64,000 nucleotides of DNA. Origin: Pseudovirgaria hyperparasitica (taxonomy: Eukaryota). The stretch lies in assembly GCA_010093815.1 (NCBI GenBank), contig ML996566.1. One strand, 5' to 3'. The notes under the pieces are model-generated. The model was not told the DNA's origin and made no database searches. It worked only from the letters and a program-made list of their open reading frames with translations. Shown piece by piece: positions 1 through 64,000 of the stretch; position 1 is the stretch's first letter, and each line of letters opens with the position of its first letter. The translations under genes were made by a program, and so were the position numbers.

Positions 1-255
1 GAGCTTGAGCGAAGCGAAAACATCCTCATAGTCACCCACCAAGCCATTCTGCGCTGCATCTATGCATACTTTATGAATGTGCCCCAGGAGAGGAGTCCGT
101 GGATGGAGGTGCCACTGCACACGCTGATAAAGCTCACGCCCAAGGCATACAAGACGGAGGAGGAGCGCATGCCAGCCAAGATCCCAGCCGTCAGCACGTT
201 TCGCGAAAAGGGCAGCAGTGCGAAACACCAAGAAAAAGAAGAAGGCGGCGATTAA
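1..255 (+). CDS. FBP26: Fructose-2,6-bisphosphatase / 6-phosphofructo-2-kinase, C-terminal fragment (gene starts before the window)
   Basis: Frame 1 from base 1 reads ELERSENILIVTHQAILRCIYAYFMNVPQERSPWMEVPLHTLIKLTPKAY...EGGD-TAA, the characteristic C-terminus of the Fbp26 histidine-phosphatase domain. Confidence 0.9.
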   Translation, partial: ELERSENILIVTHQAILRCIYAYFMNVPQERSPWMEVPLHTLIKLTPKAYKTEEERMPAKIPAVSTFREKGSSAKHQEKEEGGD

Positions 256-586
256 ATGTTGACTTTTTCTCGCAGGCCTCTTGGACACGGATGATAATGA
301 TGATGATGCTGATGATGATGATTGTGGTCGTCTTGCAAAGGTCGACACGCCTCTTGCGAAAGTCGATACGCCACTGGCCAGCGACTGACTGCGACGATTT
401 TTATGTGGATTTATGATGGAATGCACACGATCGAATTTTCAATGTGCCGGGCGTTTTGGGCCGGTATGGTTAAACGGGGGGAAACTACAAAAATATTGGG
501 ATATCATCTGCAAAGGGAGAAAGTCATCGGATTGCTTTGAGTGCATGTTCTGTGTGCATACCGGGCTGGGCGGGAACTGAATAGAC

Positions 587-749
587 CTGGGCTGGACTGG
601 GCTGGACTGGGCTGGACTGGGCTGGACTGGGCTGGACTGGGCTGGACTGGGCTGGACTGGGCTGGACTGGGCTGGACTGGGCTGGACTGGGCTGGACTGG
701 GCTGGACTGGGCTGGACTGGGCTGGACTGGGCTGGACTGGGCTGGACTG
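587..749 (+). repeat. Perfect 10-bp minisatellite (GCTGGACTGG) x about 16
   Basis: 15 uninterrupted copies at 591-740 plus partial flanking units, read directly. Confidence 0.98.
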
Positions 750-969
750 TCCGGACTGGAGTGGGGGTTCATTCTTGTTGTTTCGCATGAGCACACATGG
801 TTATTCTGATAGAATAGGCATGGATTAGCATAGCGTACCGTACGGAGGAGAGACACACTTGTTCAGCAGGTTAACCGTCACGTCAGGCGGAGACGGGCCG
901 GGGCAAGATTAGATTCTTTCTCAACTACAGTTTAGTCAGACAATTGCCCCACGTAAACGGGCGAATGCA

Positions 970-1470
970 TGCTTTCTTGCTTTCTTGCTTCCTTCCTTGA
1001 GTCTCTCTTTCCTTCTCTGTTTCCTTCTCTGTTTCCTTCTCCCTTTCTCTCTCTCGTTCGTCCTCCTCTATGATGATGATGACTATGACTATGACTATGA
1101 ACTGCATTCCATTCCATGCTTGACAATTAGGTAGGTAAGGTAGGAAGGTAGGTAGGTAAAGTACCCAAGCATTAAGCAATAAATAACCAACAGTTGACCG
1201 TTGAACGCTGAAACGCAAACGATGCGTCCTGGCATGTTGATTTGCGTGACGGGATGGAGAAGAAGAGAAAAGAAAGAAAAGGGGAAAAAAAAGAAAGGGG
1301 GGAGGGGGGAGGTAACACTTCTCCTTTCATCTCCCTCTATCCTTTTCTCCCTTTCCCTCTCTCTCTCTCTCTCTCTCTCTCCTTCCTTGTCTCCCTCGCT
1401 CCAAGCAAGAAACCAAGAAACCAAGAAGAAAAAAAAAGGAGGAAAGCAACGAAGAAATCAAAAAAAAATC
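970..1470. repeat. Microsatellite / low-complexity cluster (TTCCTTCTCTGT, GAT, GACTAT, TAGG, CT, A-rich tracts)
   Basis: Simple repeats visible in the convergent intergenic region between FBP26 and the phosphate transporter. Confidence 0.85.
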
Positions 1471-1486
1471 ACATAAGAAGATGGAA

Positions 1487-4240
1487 CTACAAGCCAGCAG
1501 CATACATAAGCCCATACCCCAAACTGACCACAACGGCAAACGTGAGCAGCGAACTGGGCACGCCGCGCGTAATAAAGTGTTTGACCTGCAGGTAGCGCTG
1601 GCCCGTCTGGGGGTCTTCCATCATGATGGCGGCTATATTTGAGAACATTTGTATTAGCAATCTGTCTTGATGTTTCACATTGGGGCAAGGGTCCACTTAC
1701 TCATGTTCGGAAAGCCACTTGTCGGCAGGCCCATGGCGGCGCTGCACATGAGCACGCTGGCCATGACGAGCAGACGCGGGTGCGGCTCGTCCATGTTCGC
1801 GCCGACCTCGGCGACGAGCGGGAGCACAATCAGGGCCGCAACGGTATGGCTGATGAAGGTAGCGACGACGAGGATGAGGGCGGCGAAGACGAGCATGACG
1901 GCGTAGAGGCCGAGGCCATCGGTGCGGTCGGTGATGGCGTTTGCAATGGCGTGCAGGAGGCCCGAGGAGTTTACGGCTTTGCCGAGGGCGAGGCCGCCGG
2001 CGGCGAGGATGATGATGGTCCAGAGGAAGTTGTTGAAGTCTTCCTTTGTGAGGATGCCGCTGCCGAAGAAGAGGATGATGGGGATGATGGCTACGACGCC
2101 CATGTCGCCGAAGACGCCTTCGAGCTGGTGCGACACGCACCAGAGTGCGATAGTGACGAGCGTGGTGATGCTGATGAACCATTGGATGCCGGTGAAGCGG
2201 TCTTTCATTGGCCGGATTGGCACGATGGTTGTGCCGCGGCCGGGCTGAAAGGTGAGGAGCAGGAGGACCCAGATTAGGAGGATGCTGGTGATGCAGACGG
2301 GGAGTGCGATGAAGAACCATGCGCCCCATCCGACGGGCGGCGACATGTTCTGTAGGGCAATCAGGTTTTGAGGGGACGCGATGGGGGATGCCATGCCGCC
2401 GATGTTGGACGCGAGGGCGATGCCTAGGAGGAGTGCTCTGGACATGTTGGAGTCGGAAGGGAGGTTGCGAAGGATGGGCTTGGAATGTTAATTATTTCTG
2501 AATGCACAGCTATGAAGAGAAGAAGCACGTACCTGGATGATGGAGAAGCAGAGGACAGGGGCGGCGACGTTGCTTATCCACATGCTGGCGAACATGGCGA
2601 CGAACATGCTCGTCAGGAGAACTGTTCGTGGTCTTGTACCTGCTTTGCTCAGCACGAATGTTGCCATTCGCTTCGCGATGTTGAACTTTGACAGGGCAGC
2701 AGCGATTGTGAAGCCTCCAAGCAATAGCATTATGACTGGTGTCCACATTGCTGCAAAAACATAGGAGGCTGCCGGCTTGGCGTCTAGTCGCTTATAGGGC
2801 TTCTCATCTGACCGGACGACCTGCAGAACGACGGCGAGGAATGGTACTAGAAGCGACGTGACGAAGAGAGGAATAGCTTCCGTCGCCCAAAGTAAACTGA
2901 CAAACACAACGAGTGCCAGACAGTTTTGCTGTTCTGGCTTCTCCATGATGGGTATCGTGAGGAGGACCACGAATATGGCGATGATGACGACAAGAGTGTA
3001 GAACGTCGAGCTGAGGAGCCAGCTTGGACAAGTATATCGACCAACCGGTGTCGAGATCTCCTTCATATCAAGATGTGCCTCATCTCCTTGCAGTCGTGCT
3101 TTTGACGGATCTGTATCTTGTCCGAGAATGGTCTGCCGTAGACCCATGTTGGCAGCCTGAGCTTTGCGCTCAATACCGATCATTTCTCTCCAGACCGTGT
3201 TGCGCTCCCAGACGACATGTTCTCGTAGATGTAATCTTAGCTCTCTCTTCGCAACTTCAACATCTCCCTGAGTAACAAGTCTTGCGTACGCTTCTTCGAT
3301 CTTTATTAGTGTCTCTCCAAGCCGATCCATGGTCGACTGCTGGAAAGGGTACGCCGCGTCTACGTTTTGCTGGATATATGGTCGCTTCAAATTTCGGTCC
3401 AGAATCTTGTCGTACTTCTTCAGCACCTTGGTGAAACCGGTTTTGTTCAATTGTATGAAAGAACGAAGCTCACAGACGTTGACGTAGTGGCTCACTGTCC
3501 GCTTCTTGAGTGTGATGCCCGTGTCGTAGAGCGCTGACATGGCCTGATCTGCATAGTCGTCAAAGATCCGGCTGTCGCGACGTCTTGAAGAAGACATGTC
3601 TCCGGTAGAAACCCTGAGATCATCCATAGAGTCCATCGTGCCTCGGGACTTTGGCTTTTTCAAAGAGGTACCCTCATTTGCATCATCGTCGCTATCGTCG
3701 TCGTCTGCATCGTCGCGCCCCGACTTTTGACTCCATGTACTTGATCGTCTTACTTTGCCGAAGCCAGAGAAGCTCTTGAACATGCTCTGCTGTCGGGCTC
3801 GGTTCGATTTGCTCAGTAGTCGGCTCGAGCCTAGCCCTTCAGCATCTTCACTCTCCATGTCATCCTGCTCTTCCTCGTAGCTTTCCTCGTCTTGCAGTAA
3901 GCTGTCAACCTCGCCATAGATTTCCAGCTCTTTCAGCCTGTAGAAAGAACATATCTTTTCCAGTTCGTGGTCCAGATGGCTGGAGAAGATTTTGTCCGGG
4001 TCATCAATAGAGCCTACCTCCAACAAAGGCGAGGATTCTGCATCGTTCGTAGTGGCTCCACTCTTCTGGTGTATTTGCTTCTCAAGGGAGTAGATACTAT
4101 AGGCGCGCAGCTCGTTAGTGGCGAGGCCCGTTGTACAGTCAATGGCTCAAGACTCACAGCTTCTTGAGGTTACTGTAGGCAATATAGTGGCTGCTCCAGT
4201 CCGGGACGGCATTGAACTGGATGCTATGCGAGAATTTCAT
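1487..4240 (-). CDS. PHO91: SPX-domain low-affinity phosphate transporter (SLC13/CitMHS; Pho87/Pho90/Pho91 family), 4 exons
   Basis: Starts MKFSHSIQFNAVPDWSSHYIAYSNLKK at ATG 4240; SPX motif LNKTGFTKVLKKYDK; HVVWERNTVWREMI; SNIGGMASPIASPQN; LPTSGFPNM. Introns about 4100-4160, 2479-2532 and 1633-1700; TAG at 1487. Confidence 0.92.
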
Positions 4241-5173
4241 CTCAGCCTCCTCAAGAAGCCTCTCTAGCTTCTCCCTCCTCTTGCGCTCTTGTAGGGCCTC
4301 TCTCGGACTGACAGCTAGCTTGCTGGAGGCCTTAGGGATAGGTTGGAGTTCGTAGGAACTGGAGAGACTGCCGTTTCGAAGAGAATGGTCAGCCAGAGCG
4401 GGCAGATACGATGTCCGCGGGGGAGAAGGTGTGGGGAGAAGGTGACAGCAAGCGGATAGGCAGAAGGTGTCATATGCACAGCGTAAAGCAACGTTAATTA
4501 GTGGTAAATAGCGGAGTTTGAATTCTCAGAGTGTGTGGCATCCAGTTCCACCTCGCTGCAAGAGAGGGCTGATGAGGCGTAACAGGCGTGTCGAGACTGG
4601 CAATTTGATTCGCTGCGTTATGCTGCACACACCACCCGTGCACAGGCAACAAGGGCTAAAAGTGCCCCCACGGATCATTGGGGTGCTGCGGCGGCCAACT
4701 GCGCTTTTACCAGTTCCTCGTCTCGTGTCATTCTCACTTACAACAACAACAACAACAACACGTATCGTATCTCTATCGATACTATCGCTGACACTCTACG
4801 AAACCTCTCGACAGCCAGAGCACCAGCATTAGCATCGATTGCTTGGCGGTCAAGCCTCAATCCCTGGAGAAACCCGTCAGATTGGTTCTACATGCCCGCC
4901 TGACCGCGTTCACCATGCATTCACTCATGCACGCAAAAACAGCCTTGTATTCTCGCCCAACGTCCACATATCACATCACGCGCACGCAAATACGGAGATA
5001 TTGCAATCACCCTTGAGACAGCTTGGATTCTTCGTCGTGGCCCGCAACCGGACATCCACCATGACCCTCTTCTAAATACTGATAGCATACAAGCAGCCTC
5101 TTCATCTCAACCGTCTCCTGTACGCTCACATATCCGCATCCATCGACAGGTCTTCCACAGGTAGACACGTCTC

Positions 5174-5710
5174 TTACACGTAGGCACAGGAATAGCTCCC
5201 CAATTCATAGCCAGTGGCTGCTTTGACATTTGTGAAACCGGGGTACTCGACCGCGTTCGAGTCGGTAGGCGCGAAGCTTCTGCAAATACCGTTCCTTGGA
5301 TCAATCAGCCTTTTACCATGCAATGGCTTCTCCGTGGCAATGTATTACCTGTATATGGTACATTTCCATCTCACATCAGGTCCAAATGAACGCAGCCATC
5401 TGATCTCCGGCGGAGCATTATTACACACGGAGTGATCGCTGCCCCCAAACAAATGCACGCAGGTACCTTGCCAGTCTGGCTCGGTGCAGGCATAGACCTA
5501 GGCTCTTATTAGCCATCGTACTCTCTACGGTGTGGCGTGTAGTCGACGTACATGCGATCCAGCCTGACTATCAGCTGCATCAGCAGTCCTGTTTCCCCCT
5601 TCCAAAATACTAGCGGGGATTGCGGTATCGTGAGGATAGGCTACAGACAGAGTGGGACAGGCAGTAAGGTAGGTGGATAGAACAAGGGAGATTGTGGAGA
5701 TGAAACGCAT
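5174..5710 (-). CDS. Small secreted cysteine-rich protein, beta/gamma-crystallin-like (142 aa, 3 exons)
   Basis: Exons 5710-5552, 5497-5349 and 5294-5174 are joined by two 54-nt introns (GTACGT..CTAAT..TAG; GTAATA..CTGAT..AAG). The product is signal peptide MRFISTISLVLSTYL..., then VYACTEPDWQGTC...C...SFGPD...C.IY...C...YPG...SYSCAYV. Confidence 0.8.
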
Positions 5711-7009
5711 GATGAAGACTATCAAGTAGCAGGTTACTTGCAATAGTGAGGCTAGAGGAAGAGCTCGGAGTGACCGGCAATTGTAAGAATGTTGTTGATT
5801 TGAGGCGATGGCGATGAGATGGTTGAGATGAATCGCACTCAATGAACTACTTATACTCACTCATGAGTCCCGGAGACGGTAATGGCACCTGCTGACACCC
5901 TCTTGAAGCAGGAACATCAAACACGCTTGCTTCGTACCTGTACCTACTACCGTCACTACTCTCCTCGACAATAGATGGCGATTGGGTTGACATGATTGCT
6001 TGGTTGCTTTCAATCAGTCACCGGTTTCTCGCTCGGACATCCTATATCTACATGGAGTAAAGTCTTGAAGATGAGTAGTACTGGTACAATACATATCTCT
6101 AAGCTTCGAACATAGGACATGCATAGTTTCCAAGTGGAGTTGTTCGTTATCCTCTCTGCATATGGATTTTGCTGTCCCTAGAGCATAGTAGAGGAAAGCT
6201 TTTGCTGCGGAGTAAGGAGAAGCCTCAATCGGGATCCTCCAGGTATCATCACAACGCCGTCATGAGTCCGAGAAACGACTGTAGTTGGTGAGGTCTGAAA
6301 CTCGTCGCTGCTTCTGCCTCCAAACGATCCATACCTCTCACCTGCCTAGTCGCTGCTCCTGTCCAACCAAGCTACTATAGGACAGTACGTCCGTCCATGG
6401 TGGTGAGCGAGCCAAGCTCGTACGATGGAGCCGAGTACCTGTCGGACCCTTAAATAGCGTCTGCTTCTTGGTGCAGAGAGCCAGGCCTATGTCAACATTA
6501 CATCAACGTCCCTTATAAACCACCATGAGGTGATGGAGAGACGAGGATGCCAACACCAACTGCACCGCATGATGCATCCAACAGTTCGCATTCTGCATAT
6601 GGTAAGCAGTATAAATGCCCGTGTCTCCATATCCCCACGATCGACAATTCTCCACCAACGTGCATTAGGCTATTCTAGCCATGTACACCAATCATATCAC
6701 AGCCTAAGGCAACAGGGCACGTGCGCGCAGACGTCAATGCACGTCTTCTGCTAGAAACCCCGCCCCCGCAGCGTCAAAAATTTGCCAATCACTTGCTGTT
6801 TAGACAGTTTCGTCTTGCTGTCTGCGCCACGCCTTGTCAAGTGAATTCCGTTGGGAAGCCAGACCTCGACCATGGCCTGCTGATCCTGTCGGGTCCTGGA
6901 TAAAGTGCGTCTCCATCCCCGGCCAGAAACCATGTATGACTCGACCTCGTCGCCCTTGCTTTAAAACTATACACCGTCTCTCGGGGTGCTTCTACTTGAG
7001 CTGCCAAAT

Positions 7010-8512
7010 ATGACGGATCACCAGCATGCAATGTCAATTGAAGAGCAGGCCGACATTCTGGAACGAGTGACGAGCCTGGCGACCACTTTCAGCACTTGCG
7101 TCGAGGCGTTTGGCCTAGTTCATCCGGTGAGACAGAGCGACCGGCCACAGAAGCTCGCAATCACGAGATTAGGCATCGAGCAAAGTCGGCTGCTCATTTT
7201 CGGTGATGCTGTAGGCATATCATCGCCGCCGCGCTCCATAGCGACGCATATGATACCGTCGAGACCTGGCGCTTTAAACCCCGATCCAAACGAACCAGTC
7301 AATTTTGGGGAACGAGACGCTCGTCTTGATGACCCCGAGATACGGCAACAAGTCGAGAACACACTCAATGAAATCCTCGAGCGTCCGGTGTCGTTGTCGC
7401 GAGAAGATATGATGCAACAGTATGGGATGACCTCACCGAAGAAACCTGTGCCGTTTGAACCCCCACTCGACACCACCCGAATCGAAGCGTTCCGCGAGAA
7501 GTTTGGACTGCTGCATGATCTTGTTGGGCAATACATCGTTGCGAGACGAGGCCAATCCATGACCACCCAACACTGGTATGTTAACGACGTAGCGAAATTC
7601 GAATCCTTTGTTCAAATGGTACGGTCACAAGTCAACAAGCTTATCGCTTTATTTAACGTCGAAGAGTGTGTCGATCGTGGCATGAGCATCGACATCAAGG
7701 CACTAGGCTGGCACCCCGACATCAGCGGTCCGGTTGTGCGGCGAGATTGGGAGAAGCTCCGGCTCATCGCCGAAGCCTGTAAGGATGACTATCCACAGTA
7801 CGTCAAAGCAACCGCCACGGCGCTTGAGTATCTCAATCGGACATGGCGAGAGGCCAATCAGGTCACACCAACGTTACCCCGGAAGAGTCCCACCATCACC
7901 ATCACCAAAGAACCGCCGAACGGTACCGAGAAGAAAAAGCCTGGTCGTCCAGGCTGGCTCAAATCTCTCCTCGGCAAAAAGAACAAATCCGAAAGAGCGA
8001 CGACCACGCTATCATCATCCAACGACTCCGAACATGGGCGCTCCAAATCAGTCGACATCTCGCCGTCTGAACCCTTCACTCTGCTCGAACGTACACGCTC
8101 AAAATCTCTCTCCGCAACATCGACGGACAAGCCCCTCCCCAACCCGCACACAGTGGAACATACATACCTATCATCCGACGCCTCTACCAGCGAAATCGCA
8201 AACCCGGGCGCAGCGTCAATCGCAGCCCTGTCAACGCAGGAGACCTCTTCACCACTCTCTACTCAAGAGCAACAACAACAACAACAACAACTCCCTTCCC
8301 CACCATCGCCCAAACCAATCCACACACCCACAAACACATTCACCAAAATCGATTCCCCACAAGCCTCCACCTCGCCAGACGGCGTCTTCCCAGCTCTGCT
8401 AGCCAAAGTCGACACGTACAACAGTATGATTGAGCGGCACGACCAGTACGCAGGCATAGGACGTGTCGAGACCAAGGATCAGCGGCACATTGCGCACGGC
8501 TGGCACAACTGA
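7010..8512 (+). CDS. HeLo (prion-inhibition and propagation) domain protein with disordered C-terminal tail
   Basis: Intronless 500-aa ORF. N-terminal LATTFSTCVEAFGLV...RLGIEQSRLLIFGDAVG and ...WYVNDVAKFESFV...VNKL match the HeLo pattern; S/T/P/Q-rich tail. Confidence 0.7.
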   Translation: MTDHQHAMSIEEQADILERVTSLATTFSTCVEAFGLVHPVRQSDRPQKLAITRLGIEQSRLLIFGDAVGISSPPRSIATHMIPSRPGALNPDPNEPVNFGERDARLDDPEIRQQVENTLNEILERPVSLSREDMMQQYGMTSPKKPVPFEPPLDTTRIEAFREKFGLLHDLVGQYIVARRGQSMTTQHWYVNDVAKFESFVQMVRSQVNKLIALFNVEECVDRGMSIDIKALGWHPDISGPVVRRDWEKLRLIAEACKDDYPQYVKATATALEYLNRTWREANQVTPTLPRKSPTITITKEPPNGTEKKKPGRPGWLKSLLGKKNKSERATTTLSSSNDSEHGRSKSVDISPSEPFTLLERTRSKSLSATSTDKPLPNPHTVEHTYLSSDASTSEIANPGAASIAALSTQETSSPLSTQEQQQQQQQLPSPPSPKPIHTPTNTFTKIDSPQASTSPDGVFPALLAKVDTYNSMIERHDQYAGIGRVETKDQRHIAHGWHN

Positions 8513-8519
8513 CTTGAAA

Positions 8520-9041
8520 GTCTGTGTGTTTGTCTGTCTATCTATCTATCCTATCTAATCTAGGGAGGATTTGGGGGATGTGAAGTGTTCTACTACCCGA
8601 TGGTGATTGATCGATTGATTGATAGATTGATCAACACAGCGTTTCTAGTGTAAGACTTTTCAAATGTATATCAGCAAAGTACCAAAACACAACGAAGAAA
8701 GAACGAGGCGCAAAGGCGCCGTGGGAGCGAGAGAGAAAGAAGTCGGCCTGTATTTTCCATACATACCCTTGTCGTTTAATCCATTCATCCACCCATCCAC
8801 CCATCCACCCATCCACCCATCCACCCATCCAGCTCAGACGGACAGACGGCGATGTTAGAAGAGAGCAAGGATTAGTGTATTTCTTCTATTAATATATATC
8901 CAAAGTTCCTACCCATACATACCATATCGTACCATACCCACACCCAATCAAGCGCAGCACATCAACATTTAACTTACGTTCATGCCTGTCTCGCCAGTAT
9001 TGTCAGTCGTGACGTCGATATCGATCTCTGGATTCGGGATG

Positions 9042-9089
<48 letters not shown>

Positions 9090-9700
9090 ATACGTCCTAC
9101 TTACTAACTAGACGACTGACATAGTATAGCCAGGTAGGAGTAGGTAGGGTAGGAGTAGGTAGGGTAGGAGTAGGTAGGGTAGGAGTAGGTACTCAGTAAA
9201 GTGATAACCAATCGAACTACTACGCATAACAACAGCATTATTATACTATACTGTATTCAGGTCGTTCACATATTCATGTATCCCATTTTCTATTACTTAT
9301 CATCATGATCATCATTATCAAGAGCTATATATCCTATATCTCATATCTAGCCCAGCTCCAGACTACTATCCATCCATCCATCCATCCCATATACCCTTCC
9401 TCAATATACCCCTTCTTCTTCCTCCCCCCAAAGCTCCTCCTCCAAGCACCCTCCTCCAAGCTCAAAGCACATCCATCCAAGCACGTCCTCGGTCGCAAAG
9501 ATGCCCTACTAGTAGTCCACGACGACTCAACCTCAACCAAAAAAAAGCCAGAATGCTACTTTATGCATGTATGCATGCATGCACGTTCTCAAAAAATACC
9601 AATACCAAATATCCAATACTTATATCGTACCCACGCCATTGCCATTGCCATTGCCATACCCACGCCATGCAAGCCATGCAAGCCATGCAAGCCATAAAAC
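8520..9700. repeat. Microsatellite-rich convergent intergenic region: (CCATCCAC)n about 8787-8830, (GT)n about 9044-9085, (GTAGGAGTAGGTAGG)n about 9133-9190, (GCCATGCAA)3
   Basis: Simple and short tandem repeats read directly. Confidence 0.9.
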
Positions 9701-9879
9701 TCCCTCGCACCGCTTCTACGAATCCAGATAACAAGAAAGCAACGAAACGCAGAAATTGTAACACCCCCCAAAGCAAATAATATTTCATAGGTCATCATAA
9801 CAAGGCTTCAACGAGCTGTATAAGATCCCCTTTTCCAGCCACAAATCCCCCAAAACTACCCCCTTAGTTACTACATACG

Positions 9880-12347
9880 TCATGCATACCGCGTACTACT
9901 ACCACGATGCGCCAACGGCGGCGGCACAGGCCCGCTCCACGCCATATCACTACCATGATGAGGACTCGACGAGCCGATGTGCGCAGCACCAGCACCGGTA
10001 TTACTACCCCCATGCGGCCGACCAGCGCTCCCTCCGCCCCTACTACGCCCGTAGAAGCCCGCCATACCAGCCGGCGGCAACACGGGCGGGGCAACAGGTA
10101 TCAGCTTCCTCGACCGCCTCCTACGGCGACAACAGCCGATGATGCAGCTCAGGATGCCGAGGAGGAGGAGGCCGCCGACGCCGGCGCTCACGCCGATGAC
10201 GAGCGACCTGTTGCGCTCGACCCAGCTGGAGATGCGGCCGCCGAGGGAGGAGCCGTCGCAGCGGCCGTTCTGGCAGCGGCCGCCGCCGCCGCAGTCGGTG
10301 CCGTCGAGGAAGTTTTGCTTGAGGCCGTAGCAGACGCCCGGGCCGAATTCGGGGGAGCCGCAGGAGATGCTGCAGGAGGAGTCGTCGCAGGCGTAGGTGT
10401 CGTTGCCCTGGGTGTAGGAGCCCATGACTGTTTTGCACTGCATGTCGCGCGATGTGCATTGGCCGGAGGTGCATTGGAGGTTGTTGGAGCAGGATGTGCC
10501 GTCTGGGGTCTGGACGTCCGTGGGGCAGGTGGCGGCGGTGCCGGAACATCTTTCTTCGGGATCGCATTCGCCGGTGGAGGCGCGGCAGACAGTTGAGGAG
10601 GAGGCGAGTTGGCAGGATGAGCAGCAGGGCTCGTTGGCGTCGTCACAGACAGCGTTGTTCCTGAAGCGGCAGGTTGCCCCGTCGCAGCAGGCGTTGTTGC
10701 CGCAGTTGTCGGCACCGCCACAGTCGCATTGCTCGTCGCCCTCGACGATGCCGTTGCCGCATTGCTGGCCGGTGACCAAGGTCACGTCGCGGTTGTTTGT
10801 GAAACAAGACGTCGAGACGGAGCGGCGACTAAAAGCTGAGCATATGTTGCCAATGGTGCATTGGGAGAAGGCCGAGATGCCGTTGGATGTGCTGGGGTTC
10901 ATGATGAATTGTGCTTGGGCGTCACAATTGCTGGTGCTCTGAAGAGGACAGCATTGTTGGGCATTGACAGTTGTACCGTCGCTACAGGTTTGACTTGTGC
11001 AGTCATGAACTGCGCCAAATGTGTGGCCAGTTTCGTGGCTATCCGTGTTAGCATGATCACTCGATTCAGATGGCATAACGGAACTCACGCTATAATCTGC
11101 CATTCTGATCCTCCACCGCCAGTCCTGTATACAACATTGGCACCAGCAACAGTCTCGGCACTGTTTCCTCCATTCGCCTGCGAGCCCTGGATGCAAGCTT
11201 GTCCAAGCCAAGCAAGACCAACGGCAGAGTCGGTCGCACATGTCGAAAGTAGTGTCCAGTGAGAGTTGTTGTCAGACTGCTCACCGCGCCATTGCGAGAA
11301 CAGATTCAGTCTCTGTTCAATGTTGATATTCTGCGAGCAAGGCACGTTCCAGGCAGGACTGCCCGAGGACGACGAACACGCTGGTGAGGAAGTTATGCTC
11401 TTGAGACCCAGAGTGATGTTGAAGGTCCTCTCATATATGTCCGATGCGGAATTCATGACGTCGATGATGTTGTCGCTGACGGCAGACGTATTCGAGTTGA
11501 ACTCGGCGAGATAATTGCAGTCGTAGGCCACGCCTACCAGTGCAACTTGACGGGAGGACGGACAGCCAGTCGTCTGCCCAATGGTCGAGACAAGATTGAC
11601 ACCAGCAGAGTTACCCCCTGGGGTGCCATCTATCTGGCGCTTGCCCAGGAGTGAATCGATCGAGGCAGCCCAGAAGCTCTCATCGCGTCGCAACATCCGC
11701 GCATACACAGGATGCTCAGGCGCCGTATTGAACAGCAACGTATCCGCCCTGCAAGCCTTCTCCTGTCCGTCTCTCTTCAACTCCGAATGGCCCATGGAAT
11801 GCGCCGAGATATCAGAATCGCGCCACAGCACCATATATTCATCCTCACTGTCCTCGATACTCGGGTCCAACTCATGCCTTGACGTCCTGTAGTTCGACGC
11901 AAGCTGGACATGATGCGAAACGTGGTTCACCGCAAACGATCCCGAGAACGTCGGATGGACACCATCCTTTTGCACATAGACTCGCGCCGAGCCAGCTCTT
12001 TCCCACTTCTCCGCCTGTGTCCACACCCACGCCGTGCCCTTGTACACTTTGTGATTCGAGCGCACCAACGGCTCCGAACGCTCGATCCCGTCGGAACCTA
12101 TGACAGTTATCGTCGCTCCCTCTGCTATAATATCGTGATTGGGCTCGAGCGAGAGTTTGGCGTAGGTATTGAAGAAGTGGAAGGACAGGTCGAAGTGCGA
12201 GAGATGGTGTATACGGCCATTATTCGTGTGTATGGTGGCATTCTGCACGTTTGCAAGAGCTGTGATCGGATTTCGACTCGTCGACCTGGCAAAGACGTCT
12301 GTGGCGAAGGCGAGTGCAGTGGTGAGGAGTGGTAGTATCAACATCAT
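9880..12347 (-). CDS. ADAM family zinc metalloprotease with disintegrin domain (fungal ADM-B type), 2 exons
   Basis: Signal peptide, pro-domain, HETGHTFGAVHD reprolysin zinc motif, Met-turn IMNP, CGNGIVEGDEQCDCG disintegrin start, Cys-rich region, TM helix then poly-Arg. Intron 11039-11088. Confidence 0.93.
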
Positions 12348-13345
12348 ATCCAGCGATGAATCAACTTCCCCGGGCTCCAGGACGAGGAGCGAACGCGATG
12401 CGAGCGTGGAAGATTCACAGCGAGCAGGGAGAAAGGCGTGTAGGTTAGGAGAAGTAATTAACGAAAGTAGAAGTTTGTGAATAGCATTGGCCGTAGAGGG
12501 AACAGGACGAAAAGAAAGTAAGCAAAGCCATGTAGTGGTATTAGTGGTGGTGGTGGTGGGTGTGCCAGGTGGTGGGTGTGTGGGAAGAAGGCTGTGCAGG
12601 CAGAGGCAGGCCCCTCTTCGTGCTCAGTGTCGAATCGTTCTCATCAAAAAAAGGATTTGCCGGGCGGCCGAATCTCAACTGAATCTCACTGAAATCAGCG
12701 GGCCCAGGCAGCCCAGACAGCCCCAGACAGGCCAAACAGGGCGGGGCGCATAGGGCATGGATTAGGGGGGACATGGATGATGGATTGGGCTGGGTGAGAT
12801 GATTTTTGGGGGGGGTGTTGCATGCGGCGTACGCACCTTACCACCCACTGATTACCCACTACCCACCCACCACCCACTACCCCCCCAGCTACAATGCCGC
12901 CGCCGAACAAGGCTAGAAAAGTGCTGGGCGCAACGCGTCAAACTTGGCGTGCAGGTAGCCTTACTTCGACTCACTTTTCCAAGATTTTCGCCTCCGATTT
13001 GCCGCGCTATTACACGTCCTCACTCTGAAACGCATATCAAACCATTCCGTCACTGCGAGCGAGACTTCGACTGTTGTTAACATCAACCACCATTAAATTC
13101 ATTGGTCTTCCTTTTTGCTTGCATTTGAGAATTTCTGTATACATTCGTGGTGCTGCTCAACACATCCTCGCCACCCTGTCTGGTGCTTGCTGATGGATGG
13201 TGGAGAACACACACACCACTGTACTGCGGTCTTGGACTGCATAACTACACCAATTATTACAGCCTTAGGATATCGCTATCGCGTAACTAACTAATAAACG
13301 CCCAGATACAATGCGCCACTGGCCTGTTCCTTGCGCCCGCAGCTT

Positions 13346-15849
13346 CTACTTCTTCTTCTCTGCCTGCACTATCTCGATGATCTTCTCCACAACGGATGGG
13401 TCGGATAACTGTGTCAGTCTGAGTCAGCCGCATCTTCAACTCCTGCAAAGCTTCATCTTGACTTACTGTTGTGATATCGCCAAGCTGGTCCTCCTCGCCC
13501 GCCAAAATCTTTCTTAGGATTCGGCGCATGATCTTGCCCGACCGTGTCTTGGGCAGGTCGGGAACGACATGAATGGCCTTGGGCGCGGCGAATGGGCCGA
13601 TGGACTTGCGCACTTGTAGAACGAGGTCCTTCTTGGTCTGATCTGTGAGATCGTTGCCTTCTTTGATAGATACAAACGCGTTGATGGCTTGGCCAGTGAG
13701 TTCGTCGTTCACTCCCACAACGGCGGCCTCCCCGACAATGGCTGTCTTGCTTAGTTCCGTGTCTTATCTCCGGCTATATGGTTTATACTTACGGTGTTCA
13801 ATGAGTGCAGCTTCAATCTCTGCCGTCGATAGACGATGCCCAGACACGTTGACGACATCGTCTACGCGGCCACGGATCCAGTAGTAGCCTTCGTGGTCAC
13901 GACCCGCTCCATCCCCGGTGAACTTGCTTGGCATTAGTACATCCCAACTCGACATTCTGCTCTAGTCACTCACGTAGTAGCCCTTGTATACATTCAAGTA
14001 TGTGTCCATGTAACGCTTGTGGGCGCCCCAGACCGTTCGGGCCATGCTTGGCCATGGCTGCTTGAATGCGAGCACACCTTCGACATCGTTTCCGTGTATC
14101 TCCTCGCCAGAGACAGGGTCAATAATCGCGGGCTCAATCCCGAAGAACGGAAGAGAGGCACTGCCAGGCTTGGTTGGAGTGATACCACCCAGAGGAGTGA
14201 TGACGTGGGATCCGGTCTCTGTCTGCCAGTATGTCTAGAATGACATGTGAGTTGAAAGTCCTCCCTGGACGTGTGACAACGACTTACGTCTACTACGTGT
14301 GCGACCTTCTTCCCTACTGTGTCGTGGTACCATTTCCATACCTCAGCAGCAATCGGCTCACCGACTGACCCCAGAACACGGAGCTTCTTCATCTGTGCCT
14401 TGACGTGCTCATCACCTGCACGCTTGAGAAGTCGAAGAGCGGTAGGTGCAACGTAGAATTGCGTCACACCATGTTTCTCAACCACATTCCAGTAGCGAGA
14501 AAAGTCTGGGTATGCTGGTGTACCTTCGAACACAACGGTCGCGACACCGAGCACTAGCGGAGCGTAGACAACATACGTGTGGCCAGTGATCCAACCAACG
14601 TCACCACCACAGAAGAAGACGTCGTCGGGGTGAATATCGAACACGTACTTGCCAGTAGCAGCAGCTCCAAGCAAGTAGCCAGCTGTAGTGTGCATGACAC
14701 CCTTTGGCTTGCCTGTCGAGCCAGAAGTGTACAAGAGGAACAACGGGTCCTCCGAGTTCATAGACTCAGGGGCAATGTAGTTGGGCCACTTCTCGACCTC
14801 CTCATGCCACCACAGGTCGCGACCCTTTGTCCATGGAACCTCTGTACCGGTACGCTTGTAGACAAGACATCCTCGGACGTCAGGACACTGCTTCAGCGCT
14901 TCGTCGACAATCTTCTTCGTGCCAATGACCTTTCCACCACGCTTGCCCTCATCCGTAGTGATAACGACCTTGGACTCGGCATCAATGATGCGGTCACGCA
15001 GTGAGTCGGACGAGAACCCAGCAAAGACAACAGAGTGCACAGCACCGATCCTCGTACAGGCGAGGAACGCAATGACGGCCTCGGGGATCATAGGTAGGTA
15101 CAGAGCAACAGTGTCGCCCTTCTTGACGCCCATCTCTTTGAGGACAGCGGCTAGCCGACACACCTCACGGAGAAGCTCTCCGTATGTGATGGTGCGACCC
15201 TCGCCCTCCTCATCAGCCTCGTAGATGATGGCTGGCTTATCCGGATTCTTGAACGCATGACGATCGACGCAATTGTACGATGCATTCAGACGTCCCTCGA
15301 GGAACCATGCATTGTCGCCATTTTTGAAGCTACCGGAATGAACAGTCTGGAAGTCGCGCTCCCAGGTGAGCAGCTGGCGGGCTAAGTCACCCCAGAAGAC
15401 ATGGGGCTGCTCGATGGACTGTTTGTATAGTCTCTTGTAGTCGTCAAGATCCTTCAGATGGGTGGTTTTGTCCTTGGACGTGTGGTTGCTGGAGTAGTGT
15501 GTTAGTGAGGCCGGAGAAGGCTACGTCAAGGGCGTAGGTAGTGGACAAGTGAGCTCTAGCTGCCCCGCCAGCCCAAGAAAGAGGCGCGAGCTCGTCGTTG
15601 ACCCCGCACTCGGCGAACAGCTGGGGCCCTCGATTCACGAGAGCTTGAGATCGTCGCGTGTGTCTGACGTCAAAGGAATGTGTAGATGTGTGGAAGGAAG
15701 GCTGGAAAGTGCTTCTTGAAGCGTGGAAGAGGAACAGGAGGAACTTACTCGAGATATCCCTTCGGAATTGGATACGTCTCTACCTGATGCGCTTCCTGCA
15801 CAACAGCGCCCTCCGGGGCTTTCGGAGGCTGGATTGGACCCTCTGACAT
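13346..15849 (-). CDS. facA: Acetyl-CoA synthetase (acetate-CoA ligase), multi-exon
   Basis: Exon 1 (15849-15749) is [33 protein letters not shown]. Motifs [42 protein letters not shown] and [15 protein letters not shown]; ends VQAEKKK-TAG. Introns include 15489-15748. Confidence 0.96.
15489..15748. promoter_or_regulatory. Long first intron of acetyl-CoA synthetase with clustered CreA/Mig1-type SYGGRG sites and a CRE palindrome
   Basis: CCCCGC at 15563 and 15602, CTGGGG at 15621, TGACGTCA at 15665-15672. The intron is 260 nt, versus about 50-70 nt for most other introns here. Confidence 0.45.
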
Positions 15850-17021
15850 GGTGACTGTATATCAGTGTGGCCAATTGAACGATGGGCTGTGAGATACTGA
15901 AGAGTTGAGGTAAGGAGAATGGCCTGCAGGACAGCTGGGGGTCGAGCGGCTATTGTATGCCGGGCAAAGGGCAGCTTCTGCTCGCGCGTGTGGAACCGTA
16001 TCGGTAACTCTGGATGTGCTAGGGTGACGGGCTATGCAGGTGCAATTTGAGTACTAGGGTGGGAGTGGAGCTCTTCAAGTGGCCAAGTGGTGTACTATAT
16101 GGCAAAAAAACTGATGGTTGTGGAAGAGTAGTGAAGGTCAAGAGGTTCGGATAGTGAACAGAAGCAGTAGAGGAGCAACGTGAGCGGCCGGCGTGGTCTA
16201 TATACAACACAGTGTAACTAAAGATGATGATGATGATGCAAGCCAGGCTCCCAGTCGCATTATGATGTGCATCCCGTCTTCCGTCCATACAAGCAAAACG
16301 TATCTCAGTCAGGTATAGGTAGGTAGTAGGTAATTAGTGTGGAATGGTTCCTCTACTCGTTTGTGGCCACGATCGTCACATTATGACTGGAAAACACGGC
16401 AATAGAACGTCAACGGAACAAACAATCGAAGCTCTTGAAAGTGAATCGACCGTGTTGGAGTGTCTCCTACTCCTCTCCTCCCTAGTACTAGCCGTGGGCA
16501 TTGTATTAGTGTCCCTTTTGCCCGGCCAGCTGTATGTGGGGTAGTGACGCATCGCCAGGGCCCAGTCTGATGTAAGCCGAGACCTCTCTCTAGATGTGCT
16601 TTTTTCCCTTCGACCTGCCTTACCCTCGCCGTCGGCCCCTTTGTCCTTTTCTTTTCATCTGGTCCACAACATCCCAGCATCATTTGACTATCCTGTTTGC
16701 ACCGACTACAACCCATGCTCCCTCGACACTACCATCCATCCTATGCCACCACCTTCTTCTCCATACCCACGTGTTGTTTGTCCCGACTAGTGGATTAAAA
16801 GTCCAACAGTATGTACCGCGCACCGAAAAGATGCTCTACTACTTGATATGGCCGGGTATATATATCTGATTCCGAGCCCTCAACGCCATTCGCCTTGGTC
16901 TCATGTCGATGCCGTGTAAGAAAGATCAAGTCGCTCAGAACATCGCCGCGTTGCCCCATCCTGAAAACTCCTGAATGCCATAATGCTCCAAATATGCCTG
17001 CCCTCTGCCTGTGAGCTTAAC

Positions 17022-20000
17022 TCAGCCTCCTATTTCCCCTTTGTCCTTAACGCCTTTTATCGTGTCTGTGTCTGTGCTGTCACTACGCTCTCGTGTTGCA
17101 TCGGTCTCGTCTGAGCTATTGACCTCGCTCCCTTTGCGAACCTGTTGTGCGACCCGCTCTGCTATCTTCTCGTCCAACATCTCTACCAGTCGGTTCGAGT
17201 ATTGGTCCAGTAGTTTCGCCATCACACGCTCGTCCATTCCCCTACTCTGAATTGCCTTCTCACCGACTGCTCGTGCTGTCAGCGCCAGCTCTCTTTCAAG
17301 CTCTCGTACTTGCTCCGTCGTCAGATTGTCGGAACTGCTCCCTAGTTTCTTCCGGTATGCCCGCAATGTCCGGCAGACTTGCTCTGTGGAATTGCCAAGA
17401 CTTCCAAATTCATACGTAGTCGGCATTGGTTTGGCTCTGGATCGTAGATCATTGGAAGAGCGACGCATTTTCGCTATTTTGGCAGCTTCAACCTTGCTTC
17501 GCGGACTTGGGGGAGACGGTGATCGATTTCGAAACGATCGACGCGTTGGAATCTCAGGTGTAGAGTAACCGCCTCTTAAGTTGGCCGAAGATGAAGGAGG
17601 GTCCAATCTTGGTGCTTGTGCGAGGCTAAATTTGGATGATTTCTTCCTCAATCGAGGGGAGCGACTTCCGGTTTGTGTTGGAGTTTGCGCGTCTTCCGTC
17701 GATGACCGCTGGAAACGCGCAAGCTCCGACTGGGACAACACTCTGCGAAGAGGAGGTCGACTGGATTTCTTGTCCTTCTCCACGGGGCTGAGCCCCATAA
17801 GGTCCATTGACTTCGTCAGCTCTTGAAGTTGTTGCTGCCGACGGTCAAGGTCCCAGATAAAGATGGTACCATCGGCAGCGACAGTCACAAGTGATTTTTG
17901 TTCCATATCCGTCTCCTCTCCTTCACTGGTAGAAACTAGGGTAATTCCGGTGATTCCTTCAGTATGACCCCAGTCACGTTTTATCAATGATCCACTCTCA
18001 TTGTATAGGCGCACAGATTTGTCCGTACTGGAAATACCCCCTGTCAAGGTCGCTCCTCGTCTGGGCACAGTCACGAGACCAGATAAAGCTACAGCATCTC
18101 CACCCTCAGTATCTGTGGCTCTGAAAGACGTGATGACCTGACCAGTCTCAATATCATACTGATGAACTTGCCGATCGATGGTCGAAACGATTATAGCATC
18201 ATCCTGATTAGGGTCCAGAATAATTGACAAAGGGGTGGCTTTCAGCGTGATTGTCCGCAATATGACAAAAGCGGTCAAAAGTCGATGGCCTTCTTGCAAC
18301 GAGACCTTCTCCCTCACCACAATTGTTCGATCGGATGAACTTGATATAAGCCTTGTACCATTCTTAGAAAATAGAAGAGAAGTAACAGCACCAACATGTT
18401 CATCCATAGTCTGCAGTAATTCCCATGTACCTTCTCTTTGCTCAAAGACTTGTAGAGTTCGATCGCGACTTGAGCAACCGACGAGTGCATTGCTCTCCTC
18501 GTGAATTGTGACATCAGTGACCTCTGCGGCATGAGCCTTGCAGGTAAATACTGTCTTCTTCGTTTTGCCGTCGACAATCCTGAGTAAACCAACTTTGTCA
18601 CCACAGGCGAAGAAATCGGCGTTACGGGAGGCACGCACGACTTTGAGCTCGTTACGATCATCTTCGACATCATCGGGTTGTGTCAACTCGACCTTCATAT
18701 CTCCTTTGCAGTAACCGCCTTGATCCCAAAATAGAACAGCCCCATCTGCCGACCAGGTGAAGAATGAGGCGTCAAATTTATTGGGTAGTGGGAGCGCGTC
18801 AACCCCTAATACAGCGTCGCTATGAGCTGGTAGCTGCCGAATCACCTCCACGGAACTTCCATCGTCTGTTGGTAGTCTCAACAGCTTGATATGGTGTTCA
18901 GAGTCCACCGAGACCAAGCAAGACTTCAAAGATGTTATGGCTTCAATGTGGCATGTATCGCTTGCAAGGGCAGCATCCTCTGTCGCGTCAACCGGGCCGG
19001 GGGATTGCGGGGGAGTACGAGTTGCGAGCAGATCGTCGACCCTGAGTATCTTTAAAGTGCCTTGAGCACCTGTAAGGTGTAGCCTGCCGTCATCAGACAC
19101 AGTTGAACAATTTACACCAAACCCGGCATCTGCGATTTTGAAAAGGCGTTGCGCGCCTTCTGTGTCATCGAGAAGGCAAATATCTCCCCGGGACGTACAG
19201 ATGACAGCCTTCGATGCACTAATGGGAATGACACTCGTGAAAGTACATTCGAGTAGAGGTCCAAGAAGGCAATTTCTGCCCTGAAGAGTCTTGTTCATAG
19301 ACCCTGGGACAGAATTGCCAAAATCGCTCATGCGTGACTTCGTTGGCGAGAAGACTTGTACCTCTTCCGTACGCCATACTTTCACATGTCGAGTGCCGAT
19401 ACTATGCTTCTTAGAACCAACGTACTTTCTTGCAACACGAATAGCACTTACGTTATCAGATTTTGGCCAAGCCAGGCAATGCGTGTAATGTTGCTCGTGC
19501 ATTTGTTACTCGCATAGAAGACCGTGGACCCATTTCTTGGGTTCACATTCCAGATGTAAAGAAATCCATCATTAGCTGCACCTAAACTAGCAAGGAGTTG
19601 TGAATCGGGGCTGAATGCAACACATCGTACGCCAAATGTATGATCGTATATAGACGTCAAGGGATAATCGGAAGGTGCGTCCAGCGCCGTAGAGAATATA
19701 AGAACTCTGGGTTTATTCCCCGTCTAGATAAAGTCAGCATACAGGACTGTATGCTAGAACAGCCATAGCTTACCTCGCCCACAGCCAAGTATTTGCCATC
19801 CGGGCTGAAGGAGACACATGTGGCGGTCTTGACCCGATCGCGAGCCGTCCATGACTTTCCGCCGGCAGCATCTCCCCACTCAGCCGTAGGAGATCCCAAA
19901 GATAATCCGATTCCCGATTCTCTTATCGAAGCTGGAGTCCGTATGCGACTATCATTCGGATTCTGGTTGGGTGTGGAAGGACCATAGGCGGAGGTCGCCG

Positions 20001-20316
20001 TGTTGATGGGAGCTGTGGTCGGTCGTGCTCGGAAGAAGCGTTGAGAAACTTGGTACTTTTCGTCGACTGTCGCGATGACAGCTGCTGCGCCAGCGGTGAA
20101 CGCGAAAGAGTTGCTGTTGGGAAGTCCGTCGAAAGAGTTTGGGGAAGCAACGGTGGTGCCAATAACTTGTCGGAGGGAAAGTGTGGAATCATTACGATTG
20201 GATTTGATCGGAGATTTGGCAGACGTGCCTTTGGCAAAAGGTGAATTCGAGGGTGTAAGCTTCAGAGCGAATGCAGGGCTCATCAGCCGGGAGTTGGGTA
20301 CGGGCGTGACCGACAT
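17022..20316 (-). CDS. WD40-repeat protein, MAPKBP1/WDR62-like, 3 exons
   Basis: LSLRQVIGTT N-terminal motif and many WD repeats (SFSPDGKYLAVGE, HVGAVTSLLF, GHTEGITG, DGTIFIWD); Ser/Arg-rich tail and coiled-coil C-terminus. Introns near 19725-19773 and 19401-19450. Confidence 0.85.
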
Positions 20317-21032
20317 GTCCAGTTATGCCGAATAGAAATTTGCTGATAGAGAGCGAGTGACATCTCAGGTAAACATGCTAGGCAAGCAGTCATAAGGAGA
20401 TAAACGAATGGCAGCAATGCGAAGGAGCGTTGCGAAGGTCGAGGTTGCAGTGAAGGAGCGGAAGATAGAAGCGAGTTCGTATGTGCGATCGAAGGAGTAG
20501 GAGTTTCGACGGGTGAATTCTCCGATTATCTGAGGCTGGCACTGGACCGCGCGCCCATCACATTTGATCGGCGTGATAGGGGCGGTAGTGTGATGATTGC
20601 AATTTTTGCCGGGCGCAACACAACACTACGCATGGGGTAATTGAGAGCTGAATACGTCCGAAGTCGTTCCTTTTGATTGGAGCCGAGACTGAAATGAAAC
20701 AGCGACGTTCTTCACCGTATATTGTCAGGGTCAGGTTCAATTGAGGTTACGATGCAATGATGGTAATAGATACGAAGAGGTCTGAAGAGAATTGTTGTGA
20801 AAACGCGGGCAGCAGCTACGAAGCGACGGGTGGTACGAGCGCCTTGCATAATAAACAGATTGTGCAGTGTGCACAATGTGAGCCTGGGGTTGCTGCCTGA
20901 TGTCTTAAGGTATCCATACCTTGGAATAACCCTAGACTGCAAATCAGAATACATGGCCCATCGGCCCGTGCCTCTTTCGAAGCTAACTCGCCACTACATC
21001 AAACAAAACATCTCTTTGTTTACTTGGCCATT

Positions 21033-21759
21033 ATGACAAACACCGGAGATAGTCCGCTCTCAATCACTGGCTCCATTGTCGGCATCGTCGCATTGGTGCT
21101 GTCCGTTTCTACCATCATTCAGGCTGTCTACATCTATGCCAGTGCTTATCGGGCTGCACCCGCCGAGCTGAAGAGATACACCTCTTCCGTCTCCAACACC
21201 ATGGATGAGCGTTCTTACAGACTCAGGAGTGGGCATATCCCAGGTCCAATCAACCTAGCCTTGGGTGGTAACGCCAAATACGATAATGCTCGGTGGACTG
21301 AGATGTTGGAGGAGTACTACGAAGCTCACCTAGAGCTTGAGGACGAGCTCCATAAGATCAAACATAGAGGCCGAAATATAGACTCTCTGATCAATTGGAA
21401 CCGCATTCTGTGGCTGTTCCGGAAGAAGGACTTGGATGAGTCTGTCCAACGCGTGGAGACATTGAGATCTCGAAAGATGGCTGTCTGTCTGAATGCGTTG
21501 CTTGCGTATGCTTTACAAACACCTTTGACTTCCATGTTAGCGCTGATAAAATTTCATGATCAGAGATGTATCGAGTATGAAAGAAACCCTGAATCGTATT
21601 GAAGCTAGAATACCACAGGGTCCACTTCGCCTCCCCGTCGCACGACCTCCAGAGGAACCCGAGCACGACTCTCTGGCAAGACCATTGAACCTGTATGCAA
21701 GCTCGGTGCTGGGAGAGTCTGTGACTGATATAGTTCGAACATCACTCGATTCCAGATGA
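21033..21759 (+). CDS. Small hypothetical protein with HeLo-like / fungal STAND N-terminal-type helical domain, 2 exons
   Basis: MTNTGDSPLSITGSIVGIVAL... start, AP.EL..Y motif and W.RILWLFRKKDL.E....VE motif; intron about 21507-21563 (GTATGC..GCTGAT..CAG). Confidence 0.6.
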
Positions 21760-21830
21760 CTGCCGGGAAATTCTACATCGGTTGAACGTCACTCATGGGA
21801 ACTGAGCATGGCCTAAAGTCCTTGTCTAGC

Positions 21831-23976
21831 TCACTCGTGCACAAAAGCTTTGCCGTCTGCTACCACTACCCTCCCTATCCTCTTCAACACGTTTCTCCAT
21901 TCATTCTCTCGGTACCGGTCCCACGCGTCTAGGCCTTCTCTCGCCTCGATGCTCAACGTTTCGTATCCAGTCTTGATGACGCCTTGCACTTCCTTTGGGC
22001 TGAGATGACCCTTCTTGCTGCCTTTCTCCTCCAACAGTGTCTTGTAGTGCGCGCTCACTCCAATCAATGTGTTCATGCTCTCGTTCTTGTCTAGACTATA
22101 CGCGTCTCGAAATTCAGTGAGCTTCTCCCCGAGTTCCACAAGCTTGTAAAATAGGTCGTCGTACGCAGCTGGGTCCGGAAGGAAGGCCTCTCCTGATGCC
22201 AAGGAGAGTGCAATGATCGTTGTCAATAACGAAACGACGTCCGATGAGTATGGCAGCGAGCGAACATCGTCGGCATAAATAGTAAGAAAGCGGATGAAGG
22301 ATAGTAACGATCTCCATAGCTCCGACCAGTGGTAAGTCAACCGCGTGCGTGTACGAGATAAGTGTGAGATGATTCGAAGTAAGACTCCTAGGCATAGTGT
22401 GTAGAATTGTACGTCGAGACGTCGTCGCAAATTATGGTTAACACCGTCCATAACGATATCAAGTATGGTAGATACCACTATCCGATCGCCTCTAATAACA
22501 GGAAGATACGGTGGCCGTTGGCGACATAGTCGTACGGCAGTCTTGCTATCATCCCCACATAATCGCTTCATCAGTCCAGGATCCTCTATCAGTATCTGTA
22601 TGGTGAAGAGACTGAGGTACGTATACGCAGAAGCGCGAGCTGTACGGTGTGCGTGTTGAAAAAGATAAGATGTTAGGGAGAGGAAAGAGCTAAGCGGTGA
22701 TGCTGAAGTAGGACTTGCCGGACTAGATGTCACGAGGTTAAAGCAGAAGAGCTTATTGGCGTTGGCAAAGTCGTAAGTGGACAGGAGAATACCGGCTTCT
22801 GGGTCGGGTCTAGTGAACTTTAGTAGGAGATTCATAAAATCGTGAGGTCTTCGCCTACAGAGCCATAAATAAATCTTTAGCCTCTTCGGCTGATGGCGTT
22901 GGTGTTGTTGCTCGTGAGCCAGGCGCAAGGGCTCCTAGCCCAATCATATGGAGGGTGCTCCCTATACCCCAGCCTTCGGGAAGGTCCTCTTGTACCGCGA
23001 TATACCGGTCTCTTGTCGAGGCACATGTAGAGCCTACACAAAGGACAACCTTCTTGATTGCCTGATCATTGACAAAGTCGTCTAATCGCAATCTGTAAGG
23101 GTTCTGAAACTCAAACTTGTTGTAGTTTGCGAGGAGACCAAGAAGTAGGAACGGAGAGACAATATGGCTGCTATCATCCGCGTCGAGTGCGCACTTCCCA
23201 ATCATTTTAGCTTGAGCATAAAGGGGAGGGAGAGTCAGACTCACTTTCATGATAGCAGGGAATAGGTCTCTATGAGTGAAATAGCTGATAAGCCCGGTTC
23301 CCCATGCTCCACTAGTCATTGCCAATGCAGTCTGCACAGCTTTTTGTCTGACTTCCATACTCCTGCCATTTCGTATTATGCTTTCCAGAACTCCAACAAA
23401 TTCCATCAAAACTTTGTCGGCATCGTTGAGGCCTGCTAGCACACTGATGATGTCAGAGGATGGATTGGTGTATCGTTTGCTTAGCACGGCGCCTAGGAAT
23501 ACTGTCAAGGTCTGGTTCGTAAGTTGACCCGGCTATGTAAGGTATTGCTTGGAATGTCGGAGAGAAAGATGCGCGTGTGCGTGGTGTTGCCGCAGCTGAA
23601 ATTTAGGCTTACATCGAGTGCTATTTCGTCCGAAGGACTCCTACTTGCTTTGGCGGTACTAATTGCTCGCCGGAACAGGTTTTGAGACTGCGTCTGTTGC
23701 AGAAATCAGCGATGACTCTTGGCCAGATTTACCGATTGTGAAATCAGTATTGTGTAATGTACATACTTGCAACTGAAGTAAATGTTCTGCTCGCAAGTCG
23801 CCTAAAATGCGCTTGAGATATGCAGACTCCGGCCGGTGGAGAAAGAACTCCTGCCAGAATCCCTCAGAATCTTCGAAGTCTTCTACATCGTCTATGAACA
23901 ACTGCTCGTAGAGCTGCACGACTTTCGGCGTGAAATTATCAGGCCGGGTATCCTGCACGAGGGGGGACGGCTCCAT
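21831..23976 (-). CDS. ARMH3 / C10orf76 / DUF1741 armadillo-like helical protein, multi-exon
   Basis: MEPSPLVQDTRPDNFTPKVVQLYE..., FWQEFFL, LGLLANYNKFEFQNPY, RLTYHWSELWRSLL, FLPDPAAYDDLFYKLVE. Confidence 0.85.
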
Positions 23977-24282
23977 GGCGATGAGAGTAAATGCGGATGT
24001 CTAGACGTACATCGATAGAAAGACCATGCATAGTAGGGCGGTGCCCAAAGATCCAGTAGAAGGATATTATAGATTTCCGAGTACTCAGACATTGCGCGTC
24101 TACTTACGGGCAACCCAATCCGTTAAGGATCGGCCGGCTGCGCGTGGCTGGAGGATGTGGCTGTGGCACGGACCTTCGCGAGTTTTGAGATCAAGACCAT
24201 CAATTACTGTAATCTGGCTGATGCTCTCGCGGCGGTTACTATATGCTAATCCCCCTGCTATCCTCTAGACGACCTTACTGAA

Positions 24283-25110
24283 CTAGCTGAGAGATCCAAT
24301 CCAAGGCTCGTCCACTTTGTTGATGGCCACTTTCTCTTGGTCGCTCAAATGCTTATAGTATATCCCGACAGCGATACCACCAACTATAATAAGTAAAATC
24401 AGGATTCCACTTAACCATTTCACGAAACGAATTGGTAAACACATGACAGTCCGTCTTCCTCTACGCTCTGCGCGACGTTCCTCTTCCTCGGCGTATTCGG
24501 CGCTTCGAACATAGGATCCACGCGATTTGACGGAATCTTGACGACTAAATACCCTGCCGTTGAAAATTGAAAGTGAGGATGCGTATATCCTTGACACTGT
24601 CCGTCTCGGCACTGCATCGGCGGTCTCTTTGGTGCTGGGCGAGTGGATATATATGGAAAATGGCTTCGATGCACTCCCCTCTTCAGCAATCGGCGCAAAG
24701 TCAAAAACTGCAGTTCCGGGGACAATGTTTGGACTCGGCGTGGGAGTTTGAAATATCTCTTCAGAACTCACGTATGGGACTTTGCATTCACTTGCCGACG
24801 TAGACTGGGAATAAACACTGACGCTTCGTGGCTCGCTTCTCTGGCTGTTGTTTGGGCGCAGGGCGGATGCGCCAGATCTACTCCGATTACGTCGTACATA
24901 GGGATCTCTTCCCCAGTACTGCATATGTGCCGCTCTAGGAATAACTCTTGGGCCATGCGGTCGTTGACGCATAGGTGGCGAAGCGAATGTAGGAATTGTT
25001 GGTGAGGTCGGAGACGCAGCTGACCCTCGTAGCGCCCTGCTCTTGTCAGTATGCGACAGCATGGACTGTCTTACCACTATGCGAGACGTCTGCCCTAACT
25101 TACTCTTCAT
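24283..25110 (-). CDS. Hypothetical Ser/Arg/Pro-rich protein with one C-terminal transmembrane helix
   Basis: 275-aa ORF ending in basic patch RRGRRT, hydrophobic WLSGILILLIIVGGIAVGIYY and a short tail; start codon uncertain. Confidence 0.65.
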   Translation of the reverse strand: MKSKLGQTSRIVVRQSMLSHTDKSRALRGSAASPTSPTIPTFASPPMRQRPHGPRVIPRAAHMQYWGRDPYVRRNRSRSGASALRPNNSQRSEPRSVSVYSQSTSASECKVPYVSSEEIFQTPTPSPNIVPGTAVFDFAPIAEEGSASKPFSIYIHSPSTKETADAVPRRTVSRIYASSLSIFNGRVFSRQDSVKSRGSYVRSAEYAEEEERRAERRGRRTVMCLPIRFVKWLSGILILLIIVGGIAVGIYYKHLSDQEKVAINKVDEPWIGSLS

Positions 25111-27687
25111 CGTATGTGCTACCCCACGAACGCATGATCACCGTGACTCAAGAGCGATTGTACGCGTCTTGAAACCTCCCTCGATTTGGTCGGGTTCGCT
25201 TCGATTATACGGTTTGCCAACCAGAACCTGAGTCGCTTCTACTCCCTCGACGTCCTTTGGATGCTGAAGTAAGGAGGTTTCGGACGCAATGGCTAAGAAA
25301 AGTCAAAACACCCCAGGCAACAAGGGAGACTACGGGCATCGTCTAGGCTCGCTGAGTGATTTTAATAGAGGAAGACGGTAACTACCTGGAACTGTATTGA
25401 AATTTGGCGTTGCTCCACAACAAGAGCAGAGACATAATAAACATACCCCGGAATCGCGTGGATGCGACCTTTACCATGGCCATTGGCTACAGCCTATGAT
25501 ATACCAGCTACTAGTCTCTGGTTGAGAACCAGAAATTGGCCGCAAGCAACCTTGAGTATTGGTTGAGACGCGGACTCTTTCAATGCTAGCCAACACCAGC
25601 GATCGCTCCACGCACTCCCAAACACAGAAGTCATAGGGGGTAATCTAGACGTGAGACAGCAGTCTCATTTGCAACAATACTACTTGCTCGATAAGATCAC
25701 AAGCCCAGAAGCTTGCCTTGTAAGATCCGGTTGAGCAATAGGGCAACGCATCCGGCACGGTCCGCCGTACCTGCATATGTGGTTAGGGCTGAGGCAATAA
25801 TCCCCGAATGGCACTAGCTAGGCTTGTGACAAGAGAGCTTCTCGCACGTTCAGATATGGTTTTTAGGTCGGTATTGCATTCGGATGTGAATGTGAATATG
25901 AATGATCTAGCATGTCCCCCAATACTGTTGCCGTCAGTCAACTTTGCGGTTTGTTGCCGCAGCATACGTCTCTACTAGGACAAAAGGAACATTGCTATGT
26001 ATAATCGCTCGTTCTTATTGGCTTCTAGAAAGTTTTACAAGTACGTTGGCGTGGAGATATTTCAATTCAGGGAAAAACTTCAGCGCATGCATGATAGGTA
26101 CCTGGTATTTACGAATCCCTAATCTCTAGAATCGAAGCTCAAAAATCAGGTACGTCGAGACTGCTTAAGGTATTAGTATCGACTCTTCTCCCCTACGTTG
26201 AGCTACTGACTATGCGAATATCTGCAACGACCTTCGTCCATTATTCCGCTGTCAATACAAAGGGTTTTGAGCAAGCGAAAGGATCGACATAGGACTGAGG
26301 ACGGATCTGCTCCACACAGCTCGCGTGTACGAATTTGGTCATCTCCTTGAATCTCATTGTTTCTGTACGCATATCTCGTAAAATTTATTGCTGTCTGGGC
26401 TCTCAATAGGCCTTCGTTGACCATCCCGGTATTCTGCCTTGCTCGTAATAAACGAACGGCGATATAAATTTCTGCGACACCATATGTGCGTACATGTAAG
26501 CTAACACTCTCAGATATCAGGGAACCCTCAATATCTCTTGATCTCCGACGAACCGTATCGGAACCTTCATGAATAAACCTTACAATCACACTTAGTTTCC
26601 TGGCCCATTTTGTCGCCTCGGACTGGTAGGTTCACGACACTCTCGTTCAACATCGCGGATATCCTAGTGCATCGCAGCCTCTAGCAACTTATCATTCGGA
26701 AGTGTGTCAACACACTCAGCAGCTTTACAATTGTACGGTCGCACATGTGCGAAATGTACTGATTGTCAAACAAGGTCAAGGGATTGAAATACTTGTTTGA
26801 CGCCAAAAGGATACAGCAACATGCGCATGCAAGTCACGACAGGAGTTGAAATCGATGTTTACGACCTGCACGCCGATGTAGGGTGGGACATTCGGGTCCC
26901 ATGCTAGGCTCTCTACTAGTCGGTCGCAGGAGCAGCGATGAGGACTTGGTTGCCCGGCGCTCAAACATCCATCAAGCCGCCTCCGCCGTCAGTGTCTTCT
27001 CCGTTGCTCCCAGTTGTAATCTCCGACAACACCAGCAGTCGCTACATCGACAGACCCAGGTCACCCGTAGCTTAGCCACGGTCAATGGGCTGACCGATCC
27101 ATAGGTCAAGCTGATCAAGGACAGAATCTCGCATGTGCTAGGGTTAGTGACTTTTCATATGGTAATCCAGCAAGATCGCTGTTGTGACGATCCGATTCTG
27201 ACGAACTATAAAAGAATGGTCAGGCGTGAGGCAAAGAAGGAGGGCGATAAGGTAATACTTGAGCCGTCTGTGCTTATAAAAGGGTCATAACCCTGTTTGC
27301 TTACAAAATGATGAATCTAGCTTGAGTATACCTAGAGAATATGTCAGATGTACTGCCAAATGTGGTAGCGTAGCTAATTCTTATATTAGTACGAATTTAG
27401 TGAGTATGTAATTAGCAAATCCCTGTCGCCACGTAGCGTCCTTAGTGCACTGGAGCCATCCATTCAGCAGTTCGAGGATTAGACGAGCCAACCAATGAGA
27501 ACCCTGACAAACCGCCCCTGCAAGACTGATGTGCCGTGCGCCTCATAAAGCAACCACATCGCATGTTTCGACATGTAATTACTTCTAGACACTTTACGAG
27601 CTGACCCAAGTCTTCTCTCTGGCGCAGTCTGCAGCACATACGAGACTGGTCCTGACCGTGTCGCACACGTCAAGTAGCGCCACAATA

Positions 27688-29534
27688 ATGACTATGGGAA
27701 GTATAATGCAGAGGGATAAGGGGGACAGCACGGAATCAGATAGCGGGAACTTCGTCAGGAAGAGACGCTATGCGACTCGAGTAAGGACAGGGTGTGGTAC
27801 ATGCAGAAGTTCGTTTAATCCTCCGTTGCTGACCTATAGAGCGAATGCTGAATGTAGTAATAGTACGACGAGTGAAATGTGATGAAGGTCGGCCACATTG
27901 CATGAATTGTTCCAGCACAGGCCGCATATGTGAGGGATATACAGCGCCTGCCTCGTGGGGCAAGCAAGGTAGCAAGTCCGGAACGAAGGATAAGGTAGCA
28001 AACAAGAAGGACTCTTGCCTTAGGGATACGGCAACTGTACCAGGTGGCCCAACAAAGACGACTAAACTTATGATCGCACGTGCTTCTAACCCGAAACTTA
28101 ACCTCGAACACCAACCTGGCTATTTTGGCTTGTGTTGTCTACCAGGGCAGACCCCTGAGAGGTTGATGGACGCTCTGTCTCGACTGGAGAATCATACGCG
28201 ATTTCTGGAGGCTACTCGGACGCTTTTCAACGAGTCTATCTATTCGCCGCTTGGTCACTGCTACAATGCCGTTGTGCGTACAGATCAGAATCTATTGCTC
28301 AATTCAATCTCGTTGTATTCCGATGCCACAATCGCCGCCAGTCGGGGTACGGTCTTGAAGGAAGACTCGAAGACACTGGCGAGTATCATGCACGGCGTCT
28401 CACATTCCCTTGCCGGGCAGGTCCCGATTTACAAGCTATATCGGATGATGGCTCTCGTAAATTCGATGTGTCTCTACGAAGTAAGACGAGCTATATCGTC
28501 ATGTCAAACCGTACAGCTAACTCTCTGGCAGATTGTCCAAGGAGGTACCCGGCTTGCAGTACACTTCAGTGGTCTAGCACGCATGGTCGAGGTCGCTGGT
28601 GGCATCGCAAATATCGACTTTGGACACCTTCCACGAACACTTGAGGCTACAGACCTCATAACTTCCATCTATCTAGGGACGCTTCCCCTCTACGCTCCTG
28701 TCTCATTTCCCAACCTAGAACACCAGAAATCAGGTGGTGACAGAGCGGAACACTCGAGACCATTCCTGTTGACATCGCCCTTGTATATTTGTGAAGCTTT
28801 CGCCCTAGCACATAAGTACAATGGTAATATATCGGAGACATCCGTGCAGATTATGCAGGATGCGTTCAATCTGTTCAAGATTCGCGTCAAGTCAATGGAA
28901 AGAGTTACAGAAGCATCACCTATTACACTAAATGCGGATACGTCCACTTCCGATACATATTACGCCGACCTCCAGACCGCACTAAAATCAGACATGATAT
29001 CCACGAAATCTGCCCAACACTTTGTCAACGAGACTATCCGGCAAGCTGCTATCATCTGGTGGCGAGCTGTTGCACGATTCACTCCTTTCGACGCTCCTGG
29101 AAATGATGTGAATTTGATAGCTATCTACAATTCTATGTCCTGGATACCACTAGAAGCGTGGACTGGATTGCCATTCGTCTATCTATGGATGTAAGGAAAT
29201 AACGACTGACAATCCCGCAACTGCGCACTAACACTTGTTTAGTATTCTGATCGCTTGCTCAGCCTCGACGAGGCATCAGAGGGCTCGTAGATTCTTCTTC
29301 GCCGAGATGTCCCGGTCGTCACTGTGCTTTGGTACAAGCTGTCTTTCACTGTTCGCACGTTAGTCCAAGATATCTCATCTCTGCTTCTCATTATGTACAC
29401 TAATACCCGAGTTAGCAATCACGAACAACTTTCTGTGGTTCAGTGAACAGATTCGAATTCAGCAAAAACGCTCCAGCGCTGCGGCCGGATGCCCTAACCC
29501 TTCAAAATCAGTGTCAACTACAAGAGCTCGTTGA
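27688..29534 (+). CDS. Zn(II)2Cys6 binuclear cluster transcription factor, multi-exon
   Basis: RVRTGCGTCR(intron)IRRVKCDEGRPHCMNCSSTGRICEGY. Introns near 27809-27863, 28481-28531, 29190-29242 and about 29359-29415; C-terminal exon boundaries are inferred. Confidence 0.85.
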
Positions 29535-30545
29535 TAAAAATAGAGAACTGTAGAGAAATTACTCGCAAGCTCCCAACTTCTATCACTAGCCAGAGTGCCC
29601 CCGGAGTTCGTGTGAGAGCATGTACAACATCCATTAGACCAAAGGTCGCCTACCGACTTGCCCATTCAACATCAACACTGAATAGAAACATCCTATACAC
29701 TGGCGTGTGAGACTTCCTGCTCCTGAATGAGGACTCGACAGAACAAAACAGGGCCAGTTCGGATCACCCAAGACCCAAGAGCAGGCCAGGAGAAGCAACG
29801 ACAGCTCAACAGTGTGCTGTAGCGAGGATAGCGAGGTCATGAATGACATCAAATGTTGATGAAGCCAGGAATTCACATAGAAGCATTTTAGAATTGCCAT
29901 CATTATTAAAGCTGCCATTCTGGAACTATAGCCCGGATTCGAGACGTGTCCCTTTCGAGTTGCGTATAATCAACCCTAGATGACTCGCAATCTGAAGGGC
30001 TAGCCAAGGCAGTCTAGGCCCTGTTGGCCACGATGTAGCTTCGATGTTAGGTAATGGATAATAGCATAGTCAAAAGCAAACGTCCACACACCTCCTGATT
30101 TCTGAAGATCCCTGTATGTAAATCACATGAAACTCCAATAAACCCCTAGGCTTTCGTGATATACGTGCTGTGAAAGAACTAAGTAAGCAAGAAAACAAAA
30201 GGTAGCATGGCGACTATAGTGCAGGAGCATTTCTCATTTCTAGTATCGAAGCTTGGCACAAGGTATTACTACTAATTGATAGCTTTTGTCTCATCTACTA
30301 TTTCTACTATTCATAAGCAAAAGGGGTATCATAAGCTGCTTAGACAATAGAAAGAAACATCGTTGCGTTGTAATGGCTAGGTACGGGAATAAACATATAG
30401 TCCCTGTAAGCTTCGCTGCGCAGTGATGGCTATGGAAAGTATTGGACATATGAATTCAGGAAGTATTGTTGTGTGAAGATGGGTATGCAAGATGTTTAAT
30501 AGCTAAAGCCAAAGAACATGAAACTCGCAATGAAATATATCCACA

Positions 30546-31520
30546 ATGGCCGTGGACCTTTAAGAGGGCTACTCACGGCTCATACTCGTCCAACTTTGGC
30601 TCTGTATCTACGGACTCCTCACGTTCTGGCGTGGGAGTAGACAGCAAGCGTACGCCATACCTGTGCAGCTGCAAGTCCCACACACGCTGCCACCTCATAT
30701 TCCTCCTGGCTCTGGACCGCACGTTTCTCGCGTCCTGCAATTCTTACTGGTACGTCAGTGGGATATCAGTCTTCCCTGTACGGAAGCGATATGACTCGCG
30801 CACCAGACATTCGTTGACATCGCAATGACTTGCCCATCCGGGATCGTACCGCGAGATCGAGTCCTTAAGTCCTTCCACGACCCAGCGATAGACCTACAGC
30901 AACCACGGTGCGGCCTTATCATAGATGGAAAGAGTAAAATCCTTGCACTTTCCTGTAAACATTATTGTTCTCGCTATGATACTATACATTGATGAGGTCG
31001 TCTCCGATACCAACCCGAATTGTACAGTCAGGAGAGCGAAGTGCTGGAGCAAGGATGATTAGTTCTATGAAGCTTCTAGATTTGTCAGAGTACATTCAAG
31101 AGACGTACGTATAAGGTAGAACAACAGCGTGTCCTGCTCGAACCTCGATGACTAGGTTACATGACTGACGATTCGTTTCGGGAGGACTCTGACTCTTGCC
31201 CATTTTTCAATGCTGATGATGTTTCTCGTGTTACTCGCACGATTATGGATAATATGACTCTGGCGGGACTGCTCGGAGTACAATATTCCTTCTATGGAAG
31301 TATGTTTGTAAGGCGCCACTAGACTGGAGTATCAAGGTACAAGACAATCAACAATGTCGCAACTAAGCAGATAGACCCGAACGAACCACATGAAACCATG
31401 GATACGTAACTGTTGACCTACGGAGACTCCGTTTCGACACGAAGCGCGCCCATGGTGCTATGCCATACGAGGAAAGAGGTCATTTCAGATTCTGGCCTTC
31501 TGGAGGAGGAATACCTCCAT
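30546..31520 (+). pseudogene. Possible heavily decayed cytochrome P450 relic
   Basis: Fragments in correct P450 order across stops and frameshifts: hydrophobic N-anchor, HIP(P)G/LWTARFSR (about 30696-30733), WSKDD*FYEA (about 31045-31075), FGR..F.NADDV...AGLLG (about 31177-31280), MPY..KEV/FRFWPS K-helix ExxR-like (31460-31501). No heme Cys motif found. Confidence 0.35.
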
Positions 31521-31748
31521 ACTATCCCGTGATTCATCTTTCGACTCTTGAGTGCCTAAACTCCCGTTGTGGCGTCCATGTATCTGAATTGGAGTGGGCA
31601 GGCGTCTAGTTCTGGCGTGGAAAAAAACATCGACGTACATCACAATATGGGTCTATCAGACGTTAGCGGGTGTTCTCACAAAAGTCATCTCGTTTGAGAC
31701 TAAAATATCATGCCTCATTTCGATCTCCGGCGTTTTCATGCACTGTCA

Positions 31749-32819
31749 TCAGCTGTCATGCTCCTCTCGAGCACTCCTCGGCAGCTCCAAGTCCACAATC
31801 CATGGAGCCTGAGCAGGACGATACATCAGGTTCATTATCGACGCATTGACGAGCAATGTATCTTCTCCCCTCTCTCTACTTAATGGACCTCCATTCCGAT
31901 CGTCTCTCTGGGCCTCGCCGCTAACATCAACAAACTGCAGATCCTGCTTGCTGCCAACACGTCGTTCACCAACACGCGTACTCTTCTGAACAAAGTCTTC
32001 CGCATCTTCCGTAGCTTCCTCTAGTCCACTCCCGGCCGTCAACTCTGCATTCACCTTCTCAACATCCCATGTGATGCGCTCCGCTCCCGACCCTTCATGA
32101 ATATGTCCACAACAAAACAGCCTTGGTCGCGCACGGGCCGCTGCACGCAATAAGTGAGGGCAACCAGCATGCGTCCTCTGGAAAGTCATATCACGATGAC
32201 CTCTTGGTGGCCCATGCGTCATTAGGATATCAACCTCTGGCCACGATGGAATCGGATGCTCCACGATCGATGTCGCACCCGGCGATGATAGTGCAGCTGG
32301 GTTCCACCTGTCTTCACCGCGTTGATAGTCGAAAGCCCAATCACAAAAGACAGGCTGGTACGGTGACGCATAGATGGTGAAATTTGCGCCGTTACTGAGG
32401 TTGAAGCGGTACAGACCTTCGTCGAGGTATCGTATGCCTTTCTTTTGGGTCTCATCGCAGGTCCACATCGCCTTCGCGGACTCAACAGTATGATTCCACC
32501 ATCGATGGGTGTATTGCATATTATCGTCAGAAAGCATCTTGTATCGAATACCATTCGGCCCACGGTACTTGTCGTCGAGGCTGACGTCATGATTTCCTGC
32601 AATCACAAGCTTGAGCTCAGCGTCGCACTGATTGAGCATGTCGATTGTTGTCTTGTATTCTTCTAGCTCTCCTCTAATAGTTAAGTCGCCGCAGTGGAGC
32701 AGGATATCTGCTCTGGGTAGCGGGTATTTGAAGGGATATGGGGAAGAGGCATCGCCGAGCGAAGCAGTATGCGTGTCGGAAATAATGAGGATGCGAGTCT
32801 TGACCGTTGACGATGTCAT
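31749..32819 (-). CDS. Calcineurin-like metallophosphoesterase (MPPED1/239FB-like)
   Basis: ISDTH, HCGDLT, IAGNHD, THGPP and CGHIHE motifs; intronless. Confidence 0.9.
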   Translation of the reverse strand: MTSSTVKTRILIISDTHTASLGDASSPYPFKYPLPRADILLHCGDLTIRGELEEYKTTIDMLNQCDAELKLVIAGNHDVSLDDKYRGPNGIRYKMLSDDNMQYTHRWWNHTVESAKAMWTCDETQKKGIRYLDEGLYRFNLSNGANFTIYASPYQPVFCDWAFDYQRGEDRWNPAALSSPGATSIVEHPIPSWPEVDILMTHGPPRGHRDMTFQRTHAGCPHLLRAAARARPRLFCCGHIHEGSGAERITWDVEKVNAELTAGSGLEEATEDAEDFVQKSTRVGERRVGSKQDLQFVDVSGEAQRDDRNGGPLSRERGEDTLLVNASIMNLMYRPAQAPWIVDLELPRSAREEHDS

Positions 32820-33693
32820 TTTGACGGTCACGTTGTCGATGGTATTGAAGATATCATGGAGAACGTCGCTGTTTAAGAGTCATTGTTGGCGCCGACATTG
32901 GAATTAAAGCTGCAGGGATCATGAGTGCTAATCCCAAACTGGGTGTCGCGCCAAGAATGTGGAGTAGATATGGTGGTGAGATACGTCAGCAAATCTTTGA
33001 TGGAGATTGCACTCGCTTTGGTGACAATGAACAGCATAAGGATTCTGAGAAATATCCATATTGCCTATTCTGAAGAGAATTGGGTGAAGGTTCTGATGAT
33101 TAGCCATTATGACACGCATGAGTCCGACCACGGCTAGGGCGGCTGAGCGAATATTTCCTTTCCTTGATTGAATATGCACTTTGAGAGGCATATATATAGG
33201 ATAGAGGCGGGCGTAGCTTGTCTAAGAGGACGTCTTGCACCGGAGCGACACCACATTTGAGATGTTACCAGGGGTTTTCGGTCCCATTTCGTGACCACCT
33301 AAAGACAACCCACTAATAATACAATCACAGCCTCGATTCTTTCGTCTGAAACAGCTACACATAAGCCGCGGAATAGATTCCTCCTATATGTTCCAGCCGC
33401 ATTGATCCAGTACCGCTAGATTCAGTGGGCTGATACCGTGGGTATATAAATTCGGATTCTTTCAGCATCCTTTGCGGGAAAACAAGAAACGATAGGGAAG
33501 ATTGGTGTACAGAATGTAAATACACGCAGCCAAGGTGAATCGAGAAAACTCAACAGATGTTGCGTAAAGGTCACAATATGTACAAAGAGACGAGAAAAGG
33601 AAGGGAGGAAGTAAGGCACTGAGAAACGAGTGAGTCTTAGATAAGACGGCCCGAAATTGCACAAAAGGGCGGTTTTGTACGGAACGAGCAACA

Positions 33694-36600
33694 CTATTCT
33701 CTTATCGTCCCTTCAGGCCGCACATTAGTCTTACTGAGCTTTTTCCCCACACCTAGGTTGAGAGCACTCAATCTCTTCTTGACGCTGCCCATCCTGCTTG
33801 TTTTGCCGTCGCTCTTGTCCGTATTCGTCGAGCGGATCGTCTCGGCTCCGTGATTGATGCTTCCGTCCCGGTCGACGCTCGCGCTTCGCTGGCTGTATGC
33901 GGTGGTACTGAGCGTCCTGCTGAGGTCCGAGTCGCTGGGCTGGGTGCTTGCACCGTGGCTTCTAATCGGAGATCGTGGTTCGCGCATTGAGTTGCGAGGA
34001 GCACGTTCTTCTGACTCCTGGATTGCACTGGTGACAGCTTGGTTTTCTCCGGAAGTGCGCTTTAGAAACGTGAGACTCAGCCGGGACTTTTCATTGCGTT
34101 TGTGGCGCTTCTCCGAGAGGGCAAAGGGGGACCCGTTTGACTGGCTAGGACCGTTTGTCATAAGCATTGGGTGGTCGGGGGTCACTACACGATCATGGGT
34201 CTGTTTCTGTGTAATTGGGATTGGTCTGGTCAGCCAGGATGTGGTCACTTCTGTGGCGTTAATGTCCATGACAGGAGGTGCTACAGGAGCCAATTGTTCG
34301 AGTTCCGGGGCAAAAGTTATCTCGAACCCTGAGACACGGTAAGTGAATGCATCTCAGATCGTAGGGGCCCAGATTCCTACTTACGTTGTGTGAGCTCTGC
34401 GCGGGTGGCTTGATAGGCGCCACGCGAGAATACACCCAAACAGCGCTTGATTACCAATGCATGATCGATCAATGCAACCCTGAGAGCATTTTCCAAAACT
34501 CCAAAAGCTCGCTCTTCGCCTTCATCATTTACAAGCTCGTGGGATTGTGGTAACAGTTCGCGGTACAAAGCCACGCTGGCGTCGGTCGATGTATCTATAG
34601 ATGATGTGATGCTTTCGGCAAGCAGGGTGAAAGCAGCATCTTCCCCGTTAGTAACCCGTTTCTCTAAAGCATAAAGTTCAGATGTCTTGCGCGTCGTCCT
34701 TTCTAGTGCTGTTTCGAACGGTGGAAGGGTGATGATGTCTGTAGTAACGATCTCACTGCGACGGAGAATGGTAGGGAATGTCTCTGCCGTTGTGTATACC
34801 GTCTTCTCAGCTATTTGTTCGCGGACAGACTCACCACCTAGACGGCGAGAGGCGGTGGTGAAGTTCTTCGGTCGTGAAAGAAGGAAATAATCACGGATTG
34901 GTTGGGAAACCTTGGCACGCTGATAGATAGGATGGACGAGGTCTTTCTGTGGAGTTACAGCATAGACCTGAAGGTATTGACCTTCCACGTCCTCTTGTTC
35001 GCTTCCTATTGGAAGAATTTGAGCCGAAGGGTGTTGTGATTGCATACGATCGGTGAATGAAACCAGTCGATCGGTAGAAGAACCCTCGAAGATGTAGTCC
35101 TTGTCACGCAAACCAATAGGCCAGCCAAGACCTTTGTATACGACACGAAAATACCGAGCATTCGGTCTCTCGCCTTTACTGATGGCCTCATAAATAGTTG
35201 CCATTGCTCTTTGAGACCGAGCCAACTTTGCGAAGTCGAACATGTTGTGCTCATATTGATAGGCCAATTCGATGTACGTGCCCAAAGCATTATCCCACGA
35301 TTGTCCGTCTTCATAGTACTTGATCATTTGAAAATAGATGGCTTCCTTACGTTCAAAGGCAGTTTGCAAAGGGAAGTCCGGTGCTGAGCAAGCCTCGATT
35401 GTGACTGTAGGATCCCATTGATATAGATCGGCATGCAGACGGAGCGCCAGGCCGGCCTCCGTATAATTGCCAGCTTCGGCCTGCAGTCGAGCCAGTTGAT
35501 GAACATATGCGACATAAATGTCTTCCTTCTGCATGTCTTTCAAGAACTCCATTAAATGGAGGGTGTCCATGATGTGGAAGACCTCCCCGGTGGCATCTGT
35601 GCTGTGGACGGCAACAAGCAGGTCCAGGAGTTCATCGATAGTGCTGATGATGCCTTTGATCGCAACAAACAGCTCGTCGTCATCGGGACTGTCGGCAAGT
35701 GATTCGAACAGATCAATGAGCTCGCCTATGAAGGTCTTCTGCAGCATGCTCTCAGTCATGGGCTTGGACTTGAACAAGCGATCGAGGCAGTCAATCATCT
35801 CTGCTTGAATGAGAGCGAGGTCTTGGCTCAAACACCATTCACTAATGATCATGGTGTGAAGTATATCGATCGCAACTCGCCGCAGGCCTTCGTGAACACT
35901 TAGGCAAAGTTCGACGATCGGCGGGATGAGACCAGGGACATATTGAACCTGGTAACCACCCATCCTGGCTAAATTATACTCTCGGCGATCCTCTGGCGAC
36001 GTCTCCCATCCTATAGCTGTCCACGATCGACGTAACAGATTTGCACCAAGTTCACGCACATCGCCTGCAATTTTCCAAACAGCACGCCGCTTCTGCTCTG
36101 GGAATGCTTCCAAGGCAAGGGCGTTACTACCGACTAGTTGCAGGAGAGTGTCGAAGAACGATCGCCATAACTCAGTACTGAACTGGTCAGCGTCATCTGG
36201 CTCAGGTAGGAAAGATTCTATCAATATATGCGCGATTTTTTCCAACGTCCTCATAGTTGATTTGTGGTGGTAGATATGTGTGCTCATCCACGACATAGGG
36301 AATGCTTCTCCATTCATGATGGCCATATGTACTTGTAAGCAGGAAATCAAGAAGTCGCCCACACGAGTTTGCGGCCAGTCCTGGGAAACGATCGTCGGTC
36401 GTGAAGATAAAGCTGCAAGCACTGCCGAGATCTCAACTAGAGTCTCCTCGAGCTCAAATTTAGCGTTGGTGGGGCGAAGAGGAAATGGATAGGAGGATGG
36501 GAACAAAAGTGAGAGAGATGATTTCTCGAATCGAGGAATTTTTTGGATAGCCATAAAAGAGTCGACGAGTTTGTGCATATACTCTGGAACCTCCGAGTCT

Positions 36601-39600
36601 AGCTCTTCGACGTGAGACGCCACGATGGAGGAGCACAACCGAACCTGCTCTTTCCATTGATCAGTGACTGGATTCGTGAAGCCCCAGTAAGGTTCCAGCC
36701 ATTTTGACGTGTATTGCAGCAATGTCGGTCGGATGTCTTCGTGTTTCAAAACATCGCTTTGAAGGAAGTTATAGACCATGACGAGCTTGTAAAGAATCAG
36801 TTTGCCCTGAACATCTGCACATTTCTCGGTGAAGTCTGTCACAATCTGGAGAACCTCATGGTGCGTCATTGTCGGGTAGAACTCTGGTATCCATGTGTGG
36901 AAGTATTGTACGACCAGTGTCTTAGTCCCTACGAGAATGGGTGCGGAGTTGGTCATAAGGACGCCTAGTGACTTCAGAATCTTTTGCAAATCCTTGGTGA
37001 ACGTTGGCTCGCGACTAGTGATACCAATGCCAGCCTCTTTTGCTTTTTGTTGCTTACGAGCATTCATGATGAATTTGAAGATGTGTCCGCCAACTTTCAA
37101 CGTCGCTCTCAGCTTTCGTGATATGTCAGTGTTCGTCGGATTGTCGACCAAACGTGTAAAGCTGCGAAGCAGACAGGAAGTTGCGAAAGGATAGTTGAAG
37201 CGCTTCTCTGCGTAATCATCGACCAGAGGACCTAGGTTGAACCGTCGATCATGAACAATGCTGAGCATGACCACTAGGGCGTTGAAGACCAGATCCTCGT
37301 ACTCGTCGTTTCCAGCGTAGTCCACGACAATCTCAAAAAGTGCATCGAATACGTCAGGTAACAGTTTGACGATCTCAATTTCTGGCACGAAAGCAAAACG
37401 TTTCAGTAATTCTGCGAGGTCACTGGCAGACTGCTCTTTCCACTTAAGTAGACCGATCAAACTGGGATCCTGAGAGTATTTGGTGCTACAGAGAAAGGTG
37501 GAGAGTTTGACAGATGCCATGGCTCCTGTTACCGATTCGTCTTTGCGTTGCTTAGAATTCCAAGGCAAGCCAAGATACGCGCCTCTACCGGAAATCATGC
37601 CTGAAGTAAACTCGTCGTATTTGTATAGCGCGAGTGAGTGATCACCATCACGAATAAAGGCATCTTGTTGCCAGAGTGGCATCCAACAGAGCGCAAATGG
37701 GAAGTGTGGTGCATCCGCAATGCTCATAACTAAGTGACAGCCAGGAACATCTTCAGGCTTGATGGCTAATCTTACTGTCAGATTCCATTTGTCGCCCTTT
37801 TCGACAGCGGTCGTTCGCCATGCGGTGTGGCCAGAGCTGTTGCTCGAGGGAAATATACAATTGTCAATGCGCTCTCCAGTAGCTCTACGAACTTCAATGG
37901 TGAGTTGTAGGTTTGCAAGAGATGTCTGCTGCGCCAGTGGGACAGTCCCATGTTTTGGGTGCGATAGAAATGAGTTTCGAGATAGGAACGGCTCAGAAAC
38001 CGTCAGATATATATCGCTGCGCGCTTTTCGTGGTGCTCCTGACCAGCCAATCTTGGGCGTCCAGTTCATATTATGCATCAAAGTTGGTGTCTTTTCGATG
38101 AGAGCTTCAGCGTCAGGATTTTCGAACGGGTTTAGGGCTATTTGCAGCGAGTTGACAGCATGCAGTCGCTTGTATCGCCCGGAACTGTTCGGAAATAATT
38201 CAGGGATTATCTCGCTCTGCTGATAATCAGACTCTGCCACCTCGTCAAATTCACCTGCGCTAGACCATAGTGAAAGATCCCAATCCATCTCAGTCTTCGA
38301 TTTCATGATGTCATCTACACGACAGACGCCAACTGCGACGGTTCGTTTTGCAGACTTGCCGCTGGGTGTTCCATTCATTCGAGACCCTGGGCGCGTGTCT
38401 CCGGACGTCCTGCTGTGACTAGCTGTTCGCTGATGCTCGGGGCTTGTGATGCTATCCTGCTCTCGTTTTCGGGCTCCGAACATCATACTCCGCCGACCTC
38501 CCTTTGCGCTGAAGCTTCCGGCTTGAGACGGCCGCTCGTGAAGACTCGATATGCTCTCGCGAGGTCCCGAAAGTGATCCGTTGCGAGTAGCTGTGTCTCT
38601 GAAAGGCTCGTGTTCCAATACCTTCACCACAAGATATAGACTTGATCCAGCTCCCGCACCTTCCCCAAAGTCCACAGGAGTCAAGTCGGCGAAAAGTGCT
38701 CTCAGACGCTCCGTTGGAGATGAGACCATGGTTCCGTCTCTTACGATAAGATCAATGGAGTAGACTTCAGAGATAGGCCGCGGTGCCGACCCGGGGGTCT
38801 TGACACAAAGGTAAACATTGAGTTGCGTGGAGTAGTCTGATATATTTATCTTTGCCGATTTGACGTGCACAAACAAGTGGTGAAGGGTGTGTTCGTCTAC
38901 AGGCTGGGTCGGTTGTTCTTCTAGCAGACTCATGATAGATTGTAGTTGCGTGACTTCTATTGCGGAGTCTTCCGCGGTCAGCATACGCCCGCGTTCGTGT
39001 GGACTCCGCACAATCACATCCCCCGAAAGGAGTTTGTTTCCTCGCACCAAGTCCCAGACTGTCCTTTCGCGGAGGTCGCGCAACTCTTGCTGGGTCAGAA
39101 CTTTATGCAACAATTGTCTTCTTGCTGTGTCCAAACGGTCTACCAAAGCGGAAGTCTTATCCAATTCAGTGTATGTTCTAGATAGGAGTAGCTCGTGTAG
39201 CTTGGTCGAATGCCATTCGCGGAGGCATGATGCAATTTCGTCCACAAGGGGCTCCTGAATTGAGGTAGGATTTTCATCGCCAATCTTGAGCATTGGAACG
39301 GGCGCTAGTGGTCTTTGAAAGGAGGAATCGCGGGGTCGAGGAGATGCTGGTGGCAGTGGTATGAGGGCCTGTTGCATTTGGTCCGGATTGTTGGTCCAGG
39401 TTTGCGACCCAAGACGCATGCCTGTAGATTGCCTCGCGCTGCCATGTGGAGATGTTCGGGATCTGGTCTCGGTTCCTTCAAGATGACCTTCGTCTGGTGT
39501 ACACGTGCCATTGGCACTCTGATCTGCCCGAGCGGTGTTGTGTTCAAATCGTAGGGCTCCAGTGGCGGGAGGATCATGATACTGGCTTATTCGCGAGGTC

Positions 39601-39884
39601 AAACGCTTATCCCCAAGAACCTCACGAACTTCGACGCAGCATTTCGGGAATATTCCAGAAAAGACGCGTGCCTCCAACGTCTGACCTTTGACTGTCGTCA
39701 AACCTGCCAGAAGCGATGGCGGCGCGACGAGATAGCCACGGTACCAGCTGCCATCTTCTCCGCCCAGCTCTATTATGTATAGTTCATCGCCAATCTCAAG
39801 CGGTAGGTCGGCCGTCGACGTCGGCTGGAAAGGATACGTGCAGATTGCAAAGGCAATCCGGGGGAGAGGGCGCCAGCCGGGCAT
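33694..39884 (-). CDS. DCK1: DOCK180-family guanine nucleotide exchange factor (SH3, DOCK-C2, DHR-2), 2 exons
   Basis: MPGWRPLPRIAFAICTYPF...LPLEIGDELYI SH3 start, PLVDEIASCLREW, GGYQVQYVP, NYTEAGLALRLHADLYQW, YFRVVYKGLG. Intron 34329-34384. Confidence 0.92.
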
Positions 39885-40670
39885 GCCTCTTGTCGAGTCG
39901 CGCGGTCACGGCCAGCTGGGACTCCGATTCATACCGAGGTGAACACCCGTGGAGGAGCAGTCGAAGAACAGTAAGCGGCGAAGCGTGTAGAGGAGATGGG
40001 ACGTGCTTCAACAGCAAGCAGGCGTAAAAACGAGGTCGCCGTGTGAAGAGGATATGAATAAGAGTCTTGATGCCCCTTAAGGCTTAAGGGCCCCGGGAGA
40101 TGGAGATAGATTTTCTGAGGAGCGCGAGCAACTCTGCGATTGGCTGGCACGAGGCGTTCGCGAAACTCTAAAAGCTCGGTAACGGCCCGCCAGAGAGTAA
40201 TCGGGTGGACTCAGGACAGTCACTTGAAGGATATTACCTGCTATAATATCATTGATACCATACTTATCATATCTTCATTAATGAAGTGGGTCCTAAATCT
40301 TTATTTCTTGCCTAAAGAGAGAATGAATAGATGCTTTGATTCAAATTAAGCACTAAATTTACGGCACGGGAAAGTTTAGTATCTAGCTGGTTGATTAGAA
40401 TGTATAGTTGCACCCCCATCAGAGAACGAAAAGTCTGTGATCCTGTCCTAGCATGCGCCTGTACGCGTCTGCGCCGTGCTCGATTACCGAGTTGCATCCA
40501 TCACGATGCACTGGCATTCAAGGTTTATGTCACTGCTTGAGTTTTGTGGAGACTATTGTCGGCGCAAAAAGCTTGTGTATATTTAATCGACCACCCAGTC
40601 ATCTATCGCTAACAATTATATTAATACAAGAAAATATATACCTCAAACGGTCTTCTGCATAGACCCATGT

Positions 40671-41874
40671 CTATAGTTTGCTCGGCTCGAACTGTGTGGA
40701 GAATGGATAGTTAACGTAGCCATCCGGCGATCTAGCATTGTAAAATTTCTTCCTGTCGTACGGCTCGAGCTCAATTCCATGGCGAATTCGAAATGGTAGG
40801 TCTGGATTTGAGATATACAGCCGGCCAAATACAATTACAGCGTTAAGATCCTTATAATCCTCGTCGGCTGCGCGTAAGGCGGTATCTGGTCTATACCCGC
40901 CTGCTACCAGGAGCGGTTTGTCCCCCCAGGTCTTAGTTAGGAAATCGAGCTTGCGAAAGTTCTCAACATCTGCATTGCCAGAGATTCGACTTTCCACTGC
41001 ATGAAGGTAAGCCAGGTCCAGCTTCTTTAAGCCCTCTACCAGGCAAGAGAACTGTGGGATTGGGTCCTTCATAAGCATGCCCTGAAATCTGCTGAACGGA
41101 GAAATGCGGTAGCCCACGCGATCAGACCCGATTGCGTCGACTGCAGCTTTGGCAACTGCCAGTCCGAATCTCGAGCGCTTCTCTACACTTCCACCCCAGC
41201 CATCGGTTCGCTTGTTGACATTGTCTTGTGTAAACTGATCAGGGAGGTAGCCTGTAGTCCCCGTCAGTAATGACAGGTCCGGACACGATAGCGAGCGTCT
41301 AACCATTCGCGCCATGTATTTCCACGCCATCAAAACCAGCCTCCACACAGTTCTTGGCAGCCTGCCCGTAGTCTGCAATGAACTCTTGGATTTCTTTCTC
41401 TGAAAGCTCTACCGGCAGTGTGCCACTGGTGTCTTGCTTACCGGGTAGCTTGGTTACCTGCGGCATGGGCGTAGCAGAGCTGCTCACGGGCTTTAGTCCA
41501 AACTCTTTTCTCAGTATATCCTCAAGTGCAGCTCTTCCCAGGGCCCATAGTTGACAGTATATGAAGCTTCCCTTTGCATGCACGGCGTCTGTGACTTCTT
41601 TCCATGCAACTATCTGCTCTTTAGACCATAGACCAGGGACTGATCGAAATCCGCTAGCTCGAGGCGAGATGAAAGCACCCTCAGTTATTAGAAGCGTCCC
41701 TGGAGTGCTTGCACGCTGGGCATAGTACTCTTTAACGAAGGGAAGAGGGACATGATTACCGTCAGCACGGTATCGTGTGAGTGGCGCGAGCGCGATTCGA
41801 TGCGATACGGTGATGCGGCCAATTTTAAGCGGTTTGAATAGGTTGCTGGTACCTGGCGACGTGGAGCTTTCCAT
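40671..41874 (-). CDS. Old yellow enzyme (NADH:flavin oxidoreductase) with C-terminal PTS1 SKL, 2 exons
   Basis: LAPLTRYRA, YYAQRAS.PGTLLITEG, GFDGVEIHGANGYL (intron 41252-41303), FGRLYISNPDL; ends EPSKL. Confidence 0.95.
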
Positions 41875-42783
41875 TCTTTCGAGTTCTCAGAAGAGGTCCG
41901 CCTCATCGCACCGCACGCTAGCGATATACGACGAGGTGGCCGCCATCTTATCAGGGATCCGCAATGATTGTTAATCTAATTAATACAAGTAATTACTGAT
42001 TAGTAGAGTCATTACATATCCAATCAATCTTAGTCACCAACTTACCGCACCCGGACCCCTGGTGGGCCCGTGGACACTTCGCCACGCTAAATCCCATAAT
42101 AACTTCAATAACACCTATGAATTAGGTATTCATAGATGGAATATCACTGCATCACCTCGTCTGAGCAATTATGCCTCGATATATCCGTCTCGCTTTTGAC
42201 GCAAAGAGACTTGCGCGCTATAGCTGTCCCATCGCATGGTTCTTCAGTCTCATGGTTCTTCAGGCTTTGGACTTCTGAGAATGCCTCTAAATTTGATATC
42301 AACGAATCGTGGAGCTGTGTGGAGCTATGCACCGTACTAGTAGCAAACGCTAGGTCATGGCGATGGCTATCTAGTATCCAGGCATCCACACTATGGATCC
42401 GATCACTAGAAAAAGTGGCCTGAAATGTAGACCCCTCTCCCCCAGCCATCATACAGTACCTCAATCCCTTCCCCCTGTCACCTCTTGTCTTACTTACCTT
42501 TCAAACAGTGCCTCAAAGAACTAACAAAGGATTTAGTCTTGACATTGTTTCGAACAGAAGAATCTCCCGTTAGCTTTGTTCGAGTACATGGAGTATCCCA
42601 ACTTCGTCATTGTCATATACATTGTACCGCTCATGACGACTATATAGTTCACTGCAGGGCCTGCTCGCCTCCATCGGGTCCATCAGTCCGTACCATACAC
42701 GATATTATCGTATTAATTCGACTTTGACTTATCATCTACGATCCTCCAAATATCTTTGTTTACTTTGATCTTGAACAGTGAAA

Positions 42784-43170
42784 ATGTCGCGCCGACGACC
42801 CGCCGAGCTGAAGCTATCAAATACTGACACCGGTTGCCCTGTGTCACCGCTCTCTATGAATGAGAGGTCGGCTCGCGGTCGTATAATGTCCCCGGTATCT
42901 CCATATGCACAGAGCTGCACCATTGCGCGGCAACCTCATGTTAAATGTCGAAAATCTGATACCAATCCCGCTCCACCTAAACAAGGTGTCACTCAACATC
43001 AGAAATTTCCTCCACCTCCCATGTACTGTTTGAAAGAATCTTCTGATCACCGGCTTGACTCGAAGAGAGAGTCTTATGGCGAAACAACATGCGCTTACAC
43101 CAAGAAACCTCAGATCGAAGAGCAACGACACAAGAAGGGATTATGCTCAGAAAGTTGCATCATACTATAG
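42784..43170 (+). CDS. Small proline-rich protein ending in CaaX (CIIL), 128 aa
   Basis: ATG in AAAATG context; PVSP twice; ends RHKKGLCSESCIIL-TAG. Confidence 0.55.
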   Translation: MSRRRPAELKLSNTDTGCPVSPLSMNERSARGRIMSPVSPYAQSCTIARQPHVKCRKSDTNPAPPKQGVTQHQKFPPPPMYCLKESSDHRLDSKRESYGETTCAYTKKPQIEEQRHKKGLCSESCIIL

Positions 43171-43293
43171 GCTATCCGTACGAACAAATCTATTAAATCG
43201 CGTCTGGAATGAGATGTATCGACCCGCCGGCGGGTATAAAACTTGCTAATAGGTATAATCTAACGACGATTAAGTATTTAGTCATCGAAGTCC

Positions 43294-43734
43294 TCACATA
43301 ACAACACAACATCCTCCACCCCCATTCTTTTTCTCCTCCTTCACCAACGGACCACCCACAGAGGTTCCCGATCTCACCAAGACCGGCTTCGCCACCTTTT
43401 CGGATGTCACTTCCACCAACGGTCCCCTCGCATTCGCAGCCAGCCACTCGGCTCTTCCTCTCGTTCCTCCCCTACCCCTCAATCTCTCATCCAGCGTTCC
43501 CTCTCCACCAGGACCTTGCTTCAACGGAAACAGCCCTTTATAAACCGGTACTTTCGCGTTACGTCCTGAGTTCGGCGGCGGCTGCCAGCGATCCTTCATC
43601 TTGTAGCCATGCCCTTCGTGGAACCTGGATTGTGCGAAAGTCCTACGTTCGGTGGGGTCGTCATGGGTGTAGGGTGTTTGCGGGCGGGGTGGGGGTTCCA
43701 GTGGGGAAACAGGGGATGGAGGGCGACGAGGCAT
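43294..43734 (-). CDS. Small proline-rich protein ending in CCaaX (CCVVM), 146 aa
   Basis: MPRRPPSPVSPLEPPPRPQTPY...KEEKKNGGGGCCVVM-TGA. Confidence 0.65.
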   Translation of the reverse strand: MPRRPPSPVSPLEPPPRPQTPYTHDDPTERRTFAQSRFHEGHGYKMKDRWQPPPNSGRNAKVPVYKGLFPLKQGPGGEGTLDERLRGRGGTRGRAEWLAANARGPLVEVTSEKVAKPVLVRSGTSVGGPLVKEEKKNGGGGCCVVM

Positions 43735-44946
43735 AGCGTGGATACGTGAGGTGCTTGGTATCAATGCGGTGTGCGTGTTTATCTGTTATCTGTGTTTCTG
43801 CAGTTGCAGTCGGGTTTTGTGCGTTTAGTAGGAGAGAACACGAAGAAAATGATGCTTGATGGTTGCTCTTATGTATGTGTGTGTGTGCGTTGGAGCTCCT
43901 GGTGCCATTGTGACAGTCACATTGAATGACAGTGAGCCACGGATAGATGATAATCGGGCACTGTGAAGTTCTAAAGGCTTTGAGATGTAAATATGTTTTT
44001 GTCTTGTCATGTGAAATCAACCAGACTCAAAAGATCTTTTGGTCGATACCTTTAGCAACTTGTTCGTCTACAGGGCTTTGTCTTCTGAAAGAGACCGTAG
44101 ACTTGCGCATGGTTGTGCTACAATGTCTGCTCCGTCACAGATAGATCACGTACTTCGTGGGAGCCTTGGAAGCGCCTCCGGAGAGTGTGAAGGTTGATAC
44201 TTAGTGAATTACAGGCTCATACAAGGTCGTTGTCTGCAGGTCTATAGTCAGTGAGCGACCAGGATGGTGTTGGTGAAGGTGAGAGGTGACAGTACGAACC
44301 ACACAGTGGTGATCAAAGACTATATAGCAATCAGCACGTTTACTGAGCATGATCGAGCGCTATTCGTCCCATGGCACATTCAAATGTTTTGAACCTCCCC
44401 AAAGCCTTAGACACTTCTTCGGCGACATTGTCAAGCGACTGCCTTAGCTAAAGCTAAAAAATATTAGAATTACTAGATGGATTCTAGGAGTCCATACCCC
44501 TTGCAGTGTTATCTCGCGTAACAGGGAGTCATGATTTCAAAGCGAGGTTACTGCAGCCAGCCGAATCAGTGTCCCCTGGCCCGCCACTAGTAGAAGCCGG
44601 CGGCCATAAAGCAATCTCATCAATAAGCACCTACACCTGAGTTGCTTACTATACATTGATGAGATGCAGTCTATAGTGCTCTCATGCTTTCCCATTGGAT
44701 GAATTGTCTCTAAACCAACTATTTTTGTACATATGCTAAAGCCTCAGATGATGAGGTGAATAATCCGATAAGAAGTCTGACATTGACTAGTTATTGACAC
44801 CTCCTCATGCACGCCTACAAGTGAACTCTATATAAGAGTAAGCTCAATGTGCCGATGTTTTCAAGAACACATCTTGTCTCTCGTGGTCATTTATTAACAC
44901 TACAATTCCTCATAGCAAACAATTAAGACGTATCGGTCGGTTGAAT

Positions 44947-45972
44947 ATGATGTTGAGCTATTCAGTAGCTGCTGGACTCATCGCCAGTGCTGTTGCAGTT
45001 CCATTATCTCCAGATCACCATTCTGGACGTCTCGAAACCATATACCAATTCCCTAACCACACGTGGCTAGAATCTATAGCTGTACGAAACAACGAGAACA
45101 TACTCACTGGTGCCAATATCAATCTGAAAGGGCTATACAACATAGATCCTTCCCTTCCACAGGAATCGAAAGCCAGACTTATATACCAGTCAGATCGATC
45201 TTCGACCTTTGGCATCACGGAACTGGGGTCGGACATATTCGCATTCACCGTTGGAGACTTCAATTTCACCGACGTAACATCCACACCTGGGACATGGGAT
45301 GTCTATCTTGCCGATCTTAGAAATTTCAATACTCGCACTGGTCAAGGGGCAAAGATTGAAAGAGCTGCTCATGTTCACGATGCCGCAGTACTCAACGGAT
45401 TGGCCACGCTTGACGCTGGGAGGGGTATTATACTAGCATCTGACTCCCTCAAAGGAGTTATCTGGAAAATTGATACCAAAAGCGGCGCCGCAGAGATCTT
45501 CTTGGATGATCCTGCCTTGAAACCCGTTCAGGATGGAACGTCTCTACTCCTTGGCATCAACGGTCTCAAGGTCCAGAACACTGATATCTACTTTACGAAT
45601 AGCTTTCAGCAACTCTATGGTCGTGTCAAACTTGACAGGAAAGGGGAAATCGTCGGAGAGGTAGAGATACTGGCTCAAGGCTTTTTTGCCGATGATCTGG
45701 ATGTCGACGCTCACGGTGATGCTTATATTGGAACAAACATTGGGAACTCTATCATACAAGTAACACCAGATGGCCGGGAACGTGTGGTTGTAGGCGCACA
45801 GAACTCCACGGAAGTCTACGGTCCTACTTCTGTGGCAATTTCGGACCACAACCCGGGCGCTCTGTATATAGCTACCTCGGGTGGTTTTGCGGCTCCTTTG
45901 GGTGAATTTATCGAGGGTGGAAAAGTTCTCTCATATGATTTGAGGCCCCAAAACGGTCATCTAGGAAAGTAG
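44947..45972 (+). CDS. Secreted six-bladed beta-propeller (SMP-30/gluconolactonase, TolB-like)
   Basis: Signal peptide, FP..TWLESIAVR, LNGLATL, ASDS..GVIW, GINGLKV, YFTNS, ADD and GPTSV motifs; TATATAA at 44829. Confidence 0.85.
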   Translation: MMLSYSVAAGLIASAVAVPLSPDHHSGRLETIYQFPNHTWLESIAVRNNENILTGANINLKGLYNIDPSLPQESKARLIYQSDRSSTFGITELGSDIFAFTVGDFNFTDVTSTPGTWDVYLADLRNFNTRTGQGAKIERAAHVHDAAVLNGLATLDAGRGIILASDSLKGVIWKIDTKSGAAEIFLDDPALKPVQDGTSLLLGINGLKVQNTDIYFTNSFQQLYGRVKLDRKGEIVGEVEILAQGFFADDLDVDAHGDAYIGTNIGNSIIQVTPDGRERVVVGAQNSTEVYGPTSVAISDHNPGALYIATSGGFAAPLGEFIEGGKVLSYDLRPQNGHLGK

Positions 45973-46081
45973 ATATGCATTTAATTGTTCTGTAGAGATC
46001 AACCAATAACCCAAATGCAAGAGTGAACGAACGCCGTCTACATATGCATCACATGCCTCCTATACATGATAAGATGATGAA

Positions 46082-47169
46082 TTAGACCGTTGAATTCAGG
46101 AGTATTCGTGGTCGGAATGGTACTTTTCGCACATCACCAAGCTTAACCTTACACCTTATGTGCAGCCATGCGTCTGGTTTTGGTTTTTGGGATGCAAGCA
46201 ACGCTCGCTGGCCTTCATCTAAGCGTTGACATCGTACACCACGGCCCATGGACTGTAGCGTCTTGGGATCAATAGCACCTCCAACTCTCCGAAACGGGAA
46301 CTGGAATTTGTACTGACATGCGTCATTAATGACCCTAGGATCAATTTTCCAGGCAATTGCTTGAGAATCAATTTGATGTATGACCCCCGCCTACCGAGAA
46401 GCTTAGTACTGTAACCCTAGTAGATTATGATGCATAACTTACCTGTCCATTTTCCTGCTTAGGGCAACGATAGTATTCCATACATCCTCCAAACAGTCCC
46501 ATTTCAAGTACTCGTCCAGATTCTCCAATGTCCGGTAATTGTCTGTATCCTGGAATAATCATATCCTTGGGCGTATCCTTTCTACCACCACCGATACTGG
46601 TGATCAGGAGATGTGCGCCGCATTCATGGACGACCATCGTTGCGAATGCAAACTGGAAGTCCCTGAACCGCTGGTCTTTGCCATTCCGGGCGGCTGCTAC
46701 CATATCGTATACTCTCTGAGTCAAACATCAGAATATCTCCGGAATCGAAAGCACTGATACATACAGATGCGTTGAAATGAATTCCACCTCGTTCATTGCT
46801 CAGAAAAAATTCTTTGACAGACCCATGCCACGTCCCTCTGGGGTGGTATCCCATGATATCAACGTCGGCAATGTGACCATCGACAAGGACAGTAGGGAAC
46901 TTAAGTATGAGATTATCGATGAACCAATCGACGTATTGAGATGCAGCAGCTTTGTCTTTGTTGAAGAAGCTGGTGCCCGGTGGAGCATTGGCCTCGGAAT
47001 CTAGGGCAATCTTAGTCAGGGCTCTCCTTCCATCGCCGTGAGACATCATAGCACAGCCAATGTTGATGGCCGACGCGATATAGGTATAGATCTCAGTGTT
47101 TGGCCCATGGTGAGAATGATTGAAGCTTCCAGGCTTGCGCTCCTCGATGCTGAACTTTCGGTGTGACAT
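46082..47169 (-). CDS. Hypothetical zincin-like protein with HExxxH and GESG..LE..LFGG motifs, 328 aa, 3 exons
   Basis: Exons 47169-46765, 46715-46443 and 46390-46082; both introns phase 0 (GTATGT..CAG; GTAAGT..CTAAG..TAG). Spliced frame is open: ...VVHECGAH...DTP...GESGRVLEMGLFGG.... Confidence 0.75.
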
Positions 47170-47635
47170 GGTTGCTCCTGACTTTTTGGAACAATGGAAG
47201 GACGTTGAAGAGAAGAACAATGCTAATTTCCCCTTCTTTATGGAACACAAGAGAGTTTTATGGGTGATGGGGAATGAGGAATCAACATGGAGCTGCCATT
47301 TCAGTGTACTTGTACCTGCCTTCTGCTAGACATACATCCAGCTTCATTGAGGCGTAGTGTGACAACTCTATTTCAGTACTTCGAAGAGCCCGCATACCTG
47401 GTCACCTCAGGTCGGTTATCTGGATGAGGTGTCGTTCTTTTCCGTCTTGCTAGTCTGCGCCTTCACCCAATTGCACAATTGAATAGCTGGTGATGATACA
47501 GGGGGTCTCCCAGGTAGCTACGTACCTAGCCTATCACAATGACTGTTGTTAGATACCGAAGTGTTCTATTGGAAAAGGCAGGCACGATCCTCTTGGATTA
47601 GTCGCGCGCTTCGGGCCGTTGGCCGGCCGGAGCAC

Positions 47636-48160
47636 CCGTCCGTAACTTTTTCAGCGCAACTCTTGGCACGTGTCGCGCGCGCAACACATACATTTTCTCT
47701 TATTCTACCTTTTCTCTAATAACTCTAGAATTAAGACTCTAGGAGGTTTTTTAATTATATCTAAATATACTTCTATATAGTCTCTTACTTTCTATTAAAA
47801 AAATTTAAGAAAAAAAGAATATATTAATTAGTTATTCTAAGAAAAGCTCTATAATTATATTTTTAAAGTATATAGGAGGGGTAACTTCTAAAGTACTAAG
47901 GTATATAGTAAAGATAGAGAGAAAATAGAGATTTTCTCTACTATCTATCTCTTTTAGATTCTTTAGTCTTTAAAAGAACTTAATAACTATTCTTAAGAGA
48001 TAAATAGAAGTATATAGGATCTTTTAATATCTTCTAGAGTCTTAAATCTAGAGCTATTTAGGAAAATATAAGGTTCTAAGAATTAGAGGTACCGGTAAAA
48101 AAACGTGTGTGTTGCGCGCGCGACACGTGCCAAGAGTTGCGCTGAAAAAGTTACGGACGG
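47636..48160. mobile_element. Non-autonomous DNA transposon (MITE), 525 bp, RIP-mutated interior
   Basis: 53-bp perfect terminal inverted repeats (CCGTCCGTAACTTTTTCAGCGCAACTCTTGGCACGTGTCGCGCGCGCAACACA), continuing imperfectly inward to about 150 bp. AT-rich interior with no CpA/TpG that I could find; AC dinucleotide on both flanks. Confidence 0.92.
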
Positions 48161-48336
48161 ACGGGTCGCGGGCGCCTACTCAAGGTGGCACAGTCGCCGC
48201 CCGTTCTCTTCCTACCTTACCATCCCTCATTCCTTATTACTTTCCACTATCTATGTGAATCTTGATATTGTGCTGAGTTACCCCAATCAAAGGAATCACT
48301 TCCAATCTCAGAAATACTCGCAAAAACATATCAATA

Positions 48337-49531
48337 ATGCGTGCGCGGCAAGAACCTTCAGCTGTTGTATACGAGACTTACGACTTCCGAGAGGTCTCTA
48401 AAACGACTATCTCAGACCTCTCTCAACACCATCGGGCGGCGGTGGAAAACGCTTTACAGAATATCCTCAATACGGAGCGAGCTTTTGAAACATTTGCCCA
48501 AGTTGTCGATGGTCTTCCAACTAGGAGCACAGCTGAGCAGTATCACGACTACGGACGTTCATCCATGTATTTGAACGGCTTAACAAATGAGCCAAGCACA
48601 GAAGCCAAACAGATCGTTCAAACTTACAGAGAGACTCTCGACCCGTATATTCTTGAGTTCAATGTACCTGTGAGTTATGCCTCAAAGTGCTCATTCACTC
48701 TTTGATGTTTTTATCCAGGTGATACAAGCGTACCAGAACGCGGACTTTGGTTCTCGAGACTTCAACATCCGCCTTTTGGAGTTGCTTGCAGTTGCATGTC
48801 ATCAATTAGCTGCGTTGATTTTCCAGAGTGCGGATGGCGGCTTAAAGAAGTACCCGTACGGCCACAATTACGAAGCCCCTGCTTCACAGCCCACGGAGCC
48901 TGCTGTAGACTTGAGTTTTCTTGGACCCATCAAACCACAGGCGCCTGATGACCACGACGATGATGCCTCCGAACCGGATTTGTTTCCTTTTATCGCGAAC
49001 GAGTATGTCGATAGACCTCCAACGGAGCTTTACCACGGATACTACCAGGATCATGACCAGTATCCACGAGGCGTTGCTGATATCGTTGGCTACTGGGCAG
49101 AAACACGCCTCTTCGGAGGTGTAATCTTGTTTGACCGCGGTGCTTCTGAATCTGAGGTATTATAACCGCAGCCAGTGTAGGATGTATTGGTGCAGCTAAC
49201 ATGCGAGCAGGCTATTGACGTCTTTTTCCACCCCGATTACTTCCAGGGTGTTGGCAACATTTACCAGGTGTCAGATACACAACTTCAAAATCTTATGGCT
49301 TTCGCACTCGAGCATGAGCCTACTAGTGAAAGCCCACGTTTCAGCCATGAATGGGGGCTGCGCAAGTTCAAAAGTTGGACTTCAATGCAAGCCAACGTGT
49401 TCAGGGACCGCTATGAAAGGAAAATCCCCGTTGATGCAAACCACGGCTGCGTGCTCAGGCTAGATGACGAGGACACCGCAATATACCTCGAAAACTTCAG
49501 GAGAGGCACGGCCAATGCACACTCTGATTGA
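48337..49531 (+). CDS. Hypothetical protein with HQLAA and GYWAE..LFGGV.LFDR motifs, 363 aa, 3 exons
   Basis: Exons 48337-48669, 48719-49156 and 49211-49531; phase-0 GT..AG introns; spliced frame is open. Confidence 0.8.
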
Positions 49532-50781
49532 ATAGGATCATAATATCATGAGTTCTCAAATATTACGATTCTGCGTTCTTCGAAGTAGAGATGTCGTATT
49601 CAATGGAGGCTTCCGGATGATCCTGCGCTTTTCAATAAACCCATTAGTACATATCAAATAGAAGCAAACGTCCCTGTCCATGGGCGCATTTTGAGTCGTG
49701 GAATAGCCATCAGCATGGATCGGCAGCCGAATTTAGGGCTTCCTTGACCATGCGAAGACTAAATTTGAAGTCTTTTGTAAACTCTTGATAAGGCGAGTTA
49801 CTAGATTCACAAGTCTCAAGCTTCAGTTGAACTGGGTCCAGAAGGGCAAGAGGTTACACAAGATCTACCCAGAAAGATGTTGTCGCGCATATTTCTACGC
49901 GCTATCTAGAAATCGAGGCACGAAAGGGCTCAGATTCATCATCCAATATACAGAGAGCATCTTTCTGACTTTCCTAACCCCTCGACCGTTACCAGAAGCC
50001 CCTCAGCCATCGCTGTGTGGGTCATCCCGGCACGATGGCGCGTCTGGTGAATCTCTCTTATGGTAAAGAGAGATTCTGGTCAGTTCAGACACACCTACTT
50101 GTACAGAAAGACTTCGGCCGAAAAGCGACAATCCTGTAGAGTATCAAGACTACATAATTCTTCTGGACTGGCTCGTCTAGATTACAAAGGAGGCGAAGTC
50201 TAGCATAAAAACCTGTCCACTCGGCTTGTTGTCGTCACTCTGGCCTCGATAAATGCTACGGTCGATGCGAGTCTTGAAGCGCTGTTCGACCTCTGCAATT
50301 ATAAGAACATTATGAGACATTAAGGGATGGTGTCGTGCAACACAGCTCCGGTGAAGGTTAACGGAAGCAGACCTCAAAACGCTTCAAAAACCCGACTCAT
50401 TCTTGACAGAAAGTCATTCTCTATGCTTATGAAGTAAATACTGGCAAGACGGAGGTTTATACTGGCAGCTGTCTTTGTGAGTGGCTTGTAGTATGGCCTT
50501 TGACCGATCTCAGTAATGGATAGACGACTAAGGCATCCATACAGCGTCAGAGCGGTCCTTGAAACTGGGTATATTGATCATTACGCACGTTACATTGCCT
50601 TCTCACTAACTACAGTAAATTCAAGCAATGACACAGCTCAAACTTCAACCGCATCTAGCCATCAATCAAGAGACGATGATGCCGTTGTATCAGACCTACG
50701 TTCATCTCCAACCACTTATACACTGGACCTAATACAACTACGTCAGCGGGCTGTAAGGAAATGGAAATGAATTTAGGAAAC

Positions 50782-51237
50782 CTACTGTGACTTCCTGCCG
50801 CTCCTATGAACCCAAATACCTAGAAACAAACTAATGAGGAAGAAGATGGCAGCCAGGAAGCTGAAGGCCTGCCAAGCTTTCGCTCTACCACACACGCTGC
50901 GTAACCTTCTCAAGTCACAGCCTCTGTCTGAATCATTGATGGGCTCGAAGTAGTGGGCCGAGACACCGAAAGCAGCAAACCACAGGATTGATAGTATGCC
51001 GTCCACGACCCATAGGCTGAAAGTCGCCTTGAATGGAATAAGTAAAACCAGGCTGGCAAGTGTTCCAAGAGCGCTGACGGCGAGGACGTAGTAGATCCAC
51101 TCCCAGGAATCAGGAAGTCTCGAGTAGCCATTGTCGTTGTACAAGCTGACCTCATAAGCTACAATGCCCATGACAATCACAGAAGAAATGAATTGTAGAA
51201 CCCGAAGGGCGAATGAGAGGATCCGTGAGATGACCAT
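50782..51237 (-). CDS. MARVEL (membrane-associating) domain 4-TM protein
   Basis: LRVLQF...IVMG, D.ILSILWFAAFG and C...KA..AFSFL pattern; four hydrophobic segments. Confidence 0.8.
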   Translation of the reverse strand: MVISRILSFALRVLQFISSVIVMGIVAYEVSLYNDNGYSRLPDSWEWIYYVLAVSALGTLASLVLLIPFKATFSLWVVDGILSILWFAAFGVSAHYFEPINDSDRGCDLRRLRSVCGRAKAWQAFSFLAAIFFLISLFLGIWVHRSGRKSQ

Positions 51238-52978
51238 GATGAAGATTCAGGGATCTGCAGAAGTTCTTGTGGTGCTTGGAGGGTTTGTTTATATATCCAA
51301 AGTCCAATGAGGCTTGTAGGATCTTTCTGGTGGGACATGAACAGGCAGGCTTCCGTCTTTATACACGCCTGTCCCACCGCCATGCCTCTAGAGTCTACAT
51401 GCTTTGCTGTTTGAGGTTTCGAGATCGAGTATAATTTTCGTCATTCGAACACTTCTGCCAACAACACGCCTTATTAGTCGTGCTCGGCCTTGCGATCTGC
51501 ACCACGTCTCGCTTTCTCCACCAGTACTTTTGCTTCGATTCGTGGTGTTTGTGGAGATCAACCAACGGTATGACGTAGGTCAAGCCTTCAGCCACAATGC
51601 AGCCAAGAACCAAGGAAAGCGCCAGACCATTTTGGTATTACTGTTGAACTATGGAACGTACACTTATCTACTTTCTCACATCATGCGAGCTGTGCCAGCA
51701 CATCCTTTCTCTCGGCAGTCTCGTGATTGTCTTCATTCGTCTCTCGTGAGGCTGTGAAATGGCTTAGCGAATGACGTACGCAGCACTGCAAGCTTGCATG
51801 CATGAATGATTATCGTATGGATGAATTAAGCGTGGCGAAGATGCAGCTTACACTCTATATGCCTTCTCCTTGCTGTTAAAAGACTAGAGACAAATTAATT
51901 GGAGGCTACGCGCCTGATTAGGGCAGTATGGGCTGACACAATACCCAGCTTGGATATACCTATGTTTTAACCCGCTAGCTAGTCTTGATCGTACGACGTG
52001 TTATCATAACATCAGCCAATTCAACATACGCGCTCAGGGATCCCCCATGGAAAGGAGATCTCTCGTCAACCCAATATGGGAGTCACAGCAATAATGCCAT
52101 AAACCGTGTTTGAATAACGTTGTATCACTTCGCCGTAACATCGAGGACTGATGCTATATACGATAAACATTGATAGGGACTCCAACAAAGTAAGCAATAT
52201 AATGCCACTGCCTATTGTTTAGAAAGGTGTGCCCAATAATAACTCCTGTAACTAATAGCATCAATAGTGCTCAGAGCTCGTTCCCTTCGGCCATCCATTG
52301 CCCAAACCGGACTAGTACCATATGTGCTCTAGCCAATACCCGTCGTTTCATCTCCTACCTATATTGGTATGAACGCAGCGAGTGGAGACTTCTTGGGGAG
52401 ATTTACTACTTGTCAAGTTAGCCACCAACTCCGAGGCTAGAATTCGTGTGCCTTTGTCACTCGTGCTTCTTCCATGATTCGAGCACCGCCGTAGCCCTAG
52501 ATTCTCAATCCAAATTCCCACCACAGCTTATGATTCTAGCATCTATGCTACATCTGATAGTATACTCTCGAGCATCTTCTAGACTTGGAAACGGGTTTAC
52601 GACCCAGCTTTGTGTACTCCGGGAACATCTCGGACTAAGTACTGCTTGGTACACATATTGCAAGGGCGAATATGAGCGGCAGGGGTCGATGCATCGGGTA
52701 TCATAGGGCAAGCGACAGGGAAAATAGATCGGGAGACATGCATGATATGTTCTTACTAGTCTAGAAGCGTAAGTATAAGAAATTTATCGGTAGGAGAGGA
52801 ACAATCTGCGACTTTAGTACATGCTTGGGTTGTAAAGAGTAATGGATGGTTACTGGGTCGTGATTACGGCGTCTTCTACGCATACATTATCATACATATC
52901 TAGCGGATAGTTTTTCTTCATCCCACTCGTCAGCAGCTGCTCATCTGTATGTACATTGATCGTTGACCAGTGAACTGG

Positions 52979-54022
52979 TCATTTTTTGTCTTTTTGATGC
53001 TCTCTTGCAATCTCTTCTACTTTAGCGCGATTCCCAGTCGCAACCTCAATCTCTTGTTTTTCTTGCTTGAGTTCTTGCTGACTCTTGATGTCTTTTTCGA
53101 CTTGCTCAACCGCACGCTCAATTTCGACTTCCATCTCGGGAAGCTTGAAACGCTCCGCGATTAACTTCCCATTCCACTTTTGCAACACCATAACATCCTC
53201 TGCGTCGTTATTTGTTTGCTTTTGCACAAGCTCAGAGACAGACGTGATCTGTTCTGCAGTGGGATAGGGCGAATCACGGGATATCTGGCGTGTTGGATAC
53301 ATAAGCCCGGCGGTATAAACCTGGTCTAGATCGGAGGAGGGAGTTTTGCTGAACAGTGTCTTTTCAAGAAGGAATTGTATATGCTTGGATCCAGCGAGTG
53401 CTACGTGGCGTCAGCGCCGGGCAAATCCGTTTCCAAGTTTGACGAACCTTTCCAGTGCGAATATGCGCGAAACGCTAAGTAAAAGAAAGGAATATTCGGT
53501 ATTCTGTCACGTCAGTAACCGTCCTGCACGGGGCTATATATGTCGTAATACTCACATAGGAACAAGTGCGAAAGGAGAAACGATAGGCATTCCAATGATA
53601 CACCATGTTAGACGCTTCTTATGTAGGGCTTGTCTTTCGGTCGCCAGTTTCTGCAAAACGCTTTCAATCTTACTGTCGGCAAGGTACTTCCCAGGGAACA
53701 AGATCTCAACTTTCTCCTTGCCGGCCAACAAGACCTCTTTACGCTTATCGTTCAATGATGGTACTGTTTTGAGTCCCCATTCCTGGTATGGTATCCTTCT
53801 CAAGATCTTGTTCCCCTGAACCGTTACTGTCTTTTGCCATCCTCCCTTCAAGAAAGGCTTGGGCTCAGAGTTTTCCCACTTCGCCCATGTCTCATTAGCT
53901 TTGTTCGTGATCCGATCAACGTATGATTGTTTCGCAACAGCTTCGACGGTGGCCTTCGCTTGGGTGCGCTCGCAGTAGAGGAGAGTGTGGCGGGTCGAGA
54001 TAGGCAACAGGAAGAGGCGCAT
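52979..54022 (-). CDS. Mitochondrial K+/H+ exchange-related protein (YDL183C-like), 3 exons
   Basis: MRLFLLPISTRHTLLYC start, RIPYQEWGLKTVP, SPFALVP-(intron)-IPNIPFFY, EIERAVEQV C-terminus. Confidence 0.8.
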
Positions 54023-54672
54023 CGCGACGAAAGGCGCGTTTCGCTGTGTGCGGGAGTAGATGTCTTCTTTCGTATATCTCAACACATGTTGTCGCACAAT
54101 TGAGCTTCAGCCAAGAAGCTTGAAGGGATGTCCAGTAAGATGCGCTGAGGTCTATGAGCAAGGTAGAGGGCGGCGCAAAGGTTAGCGGAGGAGGCTCTAC
54201 TGCTGCAGTGCGCTGCGTCATTCTGCACTGGAAAGCTTGGCTGGAGGCTGGCCAACAGGTAATTACCTAGCTACTGCTACTCTACTGGAGTGGTGGGCTG
54301 GCCAGGCCCAGTGCCCAATGCCGGGTGCCGATCCATCACTCACAAGCCACTCATCTCCCAACTCCCTTCAACGTGCGCACGACCTGCATTTCCTAGATCC
54401 TAGATTCATCACTACTTTTCCCCTCAACACCACTCTTTCGTCGCCATCGAGCTTACTCCGCTCTCTTCCAGATCGCTCACTTCGCTTCTTATATATTCCC
54501 TGGTGGATTAATCCCTCGCAACTCTGGATCCCACAGCATGCGGTGCTTGTCTCGTTGACGTCCATTTTATCCCTACTGGAACTCAGTGACATCTGCTCAC
54601 GAGACCTCACGCGGCCACAGCAGGCCTCTTACTGCCTACAAATACACTTTCGCTTTGTCGTATTTCTAATCC

Positions 54673-55919
54673 ATGGCTACACATGAGTTCAATGAGAAGA
54701 AGAACAACCTATTAAGCCCTACTACAACCTACGATGACAATTCCCCCAATCGACCTCAGTCTGGAACCTCCTCGAACGAGAAACAAACGTCCTCAGCTAC
54801 AAGACGATCGTGCTCCAGATCAGTCTCTTCGCGCGCGCATACTACAGAGTCGGCAGTCAGTGCGACAGCGGAAAATAGAGAGCGACAACGGGCTGTACGC
54901 ACATTGCCACGTAGGCTTTTAGTTGTTGGAAGTAGCGATATATCACTGACATATGTACAGCATGGGTTCTCTCGATAGGCGATGATGAAGATGAAGATTA
55001 TCTCAAACCACCAGGCTCATCGCGAGCACCGTGCACACCTCCGTCCGTCCGTCCAGCGTCACATCACTACACACCGCAGCCGAAAGAGCATGCAGCCAAG
55101 GGCAGAGCCTTCGATCACGAAAGAGAGGGCGTGCCCGTAACAATAACAACCCCGGTAGCAGATCATGCCTCAAAATGGACGAATTTTATACAAGCCTCGA
55201 CTTACGGTGGCCATCCGCGCGAGAAAGGAGAAGTCATGACAGGACCATGGATGCAACAAAATATGCCCGATCTTGAGGCCCCCTGGGTCGGGGAAGATCA
55301 GCCTCTTCTAGCGCCCGAGAAAGGCTTCTGGTTGTTCAACCCTAGACGACGAAAGGAGCTGCTCAACAAAGCTTATGAAAGATTGATGAAAGATCCTCTT
55401 GTCCCAGCGTTACTGCGCTTGTGGATCATCGTCAATTCCGCGATCGCGCTCGGCTTGTCAGGCTCCATCTTCCATCGTACCGTCCTGAAACCATACGATC
55501 AAGGCTGTCCTCGCGGTTCGTCGACTTACATGGCAGTGATCGTGGATGTTCTTGCCATTCCATATACGCTGTACATCACGTGGGACGAATATATAAACAA
55601 ACCCCTCGGTCTACGCCCACACGGCGCGAAGATGCGACTGCTTTTCATGGATCTGATTTTCATCGTCTTCGACTCTGCAAATCTCAGTGTTGCGTTCGAG
55701 TCGTTGACGGACCCTCGGTGGTTCTGTCAGGATTTGGACGACGTACCTAGTCGAGTTAATCCAAACCAAACCTGCCTGCGCGACGATAACATTTGTGATC
55801 GGCAGGTTGCTTTGACGGTTATACTGCTACTTGCTTTACTGGCGTGGCTTGCTACATTTACGGTCAGCACGCTGCGAGTTATGGATCGAGCTATGGCGAA
55901 ACAGGAACCTCAAAAGTGA
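54673..55919 (+). CDS. SRF1: Regulator of phospholipase D, Srf1-like 4-TM protein, 2 exons
   Basis: TLPPWV across intron 54911-54960; YITWDEY..KPLGLR...KMRLLFMDLIFIVFDSANLS.AF; ICDRQ.AL. Confidence 0.7.
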
Positions 55920-56345
55920 CGTCAATGATCGTTACACGTTGTGGAGTTCCATTCTTCGCATCTGCGTTATTTCTACTTAAGTTTGATTTTGTCTCAGCAA
56001 TGTTTTACTGTACGGCGTTGGATAAGAGTCAGACACGGATCTGCGCGCTGTGGGCGGCTTTATGAGCACATCAATATCTCCTGTCTGCATTTACGCGCCG
56101 TCTATTATACCCGATACATCACCTTAGGCCTGCATTATGCTGCCTCTTTCCTAGATATGCGAATATCCAAGCACATCAGACGATCATATCATCGCATTTC
56201 GATTCCCGTCCGTTTCATTCACCTTGACCGTCCCATACTACTGCACAGACATGTTCCATGACACAACGTACCCCTTGACTATCCCAAGCTCCAGACCACT
56301 ACCCGTTCTCATAATTTCATAATATCACCCACATGTCGCCGACAC

Positions 56346-58205
56346 TCAAAGCTTACACATCCCCTTGTTCCTTAAGCACCACTCCATCTGCACCATCCCA
56401 CTGCTCACCCCCTTTCCCACCAACCGCTCCCTCATCTCCGCCAACCTCCTCGTCACACCCTCATCTACACTCCTTCCACCGCCCCTCCACAACACCTCCG
56501 CCGCCGCACTCACTCGCGGCCATAGCATCCCATCCAGGCTAATTGCATCCGTCATCTCGCCCCACAAATGCACTTCACCGCCTAACACCAGCTTCTCCTG
56601 CTCCGCACTCAGCGTGATATTTGCGAGGGGATCATACGTGTATATATGCCGCCAGTTCTTGTATGGCGAGCAGTAATCTGGAAAAGGAGGACTCGTGAGG
56701 TGGCTTGTCGGCGGAGGCGAGCCCGGAAGGCCGGGCATGGGGTGGATCGGGTCGAGGAAGACGCCCATGCCGCAGTCGAGATACCAGTGAGTATTCGCGC
56801 CGAAAAGCACCGCGTGGCCTCGTGAGGTGATGTCAGCAATGATAGCACTACTGCGCCATGTTTGGATGATTGTGTTGGAAGGAAGCGTGAGGTTCCAGTC
56901 CAGCACCATTTCCTCCCAGAGAATAGGGCGCAGCGAATGTTTCTTTGCCATGGACAGGATATGGTCTGTAAATTTCTGTACGAGGGGTTTTAGGATTGTG
57001 GGGTCTGAGGATTTGACCGTGTCGTCGAGCTCGTATGCTGCGCGGTTGAGTTCGTCGCCTCCGAAGTGGAAATGTTTGCTGTAAAAGGCGCTGCGAGGGA
57101 GGATGTCATTGAAGAGCTTGGTTAGAAACGTGTATACAGCTGGGGAATCCAGTTTTAGCTGGCCAGAAGGCGGCTCGGCGGCGTACTTAGTCCAGGGATC
57201 TTGTGTAGCTGCGGTGATGAGGTTTGGATGTGAGGCTGCTATGCTTGTTGTATGGCCTGGGACGTCAATTTCGAGGTATACTTCGACGCCGTGTATGCGT
57301 CCGTATCGCTGGACGTCTGCTAAGTCTTCTGCTGTCCAAACTTGATCTGGCTCATAAGCCCCCTTTTCCGCAAGGGAAGGAATGCTAGGGATAACTAAGG
57401 GCCAAGACTGGGCGTCTGTGGCATGGATGTGCAGGCGATTCATCTTATTGAACGATAGAGCTGAAATGACGCGTTTTGCGTCTGAAGGAGCAATGAAGTT
57501 GCGTGAGATATCGAGGTTGAGACCACGGTGAGAGTACATGGGGCTGTCAGTGATAGAGATTGGGGCGAGGACGGTGTATATATGACCATGAGAAGATGTA
57601 TAAAACAGTTGCTCCAGTGTTGAAAGGGCATATAATCCACCATTAGTAGACGCAGTTACGATTTTGGCGGTGCCTTCAGGTGAGAGGAAGAGCTGGTAGC
57701 CTTCGCCTGCTGCAGAGCCGTCCTGGACACGCTTGGCGTAGGATGCTTTGCTCTCGATGATGAGCTCTACTCGGGTAAGTGGACGAGACGAGACTTCAGG
57801 TTGTAGGCCCAGCTCATACTCCACGAACCCGTCTCGGGTGAAAAACTTGCGCGGTATGAATCCCGCGTTCAGAACGTTTCCTCGAAAACGTTCGAATGCA
57901 GCCTTCAGGATAGTCTCCGGCTGGTCGGCGATCCACTCCTCGCTCTTCCCCTGTGCTTTTGCTCTTCAGACATATGTCAGTCTCATGTTGGCATCATACT
58001 AATTGATCTATACTAACAATATGCTCTGTATACCTTCCTGAGCCCATCTCAATCCAATGCTCCCGGTCACCTGATTTACAACATCCAATTCAATATCAGC
58101 CGATAGTCGAATGAACGTAGAACCTGTTGTAACAGATCTTGGCTCAGGCCATATTGCATTAACTGTAACAGCTAGAGAACCGACAATGACTGATAGCAAA
58201 CGCAT
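56346..58205 (-). CDS. Beta-N-acetylhexosaminidase, glycoside hydrolase family 20, secreted
   Basis: Signal peptide then IWPEP; HRGLNLDISRNF, EIDVPGHT, HFGGDE catalytic motif, YLDCG, WPRVSAAAEVLW; one intron near 57967-58013. Confidence 0.95.
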
Positions 58206-58654
58206 GTCGAAGCCGAAGTCTGTGATATCAGATGATGTATGGAAAGAGGGAAAACTAAAGCTGGCGGATTCGAGTGATTTCCGGAATGGTCAAAGCGTCA
58301 TAACACAGATCACGTGGACTGGTAGAGTCGTCCACCCCTGCACATATGGCATGACAATGTGCGAATTACTATTTGTAGACTATAATCGCTACAAGAGCAC
58401 CTAGACTTCCCACGACTTATTCAGTAGTCTCAAGCAGCTGGAGCTAATCCTTGTATACAAGCAAAAACGCCACGCATGCATCGTGATCCCCTCAAGCTGC
58501 ACCAGCCTAGAACACAAAGAAAGGAAACCCCTTAGTCGTGTGCCACTAATTATGGGGAACGGTAAGCCCTTCTGGAGCGAGCATGCCATGCCTCATAGAC
58601 CACTTGCAAGACGAAACCACCATCACCTCTTTCTGGCCAAGGTACCATCAATGT

Positions 58655-61092
58655 TTATGCCAGATATCCTAGCTCGTCCCCTTCTAATCTCTCCAGGTAT
58701 TCCTTTTCTAGCAAGATATCTATACATTTCTTGATATCTTGGACCTTGGGCGAGAATCGAGACTTGATCTGCTGGATAGTCTCTGACACAAGCATCTGAT
58801 GCTTCATCTTCTTCCTCGATTTCATGATCCGGACTATCGCAGACTGCATGAGAAGTTTACGGTCTTCCTCAATCGTCTTGTGTGTGTCTTCAGATTCTTG
58901 TTTCTGTTCAGCCTTGATCGCAAGATTGAGGTTGATCTTTAGCTTCTTGTTCTTGAAACCTGGATTAAATGTGTATGTAGTCCCTGGCTCAGCTTTCGCA
59001 TTATCCTGCGACGGAAGAATAACCTTAGCCTTTACCATGATATCGATACTTGGTTTCAGAGTCTCTTTCTGTAGCTTCGTAGCTTGTTCCATTTCCTCGT
59101 ATGTAACTGTATCAGAGTCGTTGAACAAGAGGAGGATAGCCATCTGGTAAGTCGAGACCTGGAACATATACGTAGCTTTCTTGCCGCCAGTATTATAGGT
59201 GGCTCGTACGTCACCTTTGCATAATTGCCATAGCCATGTGAGTTTGCGGCCCGAATGCTTATTACTGTAGAATTTGGCAAATCGCTCGTAGGTCTTCACA
59301 ATCGTCTGCGGAGGGGCGAACGGTGTCGTCGGAGCCGTCAGAGGCCAGAACCCGGTACCCAGGATCGAGTAGGTCGCATCAACAGCTAGCTTTCTATCCT
59401 CCTCTCCAAGTAGCTTCATTTGCCAGTCTTTGTATGACGAGTTTAGATCTTTCGAGATCTGCATATCCTGAAACATGCGCTGAAGTTTGTTGGTGTACTC
59501 AAACCCGCATGCTTCCTTTAGCTTACTGATCATGCTAGTTTCGGCATCATCAGAAGCCGATGAAGTCTGAACAAGACGTTTCGCAAGCATACGCGAGTAG
59601 AATTTCTGGAACACATCTTTGTCCTCAATATACTTGAAGACAGTCATAATCTGCGTGAGCAGATTCTCCATGTCATCCTCTTCTGTCATCTTGGCATTTG
59701 ACCGCTTCAGCAAGCCATCGGTGTACTTGGCGAGTAGCTCGGGTGATTTCGTAGACCCGGTTTTGCAAACCCGGTTGCGGTTCACGAACTCGCGGCAGGC
59801 GTTGTCGAGGGATCTGACAAACTCGGATTCGCCATTAAACGCCTTATTAACCAAGTCCTGGTATTGAGTGTGTACCTCCAATAGAGCGGCGACGTAGACG
59901 GCTGGCTCTAAGTTTTCTCCATCCTGTGAAACTCTATCGACAGCAGCAAGACCCTTTTTGCGAACGTGGTTCTCAAATCTACCTCGTAATGGATCCAGTC
60001 CTTCGGGGATCCTGGCGAGAAGCTTGTACATTCTTGCAAGATCGTCCTGTCTGTCGTTGTCAAGCAAGATTTGAAATTCCTCGCGTAGAGCCAGCGAATG
60101 ATCAGCGATGAGGACCTTCTCTGAAGTACGCATCAAAGGTGTCATGATTTCGTTCAGAAGATAGAGACCCACCCGCTCCTTCTCTTCATCTAGACGAATC
60201 TCAGCTTTCTTCATGTATTCCACGACAGAATTCTCGGCAAGAAACTCTTTGGATTCTTTCTGGTAATACGCCGCTGTGGCTTCCAAGAATGGCTTCTCGA
60301 AATACTCCTTGTACACATCAAGAGTTGATTTATTGCTGTCAGACTCATCCAAACCGAGAGATACGAAGGAGTCTACGACAGACTTGATTTGCGAGCGCTC
60401 GATAGTCTCACCATTGCGTTCTTTCTCCACCAACTTCAAGACTGAAGCCATCACCGACTTTTGCGTGCCCAGAAACATATCCTCTTTCCATCTCACCAGG
60501 TGCAAGGTGTAGATATCATAGATGTTCTTCTTGCCCTCGTCCATCTCCCGCTTGACCCAGTGACGATTAAGGTATCGGAAAAGATGGTTGTTATATGTGC
60601 CTGCTGTCGTGTATCGATTCCATTCTTTGATATAGAAGGCGAGTAATGCTTCGTCTACGTGAGCTTTCGAGGCCTGTTGCACGCCCCCAAGGTGGGCCTT
60701 GAGATATTCGATGAGATGGTTGTAGAGATCTTCACCGAGGAGGTGCGCTACCAACTCAAAAAGTTAACTTGGCTAGTCTCATGGTCAGTAGTAGGAATGT
60801 CAAGATAACATACCTCCTCCTCTAGTGTTGTTATTGAATCCACCTGTACCAACGGCTTTCTGGGCAGTACAGAAGTTATGAATAGCTGTGTATAAGCCCA
60901 TATAAGTCTTCATTTCCATTCCTTCCCGCAGGTTTTCCATGATTCTCGAGACTCCGGTCTCAAGGAAGTTCCAGCTACAGCGAGTCAGCACTTGGCTCTT
61001 AGCTTTCGGTATGTGAGTTACACGTACGTCCCATCAACATCATCTTTGTTGGGCATAGGCGGCATCGTGCCTTGATGGCGTGAGGTAGTCAT
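58655..61092 (-). CDS. CUL1: Cullin-1 (SCF scaffold; Cdc53/CulA), 3 exons
   Basis: YMGLYTAIHNFCT, YLNRHWVKREMDEG, KSPELLAKYTD, FKYIEDKDVFQKFY, neddylation motif IVRIMKSRK. Confidence 0.97.
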
Positions 61093-61876
61093 GATGTCGT
61101 CGCTCGTGTGCGCGACTGTGCGCGAATGTCCTAGTGGGGGAGAATAAAAGAGTCTGTAGTTTATGGCTTAGCCGGCGAGGATCTGCGCTTTTACCCAGGC
61201 TTAGTCGGTGATCTTGAGCTTCTCTGTAGGTTTCGTCGAAGGCTGTTTGTATACTTGGTGCGCGGAATGGAAAGGAAGGTGAGTGTGGCGGCGGGGAATC
61301 CGTTATGCGGAGGGAACGAAAGCGCTGGCTGTGAAAGAGAGCGCTGCGTGGTCGTGGTTGAGGAACCGAACCACGGAAGAGTTAGAAGATAGGTGACCAC
61401 CGCCGAAGATTTTGTTCAGGCACCAGGAAGGATGATGGGCCAGTTGTGAGAAAGGTTGCAATGATGTAGAGCTTACCTTGACTAACATCATCTGTGCTTT
61501 CCCGCCTTGCCCGCGATCTGACGCGCGCATCAGGCAGCAAGAGCGCCACTTTGAGGGTGGTCAGCCACTTGACCGTTGTGCAGCGTCACGTGCGAAGCAC
61601 GAATGTACTCACAAGATGTTTTTGGTTTGTTTCGTCTGTCCACCTTCTGATCAGTTTTTATGAATCTGCATCCACGATAGCGGCTCCATCAATCCGGAAG
61701 AAAGAAATATAGCAACAACCCAACATAACCACTGAATATACCATGAAATTTCGTTTCTCCCAGACGAGTTTTAAAACGACTTCTTCATTCGACCTTTGCC
61801 CTGAAGTCATCCTGTTCCACGCGCCTCCATCTTTCGTATGATCGATTTCATCTTAGGCATCAATAGCTAGAGTCCA

Positions 61877-62425
61877 TCAAACCCGCAAGACCGGCCCCTC
61901 ATCCCCAAAGACCGGGTCCCTCTCGAACCACCCCAGCCCCCTGATCCCATCCACCTTCTCCTCCTCACCCTCTTTCCCATAACACATATCCCATACTTTT
62001 GCATCGCTGGGGTAACTCCCAACCATCTGAAACCCGCCATCCAAATCCTTCATTAACCGATGACCCACACCCGCCGGCACGACAACTACATCGCCCTTCT
62101 GAACGACCGGCTCCACGCGTCCGGGATTGTCCTCGCCACCGAAACACAGCTTCGCTTTGCCATGTACTATGCACAGTACTTCGTGGGTTGTGCTGTGGTA
62201 GTGTGTTTGTGAGTACATTGTGTAGCGCCATTGTGGTGCTACAACGGTGATGCGGGTGAGGTGTGCTTCGATGGCGGAGGCGGATGCATTTTGGAAGCAG
62301 GAATGGTAAATCAAAACTGGTTTGTGTTGGATGGATGTGTTTGGAATGAGGTTGTGTGCGGGAATCTGGTGGGTTGAGACACGTAGGGAGGTGAGCGGTG
62401 TGACGGCGGCTTTGGTGGTGGCCAT
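61877..62425 (-). CDS. Cupin-domain protein (YjlB-like)
   Basis: HYHSTTHEVL and GDVVVVPAGVGH cupin motifs; DPVFG..GP C-terminus. Confidence 0.88.
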   Translation of the reverse strand: MATTKAAVTPLTSLRVSTHQIPAHNLIPNTSIQHKPVLIYHSCFQNASASAIEAHLTRITVVAPQWRYTMYSQTHYHSTTHEVLCIVHGKAKLCFGGEDNPGRVEPVVQKGDVVVVPAGVGHRLMKDLDGGFQMVGSYPSDAKVWDMCYGKEGEEEKVDGIRGLGWFERDPVFGDEGPVLRV

Positions 62426-62931
62426 GCTGGCGTTCTGCTATAGCCAACGTCCGTAGAGAGGGATTACTGCCGTTGAAAAGATATTTCGCGTTAAGCACTA
62501 CACAGACTTATTGTTTTTCACTTTTCGTGCTGTAGAGGTGCTTCCATGAGATCATCTTGTCGATGAACAAGGGTCTCGTGCTCAGATCTTCGTAGATCCG
62601 TTGGCATCTCGTTACAACTTCGCCAGCACTTCAAATCGCTCGTACGAATCTTTCAGAACGAATCAAATGAGTGGATAAAGCATGTTGAATATGGGTCATG
62701 TGTTAGCTATCGATGAGTTCACTTCATCTCCGGTAAGAAGATTTCTAGCGGAACATATACTCGCCATGAACATGGCGAATATTTCCGCTCGGTATATTTT
62801 TTCAGTTTCACTTCCTGCTGATACTCCAATAACTAGTCTGAATGCGCTTTCGACCAAATAGTTCAAATCGACAAGGTCGGACTAAAAACATCACCCACTG
62901 AAGCCTCTTGACCATTCATGTCTTAGAGCCG

Positions 62932-64000
62932 TCAGTCCAAATAACATCCATACTTTACACCAAATGCATACGCCAAAAAAGAATCCGCATTCAACAGCGC
63001 CTGATCACTTGGCAATGCCAGCGAACCGTTCGGTCCGTATGCATAATCACCCGTCGCCGGCTTATATATTTCCTCATTATGGCTCATTTCATGTAGCAAA
63101 ATCCCTGCACGTGAATCATAACCCCGACAAGTATCTGGCATCACAGGATAGTCGTAAAACACGGGACAGAAGAACAAGTTGCCGCCAGGATTTGTTGCAT
63201 ACGCTGCGATGGACGACCTGTTGGTGCAGTAGTTCATACCATAGGGCTCAACGCAGTGCAGATAGGGTGTGGTGCCGATGGTCAAAACGGCTGAGGCCAT
63301 GGCGTCGAAACGTGCGGCTACATGTTCACGGGCGGTTGTGTTGGTCGTTTTGAAGAAGAATTCGAATTGATCGGCTGGGCCTGAGCGTGCTGCGCTCGCA
63401 GCATGACTGGCTAACAGCGATGCTTCTTTTATGGTTATGTTGGTGAATTTGGCGGATTGTTCGGGATCAGAGCAGTCGATCATTGATGCTCTTTCTGACG
63501 ATTGACTTGCGAAGTCGCGAAAACTTTGAGCCGCTCGAGTACCGTTGATTTCGATTGCAAGCTTGTTGCTGCTATACGGAACACTTGCGCCGCTGAGCGA
63601 AGTTGAGTCTGGGGTGCCGAGAAGGAAAAGGCCTTTGGTGAAGACGGTGTAATTGCCTCCAATGCTCAAGTCATGCACTTCTGCTGGATCAATGGTAATC
63701 TCTATAGTCTCCCCGGGATACAGAGAAGTGAAATCGCTCATTCTCAATCTGTCTATCGCTGGATAGAGATGGTAACCGTTGAAGTCGACTTTGACATCTA
63801 GCAATAGTCAGAACTTATATTCGAGACTATCATCGATCGAAACTTTACCACCAGAGAATACCATCAGCTTTTCGACATATCCATCGTCATCGAGAAGATT
63901 ATCAAAACCTAGAAGGCTTAGAGTTTCCGCGCCGTTATTGGCGATAGTCGCCTTAATTCCTGACGCTGCATCTTGACTCAATGAGACATCCACCGGCTGG
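62932..64000 (-). CDS. Deuterolysin / neutral protease 2 (peptidase M35), 5' end outside the window
   Basis: LLHEMSH zinc motif, DYAYG and NADS motifs, pro-domain; intron 63798-63848. Confidence 0.9.

What the first reader, a model, noticed from the sequence alone, without database searches (positions are those of the whole stretch)
46082..49531. Head-to-head pair of distant zincin-like paralogs: one with an intact HExxxH site, one degenerate (candidate two-component protease / pseudo-protease system)
Seen: two divergently transcribed 3-exon hypothetical genes of similar size (328 and 363 aa) with matching architecture despite little overall identity. Intron 1 is phase 0 in both and falls right after an FNxx strand (GIHFNAS| vs ILEFNVP|), 29 and 27 residues before a His in a hydrophobic helix (FATMVVHECGAH vs LLAVACHQLAA). 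Both then have G..xE..LFGG (GESGRVLEMGLFGG vs DIVGYWAETRLFGG), followed by a phase-0 intron 14 and 12 codons later. Established: HExxH/HExxxH plus a downstream Glu is the zincin/gluzincin zinc site. Linked fungal gene pairs occur in allorecognition, cell-death and toxin-antidote systems. Inference: these are ancient paralogs, the left a possible metalloprotease and the right a catalytically dead partner (E to Q, second His lost) that could act as inhibitor, sensor or decoy. I know of no described function for either family.
Basis: partly seen in the sequence, partly recalled or inferred. Interest (0 to 1): 0.8.

Follow-up and report, generated by a model that had tools for sequence, protein, structure and literature searches.

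The report
Fungal protease paired with dead twin
Two back-to-back fungal genes encode a probable zinc protease and an ancient copy of it that has lost the cutting residues, and the same pairing recurs in distantly related moulds, so the two probably form an undescribed enzyme-plus-regulator unit.

Summary
Confirmed and extended. Both 3-exon genes are real: all four introns are skipped in contigs of one sample. They are distant paralogs: profile match E 6.5e-6, with intron 1 on the same aligned column in phase 0.

The left protein has a zincin-like model and keeps HExxH or HExxxH plus Glu200 in 101 of 108 relatives. The right family never has that motif (0 of 113) but keeps its own invariant His, Asp, Glu and Arg residues.

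The pairing recurs. A left gene lies head-to-head in 12 of 62 clusters of right-family loci, in no other arrangement, among unrelated flanks. Neighbouring records also occur in Arachnomyces and Sporormia. Right genes are often alone (19 of 26 clusters with at least 3 kb upstream).

Best reading (0.4): a cytoplasmic effector protease held in check by its pseudo-protease paralog. Binding, toxicity and activity are inferred. No Pfam family matched, and nine literature searches found no description.

The parts
46082..47169 (-). Left gene, 328 aa: probable cytoplasmic zinc peptidase of an unnamed ascomycete family (exons 47169-46765, 46715-46443, 46390-46082)
   Evidence: model pLDDT 90.3, pTM 0.90; zincin-dominated fold matches
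46611..46628 (-). HExxxH motif (H165, E166, H170) in helix 149-176
   Evidence: H165 115/120, E166 114/120, H170 113/120; helix
46485..46526 (-). G-E200-[SA]-G-R-x-x-E206-x3-F-G-G segment; E200 is the inferred third zinc ligand
   Evidence: E200 115/121, E206 107/121; ligand role inferred, geometry not measured
46716..46764 (-). Left intron 1 (49 nt, phase 0), on the same aligned column as right intron 1
46391..46442 (-). Left intron 2 (52 nt, phase 0)
47170..48336 (.). Divergent intergenic region, 1167 bp; spliced contigs reach 47545/47552 on the left and 48216/48311 on the right
   Evidence: table 8
47636..48160 (.). Non-autonomous DNA transposon (MITE): 61-nt terminal inverted repeats, 2-bp flanking duplication, RIP-type interior (GC 0.24, no CpA or TpG); dispersed family in this genome; a passenger, not part of the conserved pair
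   Evidence: (94 matching pieces)
48337..49531 (+). Right gene, 363 aa: peptidase-dead paralog of a second unnamed ascomycete family (exons 48337-48669, 48719-49156, 49211-49531)
   Evidence: model pLDDT 80.7, pTM 0.79
48670..48718 (+). Right intron 1 (49 nt, phase 0), conserved across the family
   Evidence: phase-0 GT-AG found at this column in 46 of 58 informative clusters, window included
48800..48817 (+). Remnant of the zincin helix motif: H139 kept, catalytic Glu and second His absent
   Evidence: H139 114/114; complete motif 0/113
48833..49015 (+). Low-confidence, length-variable acidic loop (about residues 150-210)
   Evidence: pLDDT 49-73; spacer of 83 residues here against a family median of 51
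49034..49120 (+). Right-family signature H217-x2-Y220...Y226-P-x-G-x-A-D232-x2-G-Y-W-x-E239-x3-F-G-G
   Evidence: H217 109/116, Y226 117/117, D232 117/117, E239 116/116
49157..49210 (+). Right intron 2 (54 nt, phase 0)
   Evidence: a break at this column in 25 of 59 informative clusters

Best explanation
A two-gene module that arose by an old inverted duplication of a zincin gene and is kept as a relocating cassette around a short shared promoter region. The left product is a cytoplasmic zinc peptidase (H165, H170 and probably E200 bind the metal; E166 is the general base) that is harmful when free and acts as an effector in fungal conflict (non-self defence, cell death or a selfish element). 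The right product keeps the helical scaffold but not the catalytic set, binds its cognate left protein and holds it inactive (antidote or guard). Shown: gene structure, splicing, paralogy, motif states, recurrent head-to-head linkage. Inferred: metal ligands, proteolysis, physical binding, toxicity, the conflict role.
For: Linkage: a left gene upstream on the opposite strand in 12 of 62 right-family clusters, 0.2-1.7 kb away, and none in 271 kb of downstream DNA or on the same strand; neighbouring records in Arachnomyces and Sporormia. It is the only neighbour recurring in more than 3 of 62 representative loci, and the window's flanking genes are not shared. Asymmetry expected of an antidote: right genes without a left neighbour in 19 of 26 clusters with at least 3 kb upstream; linked and solo right genes are interleaved on the tree (10 changes, shuffled mean about 11.3); one pair has a left gene without its motifs beside an intact right gene (L022). 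11 of 12 linked left genes keep HExx(x)H. Signal-peptide-like N-termini are rare (2 of 56 left, 1 of 46 right). Hints only: both proteins score against a Tox-MPTase3-containing cluster by language-model features (0.93 and 0.83; the family is on 12% of members); NLR, HeLo, HET-S or HET genes lie near L047, L066, L019 and in P0009 (no background control).
Against: The reciprocal test (does every left gene have a right neighbour?) was not run, and the listed Blastomyces left and right genes lie 77-84 locus tags apart. Solo right genes outnumber paired ones and keep invariant polar residues; the right family is more conserved than the left (42% against 31% mean identity over exon 2 in 14 pairs), which suggests a job of its own. 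Several pairs sit among housekeeping genes (L040, L043, L022). Fold Z-scores are low (left at most 5.8, right at most 4.0). The genome seems to hold one copy of each, with no sign of expansion here.
Confidence: 0.4

Rival explanations
1. The right protein is an enzyme or ligand-binding protein with a rebuilt site (H139, H217, D232, E239, R251, H264). The two genes are kept together for co-regulation from one bidirectional promoter and act on related substrates without binding each other.
For: Near-invariant polar residues in 119 right sequences; frequent solo copies; higher conservation than the left family.
Against: H139 and E239 have counterparts in the left family (H165, E206) and may be scaffold. 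The right model lacks the strand region that the left model has at residues 94-123, which in zincins lines the substrate cleft (role recalled, no superposition made).
Confidence: 0.2
2. Protease-executor pair on the pattern of fungal het-Q2-like protease plus gasdermin clusters: the left protease cleaves the right protein, for example in its variable loop (residues 150-210), and so switches on the right protein as the effector.
For: Precedent: about 80% of 1,884 fungal gasdermins have a protease gene within 10 kb and 20% are solo (PMC8851545, passages). The right protein has a long low-confidence loop, is the more conserved partner, and occurs once fused to a HET domain (P0009).
Against: The right protein has no known death or pore-forming domain and few predicted membrane segments (3 of 46); the solo fraction (19 of 26) is far above 20%; the loop is not conserved in length or sequence.
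Confidence: 0.15
3. Heterodimeric peptidase: the dead paralog is an activating or substrate-binding subunit, as in M16 alpha/beta or Rpn11/Rpn8 pairs (recalled), with a housekeeping or signalling role.
For: Enzyme plus inactive paralog heterodimers are an established pattern for zinc peptidases (recalled). The pairs are co-inherited (Mantel rho 0.34, p 0.0016, 14 pairs; kinship alone can give this). Both genes are spliced in one sample.
Against: Patchy linkage, repeated loss of the left neighbour and unrelated flanks are unlike a housekeeping complex; solo right genes would lack a partner unless it acts in trans.
Confidence: 0.15
4. Neutral relic: an inverted duplication left the genes adjacent, and they stay together only because rearrangements in the short shared promoter are harmful; their functions are unrelated.
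For: A head-to-head arrangement is a natural product of inverted duplication; most informative right genes have no left neighbour.
Against: The pair has moved together into unrelated neighbourhoods in lineages of three classes while diverging to 31-42% mean identity, and it tolerates spacers of 0.2-1.7 kb and a transposon insertion.
Confidence: 0.1

Closest known systems
Zincin metallopeptidases (clan MA); nearest folds M35 deuterolysin 1eb6 and selecase 4qhf
   Same: Left model: HExx(x)H in a long helix, a downstream Glu before the next helix; the top 13 of 50 listed fold matches are zincin peptidases by title (best Z 5.8, rmsd 4.3, 135 aligned).
   Different: No Pfam, NCBIfam or PDB-sequence family match; Z is low; no signal peptide; the family mixes HExxH (41) and HExxxH (60) among 108 sequences; it has a paralogous dead partner.
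Tox-MPTase3 (Pfam PF15639), predicted metallopeptidase toxin domain of bacterial polymorphic toxins (PMC3482391, passages)
   Same: HExxH zincin; language-model features of both proteins resemble a cluster in which 12% of members carry PF15639 (0.93 left, 0.83 right).
   Different: No HMM match; the fungal proteins are stand-alone, without RHS repeats or export domains; the paper's table lists only alpha-proteobacteria and Bacteroidetes and no immunity protein for it.
Fungal het-Q1/het-Q2-like gasdermin-protease two-gene clusters (PMC8851545, passages)
   Same: Widespread two-gene clusters in filamentous fungi with a cytoplasmic protease and a cognate partner; solo copies of the partner occur.
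   Different: There the protease is S8 or CHAT and the partner an unrelated pore-former; here the protease is a zincin and the partner is its own paralog.
Enzyme/pseudo-enzyme zinc peptidase heterodimers (M16 MPP alpha/beta, Rpn11/Rpn8; recalled, not from a call)
   Same: An inactive paralog that keeps the fold and accompanies the active enzyme.
   Different: Different folds, universal housekeeping complexes; here a patchy, relocating head-to-head cassette of unknown substrate.
Dipeptidyl peptidase III (M49), the textbook HExxxH peptidase (recalled)
   Same: Six-residue HExxxH spacing in the window's left protein and in 60 of 108 relatives.
   Different: No PF03571 match; less than two-thirds of the 548-position M49 profile in length; the spacing varies within the family, so it is an independent one-residue insertion.

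Membership tests
Zincin peptidase (left protein) | HExxH-type motif in an active-site helix | tested here: met
   HExxxH at 165-170 in predicted helix 149-176; HExxH or HExxxH with E200 in 101 of 108 relatives covering the region
Zincin peptidase (left protein) | Zincin fold | tested here: inconclusive
   Top 13 rows are zincins but best Z is only 5.8; Foldseek gave no match at E 0.001
Zincin peptidase (left protein) | Third ligand placed so that two His and a Glu/Asp/His bind one zinc | not testable with these tools
   E200 is conserved in 115 of 121; model coordinates are not returned, so distances were not measured
Zincin peptidase (left protein) | Zinc-dependent proteolysis | not testable with these tools
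   Needs an assay
Zincin peptidase (right protein) | HExxH-type motif with catalytic Glu and second His | tested here: not met
   0 of 113 have a complete motif; His at +4 in 0, at +5 in 15, none of those with Glu
Zincin peptidase (right protein) | Zincin fold | tested here: inconclusive
   8 of the top 11 rows are zincins, Z at most 4.0, top row is dynein; homology to the left family supports it indirectly
Paralog pair (left and right families) | Significant profile similarity and shared gene structure | tested here: met
   E 6.5e-6; above 100 of 100 shuffles; intron 1 on the same column and phase; cross-match TM 0.52 to a 357-aa, 57-member cluster that appears to be the right protein's top structural match (matched by size, no ids given)
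Tox-MPTase3 (PF15639) | HMM match above the curated cut-off | tested here: not met
   No match for 6 exons at E 1 or for 56 left and 46 right members at E 0.1; the own-genome search rang nowhere, controls included, and adds nothing
Tox-MPTase3 (PF15639) | C-terminal domain of an exported RHS/PVC polymorphic toxin | tested here: not met
   Stand-alone 328-aa intron-containing gene; definition from PMC3482391 passages
M35 deuterolysin/aspzincin | PF02102/PF14521 match; secreted zymogen | tested here: not met
   No match, while a true M35 gene in the window scores E 1e-45; no hydrophobic N-terminus
Gasdermin-protease two-gene cluster | Gasdermin gene beside an S8 or CHAT protease gene | tested here: not met
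   Neither domain found
Toxin-antidote gene pair | Conserved tight linkage of the two genes | tested here: met
   12 of 62 clusters head-to-head, plus two named genomes with neighbouring records
Toxin-antidote gene pair | Toxin gene rarely found without the antidote gene | not tested
Toxin-antidote gene pair | Toxicity of one product, rescued by the other | not testable with these tools
   Needs expression tests

The most novel reading that the evidence does not exclude
An undescribed, ascomycete-wide toxin-antidote or immune module in which a cytoplasmic zinc protease effector, possibly descended from polymorphic-toxin metallopeptidases, is guarded by an inactive copy of itself, travels as a head-to-head cassette, and leaves orphan antidote genes behind.
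Probability: 0.35. Interest if true: 0.85.

Novelty: new variant of a known kind. Interest (0 to 1): 0.68.

Why it matters
Two large unnamed protein families of filamentous ascomycetes gain a fold, a relationship and a testable partnership. If the right protein restrains the left, it adds a zinc-protease class to fungal cell-death or selfish-gene modules; a 2025 review of fungal regulated cell death contains no word beginning with 'metallo' or 'zincin'. It would also be a case of an antidote made from a dead copy of the toxin. Even if the pair is not a conflict system, it is a new enzyme/pseudo-enzyme pair that can be tested with two small genes in yeast.

Tried and rejected
Pairwise BLASTP of the two proteins: not significant. 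Split profiles: N-terminal halves alone E 0.0047, C-terminal tails alone no match, so sequence support is confined to the core.

Library searches without a match above cut-off: Pfam and NCBIfam, PDB sequences, Foldseek on PDB and viral models at E 0.001. These absences do not show a new fold.

The complex predictor was not available, so no heterodimer model exists.

No RNA holder was listed. Contig depths differ between the genes but cannot rank them and are not used.

Search for viral or bacterial relatives of the left family: 16 pattern matches in viral contigs, none confirmed. Of 67 motif matches in open frames, one had an upstream HExx(x)H-like string, and the best HMM E-value was 0.0035 on pattern-selected DNA; all read as chance.

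Own genome: four single-protein searches found only this locus; distant paralogs may be missed.

Left intron 1 in related loci: of 7 informative clusters, 2 were open across, 3 gave clean phase-0 introns (window, L026, L031), and 2 gave predicted donors with a stop just before them and are not counted.

Broken right genes: 4 loci (L048, L054, L072, L098), none among the 12 linked; too few, and possibly assembly errors.

Linked right genes do not form a clade, so a single recent origin of the linkage was rejected. The MITE was rejected as part of the system: it is a dispersed genome repeat. The sigma-70 promoter scan is irrelevant to a fungus. Earlier findings: four look-ups empty, one listing 8 unrelated findings.
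Full report
Observation. The two genes are as described. Left (- strand): exons 47169-46765, 46715-46443 and 46390-46082, 328 aa. Right (+ strand): exons 48337-48669, 48719-49156 and 49211-49531, 363 aa. All four introns are phase 0 and 49-54 nt long. Proteins of these lengths are in NCBI as hypothetical proteins of Pseudovirgaria hyperparasitica (P0013, P0001). Contigs of runs X3 and X4 (one sample, kind not on record) skip exactly these four introns, while DNA runs X1 and X2 do not, so both genes are transcribed and spliced. The start codons are 1167 bp apart. It is a passenger.

Families. The left protein found 219 relatives at E 0.001 among 50%-identity representatives, of which 150 were listed. 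Of the 29 left relatives looked up, the named ones are filamentous ascomycetes. The right family gave 12 and then 56 hits (the second scored only 8000 candidates) and 80 kept metagenome loci out of 117 confirmed. No Pfam or NCBIfam family passes a cut-off. In the left family, 101 of 108 sequences covering the region have HExxH (41) or HExxxH (60) together with Glu200 of G-E-[SA]-G-R. In the right family (119 rows: 60 proteins and one locus for each of 59 clusters) H139 is present in 114 of 114, but the next residue is Q in 58, E in 16 and G in 15 of 113; no row has a His at +4, and the 15 with a His at +5 lack the Glu. The position matching left E200 is Glu in 1 of 117. Yet D232 (117/117), E239 (116/116), Y226 (117/117), R251 (117/117) and H217 (109/116) are nearly fixed. 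Hydrophobic N-termini are rare (2 of 56 left, 1 of 46 right), so both are probably cytoplasmic.

Paralogy. BLASTP of the two proteins is not significant (E 0.83), but the profiles match with Prob 84.9 and E 6.5e-6 over 96 columns, pairing H165 with H139, E206 with E239 and FGG with FGG. With query-trimmed profiles the score was 40.4 (Prob 57, E 1e-4), against at most 29.4 in 100 block shuffles and 25.1 reversed; the C-terminal tails alone do not match. The aligner, blind to introns, puts both intron-1 junctions on the same column. A phase-0 intron at that column was found in 46 of 58 informative right clusters and cleanly in 3 of 7 left ones. The order of helices and strands in the two models corresponds along the chain, except that the left model has extra strands and a helix at residues 94-123 and the right a long low-confidence loop at about 150-210 (my reading of the DSSP strings, no superposition). 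In the ESM Atlas the left model matches, at TM 0.52, a 357-aa, 57-member cluster that appears to be the right protein's best structural match (TM 0.70; matched by size only).

Fold. The left model is confident (pLDDT 90.3, pTM 0.90). Its top 13 structural matches among 48,161 chains are all zincin peptidases by title, led by deuterolysin (Z 5.8, rmsd 4.3, 135 aligned) and selecase (Z 5.3). The right model (pLDDT 80.7) gives weaker rows, 8 of the top 11 zincins, Z at most 4.0. Such Z values alone prove little, and Foldseek found nothing at E 0.001; the case rests on motif, helix position and the uniform hit list together. By analogy with thermolysin-type sites (recalled), I take E200 as the third zinc ligand and E206/E239 as a second-shell partner of the first His, which would explain why the right family keeps that His-Glu pair.

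Linkage, the main new result. The left protein's best relative (FQN54_003890) and a top right relative (FQN54_003891) are neighbouring tags on contigs of the same length in Arachnomyces. Sporormia has consecutive accessions KAF2749455.1 and KAF2749456.1. Orientation is unknown for these two. In the 80 metagenome loci (62 groups at 90% identity), a left gene lies upstream on the opposite strand in 12 groups, 0.2-1.7 kb away, and never downstream (271 kb read) or on the same strand. It is the only neighbour that recurs in more than 3 of 62 representative loci, and the window's flanking genes match none of those flanks. The lineages span Dothideomycetes and Eurotiomycetes and, by best match (L037, 74% to a Staphylotrichum protein), Sordariomycetes. 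Against a strict pair: among groups with at least 3 kb upstream, 7 are linked and 19 are not (11 and 25 at 2 kb), and the listed Blastomyces genes are 77-84 tags apart on one contig. Linked and solo right genes are interleaved on a tree of 115 columns (10 changes; shuffled mean about 11.3; 28 of 62 rows unlabelled), which fits an ancestral pair with repeated loss or distant moves of the left gene. Distances within 14 pairs correlate (rho 0.34, Mantel p 0.0016; L031 left out as truncated), which shows co-inheritance only. Eleven of 12 linked left genes keep the HExx(x)H motif; in L022 the left gene has lost both motifs beside an intact right gene.

Mechanism. That the two genes are a functional unit is likely (about 0.85 in my judgement); how they act is open. 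I put 0.4 on a cytoplasmic effector protease restrained by its dead paralog. This fits the asymmetry (solo right genes, a disarmed left gene beside an intact right gene), the unrelated flanks, and weak hints of conflict: language-model similarity to a Tox-MPTase3-containing cluster, a PNP_UDP and NB-ARC-TPR gene region near L047, HeLo and WD40 genes near L066, HET-S near solo L019, and one HET fusion. These flank scans covered selected open frames only (85 from linked and 106 from solo loci) and have no background control, and other pairs lie among housekeeping genes. The strong conservation of solo right genes argues for rivals: a rebuilt active site (0.2), a protease-activated executor (0.15), an activating subunit (0.15) or a neutral relic (0.1). 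The test that would separate these computationally, whether left genes ever lack a right partner, was not run.

What is known. PMC3482391 (passages) defines Tox-MPTase3 as a bacterial polymorphic-toxin domain (K, HExxH, F[DE]); the proteins here fail its HMM and architecture, so they are not filed under it. PMC8851545 (passages) gives the closest fungal logic, gasdermin-protease clusters, with other domains. PMC12881547 (term counts and passages) has no word starting 'metallo' or 'zincin'. PMC3239186 and PMC7804941 (passages) did not bear on the pair. Nine full-text searches (listings only for the other papers) showed no description of either family or of the pair. The library lacks most subscription papers, and I did not open any supplement; the alignments attached to PMC3482391 could list fungal relatives. 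M16 alpha/beta, Rpn11/Rpn8 and the DPP III motif are recalled.

Verdict. A real, expressed, widely recurring head-to-head pair of a probable zinc peptidase and its peptidase-dead paralog, from two unnamed families. It is a new variant of known kinds (two-gene fungal modules; enzyme/pseudo-enzyme pairs). Interest 0.68.

Noticed in passing
window 47636-48160: MITE with 61-nt terminal inverted repeats and a fully RIP-type interior while the repeats are spared; copies elsewhere are flanked by a 2-bp duplication (AT in 4 copies, AC here). A 2-bp AT duplication recalls ISL2EU/Pangu-type elements (recalled). It fills most of the gap between the two transcripts.
   Followed up: partly
window 62932-63807 (-): A canonical M35 deuterolysin-type gene (PF02102 E 1e-45), 13 kb from the pair and unrelated to it.
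   Followed up: partly
window 44842-45972 (+) and 50782-51246 (-): Flanking genes: a protein with a weak SMP-30/gluconolactonase match (E 1.7e-4, below cut-off) and a MARVEL protein; neither is shared with other loci of the pair.
   Followed up: yes
L047:1290-4487; L066:4995-10181; L019:1738-2805; P0009: Non-self or cell-death genes near family members: PNP_UDP then NB-ARC-TPR frames, HeLo and WD40 genes, a HET-S gene, and a HET-domain fusion that may be an annotation merge. No background control.
   Followed up: partly
L034:5331-7667 (-), same cluster as L095: A solo right gene lies head-to-head with a dipeptidyl peptidase III (M49) gene, another HExxxH peptidase. One cluster only; probably coincidence.
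   Followed up: no
L022:249-1285 (-): The left gene has lost both catalytic motifs and looks RIP-damaged, beside an intact right gene whose exon 2 is identical to a Trichophyton rubrum protein.
   Followed up: partly
L056:228-3086: Two right-family genes in tandem on the same strand.
   Followed up: no
P0015/P0024 and P0081/P0224 (Blastomyces): Left and right genes lie 77-84 locus tags apart (in one strain on contigs of the same length): a possible broken-up pair or separate pairs.
   Followed up: no
P0034, P0037, P0232: Longer database proteins joining a right domain to Fungal_trans_2, or a left domain to DUF7600; probably merged gene models.
   Followed up: no
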